Shown here: positions 1 through 37,105 of the stretch, one piece after another
Layout: each line of letters starts with the position of its first letter
Position numbering within the stretch: position 1 is the first letter of the stretch
DNA from: a virus
Taxonomy: Duplodnaviria > Caudoviricetes
DNA: 37,105 nt
IMG/VR virus record: IMGVR_UViG_3300036846_001604
Location: 1-37,105 of that record
Reading direction: 5' to 3' (one strand)
Notes under the pieces: model-generated
Told to the model about the DNA's origin: nothing
Seen by the model: the letters and a program-made list of their open reading frames with translations, nothing else
The model's database searches: none
Translations under genes and position numbers: made by a program

Positions 1-1086
1 TACGGCTTCCGTTAAACCGAGGTTTTGCACATTCTGGTTTAACTGTATCCAGGTGAAATTCGCGTCGGCAGGAACGGTGTAGCGAATACCCATCCAGACA
101 TTTCCCGAAACACTGGTTGCCAGAATACAACTGCCATTTGCGGTGTCACGTTTTGCCAGAACTTCCAGGAAGAAATAATCGTCAGATGGCAGAACAGTGA
201 TACCGGTATTGTTTCTGGCAAAACGACGTGCGCCTGACGGCAGGTTGTTCAGGTCATCGGCGGTGCTTATCCACATGACACCCTGCACGGCAAGGCCGGT
301 CTGGGTGTCGTCGATGGCTTTTTTGGTGGCGGCAAGGCCCACATCTTCCGGGGTGGGTTTGTTCAGGGTGTTGAAATCCCTGAACCAGGTGTATTTTTCC
401 GGTATGCTGCGCCAGCCACCATCAAATTTTACCCCTGTCCATCCTTTGTCTGGTGAGTCGATACACACCAACCGGATGACCCCACCTTTTCTGTTGGGAC
501 TATCACTGGCTTTACTCAGTTTTCCGGTCACATGAATGTAACACCAGCCGCTATCGGGCAAAGGTCCGCCAGCACTCCGGTTCTGACATATTGCCATATA
601 CCCGGCAGGGAGCGCGTCTAGGTCTTCCTCCGTCGTTAGTATGAGGGCAGGGAGAGCACCCTCGCCGAGGTGCGTTTCTTCCACTGCTTTTTTGACGTTA
701 GTCAGGGTGAGGTTGTTCAGGGCCAGTGGGATGCTCTGAAGGTCGGACAGGTTACGGGCTTTAGCCAGTCTTTCATTCGCGTTATCCATCGCGATTTTGA
801 CCGCTTTTGGCGTGGCGGCCATTGTTTCGTCCAGACTGGTAACGCCGCTGTAGAGCTTAACGAAGCCCTTGTCGGTCAGGGTGGCGTCAGGATGGTTGCG
901 TGATTTTTCGTGTTCGGCCAGCGCATTGTTTGCGTCCTCAAGGCGTTTTTTCAGCCACTGCGTGCGGTTGGCCAGCTGTTTCTGTGGTCTGTTTGAGAGA
1001 CCTTCCGGGCCACCTAATACAGGGTCAGACGTCTCTATCTGATAGACGTCCTCATCCCATTGTTCGAGTTCAGTCAGTTTGCCCAT
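1..1086 (-). CDS. Tail fibre protein (P2 gpH/Mu gpS-like), 5' part only; runs off the left edge (not in ORF track)
   Basis: Manual translation from ATG 1086 is open for 362 codons: MGKLTELEQWDEDVYQIETSDPVLGG...HPDATLTDKGFVKLYSGVTSLDETMAATPKAVK (typical tail-fibre HPDAT/AATPKAVK repeat); follows gpI-like gene. Confidence 0.92.
   Translation of the reverse strand, partial: MGKLTELEQWDEDVYQIETSDPVLGGPEGLSNRPQKQLANRTQWLKKRLEDANNALAEHEKSRNHPDATLTDKGFVKLYSGVTSLDETMAATPKAVKIAMDNANERLAKARNLSDLQSIPLALNNLTLTNVKKAVEETHLGEGALPALILTTEEDLDALPAGYMAICQNRSAGGPLPDSGWCYIHVTGKLSKASDSPNRKGGVIRLVCIDSPDKGWTGVKFDGGWRSIPEKYTWFRDFNTLNKPTPEDVGLAATKKAIDDTQTGLAVQGVMWISTADDLNNLPSGARRFARNNTGITVLPSDDYFFLEVLAKRDTANGSCILATSVSGNVWMGIRYTVPADANFTWIQLNQNVQNLGLTEAV
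7..32. other. gix/cix/hix-like DNA invertase crossover site inside the tail-fibre gene
   Basis: TTCCGTTAAACCGAGGTTTTGCACAT matches 21/26 positions of the Mu gix sequence as recalled (TTCCTGTAAACCGAGGTTTTGGATAA); encodes QNLGLTE in the fibre frame. Confidence 0.8.
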
Positions 1087-1088
1087 AA

Positions 1089-1661
1089 TCAGGCGCTCCC
1101 GTGGTTGTATGTCCCGTCATATCGGGCGGTGTTGTTGTAACGGATGGGGGCAGACACAAAATCAAGACTCGCCAGTTCACAACGTGCAGGCGCAAAGGCC
1201 GCCAGCGTTTTTCGCATCAGCCGGGCCTGATCGTTCGTAATCGCCTGACTCAGTTTGATGCGATATAACGCCCAGTGCGTGTCTGCTGGCCATTTAATGG
1301 CGATAGCCGGATCAAGCCCGTCACCCCCTTCAATAATCTGCACTTCACCAAAGCCCAGACTGCGAATAACCTGCCGGACTGACCATGGCGTGCCTTTGTA
1401 ACGAAACAGCTCAATGGCGTTTTTGATGAGTTCCCGCTTTGCCTCATCAGACTCAGCCAGCTCCCAGCCGTTATCACCCGTCAGCGACAATTGACCGGCA
1501 AGCCAGGGCAACGCTGAGATTTCTGTCATATCGATGAGATAAACCAGTAGCGGCGTCAGGTTGATACCGGAGAATCGCTTTTCAGCAAGTCTCGCCAGCG
1601 TGGCAAAGCGTCTGTCTGCAGCCAGCGGCGGGGCCAGTGGCAGAATGTCTTTATCAGCCAT
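1089..1661 (-). CDS. Phage tail protein I (P2 gpI-like baseplate wedge)
   Basis: LPWLAGQL, KGTPWSV, APARC motifs; between J-like gene and tail fibre. Confidence 0.9.
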   Translation of the reverse strand: MADKDILPLAPPLAADRRFATLARLAEKRFSGINLTPLLVYLIDMTEISALPWLAGQLSLTGDNGWELAESDEAKRELIKNAIELFRYKGTPWSVRQVIRSLGFGEVQIIEGGDGLDPAIAIKWPADTHWALYRIKLSQAITNDQARLMRKTLAAFAPARCELASLDFVSAPIRYNNTARYDGTYNHGSA

Positions 1662-2763
1662 GAACTTTTCCCCCAGGTGTCAGACGAATGGAGGTACAGT
1701 GTGCCCACTGCGTTTCAGTCAGGATTTGTTCTGTCAGGGAGTTCAGCGTCACTTTGTATATCCCCGGAACAGACAATGCCGCTGATATCTGGCTGGGAAT
1801 AATGTCCCGGCCAAGACGCGATGACTGAAGGGTTTCCCACTCAGTGATGGCTTTCGTTGCCTGCTGAATGACTGCCTGCTCATCCTGATCGCCGTACACA
1901 ATCAGCGTGGCATTAATGGCGTAAACCACCTCATCCGGCAGGCTGGTGATAACGGTATCCGTAAGCGGACGTATTTTTTCGTCAGAACAAATGCCGTCAA
2001 CCGCATCAAGAATGATCTGATCCGGCAGACCGTATGACATCAGCGGCGTCAGTTTTACCGTGCCGGGCCGTGGACGCGTGACGGCCACATCAACAATATC
2101 CTGATGTGCAGACATCGCGTGGAAACGGTACGCCCCCTTTGAACCTGCGTTACTGAAAGACTCAGGAGCGAGAATGATACGCTCGCGAAGGTGATCGTCA
2201 CTTTCCGCATCCGCGCCGCCAGAACTGGGGGCGACGGCCACGACCTGAAAATCCGCACCGTCAATATCATCCAGCAGATTGCTGATTTGCGCCGGTTGCC
2301 AGCCGTTACCGTCAGTACCCGCCGCGGTACAGGTCGCGCGAACCTGTACACTGAGCGCTCCGGCCACTAAAAGCACATCACTGTCGGTGGCAAAAATTAC
2401 GCTGTCGGTGGCGCTGACGCGGGTGCCTGCAGGAATAAGAATATTGGTCGCAGGCGCTTCCTCGACGCTGAAGTGCAGCGTGGCCTGCGCCGGAATGGCA
2501 GGTAAACGAAACACCCCGACCAGATGACCGAGATAATCAATCATCGGGGCGCGGGCTTTGGCCACCAGGTTCTGTCCGGCCACGTCCTGAATAATGGTGC
2601 GTACCAGCGATTCGCGGTAGACCACCATATTGATGAGCAACATCTCATCATCAGCGGGATACAGCTTTTTACCGGACTCTTTCTCGTACCAGTCGATAAC
2701 CTCGCGGAGAATGACCTCCGGGCGGGTTTCCAGAAAGACCGGTTCAGCCAGTGCTAACGCCAT
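1654..2763 (-). CDS. Baseplate J/gp47-family protein
   Basis: GADAESDDHLRERI, SNAGSKGAY, IRPLTD motifs; 369 aa; synteny. Confidence 0.93.
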   Translation of the reverse strand: MALALAEPVFLETRPEVILREVIDWYEKESGKKLYPADDEMLLINMVVYRESLVRTIIQDVAGQNLVAKARAPMIDYLGHLVGVFRLPAIPAQATLHFSVEEAPATNILIPAGTRVSATDSVIFATDSDVLLVAGALSVQVRATCTAAGTDGNGWQPAQISNLLDDIDGADFQVVAVAPSSGGADAESDDHLRERIILAPESFSNAGSKGAYRFHAMSAHQDIVDVAVTRPRPGTVKLTPLMSYGLPDQIILDAVDGICSDEKIRPLTDTVITSLPDEVVYAINATLIVYGDQDEQAVIQQATKAITEWETLQSSRLGRDIIPSQISAALSVPGIYKVTLNSLTEQILTETQWAHCTSIRLTPGGKVHG

Positions 2764-3116
2764 TTGACCTCCGTATGCTCTTCACCGCCACTTTGCAACC
2801 GCCAGCTCACGCGCAGCGTGACGTGTTCGCCCGCGATAACAGGCTGTACGCGCACATTCAGGCAGCGGGGTTCCCACCGGCGAATCGCGTCCACTGACTC
2901 GCGGATGACGTTTGGAACTGCGCGCGGAACCGGCCAGTCCAGATAACGCCACGCATCGCTGCCAAATTCCGGTCGCAGCGGGTCGCTGCCTTTCGGGGTC
3001 GACAGAATGGTTCTGATGCACTGCGCGACGGAGGCGGCACCGGTCACGCGACCATCGCGGCCCAGTGCGGGTTGCCACCACAGCGGCTGTGATTGTGAAG
3101 AACTGTTCGTATTCAT
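2754..3116 (-). CDS. Baseplate gpW/gp25-family protein
   Basis: QCIRTILSTPKGSDPLRPEFGS and RWEPR motifs. Confidence 0.92.
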   Translation of the reverse strand: MNTNSSSQSQPLWWQPALGRDGRVTGAASVAQCIRTILSTPKGSDPLRPEFGSDAWRYLDWPVPRAVPNVIRESVDAIRRWEPRCLNVRVQPVIAGEHVTLRVSWRLQSGGEEHTEVKWR

Positions 3117-3122
3117 GCCGAC

Positions 3123-3166
3123 AGTGTCGGGGATACGGGGGACGGGAAGTATTAAAGCGCTTTAAA
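3123..3166 (-). promoter_or_regulatory. Predicted activator-dependent late promoter (16-bp palindrome 3151-3166, 22 bp spacer, -10 GACACT 3128-3123)
   Basis: Same motif and exact 22-bp spacing recur at 9670, 15651, 23317 and 36420. Confidence 0.7.
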
Positions 3167-3212
3167 TAACGCAGCAGCCCCGCATGGCGCAGGGCAGCAG
3201 GAAGGTGCGTTA

Positions 3213-3944
3213 TTATGATGGAGGGCCGGTAGGCGCACCATTATGACCTTTCGGGTGTTCGTGGCGTTTCAGTGACGTACCTCCAGCAGAAATGTCGCCA
3301 GTAGCCGTCAGACTGCCGGTAATAGTCGCCGCCGCACCACCTGCACCACCGGAAATCGACATGCCGCCCTTGCCGGTAATACTGCCTTCAACCAGCAGAT
3401 TTTTCTTTATCGCCGCATTGCCGGTGATTTCAGTTTCGGGGCTGTCAATCGTGGCTTTCTTCGTTTTGACGGTCGCTGAATCACTGGCATTGACGGTGGC
3501 CGCTTTCGTTCTGATGGTGGCGCTGTTCTGGGCAATAACGGTAACCTGCGTGTCGGTCTGCAGGGTGATATCGCTGTGGGTGGTGATGGTCAGCGTCTTT
3601 ATCGCACCGCCGATGGCCATCGCGTTATTTTTGCGATCGTACTCAACGAACGTTCCGTCAGCAAAGTCAGTACGGCGTTTATCGGGGTCACTGATGACCG
3701 GCTTATCCTTACCGGAATACACCGCGCCGAGAATCACCCCCTCGACGCCGTCAGGGGTCATCAGCACCTTCACCTGCTCGCCGATGTCTGGCATGCAGTA
3801 ATCCTTATTTCTGTAAGTATTGTTCTGCATGACATCCAGCCACCAGGTGCGAAGGTTATCATGATCCGGCAGACGAACGCGGGCGCGAACGTTCGCCGGA
3901 TCGATGGCACTGACGGTGCCGGTCGCAAATATCACGCCGTTCAT
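3213..3944 (-). CDS. Baseplate assembly/central spike protein V
   Basis: OB-fold N-term (RARVRLPD...PDIGEQV...GVILGAVY), beta-helix-like repeats, C-terminal HxH (HEH) metal motif. Confidence 0.93.
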   Translation of the reverse strand: MNGVIFATGTVSAIDPANVRARVRLPDHDNLRTWWLDVMQNNTYRNKDYCMPDIGEQVKVLMTPDGVEGVILGAVYSGKDKPVISDPDKRRTDFADGTFVEYDRKNNAMAIGGAIKTLTITTHSDITLQTDTQVTVIAQNSATIRTKAATVNASDSATVKTKKATIDSPETEITGNAAIKKNLLVEGSITGKGGMSISGGAGGAAATITGSLTATGDISAGGTSLKRHEHPKGHNGAPTGPPS

Positions 3945-5107
3945 CGTGTCGAAATCCTCTTGTCAGCCTTAACCTGTTCGGTGGTGTTGTCCGCCTTAAA
4001 GACGGTCAGGGTTCGGGTCTGTTTTTTACCTTTGCCCGCCTTGTGTTTCAGACCGCGCGCAATATCGATATCGGTGGTCAGCCCACTGCTGCGCACAAGA
4101 GAATGGCGCGCGCTGATAATCAGCCATTTGCCGTCAGATTTACCAAAACCGGATAATGTGACGCTACCACCTGCCCGTAACGACAAATCCCCCTCAAGCG
4201 ACAACGTTCCGGCATGCTTGTACTCGTTTTTACTGTCCAGCTTCGCTTTACCTTTGGCGCGGGATTCATCAGGATTTGACGCGCGTTCATATGTATTCAG
4301 TGTATCCACGCCAGCGCTTTCTTCAGGCAGGCGGAACGGAACCTGTACCTGTGCCTGCGTTCGCTTTTCCTGACGGGTATCTTTCGTTCCATCGGCTTTG
4401 TAGGTCACAAGCGTTCGCGTCTGGCTGTTCTGGTGCCTGTTCTTCACACCCTTATAGACTTCATGCAGGGTGTCGCGCAGGGTAAAACGGCTGACCTCCT
4501 CCGGCGTGATGGTACGAATGACCGGTGCATCCCGAAGCTTACCCAGGTGAGAAAATATCAGTTTTTCCGGGGTGACCTTGACCATATAGCCGTAGTCCTT
4601 CGCCAGGCGTTTGAGAAACGCCAGATCGGACTCGCCGTATTGGGTGATCCGCTCAAGGGTCAGCGGCTCAATCTGCCCCTCCAGTTTCAGCTTGTGCTTG
4701 CGGGCAATACGCCCGGCAATGGCCGCAAGCGTGGTGTTCTCAAAGCCCCGGTTTGATTTGGTGCGCATGGCGCGGGTCACGGTTGCCGAACGCCCCCGGA
4801 TACTGACGCTGTCAGGCGGGCCGGAGAGTTCAATTTCATCAATGGAAAACCCGCCGCAGTCGGTCAGGGGCCTACCCTGAAAACCAAGTTGCAGGGCGAG
4901 CGTGTCACCCATGCCCGGATACCACGCATCACGCCAGCGTTGTTCGCTGTCTTCCAGCTCCACTTCCAGTTCGTCACTTTCCCCGCTCAGTTTGTCGGTG
5001 AAGGTGATACTGGTCGCATATGCGGTGATGTCGTGCGTGATGTCCTTTAAATTGTACCGCAGCACAAAGACCGGCTCCGGCACCGGTAACGTGTTCATCG
5101 CAGCCAT
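3941..5107 (-). CDS. Baseplate hub / late control D-family protein
   Basis: FTDKLSGESDELE, Q..ESDLAFLKRLA motifs; SD GGAGGAG 8 nt upstream. Confidence 0.9.
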   Translation of the reverse strand: MAAMNTLPVPEPVFVLRYNLKDITHDITAYATSITFTDKLSGESDELEVELEDSEQRWRDAWYPGMGDTLALQLGFQGRPLTDCGGFSIDEIELSGPPDSVSIRGRSATVTRAMRTKSNRGFENTTLAAIAGRIARKHKLKLEGQIEPLTLERITQYGESDLAFLKRLAKDYGYMVKVTPEKLIFSHLGKLRDAPVIRTITPEEVSRFTLRDTLHEVYKGVKNRHQNSQTRTLVTYKADGTKDTRQEKRTQAQVQVPFRLPEESAGVDTLNTYERASNPDESRAKGKAKLDSKNEYKHAGTLSLEGDLSLRAGGSVTLSGFGKSDGKWLIISARHSLVRSSGLTTDIDIARGLKHKAGKGKKQTRTLTVFKADNTTEQVKADKRISTR

Positions 5108-5319
5108 GGGGGTAACTCCTCCGTCACATCACCGGTGTCAATCACCGGGATAGCCAGACGCAGTCCGCCCGGCAGGACTGGCGTCACCGCAATATGCGGA
5201 TTGGCCAGCACAATACGACCATAACCCATCGGGTCGGCGTAATAACGCCAGGCAATGTGATCCCAGCGTTCACCCTCCGTGGTGATGTGCTCCAGAAAAA
5301 TGTCGTTCTTGTCGCTCAT
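5095..5319 (-). CDS. Tail protein X (LysM-like)
   Basis: TTEGERWDHIAWRYY...ANP...LPPWLR. Confidence 0.9.
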   Translation of the reverse strand: MSDKNDIFLEHITTEGERWDHIAWRYYADPMGYGRIVLANPHIAVTPVLPGGLRLAIPVIDTGDVTEELPPWLR

Positions 5320-5322
5320 CGG

Positions 5323-6213
5323 TTACATGCTCCGGGTGACCATTCGTGATGCCAGTTTGCTGAGATAAACCGAGTTATCCGTCATCACTGAAACCGCATC
5401 CCCCACGGCGCTGGCCACGCTGTCGAACGTGCCGGGAAGGTTCGCGGGATGCTTCAGGTCGATACGCTTTAAGGTGTCAGCGCCACCGTCAATCAGCGAG
5501 ACTATCTGACCACCTGCGCGGGCCATTCTGGCCGCTTCCGGTAACTGCGCGCTCAGCCCTGTCAGTGCAGGAAAGGCCTTCTCCAGCGGCCCGGTGACGT
5601 TATTCAGGCTGGTTATCATGCCGGGAATACGACTCACCGCCGCCACAGGATTATCCTTAAACTGGCGGGCCACGCGCACCACGTTCGAGGCGGTACTTAA
5701 CGCCGACTGTGCGGTACGCGCCGCCGTGACGGCGGTATGCAACAGGCCGGTGATGCCGGTCGCCTGCTGCAGGGGTTTTGTGATAGCCCCCACGCCGGAG
5801 AGGGCGGATTTTACCGCCACCGGCGTCGGTGGATTATTCGGATCGCCCGTAAACTCCCGCAGCGTCAGCGTGACGGCCAGCGCCTGAATCTGGCCATCGG
5901 GTGTGGCAAGCGTGATATTTCGGGTGGCGTCGGTGATGACAAACCAGCCGGGGTAGTCCGTCCCGATAACCACGGCCAGCGCCTGATGCGCCAGCCGTGC
6001 GGCGTTAATCTGATTCCAGACGCTGGCAGGTTCGCAGTAGCGAAAATGCAGCACAAAGCTCCAGCTGTATTCATCAAGCTTACCGCCGATATACTGCAGC
6101 CCCGGCTTGCCGCTGATGCGATCAAGTTCGGCAAAGTCACTGCCGTAAGTCCCGTCCAGTTTGTCGGGGGAAATACCGGTGTTAATTTCAATATCACCCA
6201 GTAATGCAAACAT
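5323..6213 (-). CDS. P2 GpU-like tail tube initiator with C-terminal extension
   Basis: MFALLGDI, GKPGLQYIG, LTLREF; directly after tape measure. Confidence 0.82.
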   Translation of the reverse strand: MFALLGDIEINTGISPDKLDGTYGSDFAELDRISGKPGLQYIGGKLDEYSWSFVLHFRYCEPASVWNQINAARLAHQALAVVIGTDYPGWFVITDATRNITLATPDGQIQALAVTLTLREFTGDPNNPPTPVAVKSALSGVGAITKPLQQATGITGLLHTAVTAARTAQSALSTASNVVRVARQFKDNPVAAVSRIPGMITSLNNVTGPLEKAFPALTGLSAQLPEAARMARAGGQIVSLIDGGADTLKRIDLKHPANLPGTFDSVASAVGDAVSVMTDNSVYLSKLASRMVTRSM

Positions 6214-6223
6214 ATCTCACTCC

Positions 6224-8848
6224 TCACGCATCAAAGCTGCGGCGCTGTTTACGGCGAATGATTTCATCAAGCAGACGTTCAAGCTCCGGCAGGTTCTCTT
6301 TTAATGCCTGCTTTATCGCGTCCGTTGTTAATGTGCCGGGCGTCGCTTCCTTTATATGTACTGCCGGGGAATAGATCAGATGAATTGCCGGAGAGGATTC
6401 ACCACCACCTGCAGTGGCACCGCGTGGAATATCGGCAATAAACGGCACTGCCGGAATGCGGGGCGAACGCAGGTTGTCGGGCATGATTTTAGCGGCCAGC
6501 CCCTTTGCGGCCTGCTGCGCTTTCCATGCCGTATTGTTGATACCGAGCTGCAGGCCCTCAACGATATACCCGCCGTACCCCATAAAGACGCGGGAGGGAC
6601 TGTGTATTTCAGTTTCACCGGTAAAGAAGCCTTTAATACCGTCGGTTAATTCTTTAAAGGTATCCTTGACGGAGTTCCATTTGTTTTTAATTCCGTCTGT
6701 CAGACCGTCAATAATATTTTTGCCAAAGTCGGTAAAGTTTTTCGGCAGGTCTACGCCAAACCAGCTCATGACCTCAGAAAAGACCTGCGTAAATAATCCC
6801 AGCGGCGACCAGTTAAGAATTAATTCACCAATACCCAGCAGGCCACCATCAAATGCCGTCTGAATATCCTGCCAGCGGTCGGTAAAGAAGCCGGTAATGG
6901 ATGACCAGATTTGTGTGCCGATATTTTCAATCCCCGTCCACAGGCGGGTAAAGAAACCTTTAATCGGCTCCCAGTAGCGGTAAATAAGGAAGGCAGCAAC
7001 GGCAATGCCGGTAATCAGCAGCCCGATGGGGTTCATCATTAAGGCGCGGCCAATAAACAGGATGGCGCGACCGGCGGCCATCAGACCACGAAGGAGACCG
7101 CCGCCAAGAACGCGACCGAGACGGCCAGCGCCGGTAGCCAGTCTGGAGGCCAGTGGCCCCAGTCCGCGCATTTTGCCCCACAGCGTTTTAAAGCCGCCTC
7201 CGGCCTTCATGGTAAGGTTAAACAGCAGCGAGGAACTTTTACCCAGCGTGCGGTACTCATGGGTCAGACGGACTATCGTCGCAATACCACGCACACCTCC
7301 GCGGGCAAGACCGAACAGCCAGCCAAGGGTACCACTGTAAAGCAGTTTACCAATGAGCCAGCCCCCACGAAGCATCAGGAAATATTTTCCTGCAGCGATG
7401 GCCATACCGCCATAAGTACGAATAAGATCCTGATTCCGGGCCACCCAGTCAGTGGCCATATGGATACCGGTTTTGAGCTGATCGATATTGTCACGAATAA
7501 CCGGCGCAAGCACTTCACCAAATGTGGAAGACAGGATACTCAGCTCGTTTTTAAGTTGTTTACCCTGTTCACCGAGCGCATCGGTTTTCTGGTCGTAAGC
7601 CATATTCAGATAATTGGGGTCACCCTGGTTTTTAATGGTCTGCTTATTATTTTCGTAAGCCCCCCAGTTTTTTGACATGGCGTTAATAAATTTAATCTGT
7701 TCCGGCGAGGACACTATCTGGCCCAGACCAAAAGACTGAATTAATTGCTGTTGCGCAGCGGCGTCGCCATTAAGCGCGGTAAATTTATTCATGAATTTAC
7801 CGCCGCCAACCTCTTCCAGATAGCGCTGGGTCACACGCAGTGAGGCTTCAAAATCTGACATGCCGCCTTTCATGTAGTCGGCGCGCGAGCGGACATAATC
7901 AACACCCATCACATCGAAACGATGCTCCATCCTGCGACCGTCGCTGGTATCCATCCAGCCCTGCAGCCCGGACACCACGTCCTCTTTATTACGCATCGTC
8001 AGACGGGCAGCACCGAGGGAGGACATAATCTCGGTTATCGCCTCATCACCGGTAATACCGCGCTTCTGGAAAGACTCCGCCAGTTTGCCAAACGCCGGGG
8101 CCACATCCGGGAACTCAAAGCCCACACGATTACCGCTGTCGGCCAGCAGATTGAAGGCATGACGCGCCCCTTTATCGTTGTCATAGCCGAGGTTATGGGT
8201 CAGTACATCGGCCACTTTTGCCGTATCCTGCACACCCATGTTATAGACCGTGGAGACCTTACCGATAATGTCAGTGAGATTTGCCGCCGCTTTACGATCC
8301 CACCCTGCATCCACCAGATCATCAACGCCGCGCAAAAGCTCGGTGACGGTCTGTGTGGTATCCCTTGATGTGACCCGCATCTGGTCAAGCAGCTGTTTTT
8401 CATCACTGCGGCTGTAGTTACGGGAACCCTGACTGGTTGAACGCAACATCGCCTCTTCACCGGCATAGGTGGCCGTTGTTTTATAGGCCAGCGCACCCGC
8501 AGCCGTGGCTCCACCGACAAGCCCCCGAAGCTCAGACATGATTTGCTGGCGTTTAAGCAGCATGCTGTTGACCTTATTATCCCATTTCAGGAGTTTTTCC
8601 TGCTGAATATGAAGGCGCTGCATACTGTTACCGACGCTGTCATAGCTGCCGCGCAGACGGTCGGCCACGCCTGCACCAATCTGGCCGTAACGTTCCGAGG
8701 CGCGACTTAGCGCGTCCTGACGGGTTTTAAGGCGGGAAGTGGTATCAGTGAGTTTGTTCAGCGTTCGCTGAGTGTTGCCCATTGCCGAGGTGAACGAACC
8801 GGAAACCGCCGCCCCGATAACAACACCTAATGAAAAGGATGTGGACAT
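6224..8848 (-). CDS. Tail tape measure protein
   Basis: 874 aa, Ala/Gly-rich, NPIGL...AAFLIYRYWEPIK, W/F periodic repeats, IHSPSRVF. Confidence 0.95.
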   Translation of the reverse strand: MSTSFSLGVVIGAAVSGSFTSAMGNTQRTLNKLTDTTSRLKTRQDALSRASERYGQIGAGVADRLRGSYDSVGNSMQRLHIQQEKLLKWDNKVNSMLLKRQQIMSELRGLVGGATAAGALAYKTTATYAGEEAMLRSTSQGSRNYSRSDEKQLLDQMRVTSRDTTQTVTELLRGVDDLVDAGWDRKAAANLTDIIGKVSTVYNMGVQDTAKVADVLTHNLGYDNDKGARHAFNLLADSGNRVGFEFPDVAPAFGKLAESFQKRGITGDEAITEIMSSLGAARLTMRNKEDVVSGLQGWMDTSDGRRMEHRFDVMGVDYVRSRADYMKGGMSDFEASLRVTQRYLEEVGGGKFMNKFTALNGDAAAQQQLIQSFGLGQIVSSPEQIKFINAMSKNWGAYENNKQTIKNQGDPNYLNMAYDQKTDALGEQGKQLKNELSILSSTFGEVLAPVIRDNIDQLKTGIHMATDWVARNQDLIRTYGGMAIAAGKYFLMLRGGWLIGKLLYSGTLGWLFGLARGGVRGIATIVRLTHEYRTLGKSSSLLFNLTMKAGGGFKTLWGKMRGLGPLASRLATGAGRLGRVLGGGLLRGLMAAGRAILFIGRALMMNPIGLLITGIAVAAFLIYRYWEPIKGFFTRLWTGIENIGTQIWSSITGFFTDRWQDIQTAFDGGLLGIGELILNWSPLGLFTQVFSEVMSWFGVDLPKNFTDFGKNIIDGLTDGIKNKWNSVKDTFKELTDGIKGFFTGETEIHSPSRVFMGYGGYIVEGLQLGINNTAWKAQQAAKGLAAKIMPDNLRSPRIPAVPFIADIPRGATAGGGESSPAIHLIYSPAVHIKEATPGTLTTDAIKQALKENLPELERLLDEIIRRKQRRSFDA

Positions 8849-8892
8849 AATATATACTCAGCGAATTAACGAATAATAAAGGAGAGAAGACG

Positions 8893-9159
8893 ATGTACTT
8901 TGTTGCTGGCGTTTATATTCTTGCCATGCTCTCCGCGTATGGTTATCTGGCCTGGCTCATTATTGTCGACGGTATAATGACCGGACAATTAACGTTTGCT
9001 GTGGGCTTTATCATTTTTTTCATCGCCGCTTTATTTATTTTTCTGGTTCAGGCGATGGTGACGCCGCTGATATATCCGCTGGCGTATATTGCTGAGGGTA
9101 TCTGGTGGCTGATGAAAAAAGCCTGGCACGGCATTATCCGTCGCCGTACTCACGCTTAA
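8893..9159 (+). CDS. Small hydrophobic inner-membrane protein (moron, antisense to tail operon)
   Basis: 88 aa with 2-3 hydrophobic segments and basic C-tail; strong SD AAAGGAG; TATACT -10-like box at 8853-8858. Confidence 0.8.
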   Translation: MYFVAGVYILAMLSAYGYLAWLIIVDGIMTGQLTFAVGFIIFFIAALFIFLVQAMVTPLIYPLAYIAEGIWWLMKKAWHGIIRRRTHA

Positions 9160-9310
9160 TCTGCTCGTTTGCCTCGTCAATATAGTCCTCAAACTCATCC
9201 ATCAGCAGCCGGTCAATCTCTCCCGGCTGCCAGCGAAACCAGCGGGCCAGCAGCGCCGTCCCTTTTACCAGCGCATCATCACTCGTCAGCCAGCCCGGCA
9301 AATTGTCGAA
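9134..9310 (-). CDS. GpE'-like (P2 GpE family) frameshift extension of the tail assembly chaperone (not in ORF track)
   Basis: +1 frame relative to 9279..9599 reads FDNLPGWLTSDDALVKGTALLARWFRWQPGEIDRLLMDEFEDYIDEANEQIKREYGDG*; no ATG ahead of the conserved part. Confidence 0.75.
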   Translation of the reverse strand, partial: FDNLPGWLTSDDALVKGTALLARWFRWQPGEIDRLLMDEFEDYIDEANEQIKREYGDG

Positions 9311-9599
9311 ATCGTTTTGACAGTGCCTGGTAATCCTCCAGATCCATACCGGTTAAATCTTCCGGGTTCAGGTCTGTCATGCGGGCGATAAGCGCCTCAT
9401 CCCATTCGTCGGAATTTTTAAACTGCCGTTTGGCCGCTTTCATGTCAGCCACTTTCAGGCGGCGCAGGGTGACGCAGATGAGCATTTCGCCGGTAGCGAG
9501 TTTGTAGGGGAACTTCAGGGTGTAACCATCAGCAGTGGCCGTTGTCACCACCTCAGCGGATGACTGCCCGGTATTATCTGCGGTTTGAATCTCTTCCAT
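9279..9599 (-). CDS. Tail assembly chaperone (GpE / FluMu gp41 family)
   Basis: TLKFP...VTLRRLKVADM...EDL..MDLEDY; between tube and tape measure. Confidence 0.88.
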   Translation of the reverse strand: MEEIQTADNTGQSSAEVVTTATADGYTLKFPYKLATGEMLICVTLRRLKVADMKAAKRQFKNSDEWDEALIARMTDLNPEDLTGMDLEDYQALSKRFRQFAGLADE

Positions 9600-9641
9600 A
9601 AATGCCTCGTCTGTGTGAATGAAATAATCAGTGACAGACCG

Positions 9642-9685
9642 AGCATATAAAGGAAGGGATGAAAGGGCTTTTAAAGGGGTTTAAA
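9642..9685 (-). promoter_or_regulatory. Predicted late promoter (palindrome 9670-9685, 22 bp spacer, -10 TATGCT 9647-9642)
   Basis: Recurring motif with identical spacing; intergenic, upstream of chaperone/tape-measure genes. Confidence 0.72.
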
Positions 9686-9747
9686 GAATGAAGGTGGGGG
9701 CGTCCGTTCCCCCAAAACCTGCCGGGACTCCGCCCGGATAGTGCGCT

Positions 9748-10029
9748 CTACAGGGTGTTCTGTTTCGCGGACTGCTTAAGACGGTATCCCTCCATCTCCC
9801 ACAGCCGGTTGACGGCATCCGTTCTGGCGTTTTCAATGGCAATATCATAACCAATATCACTGTTGAACATCGCCGGGGAGATACAGGCGCTTTTGCCTGT
9901 TCCCGCCACGAACCCGTCTGGCATCACCGCAATGGCCACCGTACAGGTGGTGCCGGGGAAATGATGGGTATGGAACGTCAGGCCGTCCGTCAGGGCATCA
10001 ATGTGACTTTTTTCCACCTTCAGCATCAT
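9748..10029 (-). CDS. N4 gp49/Sf6 gp66-family small protein
   Basis: TTCTVA....DGF...G.SACISP..F...IG..IA.ENA...LWEMEGY.L signature. Confidence 0.8.
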   Translation of the reverse strand: MMLKVEKSHIDALTDGLTFHTHHFPGTTCTVAIAVMPDGFVAGTGKSACISPAMFNSDIGYDIAIENARTDAVNRLWEMEGYRLKQSAKQNTL

Positions 10030-10553
10030 TAGCCCCCGATATTGGCATTGTAGTCGGCCAGCATATCCTGACCGTCAACGCGGAAAATGTTGTTAATCAC
10101 ATCCAGCTCCATAATCTCTTCGCCGTCCAGCATCATTTTGACGTAGGTGCAGCCGTATTCCGAGTTCAGGTCTGGCGCTTCGAGATGCTTGAATGCCCCC
10201 AGTGGAGACTTCTTAAAGTTAACATTCAGGGTAACAACCAGCGGAACTTCGGACTGGCGGTTAGTACCGGAATAACACACCACGCTCGCACGCAGCTGCA
10301 ACTGGTAAACCTTAAACGGATTGGCCACCATTTTTGCGGCTTCAGGGTACAGACCGTTCCATTTAATTTCCCCCTCCATCTTGTCAAACCCGTAGGGCAG
10401 CTCGACCTTACCGATGCGCCCCAGTGCCTTATGCTCCTGAACCACCATCGCGACATCCGGCAGCTTAACCTCCTCAGCTTTACCAATGAAGTTTTTACCA
10501 TCGAGATAAATATTCGCCCCGGAAATGATGTTACTCGCGTTTTTCTTACTCAT
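10029..10553 (-). CDS. Major tail tube protein (P2 FII-like)
   Basis: 174 aa; GKAEEVKLP, ELDVINNIFRVDGQD; follows sheath. Confidence 0.92.
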   Translation of the reverse strand: MSKKNASNIISGANIYLDGKNFIGKAEEVKLPDVAMVVQEHKALGRIGKVELPYGFDKMEGEIKWNGLYPEAAKMVANPFKVYQLQLRASVVCYSGTNRQSEVPLVVTLNVNFKKSPLGAFKHLEAPDLNSEYGCTYVKMMLDGEEIMELDVINNIFRVDGQDMLADYNANIGG

Positions 10554-11986
10554 TTACCACCTCCGCTTTTGATATTCATCACGTACTCGCTGGTGATTTC
10601 AGCCTCATAGGTCAGCCACTCCATCGGGATCGAGGGGGTGATTTTGTAACTGACGCGCAGATGCCCGGCTCCGAGTTCTTTTGCGGTGTTACGGGCCTTG
10701 TCATACCAGACCTTAAAGCCCAGTAGCGCACCGTCGCCCAGCATGGTGCGGGCAAAACCTTCTGCCGTACCGAGGATGTTATCCACCAGGGCATCATTGA
10801 GAGGCTGATCCACATACTCCAGCGAGGTCAGACGCAGCGACTCGTTAAAGATATCCGCCGTGCGTCTGACGTTCTCAAAGCTGGTGATGTGCGTCGACGC
10901 CGGGAACGCCGCGTTACGGTTACCCCACAGACGAATCCCGGTACCGAAACTGTTAAATACAGTGGTCACACCCGCCTCGTTAAGCAGGTTCGCCTCACAG
11001 GTCGCATCATCGATCCGCGCGGAAATCGGACGCTCCATCCCGGTAACACCCTTAATCTCGTGGTTGGAGGACGATACCCAGTACCCCTCATCGAGATCGA
11101 CACGCGCACGCAGGGCTGCAGCACGAACCGACAGCGGCTCCAGACGGTCCGTGTTCGTCACCGGATCGTAAACCTTCAGGTGCGGATAGCACAGACGGAC
11201 GCGATCTGACGAGGTGTTGAAGTTAATGGTGCCTTTCGGGCCTCGTCCGGCCAGCACCTGCTGGACGCTGCAGCCCACCGGCGCATCCACATAAGCCACC
11301 GCGCCAAGCTTGTCGGCCATCACCGACAGCGCCGCCGTCACCGAGGTCTGCGTGCCGTACACGGGGGCAATCAGGATTTTGCTGTCAAAGCCCAGGTCAC
11401 TGAAAACATCATCCAGTGCCAGAATCCCACTGCGACGACCGGAAGCCCCTACCGAGCCGATGATATCGGCTGCTGTAACCTTTGATGGATCAAGCCAGAC
11501 ATAGGACACCTTCACCTGGTCGGTGGCCATAATGCCGCCATCAGCCAGGCGGGTGATAATACCGGCCTGCGCATCCAGGGTGTAATCCTTACCGGCAACA
11601 TACGTACTGGTGCCGGTGCTGTTTTTAACCACCACCTCACGAACCATGCCGTGCGCGAGTTTGCCGCCACCCTCCGGGGTGATGACCTCATCCGTCACGC
11701 GGCTGATATGCACTGACGGATTCAGCACATTAATGACCACCACCGACATCACGCCGTGGTCAGCAATAGCCCTGAGCGCCTGCGGAATGGTAAAGCCCGG
11801 CAACTCCGGGCCGTACTGCGCGGCATCGGTCTCAGAACTAATCAGGACGTGAGAGTTGACCACGCCTGCCGGTGCCGTACCGATAAGACCAATCACGGCG
11901 GATTTAACCTGTTTTACCGGACGCGGGCCGCCGAGGGTCTCGCGGGTGTTTGCGCCGTGGAACCAGTTAGGGTTCTGACTGTTCAC
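10550..11986 (-). CDS. Tail sheath protein (P2 FI-like)
   Basis: FHG, SAVIGLIGTAP, WVSSSN, ANLLNEAGVTT, GIRLWGNR, FENVRRT. Confidence 0.95.
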   Translation of the reverse strand: MNSQNPNWFHGANTRETLGGPRPVKQVKSAVIGLIGTAPAGVVNSHVLISSETDAAQYGPELPGFTIPQALRAIADHGVMSVVVINVLNPSVHISRVTDEVITPEGGGKLAHGMVREVVVKNSTGTSTYVAGKDYTLDAQAGIITRLADGGIMATDQVKVSYVWLDPSKVTAADIIGSVGASGRRSGILALDDVFSDLGFDSKILIAPVYGTQTSVTAALSVMADKLGAVAYVDAPVGCSVQQVLAGRGPKGTINFNTSSDRVRLCYPHLKVYDPVTNTDRLEPLSVRAAALRARVDLDEGYWVSSSNHEIKGVTGMERPISARIDDATCEANLLNEAGVTTVFNSFGTGIRLWGNRNAAFPASTHITSFENVRRTADIFNESLRLTSLEYVDQPLNDALVDNILGTAEGFARTMLGDGALLGFKVWYDKARNTAKELGAGHLRVSYKITPSIPMEWLTYEAEITSEYVMNIKSGGGK

Positions 11987-12198
11987 TGTGTACCTCCGGT
12001 GGACGGGGTGTCTTTAGCCGTGGCCTGGCGTTTTGCGGGCTTTACTTCCTGCAGGTGGCCTTCCGCCACTAACGCCATCGCATACTCGTTATCCGGCGCG
12101 AACTCCACTTCCTGCCCCGGAAACAGCATCACTTCACGGACGGTGTCACCTTCGTTAAGGCTCACGCCGGACGGCGGGCCGCTGTAAATGTATTTCAT
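11983..12198 (-). CDS. Small hypothetical virion-region protein
   Basis: 71 aa, overlaps both neighbours by 1-4 nt. Confidence 0.75.
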   Translation of the reverse strand: MKYIYSGPPSGVSLNEGDTVREVMLFPGQEVEFAPDNEYAMALVAEGHLQEVKPAKRQATAKDTPSTGGTQ

Positions 12199-12659
12199 TA
12201 TTCCTCTTCCTCATAAAGCGATGCGGGAATACCTTCCGGCTCCGGTGGGTCATCCTGCACAAACATCGTTCGCGCCTGCACGACCAGAGCAAACATCCAG
12301 ACGCCGGAGGCGAAGCCGAGACATTTTTCACTGACCAGCACATACGGGGCATGGCACCCGGCAGGCCGGAATCCGGCCAGGGCGCAGCGGGTCTCATCGA
12401 GCGCCTGAATGGCACCGGTCGGAGTGTTCAGCCCCCGAAAGACCAGGGTTATCACCACCCGCACCGGTTGCTCCTGCATCACGCAGTCAATGGCGCTGTT
12501 AGAACCAAAGTCGGCATTGCTGTAACTGACCAGTAGCGCGCCGGTATCGTGGTTGAGCCGGTAATTCTCCGGGTCATCAGGGTAAAGCTCACTGTCAAGC
12601 CTGGGCAGTTTTGCCTGCAGTCTGGCCACCGTGGCATGCAGTATATTCAGGGTGTTCAT
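12198..12659 (-). CDS. Mu Gp37-family tail terminator-like protein
   Basis: YPDDPENYRLNH..GALLVSY; position after gp36-like gene. Confidence 0.8.
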   Translation of the reverse strand: MNTLNILHATVARLQAKLPRLDSELYPDDPENYRLNHDTGALLVSYSNADFGSNSAIDCVMQEQPVRVVITLVFRGLNTPTGAIQALDETRCALAGFRPAGCHAPYVLVSEKCLGFASGVWMFALVVQARTMFVQDDPPEPEGIPASLYEEEE

Positions 12660-13150
12660 CAGTATTTCTCCAGCCAGCCGCCCGGCCCGCCAAGCGTTGC
12701 CGGTCTGGACTTCACACGAATCTGACCGGGGTCGGGCATATCCTGCCCGTCCGGGTTGATACCGAGGGTGAGCGCGCCGTTTTTAATATCGGTCAGCATC
12801 TGGCGCGTGGCGCTGTACGACGCCTCGACGCTCTTCGGCACATCCATTTCCGCCCGGCGCTCGTAGAGTTTCTGGCGTACGATATTCACGGCCAGATCAC
12901 GCAGCACCGTGGGACTGGAGGCTTTCACCGCCACCACGTCGTAACGCTGACGCAGGTACGCATCAATCAGCTCGCAGGCGCTGCGAATGGCATCCTCAAC
13001 CACATCGCTGTTGATAACAGACGCCTGCGGTCGGGAAAACACGCGTCCGTCATCATCAGCGACCGGCGCATCAGCAGACGAATCATTCGTCAGCTGAATC
13101 AGCGTGCGCCGGGAGATCACTTTTTCAACGTCCGCCTGTGAGCAGTACAT
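12659..13150 (-). CDS. Mu gp36/J-like head-tail connector (DUF1320)
   Basis: MYCSQAD, IDAYL..RY, L.DIKNG...LG; start moved to ATG 13150 overlapping upstream stop. Confidence 0.85.
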   Translation of the reverse strand: MYCSQADVEKVISRRTLIQLTNDSSADAPVADDDGRVFSRPQASVINSDVVEDAIRSACELIDAYLRQRYDVVAVKASSPTVLRDLAVNIVRQKLYERRAEMDVPKSVEASYSATRQMLTDIKNGALTLGINPDGQDMPDPGQIRVKSRPATLGGPGGWLEKY

Positions 13151-13491
13151 CACGCACCCCACATCACGCGAAGCGTGTTGCCGCTTGCTGCGGCAGCAGT
13201 GAGGGCCACGCCGACCTGTTCGGGTTTGCCGGTCGCCTCCAGCGGGATAACGCAGCCGTTATCGTCTGACTGCAGCCTGTCACCGGGATTAATGGCCGCA
13301 CCGGCTTCGGCGGCAATAATACCCAGTACGTTAACGGCCACCGCATCCCCCTCGGCGGCATCCACCTCGGCAATGCCGAGCGCGAGCGCGCCTTTGGTGC
13401 AGGTTTTACCGTCGTAGCCAACCAGTCGCTGTTGTACCAGCGCACCGGTGGCCGTCAGGGTGGTGGCCAGAATGACCTGTTGCGTTGCCAT
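13150..13491 (-). CDS. Capsid cement/decoration protein (DUF2190-like)
   Basis: 113 aa Ala/Gly-rich, EAGAAI..GD.L.SD..G, GVALTAAAASG; directly after capsid. Confidence 0.8.
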   Translation of the reverse strand: MATQQVILATTLTATGALVQQRLVGYDGKTCTKGALALGIAEVDAAEGDAVAVNVLGIIAAEAGAAINPGDRLQSDDNGCVIPLEATGKPEQVGVALTAAAASGNTLRVMWGA

Positions 13492-13493
13492 AA

Positions 13494-14450
13494 TTACGCC
13501 CCCTTCAGGTTGGTCATGATGTAGCCCGCGTCACCACCGACCACCGCCATCTTGTAGATATCGGTATAGCGGGCGTAACTGATTTTGCCGCCCTCGCCGG
13601 GGTAGGTATCGGCAACCGGCAGGCCGTTCAGCTCAAAGTTGTAGCCAAACGACGGCTCGTTCTCGTCGCCGTTGTCGCCTTCGTTCTGCGGCCCGGAAAC
13701 GTGGAACAGCATCAGGTTGTCCTTCCAGATATCGACGGTCTTCGCCGCTGCATCCTTCTTGTCGTTGTCCTCAAGCTTCACCGGATAACCGATAACGATA
13801 TTTTCAATCTCGAAAATATCTTTCATCAGCTCAACGGTAATGCGCTTGCGCTCGTTGGCACCCATCACCGCCTGCAGGGCCGGATGGAAACGCAGCAGCG
13901 GAAGAACCGAAGCCCCCATGACCATCAGGTTAGGGCGCAGACCAATGGCATTACGGACCGCATCCATCCCGAAAGACACATCACGCACCGGGTCACCTTT
14001 ACCCCCGGCCCAGCTGTCGGTGGCGGTAAATTTGCGCACATTCTCTTTCAGGTACAGCGACGTGCTTTGTGCCATCGCCGCAGCCGCCACTTCCTGACTT
14101 AACAGAATGCCGTTACGGGCGCGCTTGACGGCTTTCGCCTGCTCGTTGAACATCGACTCATGCTGCTCGCGGTAGTCCACCGGAAACGCCAGATCGTGCT
14201 CATCGAGTACGATATCCATCGTGCCGGTCTTCTCGCGGGTGGCGATATTACTTGCCGCTCCCATGGCGCGCAGGGTCTCGTAAGTGGCGAACACGCCCTT
14301 ACCAAAGGTCGGCACCTTGATACCTTCCTTCTCCACGCCGACACGCGGGAAAATAAACGAGCTGATAAAGTCCGCGTTTTTATAGCCGCGTGCGACGCTG
14401 GTGAGAATAGGGTCGGCAACGCGCTTGCCTTTTAAATATTCAGACGACAT
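13494..14450 (-). CDS. Major capsid protein
   Basis: 318 aa; DPILTSVARGY, RPNLMV, EPSFGY; after protease/scaffold. Confidence 0.88.
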   Translation of the reverse strand: MSSEYLKGKRVADPILTSVARGYKNADFISSFIFPRVGVEKEGIKVPTFGKGVFATYETLRAMGAASNIATREKTGTMDIVLDEHDLAFPVDYREQHESMFNEQAKAVKRARNGILLSQEVAAAAMAQSTSLYLKENVRKFTATDSWAGGKGDPVRDVSFGMDAVRNAIGLRPNLMVMGASVLPLLRFHPALQAVMGANERKRITVELMKDIFEIENIVIGYPVKLEDNDKKDAAAKTVDIWKDNLMLFHVSGPQNEGDNGDENEPSFGYNFELNGLPVADTYPGEGGKISYARYTDIYKMAVVGGDAGYIMTNLKGA

Positions 14451-14459
14451 GGTCTCTCC

Positions 14460-14921
14460 TTAAATCAGGCGGCGAACCGCAGCCTCGTAGGTGATGTTTT
14501 CAGCCTGAGCCAGCGCCACCGCTTTGGTGTGCATCTCAAGGCGTGCCGGGTCGGCTTCGGCGAACTCAGCCGGAATGGCGCTGCGATCAACGCCGTCGCC
14601 GGTGGCCACCTCGCCAAAGTCGAGCAGCGGTCGGGCTTTCTGCATCTGCGCCTTAAAGGCCTCAACCAGTGGTTGTTCGCTGCCGTTCTCACTGAAACTC
14701 ACCGGTGACTCACCGTCACCGAGCGCATCAAGGACGGCAACCACCAGGCCTTTTCCGGCAGGAGCCAGACGCGCATCACTCACCAGGCTGTCGGCAAATG
14801 CCACGTTGGCGTTGTGACGTTCGGTGGTCACGCGCTGTGCTTCGGCTTTATTACGTTCTTCAAGCTGGCGCTTCAGGTCGTCGTTTTCTTTCTGAAGTTT
14901 CGCCTGTAACTCTTTATCCAC
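14460..14921 (-). CDS. Internally initiated scaffold protein (Mu gpZ analogue), in frame within protease gene
   Basis: GGAGG (14934-14930), 8-nt spacer, in-frame GTG at 14921 after a Pro-rich linker; coiled-coil follows. Confidence 0.65.
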   Translation of the reverse strand: MDKELQAKLQKENDDLKRQLEERNKAEAQRVTTERHNANVAFADSLVSDARLAPAGKGLVVAVLDALGDGESPVSFSENGSEQPLVEAFKAQMQKARPLLDFGEVATGDGVDRSAIPAEFAEADPARLEMHTKAVALAQAENITYEAAVRRLI

Positions 14922-15599
14922 GGCGGGTTCCTCCGGTGGTGTGGGGGCCTGATGTTCAGGCACGGGTTGAATAACCTCGTCTGCCGGTATCCCGACAGGG
15001 TCAGAAAATGCAGGTGTCGCGTCCGTTGTGGCAGTGCGGGCAGCGTCATCGCGCAGGCTGTCAATCATGTAGTCCGGCACCACGCTGTCGGCTTTCTCCA
15101 GCCCGAACTGACTGATGATGAAGTCCCTGATGCGTGAGAACAGCGACGCGGTGGTCTGCAGGCTCCAGTCGGCAAACTCGACCACGCCTTCCTCATCCTC
15201 CGCGAAGGACACCTGTTTTAATCCTTTGATGGCAGGCGGCTGTGCGCCGAGAAAACCAACGTGGCGCAGGTAGTATTTGCCCGGCGTCGGGTTGCCGGGG
15301 GACTCAGGACAGTAAAAGGAGGCTGACACCTTGCTGTAGCGACGGTTTTTAACCAGTTCTGCAAACTGTGGATCGATATCGCGCGGCTCCGCCTTGAGGC
15401 CGTCGCGGTCTTTTTTAATCCCGCTCACCCAGGCATAAGAAGGCGCGTCGGTTTTCGGATGCCCGACGACGATCGGCGCTTCATGGAGAGCCGGATTGTA
15501 GTTCTGCGCGATCTGGTTTAAGTCGGCATCACTGAAGTTAATGCGACGGCCATGCATATCGGTATGCGTACCGGCGCGAAAAATATGGATCAGGTTCAT
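14460..15599 (-). CDS. Prohead protease (Mu gpI-like) with C-terminal scaffold
   Basis: IHIFRAG, APIVVGHP, YSKVSASFY, LRHVGFLGAQPPAIKGL. Confidence 0.9.
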   Translation of the reverse strand: MNLIHIFRAGTHTDMHGRRINFSDADLNQIAQNYNPALHEAPIVVGHPKTDAPSYAWVSGIKKDRDGLKAEPRDIDPQFAELVKNRRYSKVSASFYCPESPGNPTPGKYYLRHVGFLGAQPPAIKGLKQVSFAEDEEGVVEFADWSLQTTASLFSRIRDFIISQFGLEKADSVVPDYMIDSLRDDAARTATTDATPAFSDPVGIPADEVIQPVPEHQAPTPPEEPAVDKELQAKLQKENDDLKRQLEERNKAEAQRVTTERHNANVAFADSLVSDARLAPAGKGLVVAVLDALGDGESPVSFSENGSEQPLVEAFKAQMQKARPLLDFGEVATGDGVDRSAIPAEFAEADPARLEMHTKAVALAQAENITYEAAVRRLI

Positions 15600-15622
15600 G
15601 GGTGACTCCCGTTGTTTTGGTC

Positions 15623-15666
15623 ACAATAACGGGGAGTTCCGGCAGCGGCTTTTAAAGCGCTTTAAA
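15623..15666 (-). promoter_or_regulatory. Predicted late promoter for head/tail operon (perfect palindrome TTTAAAGCGCTTTAAA 15651-15666, 22 bp spacer, -10 TATTGT 15628-15623)
   Basis: Recurring motif; same position as the Mu P-I late promoter. Confidence 0.75.
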
Positions 15667-15838
15667 GAATGACGAAGGGGAAAAATGAAGGAAGCCGGAG
15701 GGGGAATGCCATCCGGGGCAGAATATCACCCCGGAAGACCGTCAGGAAGCCGGTCATAATCGGTCATAAGGCACCTTACCGGAAAAAGTCATACGATGAC
15801 CGCACTGAAACCACTCAGGCGCTCAGAACGCCGCAGAT

Positions 15839-16411
15839 TCAACCAGGGCCATTTGCCGCCTCGCGCAGAAAATCGGTGGCCAGCGCGAGGATTTTTTCCT
15901 CCAGTCCCTTCTGGGGTTTGCCGTTCGCATCCACCGGCAGGAAGGGACGCGCCACAAACACCTGCGTCCAGGCTCCGATGCGGGCTTTCTGTACGTAGTT
16001 GGCATGGCCCTTTTTCACAAACCCCGCCGTCAGTTTACCGTGCTTATCCACCCGGCGATGCAGTATTGTATCCCGCGCCTTATGCTTCACCGAAAGCCCC
16101 AACTGATGGGGGGCAGCATAAACCAGATTCGTGCCGATCATCGCATGACCGGCATCGTATTTTTCGGTGATACTCCGGCGCAGATGACCGCTGAGCGACA
16201 ACGTCTGCCCGGAACGTTCCTTCGCGGCAAGCGACGGCTCCCACGGCGGATTCCCCTCATCCTGAAAGTTCAGCGCCGTCATGGCCGCCATCGTCCCGAC
16301 GATTTTACGCATCAGCGGGGAAGTGTCTTTCCCGGCTTCCGCCAGCCCGCCAAGCATCCGGTTGACCTCCGTCAGATTAAGGTCAATGGTCATCAGATCC
16401 TGTTTACTCAT
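15839..16411 (-). CDS. Virion morphogenesis protein (Mu gpG-like)
   Basis: TL..SGHLRRSI, GTNLVYAAPHQLG, ARPFLP. Confidence 0.9.
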   Translation of the reverse strand: MSKQDLMTIDLNLTEVNRMLGGLAEAGKDTSPLMRKIVGTMAAMTALNFQDEGNPPWEPSLAAKERSGQTLSLSGHLRRSITEKYDAGHAMIGTNLVYAAPHQLGLSVKHKARDTILHRRVDKHGKLTAGFVKKGHANYVQKARIGAWTQVFVARPFLPVDANGKPQKGLEEKILALATDFLREAANGPG

Positions 16412-17226
16412 TGTGACAACTCCCGTTTTGCCAGCTCCGCCAGCGGGCCGCTGTATTTGTTAAGGTCAGGGCGATACGCCACGCCGGGGTTATACGAGAA
16501 ACCAGGGTCAGGGCTGACGGTTTTACCACCCACCGTCCAGGTGGCCACCGGTCGCATCTCACCGGTCGCGCCGGAAACCATCTGCATTTTCTCACCCAGC
16601 ACACCCTCAAGCCCGCCAATGAACAGACCGCGCTCTTTCACTTCCTGCGCCGTCAGGGCTATCACACTGCAGCGGCACCCCCAGCCGTTCGGCGGGTAGT
16701 ATTTTTGCCAGAACGGATGGGAAAGCGGCAGCACCGTCTGGTCAAGTAACAGGTGCTCCTGGCGGGTATGCGCATCCCGGATGGCCACATACAACCCGTA
16801 AGGCCGGTCGTCAACATTCTGAATCTGTTCAGCCCAGCGACCGGCGCTGTAGACCGTCGACATATTGGTGCGAAAGATGGTATAGAGACGCCACGGACTG
16901 CCCGCCTGAACTTCCTGCTCCTCACCAGTATCAGGATTAACCTCAGTAATACGCCCCCACCATCCCTTCGCCTGCAGTACCGGCTCCAGCTCTTTGCGAA
17001 ACCAGCGACCGGTTTTACCTTCCGCCGCCGCTTTCTCCAGCGCATTGTAGATATCCTGGAGGATATCAAGGCGGGTCACTTTGGCGATGGTCTTCGCGCC
17101 CGCGTGTTCTTCCTGCCACAGGTCGTGCCAGTCCCACGAAATGAACACCTCTTTTTTCGCCAGGTACTCAATGATTTTCTCAGGCGGCAGGCGCATACAG
17201 ACCGCGATATCACCGGCTGTGAGCAT
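16408..17226 (-). CDS. Minor head protein (Mu gpF / SPP1 gp7 family)
   Basis: RLYTIFRTN, D..TR..H, PPNGWGCRC, PDPGFSYNPG. Confidence 0.93.
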   Translation of the reverse strand: MLTAGDIAVCMRLPPEKIIEYLAKKEVFISWDWHDLWQEEHAGAKTIAKVTRLDILQDIYNALEKAAAEGKTGRWFRKELEPVLQAKGWWGRITEVNPDTGEEQEVQAGSPWRLYTIFRTNMSTVYSAGRWAEQIQNVDDRPYGLYVAIRDAHTRQEHLLLDQTVLPLSHPFWQKYYPPNGWGCRCSVIALTAQEVKERGLFIGGLEGVLGEKMQMVSGATGEMRPVATWTVGGKTVSPDPGFSYNPGVAYRPDLNKYSGPLAELAKRELSQ

Positions 17227-18736
17227 GGTAAATCCCCATCACCTTCGCGAGAAAACGGACCTTTGCCAGCCGTTCGACCAGCTCGTCGCCGTTCATCTGT
17301 GGGTAAAGCGAGGCCAGTTTACCCATGATATCGGTTGGGGTGGCACCGCTGCGCACCATCTCAAACACCGGAGCCAGCAGCGGGGCCATCACTTCATCGT
17401 TCATCAGCGTGTCGCTGACGGAGCTGAGGGCATCATCCAGCTTATCCCGGACATCGGAATCCGCTTTTGCCGCCGCTTCCGCAAACCCCAGCGACGACTG
17501 ACCAGTGAGCGGCATCTGCCCCCACGGCGATGATGGCGGCACCAGTACCTGCGGGTTAAGATCGCCGGGCTGAAGGCCGTACTCGCGCTCGTAATACTGC
17601 GGGGTGAAGAAGCCGCGCGTCTGGCTTAGTGTCTGGTCGCGCTTCGCCTGGGTGTCGTCAATGGTCTCCTGTTCCCACAGGTTCCAGACCGGCACCGGCA
17701 CATCGCCGAAGTTCAGCTCCGCCGCCCAGCGCAGTACCTGATTGATGGCCCCCGTCACGATGGCGGCGTCACCGTCGCGAATATCATCCGTGACCTCAAG
17801 CCCCGCCTGCGCCGAGGCTTTATTGGTCTCGGCCTCGGTGGTCTGGTTCTGCCCCAGCAGGGCGATGGTGATTTCAGCGCGGGCCATGGTGATCATCGAC
17901 TGATAAATATCGCTGGATGCCCCCTTGCTGCCCGGCTCCAGAATTTCAACCGATGAATCATTCGGGATGACGGCGATCGCGTCCTGAACCATGACCTCCA
18001 GTTTGCTCATCAGCTCATTAATCGGGGACGCATTCTGCCCGGTGGCATGTTTGGCCACCACCCACGGCGTGCCGTATTTCTCAACAAAAGTCATCCAGAA
18101 CCGCCAGCCATGCTTTTTAAAAAGTGCAGGCCAGAAGCACATCGACAGGTCCGGGAAACCATAAGGATTATCATAAGTGGCATCCTGTGCCGGACAGACA
18201 AACTTATAGTCAGGCGGCAGGATACCCTCAGCCGGGCCATTATTCCCGCGAAAGCGTAACTGGTTATCCGTGTCAAAGTGGAACCACTCAGGCGGTTTGG
18301 TGACGATATTACTGACAACAAAGCGGCCACCGTCCTTTGCCCACATCAGTTCGGCGGGCTGATAGCCATAAAGTGGCGCATCCAGAAGCCCGCCGATAAT
18401 GGCGTCCATATTCCACGAGGCCATCATGTCTTTTAAGAACTCACAGACCGGCGTGTCGGTGTCGCCCTCATTGAACCCGCGCTCCAGCGCCTTGACCGCC
18501 GACTTGCGACGACGAATGGCGCTGCCGACAACCGAATCGGAGCGCATGTCACGGTAGGCGCGAATATCCATTCCCGCCGCTTTCAGTATCGGGTCGGGGT
18601 TGGGCAGCATGCCAAAGAACGAACCAAAGCCCCAGACAGTGTTACCGCGCGAGGCAATCTCATCTGTCAGTCGGCGCTTGTCGCGCTCGGCAAAGCTGAC
18701 GAACTGCGTCGGTGAGACGTAAATACCCTTGGTCAT
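17210..18736 (-). CDS. Portal protein (Mu gp29 / DUF935)
   Basis: LPNPDPIL, NPYG, FVEKYGTP, ALLGQNQTT; follows terminase. Confidence 0.93.
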   Translation of the reverse strand: MTKGIYVSPTQFVSFAERDKRRLTDEIASRGNTVWGFGSFFGMLPNPDPILKAAGMDIRAYRDMRSDSVVGSAIRRRKSAVKALERGFNEGDTDTPVCEFLKDMMASWNMDAIIGGLLDAPLYGYQPAELMWAKDGGRFVVSNIVTKPPEWFHFDTDNQLRFRGNNGPAEGILPPDYKFVCPAQDATYDNPYGFPDLSMCFWPALFKKHGWRFWMTFVEKYGTPWVVAKHATGQNASPINELMSKLEVMVQDAIAVIPNDSSVEILEPGSKGASSDIYQSMITMARAEITIALLGQNQTTEAETNKASAQAGLEVTDDIRDGDAAIVTGAINQVLRWAAELNFGDVPVPVWNLWEQETIDDTQAKRDQTLSQTRGFFTPQYYEREYGLQPGDLNPQVLVPPSSPWGQMPLTGQSSLGFAEAAAKADSDVRDKLDDALSSVSDTLMNDEVMAPLLAPVFEMVRSGATPTDIMGKLASLYPQMNGDELVERLAKVRFLAKVMGIYHAHSR

Positions 18737-20343
18737 CAGTACCCCCTCAGAATGCCGGGCATACGGCGACGCCCGGTGGAATGCACGACCGGGTCGTATG
18801 TCATGTTAAGAGAAGCATGCCAGGCCAGACAGCCCGCCATGGCTGAGTCACCGTGGCGAACCAGATCCGGCTCCTTTAAGTCCTTACGCTCCAGCGGTGA
18901 AATCATCTGCACACCATCAACACTTTCAACGGCGCGTAAATCCTGCGCAATGTTCTCATCCCTCGGGATATCAATCGTGCCTTCCTCAAAGGACTGGGTG
19001 AATTTGGGCATCCAGACGCCGTACCATTTGCGGTTAAGCGTGACCTCCGCGATACGCGGACGACCAAAGCGATCGGCGGTGTACTCAGCCAGCACCATAC
19101 CGGGGCCGGTGGCATCCATCGAACCACCGGAAAAGCGCGGCAGGTGCTCAATAAACCAGAACAGAATTTGTTGTTGCATGGCAGAGGGTACGTTGTTCAG
19201 CTCAATGGCGAACGGTACTTCACGCCTCAGCGTCTGCGTGATGGCCATCGGCCAGATAGCAGAAAAGTGACGGTGGCGGGCAAAGTCCATTCCAAAGACG
19301 TGACGCAGCTGCGCGTCCAGTGTACTTTCCATCACCGGCGCAAGAGACTGACTAATCCAGTCATCGCACCATGACTTACGCTCCTCTTCAGGCATATGGA
19401 TAAAATCATCATCCAGGGTGAGGCGCAGAACGGGACGCTCGCGGGTCATGGCTTGCTCAATCCATACGCCCGGAATACACACCCCGTTACCGTCACGTGG
19501 TATGGCGTCCAGCTCTTCACGCATCGCGGCAAGACGCGGACCATAGGCGTTACGGATTTTGGTGTACCAGGCCTTTTTACCTTCCGGCGTGGGTGCCAGG
19601 CCCTTCATGGCGCTGACGCGCTCATACAGGCCGTTGGCCACGGCATCATCAAACGTCACGGTAAACACAGCGGCATTATCCCCGTATCGCCCGGCCTCAA
19701 TATCCTTACAGAACTGATTGAAGGGATTACTTTTACCGTTATGGGAACTGATAACCACAATGCGACCACCCCAGATAAGCAGCGCCGTGGCCGCATCCAG
19801 CACGCCCTGAACATCGGCATGGAAGGCGGCTTCATCAATGATAACCACACCCTGTAACCCACGGATGTTGGCAGGTCGCGAGGAGAGTGCAGCCACCTGA
19901 AAACCACTGCTGTAACGGACGCGATAGGCGTTAATGAACCGGGTGTTACCGTTCTCGTCCTGATCTTCAAACAGAAACTCCTCGATCGAGGAGATTTCCT
20001 GCGACTGCTGTTCGGCGATGACGCGGGAGAACTTCGCTGCGTAGCCGATAAACTCCAGACCTTTCTCTTTGGTGTCGCCAATGTAGTAGACGTTGTCGCC
20101 CCCGGCACTTTTGCTGGCGGCGGCAATCAGCACGGAGTTCAGTCCCCATGTAAACGTAATACCGGTACGACGACCTTTAGGAATGGCAAGAATATCCACA
20201 TCAAACGCCAGGCATTCGCGCTGGTGTTTCATCAGCACGCCATCACCAAACGGATCAAAGTTGTCGGGGATTTCGCGTACGCTCGCGGGCAGGTCTTCCC
20301 AGTCCAGCGTGCGCAGCGTGGAGGCTAAGGGTTTCATGGCCAT
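18736..20343 (-). CDS. Terminase large subunit (Mu gp28-like)
   Basis: KGRRTGIT Walker A variant, VIIDEAAFH Walker B, GMDFAR, DATGPG, HGDSA nuclease motifs. Confidence 0.95.
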   Translation of the reverse strand: MAMKPLASTLRTLDWEDLPASVREIPDNFDPFGDGVLMKHQRECLAFDVDILAIPKGRRTGITFTWGLNSVLIAAASKSAGGDNVYYIGDTKEKGLEFIGYAAKFSRVIAEQQSQEISSIEEFLFEDQDENGNTRFINAYRVRYSSGFQVAALSSRPANIRGLQGVVIIDEAAFHADVQGVLDAATALLIWGGRIVVISSHNGKSNPFNQFCKDIEAGRYGDNAAVFTVTFDDAVANGLYERVSAMKGLAPTPEGKKAWYTKIRNAYGPRLAAMREELDAIPRDGNGVCIPGVWIEQAMTRERPVLRLTLDDDFIHMPEEERKSWCDDWISQSLAPVMESTLDAQLRHVFGMDFARHRHFSAIWPMAITQTLRREVPFAIELNNVPSAMQQQILFWFIEHLPRFSGGSMDATGPGMVLAEYTADRFGRPRIAEVTLNRKWYGVWMPKFTQSFEEGTIDIPRDENIAQDLRAVESVDGVQMISPLERKDLKEPDLVRHGDSAMAGCLAWHASLNMTYDPVVHSTGRRRMPGILRGY

Positions 20344-20909
20344 CAGTTCACTCCCAGTACGCGTTTACGCCAGAAGTCCACGCTCTCTTTATCCATGCCC
20401 CGCTCGCGGGCCACGGCTTTGAGGTTTTCCTGTTGTTCACGTAACAGCGCCTCACGGGCTTCTTTTTGCCACTCCGCTTGGTATTTTTTCAGGTTAATGG
20501 ATGCGCGGGTCAGCGTGGCGATGTTTTTGGACACGGTTGCCATCAGCTTTGCACGGGCGCTGCTTTCTTTTGGATCGTCACCATCCAGTTCTTTAAGGCG
20601 CATCAGGATGTCGATCATCTCGGTCTGGATGAGTGCTACCAGACCACCGGAACGGTCGTCACCATCATCAGACGCCTCGCGGGCCATCAGTCGCGCCGCC
20701 TCGGTGGCCGCACGTACGCGCGCCAGCTGCTGTTCCATTTTGTAGCCAAAGCGCTGCAGGCTGGAGCGGGTGATCACAAACCCTTTATCCTTCAGCAGGG
20801 CTTCGAGTTCGGCATAGCCGGTGAAGTTGCGCTCGGTCAGCGCGCGCTCCAGCCAGCGCCTGACGTCCTGCGGCAGCACATCAAGTGAACTTTTGCGTCC
20901 CATAATCAT
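20343..20909 (-). CDS. Terminase small subunit-like (Mu gp27 / DUF3486)
   Basis: MGRKSSLDVLP, ITRSSLQRFG; immediately upstream of TerL. Confidence 0.88.
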   Translation of the reverse strand: MIMGRKSSLDVLPQDVRRWLERALTERNFTGYAELEALLKDKGFVITRSSLQRFGYKMEQQLARVRAATEAARLMAREASDDGDDRSGGLVALIQTEMIDILMRLKELDGDDPKESSARAKLMATVSKNIATLTRASINLKKYQAEWQKEAREALLREQQENLKAVARERGMDKESVDFWRKRVLGVN

Positions 20910-21217
20910 TCACTCCAGTATTTGTCCGGTCGGGCGATACCCGGATCACAGGGAATGGTGTACTCCACAAGGTCAATGCCGACACGGGTCAGGTCGGCAA
21001 ACCACATGCCGCTGGGCTGCTTTGTGATTTCAATCAGACGCCGGTCGCTCAGGTAATCCAGCTCCTGACGCACCTCAAGTTTTGTGGCATCCTGGTAAAT
21101 GGAACGGGCAATATCAAACAGCAACTGCTCACTGGTGGTGTACGGGCGCGACTTGTTGAGCGCAACCAGCAGGCTCCAGCGCAGGGACTCGCGGCGAACG
21201 CGGATAATATCAGTCAT
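20906..21217 (-). CDS. Mu gp26-like winged-helix protein
   Basis: RRESLRW.LL..L, ELDYL.DR.L, LTR.G.D.VE, PGIARP. Confidence 0.8.
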   Translation of the reverse strand: MTDIIRVRRESLRWSLLVALNKSRPYTTSEQLLFDIARSIYQDATKLEVRQELDYLSDRRLIEITKQPSGMWFADLTRVGIDLVEYTIPCDPGIARPDKYWSE

Positions 21218-21218
21218 G

Positions 21219-21542
21219 TTAACCTCTCAGATTTTGTTGGTGCTGAACGTTGCCGAGCTTCTCGTAGACGGCATCGAGCTTGGCTTCAATCACCGTCTGC
21301 CCGCGTATGTAATCCTCGCGACGAACGTAGTCGACAGGCAGCTTCGCCTTAAACTCCAGAAACTCACGCTCCAGGTCATTCCAGCGCAGCGCCGTTTCTT
21401 TCATGGTTGCTTCAAGCGAGGCGAAGCGTGCCGCCTGACGGTCTTCCGCCTTGCTGAACAACCACTTCGCCATCCCACCCACAAAGCTGAGAAAGGTGAT
21501 AAGAAAGCCCACCACCGTCCAGAACTCCACCTGTAACGTCAT
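21219..21542 (-). CDS. Mu gp25-like protein with N-terminal TM and coiled coil
   Basis: N-terminal hydrophobic helix, LPVDYVRREDY motif; between lysis and packaging genes. Confidence 0.7.
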   Translation of the reverse strand: MTLQVEFWTVVGFLITFLSFVGGMAKWLFSKAEDRQAARFASLEATMKETALRWNDLEREFLEFKAKLPVDYVRREDYIRGQTVIEAKLDAVYEKLGNVQHQQNLRG

Positions 21543-22180
21543 TGATGTAATCCTTCTGTGTAATCCAGCAGACCGTTCACCTGCTCACGCCAGACGCGGC
21601 ACTGGCGGGCATTGTCGGTAACGTTGGCGAGGACGTCGGCCTGACTGACGCCTGAGTCGCGTAACCGGGTGAGAGCGGTGTCAGTGGCTCCGGTCGCATT
21701 GCCAGCGCTGGCGGAACGGGCGGCAGCGGACACTCCACCGTCACCGGCGCTGACTCCGAGAGCGGCGTTGTACTGCTGCACGAAACCGCGAGTAAACACA
21801 CACTTAACGGGATGGCTTTTGCCAGACTCATCCACCCAGTGACGGGTGACGTCCGCAATCTGTTTTTTAAGGTCAGCATTCTCACGCTCCAGCTGCTGTT
21901 TTTTTGCCTGAAAATCCGCGTCCGCCTGATGAGCGGCAGCGACCTGATCGTTATAGCGACCAATGATGGCCATCAGCGTTTTATTCTGCTGTTCGGCACT
22001 CCTGAGCTTGTACGTATCAAACTGCGACTGCAGTTGTGCCAGCGCTTTATCACCGTCACGCTGCGCATCAAGATGCCCGCTGCCGTACCCCTTAACCCAC
22101 GCCCAGCCGAGAACCAGAACTGCAACCAGCAGAAACAGCAAATCACCCCACGGAATACGCTTCAGCCATTTACCCCACAC
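21539..22180 (-). CDS. Inner-membrane spanin (Rz-like)
   Basis: Start moved to GTG 22180 (SD GGAGG); N-terminal TM then long coiled coil; follows endolysin; contains embedded lipoprotein ORF. Confidence 0.8.
   Translation of the reverse strand: MWGKWLKRIPWGDLLFLLVAVLVLGWAWVKGYGSGHLDAQRDGDKALAQLQSQFDTYKLRSAEQQNKTLMAIIGRYNDQVAAAHQADADFQAKKQQLERENADLKKQIADVTRHWVDESGKSHPVKCVFTRGFVQQYNAALGVSAGDGGVSAAARSASAGNATGATDTALTRLRDSGVSQADVLANVTDNARQCRVWREQVNGLLDYTEGLHQ
21577..21831 (-). CDS. Outer-membrane lipoprotein spanin (Rz1-like), embedded in the +1 frame of Rz
   Basis: MSLAKAIPLSVCLLAVSC signal/lipobox-like, then Pro-rich CPLPPVPPALAMRPEPL; 84 aa. Confidence 0.78.
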   Translation of the reverse strand: MSLAKAIPLSVCLLAVSCSSTTPLSESAPVTVECPLPPVPPALAMRPEPLTPLSPGYATQASVRPTSSPTLPTMPASAASGVSR

Positions 22181-22904
22181 AATTTGACCCTCCCCATGAC
22201 AGGTAGCGCGGGGCAAGCGTATACAGAATGCGCTGCGGGTAGTGGCGGTTCTCCCGCCAGTTAGCCGCGCTGCGCCCGGCATTCACCGTTTCCACCGCGC
22301 CGAACCAGCGCGCATCATCCAGCCCGCGCGTTCGCGCCAGCCTGCGGTCACGATTCACCCAGCCTAAGCCCCCGTTATAAGCTGACAGCGTCATCGCCAT
22401 ACGTTCGCAACTGTCAGGAACGGCCACGCGCTGCCACAGCCAGCGGTCATAGCTGACCAGCGCCCGGATGGCCCAGCCGGGGTTATACGGTTCACGCGCG
22501 GCCAGATGCGGCATCAGCCCGGCAATCCAGTCAGCGGTCGACGGCATAAACTGCGCCAGCCCCTGCGCACCGACCGGCGAACGGGCAGCCGGATTCCAGC
22601 CGGACTCCTGATGCAACTGCGCGGCGAAGTCGGCGACCGGCGCATTCAGCCCCCAGTCCACGCGGGCAGAACGGATCACATCACTGCGGTATTTGAGGGC
22701 TGCGGTCGGTGGTTCAGCGGCGTTCGCCTGCGAGAAGAACCCACCACACCAGAGCAACCAGGCGGTAATCAGACTGGCAATCAGGCTTGACAGAAAACCG
22801 ATAAACCCGTCTTTTTTCCTGGAACTACCAGCCAGTGACATACCGAGACCCATCAGGGCCAGCGCACACCAGACAATTTGCGGCCAGTGAAAAATCATCG
22901 TCAT
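22170..22904 (-). CDS. Endolysin, SLT-family lytic transglycosylase with N-terminal membrane segments
   Basis: QES catalytic Glu, GAQGLAQFMP.TA, SAYNGG, ENRHY; start moved to ATG 22904 (ATGA overlap with holin stop). Confidence 0.92.
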   Translation of the reverse strand: MTMIFHWPQIVWCALALMGLGMSLAGSSRKKDGFIGFLSSLIASLITAWLLWCGGFFSQANAAEPPTAALKYRSDVIRSARVDWGLNAPVADFAAQLHQESGWNPAARSPVGAQGLAQFMPSTADWIAGLMPHLAAREPYNPGWAIRALVSYDRWLWQRVAVPDSCERMAMTLSAYNGGLGWVNRDRRLARTRGLDDARWFGAVETVNAGRSAANWRENRHYPQRILYTLAPRYLSWGGSNCVG

Positions 22905-23260
22905 AACCCCATTGCCACAGCCAGACACACCGCCGCAACAATGATGGCGCGACGAATCAGGGTGGCCGCAAAGACCAGATGACAACCGACTTCAACCGGG
23001 TAGCGCCCGATATCCATCAATTGCGGAACGTGGCGCTGAAACTGCCCCGGACGGGCTTTGGGGAACAGCGAACGGTCAAGCCAGTACCCCAGCACGGCAG
23101 CGAGAGAAATGAGTGAGAGCTTGTAGATCACCACCGGCAGCTGCTGCGGCGACACCACCGCAATCACCAGAAACATCACGGCAGCAGCCAGCAACCAGCC
23201 CCAGAGGCGTGGGCGTGGTGCAGTGGCAACAAGACGGGAAAATCGTTTGAGTTTTTTCAT
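22901..23260 (-). CDS. Putative holin (2-3 TM)
   Basis: SPQQLPV..YKLSL...AAVLGYWLDRSLFP.ARP, RRAIIV; start moved to ATG 23260 with SD AAGGAG. Confidence 0.85.
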   Translation of the reverse strand: MKKLKRFSRLVATAPRPRLWGWLLAAAVMFLVIAVVSPQQLPVVIYKLSLISLAAVLGYWLDRSLFPKARPGQFQRHVPQLMDIGRYPVEVGCHLVFAATLIRRAIIVAAVCLAVAMGL

Positions 23261-23288
23261 TGAATGCGTCTCCTTGAATGATGGAGAC

Positions 23289-23360
23289 AGCATTGCAAAG
23301 TGGGATTCAAAACGCCTTTAAAGGGCTTTAATAGTGGCGGTAAATACCGGCGTGCAGGAT
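23289..23360. promoter_or_regulatory. Predicted bidirectional late promoter: palindrome 23317-23332 with -10 AATGCT (minus, 23294-23289) and CAGGAT (plus, 23355-23360)
   Basis: Both hexamers lie exactly 22 bp from the palindrome; divergent genes on both sides. Confidence 0.65.
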
Positions 23361-23391
23361 GGAGGGGAACTTATCAGAAGAGGATAACGCA

Positions 23392-23814
23392 ATGACGAAG
23401 ACATTAAACCCCACTATTACTATTACCGTATCAGGCCCGACAGGCTCAGGCAAAAGTCGCGTACTGGCGGCTATTGCGGGCATGCTGAGCCTCACCTGCA
23501 GCAACTGCACTATTGAGACCCCTGACATGGAAGCAGAAATGAAGAAGTACGGGAATAACTACCTTAACTGGCCTAAAGTCCCCAGCAGCACCATTTTTAA
23601 GCTGGAAGAGGTCAACCTGCCAGATAACCACCAGAATAAACCAGCAGGAGAAATCACCCTTGATGACCTGGTGGATCGCCCGGTTCCGGTACATATTCAG
23701 GAACTGATGTGCAAACTCGACATCTCGTTTGAGGAACATCAGGAAACCGACCTGCAGCCAGTGATCGATTTGGTGAACTGGGCGTTACATACCCCTGTTC
23801 ATCCTGCTGACTGA
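23392..23814 (+). CDS. Small hypothetical protein with Walker A P-loop
   Basis: ITITVSGPTGSGKS; SD GAGGA before ATG 23392; 140 aa. Confidence 0.78.
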   Translation: MTKTLNPTITITVSGPTGSGKSRVLAAIAGMLSLTCSNCTIETPDMEAEMKKYGNNYLNWPKVPSSTIFKLEEVNLPDNHQNKPAGEITLDDLVDRPVPVHIQELMCKLDISFEEHQETDLQPVIDLVNWALHTPVHPAD

Positions 23815-23820
23815 ATCGCC

Positions 23821-23981
23821 GGAAAAGAGCGACCTGCCGGGAGGTGCCTAAACCACCGACAGGCCATCAACCCACAGCCATTACCTGTGAGTCAACCGAG
23901 GCTCTTCCGTTCCCGCGAGAACAGAATGAGCCTATGCCATGCTGGCATTGTTTTTCAACTATTGAAAAAGGCTTACAGTAT
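23821..23981 (+). ncRNA. Candidate structured cis-regulatory RNA leader of the methyltransferase
   Basis: Multiple stems found by hand, with mutually exclusive pairings around the SD (see findings). Confidence 0.55.
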
Positions 23982-24752
23982 ATGAAAGAACAATCACTCC
24001 CGATCGTACCGTGGATTGGTGGAAAACGCCGTCTTGCCAGGCACATCCTGCCGCTATTCCCAAAACACACCTGCTACGTGGAACCGTTCTGCGGCGCAGC
24101 GGCATTGTATTTTCTCAAGGACGCCAGCAAGGTTGAAGTCATTAACGACGTTAACGGCGAACTGGTGAACCTTTATCGCGTGGTTAAACACCATCTGGAA
24201 GAGTTTGTGCGCCAGTTTAAATGGGCGCTGGTCAGCCGCCAGATCTACAAGTGGCTTCAGATAACGCCAGAAGAGACACTGACCGATATTCAGCGTGCCG
24301 CGCGGTTCTACTACCTGCAAAAGCAGGCATTCGGCGGCAAGGTTGCGGATCACACCTTTGGCACATCCACCACCAGCACCCCACGATTCAACCTGTTGCG
24401 CATTGAGGAAGAACTGTCACTAGCGCATCTGCGGCTGGCACGTACCATCATTGAGCATATGGACTGGGAGCGATGCGTTGAGCGCTATGACCGCCCGCAT
24501 ACGCTGTTTTACTGCGACCCGCCGTACTGGGGAACGGAAGGCTACGGCGTGGATTTTCCACTCGTGGAATATGAGCGCATGGCGCAACTGGCCACCAGCA
24601 TACAGGGGAAAGTGATCATCTCAGTGAACGACATCCCTGAAATGCGTAAAGCCTTTGCGGGACTGGAGATGCAGTCGGTAGGTATCAAGTACAACCTGCA
24701 GACAACGGGGAAGGCTAAGCCAAAGCGAGAACTGATAATCAGAAATTTTTAG
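23982..24752 (+). CDS. DNA adenine N6 methyltransferase (Dam/D12 class)
   Basis: PWIGGK, YVEPFCGAA (motif I), INDVN, FYCDPPY (motif IV); start moved to ATG 23982; target sequence unknown. Confidence 0.95.
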   Translation: MKEQSLPIVPWIGGKRRLARHILPLFPKHTCYVEPFCGAAALYFLKDASKVEVINDVNGELVNLYRVVKHHLEEFVRQFKWALVSRQIYKWLQITPEETLTDIQRAARFYYLQKQAFGGKVADHTFGTSTTSTPRFNLLRIEEELSLAHLRLARTIIEHMDWERCVERYDRPHTLFYCDPPYWGTEGYGVDFPLVEYERMAQLATSIQGKVIISVNDIPEMRKAFAGLEMQSVGIKYNLQTTGKAKPKRELIIRNF

Positions 24753-24794
24753 TAATAGAGCTATAAATAACTACAACTCACTCTCACTTATACA

Positions 24795-25103
24795 TCAATG
24801 AAAAAGCCATTTAGCCACAGCCAGGCCAATTGTTAAAGCAGCAAAAATAGACGCTGAAATCCATTTGGTTTGGCTGTTCATTTCCTTACGTATATCACCA
24901 ACTTCTTTATGCAGAGACACTTCCGTTGCGCCCGTACTGCGAATAACGGCGATATCAGTTTTAATCTGAGCAACATCCTCTTCCAGTTTTTGAATTCGCC
25001 TATTCATACCATCACCCCCATCCCCTCCACCTGATTCCTCAGTATGGATTCTTAACTCAGGTTGATCAATAGATTCACGATTCATCTGAAAAATATTAGA
25101 CAT
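24795..25103 (-). CDS. Coiled-coil protein with C-terminal TM helix (accessory)
   Basis: GGGDGGDG linker, RIQKLEEDVAQIKTDI heptads, KWISASIFAALTIGLAVAKWLF TM; start ATG 25103 overlaps upstream stop; AT-rich. Confidence 0.75.
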   Translation of the reverse strand: MSNIFQMNRESIDQPELRIHTEESGGGDGGDGMNRRIQKLEEDVAQIKTDIAVIRSTGATEVSLHKEVGDIRKEMNSQTKWISASIFAALTIGLAVAKWLFH

Positions 25104-25458
25104 CCTCACCTTCCTTACGTGCAAGGTCTTGAGATTTACGTTGTTCGTCAATTAACACCCTAATGCGCCGATAAGAAAAAAGCATCATGTAAGCACAGGT
25201 AGTACATGTCACGCGAAAAACAGGCAACCCTCCAGGCGCGGCAAGAGGAACACCATTGTCAATTACTGCATAATTGAGTGATTCAATAATATTAATGCGA
25301 CCAAACGGCTCCCCAGCATCAAGATCCCTAACCTCTCCCTGTACCTCCCATGATTGATTGTGGCATATCGGACATGTAGGGCTACCCTCAAACCGCTCAA
25401 TGAAATCTATAAATTCTTCTGTGGTTACTGAAGCTGGCTTAACATGAATCTCCTGCAC
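25096..25458 (-). CDS. Zinc-ribbon accessory protein
   Basis: CPIC...CTTC; SD GGAGG before GTG 25458; AT-rich. Confidence 0.75.
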   Translation of the reverse strand: MQEIHVKPASVTTEEFIDFIERFEGSPTCPICHNQSWEVQGEVRDLDAGEPFGRINIIESLNYAVIDNGVPLAAPGGLPVFRVTCTTCAYMMLFSYRRIRVLIDEQRKSQDLARKEGEDV

Positions 25459-25835
25459 CCTTCCTCCAGAAAAAATTGATGGGAACAATTTTAACTATGT
25501 AGTTCTTCGGATTGAGTCTCACTGCCATTCTGGCAAGCTTTATCTCTTGTTGCATTTCCGGCCGGAACGATTAGGAGCCTAATTACTGCTGGTGGCTCTT
25601 TGCAACACTAACTGCAAACCATTTGCATCAAGTCACATTTTATTTGTCTTTACCACTGCGATCCCTTTTGCGGGAAAGGAAGTCGATCACGTTATCTGAA
25701 TCAGGCTCATCTTCTTCCTCTTCCTTTAAGCGCTCGTACTTCCTTGATACAAGATAGATTCTCGGTGGCCCCTGTGATGTTTTGCTTGCAACAGGGGCGG
25801 TAAACGGTTCGTCACGTAACCTCAATTTTGGGACG

Positions 25836-26192
25836 CTAACTTGCCTTTCTTTTTCTAGCCGCTGCTTTTGCAAGGGTATAGCGCGCAACATCGCGCGCGT
25901 CCTCGTCACCTTCGCGATATTCAGCAAGCATCTCAGCTTCATCGGCGTTGTTTACTGTTCCGTATGGTGATTCTTTGTTATTCAATCTGATACCAGTAAC
26001 AACATAGTAAACATCCATTCCTAATTCATTCCATACAGCAAGAACCTCCGCGTCAGGGCTTCTAACGCCATTCTCATAATTGTACAGGGTTTTCCTGGTT
26101 ATAGAGGCCGTTGTTGCTAGTTCATCCTGCGATAAACCAAGACGCTCACGTTCTTCACGAAGCCGATCTCCAATGTGTATTTTTTTACTCAT
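25836..26192 (-). CDS. Immunity repressor, XRE-family HTH
   Basis: IGDRLREERERLGLSQDELA...TLYNYENG.RSP, DVYYVVTG; divergent from early operon. Confidence 0.9.
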   Translation of the reverse strand: MSKKIHIGDRLREERERLGLSQDELATTASITRKTLYNYENGVRSPDAEVLAVWNELGMDVYYVVTGIRLNNKESPYGTVNNADEAEMLAEYREGDEDARDVARYTLAKAAARKRKAS

Positions 26193-26222
26193 ATAAATTG
26201 ACTTTGGGAAAATTTTTACCCA
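26174..26222. promoter_or_regulatory. Two 18-bp palindromic operator candidates (26174-26191, 26205-26222)
   Basis: TGTGTATTTTTTTACTCA and TGGGAAAATTTTTACCCA; third copy at 26438-26455. Confidence 0.65.
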
Positions 26223-26226
26223 TCAT
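26198..26226 (+). promoter_or_regulatory. Predicted early promoter (TTGACT-17 bp-CATCAT)
   Basis: sigma70-like hexamers with an operator palindrome in the spacer, upstream of early operon. Confidence 0.6.
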
Positions 26227-26283
26227 GTAAACATACCGTTTAAACGAAACGCTTAAACACCATCACCGGAGGATATATACAAA

Positions 26284-26487
26284 ATGAATAAAAATCTAAC
26301 TCCCAGTCCAGAGTTGCTAACAAAAGTACGCGCAGCCCTCATGCTCAACGGCACATCTCTTCACAAGTGGTGTAAGGAAAACGGGGTTGGGTACGCCAAT
26401 GCTCGACAAGCATTAATTGGTGCTTGGGATGGTCCTATGGGTAAAAAATTACGCAATGAGTTAATCAAAAAAGCCGGACTGGAATAA
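26284..26487 (+). CDS. Ner/Cro-like small DNA-binding protein
   Basis: 67 aa, G.SL..WC..NGV HTH pattern; first early gene; SD GGAGG. Confidence 0.78.
   Translation: MNKNLTPSPELLTKVRAALMLNGTSLHKWCKENGVGYANARQALIGAWDGPMGKKLRNELIKKAGLE
26438..26455. promoter_or_regulatory. Third operator candidate inside the Ner-like gene
   Basis: TGGGTAAAAAATTACGCA matches the two intergenic palindromes. Confidence 0.55.
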
Positions 26488-26489
26488 TC

Positions 26490-26795
26490 ATGAATAAAAA
26501 CGTCAATACATCATTACGTCGGGGGTTACGAATCCTGAAAGCACTGAAAGGAAAGTCCCTGTTCGGCCTGACTAACAAAGAGCTAGCAAAGACACTGGGT
26601 GAATCAGAAGCCAACATTAGCCGCGCCATGGATGCGCTTATTGAAGAAGGTATGGCGCAACGCCTTGAATCAGGACGCTACGTACCAGGCATGCAACTTC
26701 TCTATATCGCACAGGCTTTTTCTAACGAGATGGCCGCAGGTCAGGCCCGTATCGCCGAACTCAACCAGCGCGTACTGGCTGGCAGTCACAACTAA
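26490..26795 (+). CDS. IclR-type winged HTH protein
   Basis: SLRRGLRILKAL...GLTNKELA..LGES.ANISR....L..EG. Confidence 0.8.
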   Translation: MNKNVNTSLRRGLRILKALKGKSLFGLTNKELAKTLGESEANISRAMDALIEEGMAQRLESGRYVPGMQLLYIAQAFSNEMAAGQARIAELNQRVLAGSHN

Positions 26796-26807
26796 CGGAG
26801 GCAACAG

Positions 26808-27743
26808 ATGGCACGCAAACCTACAAATCTTCAGGTTATTGATCCTATTGACGGTGTAGTTCCCGACAATCTGAGCGTAGAACTCAACGAAATCTCGCAA
26901 CACCGAGTGGCAATCATGGAGCAGTTCGGCGACGGACTTCCTTATGAACGCAACCGTATCATAAACGAAACTAAGTTCTATATGGCACAAAGTACAGAGG
27001 CCATGCTGGAAGTTGGTAAACGCCTGACCATCCTTAAAGAATGCGAACCCCATGGAGAGTTTGAAAATATTGTTCGTAACAGCCTTGGCATTCCAGAGCG
27101 CACTGCACAAAGAATTATGCAAGCGTCAATAAAATTCCTCTCTCCAACGCTTGAAGCAAAAGCGCCAGCGCTGGCGCTTTTGGGAAAAACCAAACTCTTC
27201 GAACTCATGACCGAAGATGACGAAAAATTAGCCGAACTCGCCGAAGGCGGCACCGTTGCAGGTATGACTTTAGATGATATCGATCGCATGACCACTCGTG
27301 AACTGCGTAAGGCCCTGCGCGAGTCCAAAGAAGATCTCGCTGCCAGCCGTAAGCTGAACGCCGAGAAGAGTCAGGAAATCAACGAATTAAAAGAAACCCA
27401 ATTCCGTACCGTTGACCCTGACGGCGTCATTCAGAAGTGGATACATGACTTCGGCGAAGAGCACGAAAAATTTCTGCGTACCTTTATCAGCACAGTGCCT
27501 TTCTTTTTCCAGAAACTTGAGGACGACTACAACACGCGTGGCGTCAGCCATATGGGCCTGATGGCCGGACTTCTCCACGATATTGAACGTGAGATTGCCA
27601 GCGTGCGGGCGCAGTTCGACATCCCTGAATTTGCTGAGCCAGATACCTCATGGAACGACGGCCCCAGCGAGGAAGACGAGAACTTTGAGATGCCGGAACT
27701 GAAAACCACCACTCGCTCACTGGAGGTCAGTGATGACGACTAA
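26808..27743 (+). CDS. DUF3102-like early protein
   Basis: LEVGKRL..LKE..PHGEF, RTAQR.M, LDDIDRMT.RELR. Confidence 0.8.
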   Translation: MARKPTNLQVIDPIDGVVPDNLSVELNEISQHRVAIMEQFGDGLPYERNRIINETKFYMAQSTEAMLEVGKRLTILKECEPHGEFENIVRNSLGIPERTAQRIMQASIKFLSPTLEAKAPALALLGKTKLFELMTEDDEKLAELAEGGTVAGMTLDDIDRMTTRELRKALRESKEDLAASRKLNAEKSQEINELKETQFRTVDPDGVIQKWIHDFGEEHEKFLRTFISTVPFFFQKLEDDYNTRGVSHMGLMAGLLHDIEREIASVRAQFDIPEFAEPDTSWNDGPSEEDENFEMPELKTTTRSLEVSDDD

Positions 27744-27966
27744 TCACTTTGATCTGCCTGCAGACCTGGATGCGCCGGGATACAACCAACTGATGCGCTT
27801 TACCGACGGCGTGCTGACCCTGCAACACCAGATTAAGCGCGCTGACGATTTCGCACAGGACGGCCAGTGGCTGATGGCGCTGGAGTTTCTGGACGTCAGT
27901 ACACGCACCCTCAACATACTGAAGCGCGTGGCGCGGGAAGTTCCGCCGCAGGAGACACAGCCATGA
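27733..27966 (+). CDS. Small helical protein, paralog 1 of 3
   Basis: SD GGAGG 27722-27726; shares Q-x3-F-x7-Q-x9-A-x4-W pattern with next two ORFs. Confidence 0.75.
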   Translation: MTTNHFDLPADLDAPGYNQLMRFTDGVLTLQHQIKRADDFAQDGQWLMALEFLDVSTRTLNILKRVAREVPPQETQP

Positions 27967-28190
27967 CCGACACTGCCATCATTAAGCCAGAACGCACCCT
28001 GGAAGAGTGGGTGCAGCGTCAGCAGTTTCTGTCTGCCATAGAAAGCGCGCAGAACTGGCTTGCCATGTTGCAATACCACGCTGTGCGCTACAACTGGTCT
28101 GAAACGGGGGTTCTGCTGGCGCTGGCCGACAACATCTGCCGCGACCTGCGTAACACCGCGCCAACTGTCAACAAGGAGAAGCAATCATGA
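27963..28190 (+). CDS. Small helical protein, paralog 2 of 3
   Basis: Start moved to ATG 27963 (SD AGGAG, ATGA overlap); 75 aa. Confidence 0.8.
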   Translation: MTDTAIIKPERTLEEWVQRQQFLSAIESAQNWLAMLQYHAVRYNWSETGVLLALADNICRDLRNTAPTVNKEKQS

Positions 28191-28417
28191 TTAATGAACC
28201 TGTAATCAAACTCCGCCGCACTCCGGCACAGCAGGCGCAGCGTGACGAGTTTCTGGAAGCAGCCACATTAGCCCAAAACTGGCTTAACAGCATCATCTGG
28301 AATGCCGAGAAGGACGAGTGGGCAGAGGTGGAATACATGCTCAAATTTGTAGGCAGAACCACCGAAATGATGAACGAAAAGTTACCCACAGACCGCGCCG
28401 AACCACGGGGTAAATGA
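28187..28417 (+). CDS. Small helical protein, paralog 3 of 3
   Basis: SD AAGGAG, ATGA overlaps on both sides; AQNWL shared with paralog 2. Confidence 0.8.
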   Translation: MINEPVIKLRRTPAQQAQRDEFLEAATLAQNWLNSIIWNAEKDEWAEVEYMLKFVGRTTEMMNEKLPTDRAEPRGK

Positions 28418-30228
28418 CCATGAGCGCCATCCAGAACGAAACACTGGTTGATATCGCCAGAGCGGCGCGGATGGCACCCCACGGTCAGAAGGGGGCCATC
28501 TACGACGCCGCCTGTCAGAAATACGGTATCAGCAGACAAACGCTACTGCGAAAGCTGGGTGAAGCGGCGGGCAAAAAGCCCCGCAAGACCCGCAGCGATA
28601 AAGGGAGAACCTGTATCACCATGACCGACATGAAATACATCGCAGGCTCCATTATTCAGGCCACGCGCCAGAATAACAAGCGCAACCTCAGCATCTCACA
28701 GGCGGCTGAAGAACTGCGTGATGCGGGAATGGTGGTGGCGTCACGTCTGGATAAAGAGACCGGAGAACTGATACCGGCTCACCCTGACACCGTCAGGCGC
28801 GCACTGAGCCGGGCGCAGATGCACCCGAACCAGTTAAAACAGCCTGCACCGTCCGTGCAGCTGCGCAGTAAACACGCCAACCATGTATGGGAAATGGACG
28901 CCTCCATGTGTGTGCTGTACTACCTGAAAAAGCCGAAGAAATCGAAAGCACGGCAGGCGGCACCGACCAATCTGTACATGATGTACGAGGATGAGTTCAA
29001 CAAGAACAAGCCCCGGAACGCCGAGCGCGTCACCGATTACCGCGTCTGGTCATTTGAAATCACCGACCACAACAGCGGCTGGATCTACGTGGAATACCGC
29101 TTCGGCGGCGAGAAAGCCGAACACTACGCCGACGTGCTGATTAACGCCATGCAGGAACGCGGCGGTGCTGACGTGATGCACGGTGTGCCGGAAGTGTTGT
29201 TTACCGACCCCGGCTCGGCACTGATAGCGACCTCGTTCGGCAATATGTGCCGGGCGCTGGGTATCCGCATGATTCAGCACAAGGCCCGCAACGCCCGCGC
29301 CACTGGCTCGGTGGAAAAGGCGCGCGACATTATCGAACGCCGTTTTGAGTCGTTACTGAGCTTTGAAGGGGTTGCTGACCTTGACGATCTGAACGCCCGC
29401 GCCCGCGTCTGGCGTATGAAGTTCAACCGTACCGCCATACACAGCCGCCACAAGAAGACCCGCACAGACCGCTGGCTGGAAAGCGTATCCGGGCATCTGG
29501 TAAAAGCGCCATCCGTCGCGCTGTGCCGTGAAGCGGCCATGCATGCACCAGAGACCCGCAGGGTAAACAGCGATATGCATATCAGCTTTAACGGCAGGCA
29601 GTTCAATGTGTCCCGCCTGGTGGCAATGGATCTGGTCTGTATCGGTGACTCCATCAGGGTGACGCGCAACCTGTTTAACCCGGACGCTGTTTACATCGTC
29701 ACTGAAGGCGAGGACGGCTGGGACAAGTTCTATGAATGCCCGGTTGCCGACTACATCGAAGGCGACTTCTTCCGCACGGATTCCTGTGTGATTGGTGAGG
29801 AGTACCGCGCCCTGCCAGAGACGAAGGCGCAGAAGAACCTCAAAGAGGTTGAGATGTTGATAGCCAACTCCGACACACCGGTTAAACCAGAGGATATCCG
29901 CAAATCGAAGACGCTGCCGTTTGGCGGCAGGTTCAAACCGCTGACAGCACTCGATAACGAGTACCACCCTGATTACATACCGGTTAAGGGCGAGGACTCC
30001 CCACTGACACGCCGCCAGCTGGATATTCCGCCGATGAGCCACGTCAAAGCGTCGATGGCACTACGCACCCGGTTTGAGGCGCTGCGGCGCGAGTGGAACC
30101 CCACCCACTATCAGTACCTGGTGGATCATTACCCCGATGGCATCCCTGAAGAACAACTGGACGCCATCATGCAGGAACTGTTGACCATGAGCGACAGCGT
30201 CGTGGTCAGCCTGGCGGCAGGCAAATAG
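28414..30228 (+). CDS. DDE transposase (MuA functional analogue, BcepMu/B3 type)
   Basis: N-terminal HTH and RK.RSDKG; catalytic WEMDAS / LFTDPGS / GSVE; C-terminal beta-barrel. Confidence 0.95.
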   Translation: MTMSAIQNETLVDIARAARMAPHGQKGAIYDAACQKYGISRQTLLRKLGEAAGKKPRKTRSDKGRTCITMTDMKYIAGSIIQATRQNNKRNLSISQAAEELRDAGMVVASRLDKETGELIPAHPDTVRRALSRAQMHPNQLKQPAPSVQLRSKHANHVWEMDASMCVLYYLKKPKKSKARQAAPTNLYMMYEDEFNKNKPRNAERVTDYRVWSFEITDHNSGWIYVEYRFGGEKAEHYADVLINAMQERGGADVMHGVPEVLFTDPGSALIATSFGNMCRALGIRMIQHKARNARATGSVEKARDIIERRFESLLSFEGVADLDDLNARARVWRMKFNRTAIHSRHKKTRTDRWLESVSGHLVKAPSVALCREAAMHAPETRRVNSDMHISFNGRQFNVSRLVAMDLVCIGDSIRVTRNLFNPDAVYIVTEGEDGWDKFYECPVADYIEGDFFRTDSCVIGEEYRALPETKAQKNLKEVEMLIANSDTPVKPEDIRKSKTLPFGGRFKPLTALDNEYHPDYIPVKGEDSPLTRRQLDIPPMSHVKASMALRTRFEALRREWNPTHYQYLVDHYPDGIPEEQLDAIMQELLTMSDSVVVSLAAGK

Positions 30229-30261
30229 CCTTCCTTTATATGCATAAGAGGAGAATCACCT

Positions 30262-30507
30262 ATGACACAGCAGACCCAACCCCTCGCTATCGCCGTTAAA
30301 CGCGCTGTACGCCATGACCTGACGGTGCGTTTCCGGGAGAAGAACTACAACCTGCGCGGCATCCCGAACCTTGTCAGCGGCATGACCGTTACCATCACGC
30401 ATTACGGTTGGTATCCGCATGACAGTCTGATAGTAAATTTCGTCAACAACGCGGGTGTATCAAGTGACTGGCTGGTCGGATGCGCCGACATGGCGACCGC
30501 AGCCTGA
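30262..30507 (+). CDS. Small protein resembling the transposase C-terminal beta-barrel
   Basis: SD GAGGAG; aligns by eye with transposase residues encoded at about 29551-29700. Confidence 0.75.
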   Translation: MTQQTQPLAIAVKRAVRHDLTVRFREKNYNLRGIPNLVSGMTVTITHYGWYPHDSLIVNFVNNAGVSSDWLVGCADMATAA

Positions 30508-30519
30508 GAGGACTTAACG

Positions 30520-31707
30520 ATGTTGCTACTGAAACAACAACTGAGACACCTGCACATCAGCCTGGCGGAAGCTGCCAGCGCTACAGGGGTATCAAAGCCT
30601 GCGATAGTGGATCTGATAAACCACGGGCGGTGGCCGCGTCGTAACCCCGAACAACTCAGGAAGCGGATCGCTGAACTGCTTGCGCTTCACAACGTGGACA
30701 CCACCCACAGTTTTGATGAGGTCAGGCCGCAGGCAACAGCCATTACTCAGGTACAACAAACAACTGGAGAGGACAGCATGTTACTCAAAAAACAGACGTT
30801 AAGCCAGAAGGCGAAAAAAGCATTTAAGTTATTCACCAACCCGTTTGACGACACTGCCGTCCAGAGCGCCGCCGATATGTTTGTGACGCCGGATATACGC
30901 TATGTACGCGAGGTGATGTTCCAGACGGCCACACACGGCGGCATGCTGGCACTGTGGGGGGAATCCGGCTCCGGCAAGTCCACCCTGCGCCGTGACCTGA
31001 TTGAACGCCTGCACCGTGAAAGTAGCGGCACGGTAGTTATCGAACCCTACGTACTGGCGATGGAAGACAACGATCGCACCGGCAAAACCCTGAAATCTGC
31101 CAGTATCGCCGAGGCCATTCTGCGCGCGGTCGCACCGGGAGAACGCCCGAAGCAATCGCCTGAAGCCCGGTTTGCACAGGTACACGCGGCCCTCAAAGCC
31201 AGCTATGACAGTTCTCAGTGCGGTCATGTGCTGATTATTGAAGAAGCGCACTCACTGCCGGTGCCAACCCTGAAGCACCTCAAGCGCTTTCTGGAGCTGG
31301 AACATGGCTTTAAGCGCCTGCTTTCCATCGTCCTGATTGGTCAGCAGGAGCTGCGCGACAAACTCAGTGAGCGCAATGCCTCGGTGCGCGAGGTCGTCCA
31401 GCGCTGCGAGATGATCCACCTGACGGCGCTGGATAATGACCTTGAAGCCTTTCTGGCGTTTAAGTTCGAACGGGCGGGCTGCGATGTTAACGGGGTTATC
31501 GACGAAAGCGGCATGCAGATGATTCGCCAGAAGATGACCGTCAAAGTCGGCAGAAACCCGAAAACCGGCAGCGATATTACCGCCAGCAACCTGTATCCGC
31601 TGGCTATCGGCAACCTGATGATTGCAGCCATGAATGAGGCCGCAGAGCTGGGTGTGCCGGTGGTTAACGGAGAAATTATTAAAAACCTCAATACACACAT
31701 CCGCTAA
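30520..31707 (+). CDS. MuB-like / ExeA-family AAA ATPase with N-terminal HTH
   Basis: GESGSGKS Walker A, LIIEEAH Walker B, VLIGQ.EL, REVVQRC; downstream of transposase. Confidence 0.93.
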   Translation: MLLLKQQLRHLHISLAEAASATGVSKPAIVDLINHGRWPRRNPEQLRKRIAELLALHNVDTTHSFDEVRPQATAITQVQQTTGEDSMLLKKQTLSQKAKKAFKLFTNPFDDTAVQSAADMFVTPDIRYVREVMFQTATHGGMLALWGESGSGKSTLRRDLIERLHRESSGTVVIEPYVLAMEDNDRTGKTLKSASIAEAILRAVAPGERPKQSPEARFAQVHAALKASYDSSQCGHVLIIEEAHSLPVPTLKHLKRFLELEHGFKRLLSIVLIGQQELRDKLSERNASVREVVQRCEMIHLTALDNDLEAFLAFKFERAGCDVNGVIDESGMQMIRQKMTVKVGRNPKTGSDITASNLYPLAIGNLMIAAMNEAAELGVPVVNGEIIKNLNTHIR

Positions 31708-31716
31708 GGGGAAAAT

Positions 31717-32094
31717 ATGTCAGATGTAAAACGCTATGAAATCACCTGGAATGCGCACGAGGATGCACCGGTATTAACCGTGGAGATCGACCACTCCATT
31801 TGTACCGATGCATTACTGCACCAGATTAATAACTTCTTTATTAACGCAGAAGACCGTTATCTGAACAGTGACTGCGACATTACCACCACAGTATTAAAAA
31901 TGCTGGCAGCAGCCTGCTTTACCGAACAGACCGGCCCGACTGGTGACTGGAATGCACAGGGACTTATTGCCCTGTTTGAAGACGGTAATATGGAAGGCTG
32001 GCCACCAATGGACGGCAGTGAAGGTATTAAAATCCTGGGCTGTGATTCTCCTGGCGTATGTTACGACGACATGGAAGTTGAAGAGGTATCGTGA
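31717..32094 (+). CDS. DUF2528-like early protein
   Basis: VEIDH, INNF, EGWPPMDGS.GI motifs. Confidence 0.72.
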   Translation: MSDVKRYEITWNAHEDAPVLTVEIDHSICTDALLHQINNFFINAEDRYLNSDCDITTTVLKMLAAACFTEQTGPTGDWNAQGLIALFEDGNMEGWPPMDGSEGIKILGCDSPGVCYDDMEVEEVS

Positions 32095-32381
32095 TGCGCA
32101 GCCGCTTAATTATTTCCTGCGACAACAAACGTATTCAGGAGCAGATGGCACAGGTCGGTACTGCCATCGCGCAACTTACCGCGATGGGTTTTACCGCAGA
32201 CCGTGTGGAAATGGACGGCTATCAGCGGCCCGATATTCGGGTGCATTACGACAACCGCTGCCGTCAGGAACAGGAACGGGGTAAAGCCGTTCGCTATGGC
32301 ACCGGCAATGATGACCGGGGTAATTATGAGTGGTGGCAGATTCAGGTGAATAACTGCCGCGTAACGTGGGAGGTTCGATAA
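32091..32381 (+). CDS. Hypothetical early protein
   Basis: 96 aa, overlapping start/stop with neighbours; CRVTWE C-terminus. Confidence 0.72.
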   Translation: MMRSRLIISCDNKRIQEQMAQVGTAIAQLTAMGFTADRVEMDGYQRPDIRVHYDNRCRQEQERGKAVRYGTGNDDRGNYEWWQIQVNNCRVTWEVR

Positions 32382-32620
32382 TGAGCGATACAGTAAAAGT
32401 TGTTATCCAGGCAGAAGCCACCGCCAGATTCAGTAAAATAGTGGAGATGGAAAAGGCGGATTACGATAAATACCTGCAGATTTGCGAGGAATGGTCATCT
32501 GCCCGTGAAGTTGACGAACAGATAAAAGAAATCGCCTTTAAATATGATTTTTATGGTGACGGCGAAGATATTGAAGATATTAATGAACCCGAAAACATAG
32601 AGTTCGAATTAATTAAATAA
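32381..32620 (+). CDS. Hypothetical acidic early protein
   Basis: SD GGAGG, TAATG overlap; start moved to 32381. Confidence 0.72.
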   Translation: MSDTVKVVIQAEATARFSKIVEMEKADYDKYLQICEEWSSAREVDEQIKEIAFKYDFYGDGEDIEDINEPENIEFELIK

Positions 32621-32642
32621 CCCCACTTAAAGGTAATTAAAA

Positions 32643-33164
32643 ATGACAAAGAAAGCTTCGCGGCTTAAAGCTGCGGCGGCATCCTACACGCCGCAATCCA
32701 GAGAACAGGTCAGCGTTGATATTAAAAAAATTGGCGACATTCAGCGGGAATTAACCCGTATTGAGACGGATGCTAATGACCAGATAGCAATCATCATGAA
32801 CCAGAACACCCCGAAGATTGAGGCGCTGCGGGCCGAGCTGGATGTTCTGCAGAAAGGCGTTCAGACGTGGTGCGAGGCCAATCGCAGCAGCATCACCAAG
32901 GGAGACTCCAAAACCGCTAACCTGATTACCGGTGAAGTGGCATGGCGAAAAAAACCGGACTCCGTCAACCTCAAAGGTGTTGAAATTGTTATTGAGACAT
33001 TGAAGAAATTAAAACTCGACCGCTTTATTCGTCGTAAGGAGGAAGTTAATAAGGACGCTATTCTGGCCGACAGAGAAGCCGTGAAGGGGATTACCGGCAT
33101 CTCTATTGCCTCCGGTAAAGAGACGTTTTCAATTACGCCATTTGAACAGGAAATTGAGAAATGA
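32643..33164 (+). CDS. gam: Host-nuclease inhibitor Gam (Mu Gam family)
   Basis: PQSRE, GVQTWCEANR, KTANLITGEVAWR, FIR.KEEVNK.AIL, F.ITPFEQE. Confidence 0.95.
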   Translation: MTKKASRLKAAAASYTPQSREQVSVDIKKIGDIQRELTRIETDANDQIAIIMNQNTPKIEALRAELDVLQKGVQTWCEANRSSITKGDSKTANLITGEVAWRKKPDSVNLKGVEIVIETLKKLKLDRFIRRKEEVNKDAILADREAVKGITGISIASGKETFSITPFEQEIEK

Positions 33165-33349
33165 AATTCGACATTATTCAACACCTGCGCAAAAAGGCGG
33201 AGAAAGACATTAACCGCGCCATGCGCGCTGCTGAGTCCGGCAACGACCTTGAAGCAGCAAAGTTATTCATGCGCGCAGGCGGGACACTGATAACACTGGG
33301 ACGCGGACTGGAGACAGAAATCAATGGCGACAAAACAGAAATACACTAA
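33161..33349 (+). CDS. Hypothetical small helical protein
   Basis: 62 aa, ATGA overlap with gam. Confidence 0.7.
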   Translation: MKFDIIQHLRKKAEKDINRAMRAAESGNDLEAAKLFMRAGGTLITLGRGLETEINGDKTEIH

Positions 33350-33554
33350 TCGCGCGAAAGCAACCATCTGGAATAAAAGCATGCGTATGGAAACGGAAGG
33401 CTCAATACCCGGCGTGGCCATCATGTTGTTCGAGATGATTAACACCATTGAGGATAAAGAACAGGCACTGGCACAAATGCATCAACGCCTTGATGAATGC
33501 AAAGAACGGGAGGCCGCCAATGCTGACGTGCAAACACTGCAGAAAGGAGACTGA
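33324..33554 (+). CDS. Hypothetical protein
   Basis: 76 aa, SD GGAG, in operon. Confidence 0.65.
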   Translation: MATKQKYTNRAKATIWNKSMRMETEGSIPGVAIMLFEMINTIEDKEQALAQMHQRLDECKEREAANADVQTLQKGD

Positions 33555-33717
33555 ATACCTCGATCCGGTTCAGGCCAACATTATGCAGTCTCCTGTCGAT
33601 GATGCCTGGGTTATTGATCTGATACTGGCCTGCCCGCACTGCGGGCAGAAATTAAACGCCTTCCCGGCAGTAATGGACTTTAAACTACTGGAACCACCAG
33701 ATGAAAACGATGATTAA
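33520..33717 (+). CDS. Small zinc-ribbon protein
   Basis: CKHC...CPHC; SD GGAGG 33509-33513; start moved to ATG 33520; 65 aa. Confidence 0.75.
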   Translation: MLTCKHCRKETEYLDPVQANIMQSPVDDAWVIDLILACPHCGQKLNAFPAVMDFKLLEPPDENDD

Positions 33718-33901
33718 TTTTTCACGCATTAAATCTCGTCTGCTCTTTGAATGGCAGGCAACTAAAAAAGCCAGCCGTGACGCATTGCCGGAGATGATTA
33801 AAACATTAACCAATGGCCTCACGTTTCTCATATACGCCTTTTTTATTAGCGCCGGATTAGTACTGGGCTTTTTCTTCATCATATCTTTAATGCAGAGGTA
33901 A
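33701..33901 (+). CDS. Small membrane protein
   Basis: C-terminal hydrophobic segment; in operon. Confidence 0.65.
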   Translation: MKTMINFSRIKSRLLFEWQATKKASRDALPEMIKTLTNGLTFLIYAFFISAGLVLGFFFIISLMQR

Positions 33902-33903
33902 TT

Positions 33904-34182
33904 ATGCCGTCACTTAAAGGTTGTGTAACCGATACATCAAATAGCATCAAACTTACCGACAAAGAAAAACTGGAAAACACCATTCAGGACATGCTGAAGG
34001 GGTTTAATTACTACACCAGCAGCGTGATGACGGTTATTGGTAAAACCAAAAAACAGGTTATTACGTTGACCATTCATAGCCGGAATAACTATGAAAATGA
34101 GTTCAACCAGGATTTTGACTGTATTGAGAGTAATGATATTTGCCTGTCTACAGATGGTTCTGATGCACCACCCAGAGAATAA
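33904..34182 (+). CDS. Hypothetical protein
   Basis: 92 aa, SD GAGG, in operon. Confidence 0.65.
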   Translation: MPSLKGCVTDTSNSIKLTDKEKLENTIQDMLKGFNYYTSSVMTVIGKTKKQVITLTIHSRNNYENEFNQDFDCIESNDICLSTDGSDAPPRE

Positions 34183-34193
34183 GGGAATAATTT

Positions 34194-34895
34194 ATGGATG
34201 AGAATAAAGAAAAAGCCATCCGACGCCTTAAAAAGCTGATGGCGCTGACTGGTTCGTCTAATGCCAATGAAGCCTCCGCCGCACTGGCTCGCGCACAGAA
34301 GCTGGCTGACGCACACGGCATTACTCAGGATGATATTGACCTCAGTGATATTAATGAATCCATCTGTGATTACTGGCCCGTTGGGGCCTGTAATCCCCCG
34401 CACTATATGGCGTACCTGCTGCAGGTTATAAAGGACGCGTTTGGGGTGGATTGTATTCTGCTGGGTGGTTGCGGCGTCAGCTTTTACGGCTTATATAACC
34501 GACCGGAACTGGCGGCATACACATTTGAAGTATTAGGCCGTCAGTTAATTAAAGCCCGCAAGGGCTTTATTAAAACGCAGAATAAACGCATTAAAACCAG
34601 CACCAAAACCGCACGCGGTGACAAATTCGCCGAAGGCTGGATCATTGCGGTGCTTAATAAAATTGAGAAGCTGGCCAGAACCGCCCATGAGGTGGAACTG
34701 GCCGAGCGCTGGCTGGAGAAGAAATACACCCGCACCGTTACGCGCAATGCCCGCGAGTCGGGCAAAACCCGCGAGTCGGGCAAAACCCGCGATAACGACA
34801 ACGCCCGAAATAGCGGCTATCTCGAAGGCAGAAAGGCCGGTCTTCATCATCCCGTCAACGGGCAGGAACAGGCGAAGTTAGGAGTCTCATCATGA
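34194..34895 (+). CDS. DUF2786-domain protein
   Basis: KKLMAL..S.NANEA..AL..AQKL...HGI, A.Y.F.VL.RQL, F.EGW. Confidence 0.85.
   Translation: MDENKEKAIRRLKKLMALTGSSNANEASAALARAQKLADAHGITQDDIDLSDINESICDYWPVGACNPPHYMAYLLQVIKDAFGVDCILLGGCGVSFYGLYNRPELAAYTFEVLGRQLIKARKGFIKTQNKRIKTSTKTARGDKFAEGWIIAVLNKIEKLARTAHEVELAERWLEKKYTRTVTRNARESGKTRESGKTRDNDNARNSGYLEGRKAGLHHPVNGQEQAKLGVSS
34750..34792 (+). repeat. 18-bp in-frame tandem repeat, 2.4 copies
   Basis: CCCGCGAGTCGGGCAAAA x2 + CCCGCGA, encoding RESGKT twice. Confidence 0.95.
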
Positions 34896-35398
34896 ACAAT
34901 ATTGGAATATCACCAGCCCGCATTCAGGAAATAGCAGATCTGAATGCCAGACTGGAACATATCCAGAAATGCACTGCTATTACCTTTACAGGCGAAACCG
35001 TTATGCACCATTCACTGGTTGCAGAAATCATCCGGGCAATGACTGACCTGGCTGCACCATGTCTGACACTGGCGCAGCAGAAGCCCACAGCCTTTACTGA
35101 CAGTGACGAACTGGCAGAAATGAACGCCGGTTCGTATGCCTCAATGTTTAATCCTGAATGGTGCAGCACGCAGCGCGACTCTCGATGGCAACCACTTTAC
35201 GCCATGCCGTTCCCGGCCTTCATGTTGATTAATCGCCTGCAGATTGCACTGGCCCGCATGCTGGCTATGCATGAGATGGTCATGAACAAAACCAACATTA
35301 AAGCCAGTTTTTATGATGCTGACTGCATACGGGAAATGAACGAAGCCCCGATACAGGCCCGGCGCGTGCTTCTGGATATAAAGGATGGTGCCGCATGA
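34892..35398 (+). CDS. Hypothetical early protein
   Basis: 168 aa, SD AGGAG, ATGA overlaps. Confidence 0.75.
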   Translation: MNNIGISPARIQEIADLNARLEHIQKCTAITFTGETVMHHSLVAEIIRAMTDLAAPCLTLAQQKPTAFTDSDELAEMNAGSYASMFNPEWCSTQRDSRWQPLYAMPFPAFMLINRLQIALARMLAMHEMVMNKTNIKASFYDADCIREMNEAPIQARRVLLDIKDGAA

Positions 35399-35835
35399 AA
35401 ACAAACAGAACCAGACTCATCCAGTTTATTCATATCGCCAAAAGCCAGCTGGGTATTGATACCGACACTTACCGCCAGATGCTTCTGTCTATTACTGGCG
35501 AGACGTCAACCAGCGTTATGAATCCCGGCCAGCTCAATAAAGTTCTGGCCGCCATGAAGAAGAAAGGGTTCAAAGTAAAACCCGCCAGCAAGGCGCGCAC
35601 AACGCGCTCACTGGCGGATTCTCCACAGGCAAGAAAGTTGCGGGCGCTGTGGCTGGAGATGTACGCTCAGGGCTTTGTGCGCGACAGCTCGGAAGAGGCC
35701 CTGTGTCGGTGGGTTAAGCGGGAAACCGGCGTTGACGGACTGCAATGGCTGGAGCCGGAACTGGCCAGCGATGCAATTGAGAAGCTCAAGAACTGGCAGG
35801 AACGGGAACTGAAAAAATTACGGGGTGCAACGTGA
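35395..35835 (+). CDS. gemA: GemA / Mu gp16 family (DUF1018)
   Basis: LIQFIHIAKSQLG.D.DTYR..L, GF, K.RALW, IEKLKNW. Confidence 0.9.
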   Translation: MKTNRTRLIQFIHIAKSQLGIDTDTYRQMLLSITGETSTSVMNPGQLNKVLAAMKKKGFKVKPASKARTTRSLADSPQARKLRALWLEMYAQGFVRDSSEEALCRWVKRETGVDGLQWLEPELASDAIEKLKNWQERELKKLRGAT

Positions 35836-36419
35836 GCATCACTACACAGGGAAAATTAATGGGCGGCATCCGGGAGGCCGCCTTCTCCGTCCTTTCCCGG
35901 AACGGCTTTTCGGCTGCAGTTGCCAATACAATCAGCGTAGCCATCGTCAGGCAACTCACTTTCGCCTGGGAGGGAAATACCATCTACATAACCAAAACGC
36001 CAGACCATGAGGTTATGCGACGCAATCAGCGCATCTTCGATGAGTTTAAGGGGAATAACCACGACGCGTTAGCTGAAAAATTTGGCGTGTCCATCCAGTG
36101 GGTATACAGCATTGTTAAGGACATGAGGGATGAATACATAAAGCGTCACCAGCCGGATATGTTCAGCAACGATGAACCCGACAACAGCGATATCAGTGAT
36201 TTTATTCGGGAACAATTTAAAACCCTCGGTGACATCATGGACCATTCGGCGTACTGCCTGCGACAGCAGATACCTGATATCGGTGAAAGCGAGGCGCTGG
36301 CCATTGGCAGGGAGATAGCCTACCTGACCTCAGAACTTCGCAAGGGACAATCAGCGAACATCAAGAAAGAGAAGAATGTTTCTGATGAGGCGCAAGCTGA
36401 TATGTTCGGTGATGGATAA
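35832..36419 (+). CDS. mor: Mor/C-family transcription activator with C-terminal extension
   Basis: G..IYI.K, RNQRIFDEFKGNNH..LA.KFGVS.QWVY.IVK; last early gene after gemA as in Mu; whether it acts as Mor or C is not resolvable. Confidence 0.88.
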   Translation: MSITTQGKLMGGIREAAFSVLSRNGFSAAVANTISVAIVRQLTFAWEGNTIYITKTPDHEVMRRNQRIFDEFKGNNHDALAEKFGVSIQWVYSIVKDMRDEYIKRHQPDMFSNDEPDNSDISDFIREQFKTLGDIMDHSAYCLRQQIPDIGESEALAIGREIAYLTSELRKGQSANIKKEKNVSDEAQADMFGDG

Positions 36420-36463
36420 ATTAAAGCGGTTTAAAGGCGTCGGCGCTGACGGGCTGGCAATAT
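36420..36463 (+). promoter_or_regulatory. Predicted activator-dependent promoter (palindrome 36420-36435, 22 bp spacer, -10 CAATAT 36458-36463)
   Basis: Fifth copy of the recurring motif, same spacing. Confidence 0.6.
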
Positions 36464-36464
36464 G

Positions 36465-36496
36465 AAAGCACGGTGGATTTTCCAGCGTGCTTTTTT
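36465..36496 (+). terminator. Rho-independent terminator of early operon
   Basis: AAAGCACG-G-TGGA/TTT/TCCA-G-CGTGCTTT stem followed by T6. Confidence 0.8.
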
Positions 36497-36580
36497 GTCT
36501 GGCATAGCGATTTCCCTCGTATAGCTGAGCCGGAATCCGGGCGATGAAATGTCTTGATAAACACGAGGTCAGGGGGTTAA

Positions 36581-37105
36581 ATGTTGACTATATATCAGCC
36601 ACTCAATGGTATGAAAATGATAAAATTTCAGGATATCAGAAATAAATACAATGAAGTTGTACAGCTTCAAAAAGAGGAAAATGAGCGTCTGCGACAAGTT
36701 GCTGAGATGGTCATGTGTCATTTTGAAAACTCTTTAGCCCTTGAGCAACCAACATGGACAAACTTAGATGGTGATCAAGCAAACAAGTATGTCTTTATCT
36801 CCACTGACAGAGGGGGAGTAAAAACTCAGGCAGCCTTACATGAGCTAACTCCTGATACTCGGGGAATACTTTCATTTTTCATCGGGCTTACAGTGGATAA
36901 ATCGCCAATATCCTTCCCTAAAGTGAACTTGTTCACCAAGTTATCATTGTGCTGTAATGGAAATGGATTCACGGCGACAGTTGGTGATGGTCTGTTTGAG
37001 ACGGAGCTGAGTGCCATACCAACAGAGTCAGAATTGGCTGGTATATCTGAAGCCACTAAACGTGCGATGCTTTGCGACCTTGATAATTGCACCCCAAAAA
37101 GATGA
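36581..37105 (+). CDS. Hypothetical AT-rich accessory protein
   Basis: 174 aa ORF ending at window edge; start uncertain (36581/36611/36617); may or may not be inside the prophage. Confidence 0.72.
   Translation: MLTIYQPLNGMKMIKFQDIRNKYNEVVQLQKEENERLRQVAEMVMCHFENSLALEQPTWTNLDGDQANKYVFISTDRGGVKTQAALHELTPDTRGILSFFIGLTVDKSPISFPKVNLFTKLSLCCNGNGFTATVGDGLFETELSAIPTESELAGISEATKRAMLCDLDNCTPKR

Follow-up and report, generated by a model that had tools for sequence, protein, structure and literature searches.

A predicted cis-antisense RNA family in the leaders of DNA methylase genes of Mu-like and other temperate phages

We analyzed a 37,105-nucleotide stretch of viral DNA (IMG/VR record IMGVR_UViG_3300036846_001604; hereafter the window), which is the record of a Mu-like (transposable) provirus. 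The region of interest is the leader of a plus-strand gene that runs from ATG 23982 to 24752 and encodes an orphan D12-class DNA adenine methylase of 256 amino acids (PF02086, E 1.3e-26), in keeping with an earlier note on this DNA that had named the gene a methyltransferase. The score of the protein against TIGR00571 was slightly below the cut-off. The methylase was 81-84% identical to the enzymes of phages KP12 and PhiKM and ~63-67% identical to phiE125 gp27, VP882 gp37 and B3 ORF48, and the alignment with its closest homologs began at ATG 23982. A search for com with PF10122 gave no match across the whole prophage, which bears out the earlier note in that no com lies nearby. Upstream of the leader we found a small P-loop ORF and a TTTAAA..TTAA box, which we take to be of the Mor/C type; judged from its sequence, this putative late promoter is the likely source of the methylase mRNA. 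In L005, L008, L212, L214, L220 and L222 the box immediately preceded the leader, and the P-loop ORF was missing at the equivalent place in relatives such as L005, L008 and L220. Between the methylase and the repressor there are two minus-strand ORFs (118 and 130 aa; 24795-25488) that converge on the methylase; neither had a Pfam or NCBIfam match and both are likely cargo. The features of the region are as follows.

23310..23358, no strand assigned: divergent Mu-type late-promoter region with the TTTAAA..TTAA box; palindrome at 23310-23329
23359..23814, plus strand: small P-loop ORF, flanked by the late-type promoter box and the leader, with its stop codon 16 nt before P2
23820..23922, minus strand: predicted antisense small RNA of ~103 nt, from fold, covariance model and covariation; 3' end approximate
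23821..23830, minus strand: U-rich tail together with the 3' arm of the closing stem P1', whose partner is 23901-23908; from covariation and base composition
23831..23865, minus strand: 3' hairpin P2' with a conserved GTG-loop-CAC tip, from fold and covariation
23866..23896, minus strand: central 12-bp hairpin P3', the outer part of which relies on G·U pairs found on the minus strand only
23885..23893, plus strand: segment CTGTGAGTC, the principal anti-SD of the mRNA leader, which can instead form the 3' arm of hairpin P3; from the lowest-energy fold and covariation
23909..23922, minus strand: 5' hairpin with a self-complementary CGCG loop (55 A·C against 17 G·U on the plus strand in the family)
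23929..23934, minus strand: -10 box TAGGCT of the putative antisense promoter, from TAnnnT conservation; the window copy is without the TG extension
23953..23958, minus strand: candidate -35 box TTGAAA with an 18-nt spacer, from sequence and alignment
23968..23984, plus strand: methylase start region with SD-like AAGG, spacer and ATG, from which the closest relatives align

The element made up by this leader was searched for in other viruses with a profile, and was identified in 66 out of 80 viral loci picked by methylase homology and in 119 out of 120 picked by DNA pattern. Downstream of the 119 pattern loci we found a D12 methylase (94 loci), com followed by a D12 methylase (11), and com followed by another or undetermined gene (13); one locus was cut off. 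The copy faced a methylase or com gene in a fixed orientation in 118 of these 119. The 176 parsed loci were reduced to 83 representatives with less than 85% identity, and five mis-anchored ones (L028, L057, L059, L067 and L170) were dropped to give 78. For folding tests 73 representatives were used, after removal of three without a -10 match and of L049 and L054, which had mis-called starts. All family-wide counts ignore kinship among the loci. A covariance model, which contains the -10 box, was applied to a further 80 loci (a set that overlaps the first in part) and matched the antisense strand in 73, 67 of them with TAnnnT; among whole genomes it gave a match in 27 of 30. The model also matched the leaders of com-methylase operons, including that of phage B3, and the leaders of lambdoid N6_N4-class methylases. 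Of 5426 complete E. coli genomes, 2636 had the lambdoid form and 148 the window's form. Across the family the junction sequence CCAAGGC was nearly invariant.

Several copies departed from the common arrangement. L315 and L325 retained the element before non-methylase ORFs. Six loci (L091, L136, L140, L099, L108 and L152) carried the element and com before ORFs that were non-methylase by tblastn, one of which is presumably a lectin-like bacteriocin, and L091 additionally carried a Proteo-phage-1 RNA. A P-loop NTPase ORF took the place of the D12 methylase after the element and com in L110, L127 and L144. In L324 (107-179) a shortened element with two hairpins only preceded com and an N6_N4-type methylase. 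Finally, the leader was broken exactly at the -10 box in L209 and L326 (Pantoea stewartii), with ~36 kb between the halves, a pattern that an insertion-sequence event could leave.

We then considered how the leader folds on the mRNA strand. The helices that the earlier note had drawn by hand were all present where it had placed them, and the region folded far better than its shuffles (z = -4.46, 0/200). The note had proposed a leader that is bistable between a closed state A and a state B, in which a hairpin of 23899-23912 with 23919-23933 (hairpin B) frees the SD and turns translation on. The lowest-energy fold (-58.1 kcal/mol) instead combined hairpin B with an SD-burying helix that the note had overlooked, 23885-23893/23970-23978, with pair probabilities of 0.83-0.98. 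State A was also closed (-52.2 kcal/mol), while B with the site held open reached -50.2 kcal/mol and lay 3.9 kcal/mol (path estimate) away from collapse into the closed fold. The leader is therefore without a stable ON state, and neither the bistability nor an open state B was borne out. State A lay in a deep kinetic well with a path barrier of 20 kcal/mol. The best open state of the leader contained P3 and hairpin B in 53/73 representatives and P1 in 0/73.

The helix formed by 23885-23893 was 80.4% paired with two-sided changes in 5 of 9 pairs and was predicted in 53/73 free leaders; cognate pairs scored above the non-cognate mean in 62/78 (control 29/78). The SD helix of the earlier note was weaker (76.9% paired; 46/75). 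A duplex-energy test on the anti-SD helix did not distinguish the strands (58/73 either way). The segment TGAGCCT, which had been taken for the anti-SD, proved with its following A to be mainly the -10 box of the putative antisense promoter (75/78); on the mRNA either 23899-23904 or the SD can be the pairing partner of this segment, and the main anti-SD is 23885-93. Hiding of the methylase start site by mRNA structure is thus a computational result from the predicted fold and covariation, and the occlusion is modest, as values of at least 8.4 kcal/mol were also found in 10 of 38 other prophage genes. What stands of the earlier proposal is that this is a control region, conserved, structured and non-coding, which is able to conceal the ribosome-binding site of the methylase in the absence of Com and which has no Rfam family. 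A terminator-like hairpin at 23934-48 was considered as an attenuator and rejected, since it stems from an insertion found in the window copy alone. Among the 64 representatives whose flank was long enough to judge, 37 had an upstream stop no more than 30 nt from P2, so that terminating ribosomes could touch the 5' end of the leader.

To assign the helices to a strand, we made a strand-symmetric count of non-Watson-Crick pairs in the 78 representatives. The plus-strand A·C/G·U counts were 33/0 for P1, 105/28 for P2, 12/4 for P3 and 55/17 for P4, kinship being ignored. As each A·C of the plus strand corresponds to a G·U in the complementary RNA, we assign the three-way junction to the minus strand, where 205 G·U pairs were found versus 49 on the plus strand. 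For P1-P4, the conserved mRNA-strand structure expected of a riboswitch was therefore not what we found. On the other hand, the count for the anti-SD helix was 19/44, which places this helix on the mRNA. The covariation check that the earlier note had called for was accordingly answered in two parts: the P1-P2-P3 junction did covary, but as a minus-strand structure, while the base helix of state B did not go beyond shuffles (in a fixed register, two-sided change in 1 of 6 pairs; 479/500 shuffles equally high). The aptamer and expression platform of that proposal fared no better: it is on the antisense strand that the junction folds, and at equilibrium the state taken for ON is closed.

The minus-strand structure, evaluated on 43 sequences with kinship ignored, was 89.5% paired and had two-sided changes in 21 of 32 pairs, compared with 77.9% paired in shuffles and 37-58% in slid controls. 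RNAalifold, unaided, returned the same minus-strand junction. The minus strand folded better than the plus strand in 69/73 representatives, with a predicted RNA length of 99-107 nt. In the window, the minus strand reached -49.2 kcal/mol (z -3.90) versus -32.8 kcal/mol (z -1.96) for the plus strand; in a comparison with random stretches, the strand asymmetry here was -17.5 kcal/mol, a value reached by 4 of 300. The covariance model scored 80.8 bits on the minus strand of the window, which was among its training sequences. The predicted RNA consists, in order, of a 5' hairpin, a closing stem, a four-base linker, two long hairpins and a U-rich tail. Its closing stem P1' was 98.1% paired with two-sided changes in 5 of 6 pairs. 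Sequence 3' of P2' was enriched in pyrimidines and T, with a short and interrupted U tail, and the 3' arm of P1' with this tail (23821..23830) is a likely terminator. In the window (23909-23922) and in most relatives, the 5' hairpin carries at its tip, with few exceptions, a palindromic hexamer whose sequence varies (for example GTGCAC, GTCGAC, TCGCGA or ACCGGT), so that the sense and antisense loops are self-complementary.

The putative promoter of this RNA was recognized by its -10 box. TAnnnT occurred at this place on the minus strand in 75/78 representatives, against a shuffle mean of 26.7 (maximum 40) and 14 in a plus-strand control. G at -14 was present in 60/75 and T at -15 in 44/75. 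The -35 was weak across the family, with 27/75 at 4 or more of 6 positions and 5-18 in shifted controls, and compared with its closest relatives the window copy has 12 nt inserted in the spacer. A consensus promoter scan found none where 1.5 were expected; it missed TAGGCT because this box has only 3 of 6 consensus matches. The putative promoter was kept 25-60 nt upstream of the methylase start codon. In five representatives (L098, L115, L123, L128 and L182), which probably form one clade, a LexA-type box of the pattern CTG-N10-CAG lay at exactly -17 to -32 of the putative promoter; this suggests a damage-induced rather than constitutive RNA in those 5/78.

Support for expression came from a distant relative. 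The covariance model matched the leader of ECs1780 in prophage Sp9 of E. coli O157:H7 Sakai (34.9 bits, E 7.8e-10), at the position of EcOnc49, a minus-strand Hfq-CRAC peak at 1772764-1772808 listed from three datasets by Tree et al. (PMC4104026, Table S2). With a genome-version offset of ~+135, set with two other listed RNAs as rulers, the predicted start coincides exactly with the 5' boundary as published. Waters et al. (PMC5286369, file 9) list two RNase E-CLASH reads in which the EcOnc49 part starts at 1772808; these parts carry the predicted +1 bases and in one of them the part is the 5' end of the read. In that file the partners are the host mRNAs ECs0662 and ECs3797 (-33.7 kcal/mol for the ECs3797 hybrid), neither read joins ECs1780, and both hybrids are single reads (FDR 0.26 and 0.098). 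EcOnc49 and the window RNA match the same covariance model, share the four-helix fold and a predicted length of 103 nt, lie antisense to a prophage methylase leader, and have 13 identical nt over the -10 box and start, from which the 5' end of the window RNA was placed by analogy at 23922. They differ in that EcOnc49 lies in a lambdoid phage before an N6_N4-class methylase (PF01555), whereas the window is a Mu-like phage with a D12-class enzyme. In Table S2 of PMC4104026 EcOnc49 is an entry without northern size, structure, family or function, and its name occurred in none of the main texts of the literature searched. Both prophage methylases of E. coli EC958 carry the element; we infer that these genes are M.EcoMIV/V of PMC4659465, for which the available text of that paper gives low transcripts and no assignable methylation.

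Comparison with Rfam gave no match in the window at the gathering score and, at E<=10, ctRNA_pGA1 only; no match was found at the element in 20 relatives. The ctRNA_pGA1 (RF00236) match lay on the same strand and at the same place, with 19.7 bits and E 0.3, well below its gathering score of 45. Plasmid counter-transcribed RNAs of this kind are antisense to an upstream leader and refold a downstream ribosome site. The window RNA resembles them in its antisense position over such a leader and would likewise refold the ribosome site, but the element serves a phage late gene and not a plasmid rep gene. PtaRNA1 and SymR are type I antitoxin RNAs, short cis-antisense transcripts over a 5' region that end in a GC-rich hairpin and U tail. 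The predicted RNA shares these traits; however, it has four helices with a closed junction, it spares the SD and start codon, and the partner of the element is a methylase or com. PtaRNA1 (RF01811; gathering score 47 bits) had no match in the window, and the best match among the relatives, to the truncated copy of L324, was 25.8 bits and below that score. Judged by sequence, the opposite strand thus carries what a cis-antisense RNA gene would have, namely a putative promoter (with altered -35 spacing in the window), conserved structure and a probable terminator.

The com-mom system of phage Mu is alike in that mRNA structure conceals the start of a phage DNA-modification gene, which stays off until late, according to the accessible text of PMC6483171, PMC3299994 and PMC3378877, and many copies of the element sit before com-methylase operons. 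In contrast to Mu, the window is without com and its methylase leader is without the Com motif, given as GAGNNCC in the accessible text of PMC6483171: this leader has none and the bipartite form occurred in 0/78 leaders. Where there is a com operon, the element lies upstream of com itself. Furthermore, momP2 of Mu is described in PMC3378877 (available part) as divergent and overlapping Pmom, while the putative promoter of the window faces the leader and has a structured product. A literature search found no description of the element family, which may yet be listed in a large motif or start-site table; the accessible parts of PMC13551039, 10.1101/689075, PMC12197685 and PMC4035088 do not mention the element, and the B. 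thailandensis sRNA supplements of PMC4035088 had no match to three short element motifs. Taken together, we are highly confident that the antisense RNA family exists; the element is a real, widespread and apparently undescribed cis-antisense control cassette, one member of which (EcOnc49) has been catalogued without a function.

As to what the RNA does, we give slightly better than an even chance to the model of a safety catch, in which the predicted cis-antisense RNA keeps the methylase off in the lysogen, alongside the self-locking leader. In the dormant prophage, a host sigma-70 promoter would make the RNA, starting at 23922. The mRNA of the methylase would be open only briefly, with P3 and hairpin B formed and the SD free, until 23885-93 closes over the SD. 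Pairing with the antisense RNA would remove the 5' arm of hairpin B, and the GAGCCU segment would therefore fold straight onto the SD; the sense-antisense duplex would be broken down. In the late phase, transcription would titrate out the antisense RNA, and the methylase would appear when the phage DNA needs marking. In folding tests with the antisense-covered part blocked, the -10 segment paired with the ribosome site in 49/73 representatives, and this state was more closed than that with the anti-SD only blocked in 51/73. A repressing catch would fit the silence of the EC958 prophage methylases (PMC4659465) and the tight control of Mu mom (PMC3378877, PMC3299994, PMC6483171), as far as the available text of these papers describes them. 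Blocking of the whole antisense-covered region changed the mean opening from 7.9 to 7.5 kcal/mol, with 38/73 leaders more open and 27/73 more closed, and made the window slightly more open (8.4 to 6.7 kcal/mol). Equilibrium folding thus gives no sign, repressing or activating, to the control. A candidate pairing of the antisense linker with the SD in trans found no support (42/73).

The opposite sign, in which the antisense RNA is an activator or timer that captures the anti-SD at 23885-93 and frees the ribosome site, so that the methylase would need late mRNA as well as the small RNA, is possible but doubtful. The predicted RNA overlaps the anti-SD and leaves the SD and the start uncovered, blocking of the anti-SD alone opened the site in 58/73 (mean 5.9 versus 7.9), full blocking also opened it in the 38/73 that include the window, and the LexA-type box overlaps the antisense promoter in 5/78. 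However, full pairing also frees the -10 segment, which re-closes the site in 49/73, and a constitutive activator would add little control; the description of the EcOnc49 cultures accessible in PMC4104026 contains no induction step. We regard as rather unlikely the broader proposal of one portable cassette, a 100-nt junction RNA with a two-lock leader and an antisense -10 box doubling as anti-SD, that temperate phages, Mu-like and lambdoid ones among them, took up to license DNA-modification genes unrelated to each other, with the antisense RNA turning translation on by anti-SD capture and wired to the SOS response through the LexA box in one branch. It is unlikely that two overlapping and largely independent functions are present, a self-locking (kinetically leaky) leader and an Hfq-dependent sRNA mainly targeting host mRNAs. 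EcOnc49 is Hfq-bound with host mRNAs as both CLASH partners and copies persist before the non-methylase ORFs of L315 and L325, but both hybrids are single reads at the FDR given above and 118/119 pattern copies face a methylase or com in fixed orientation.

The remaining readings fit less of the evidence. That the opposing promoter outweighs its RNA, with polymerase bound or firing over the ribosome-site DNA to dampen leaky late transcription, would agree with the conserved distance of 25-60 nt from the start codon and with the competing momP2 that Mu sets against Pmom (PMC3378877, accessible text); we hold it improbable, as it leaves the covarying 103-nt structure and the anti-SD helix unexplained. 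It is very improbable that the mRNA carries a riboswitch that senses a ligand or protein and has the three-way junction for its aptamer. The mRNA does have alternative folds with an SD-burying helix, a state A in a deep kinetic well and a nearly invariant CCAAGGC in the junction, but the junction favours the minus strand, state A is closed, P1 occurs in 0/73 open states, Rfam has no riboswitch match, and there is neither a com gene in the prophage nor a GAGNNCC motif in the window leader. The occurrence of the element before com and non-methylase genes (com with another or undetermined gene in 13/119) further argues against sensing of SAM or SAH. Finally, the case by which the earlier note would have been overturned, that the region is coding and the methylase starts at GTG 23844, is hardly credible: the frame is open from 23844 in the window and the PhiKM record annotates a longer start, but an in-frame stop interrupts the leader in 39 of 57 methylase-first representatives and the closest homologs align from ATG 23982.

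Temperate phages must silence their DNA-modifying enzymes in the lysogen and activate them late, and Com of Mu is the sole described system that we found for doing so. The element offers an RNA-based answer for phages without com. One model unites the leaders of D12-class and N6_N4-class methylases, the element merits an Rfam family, and the orphan RNA EcOnc49 gains a family, a structure and a probable target.
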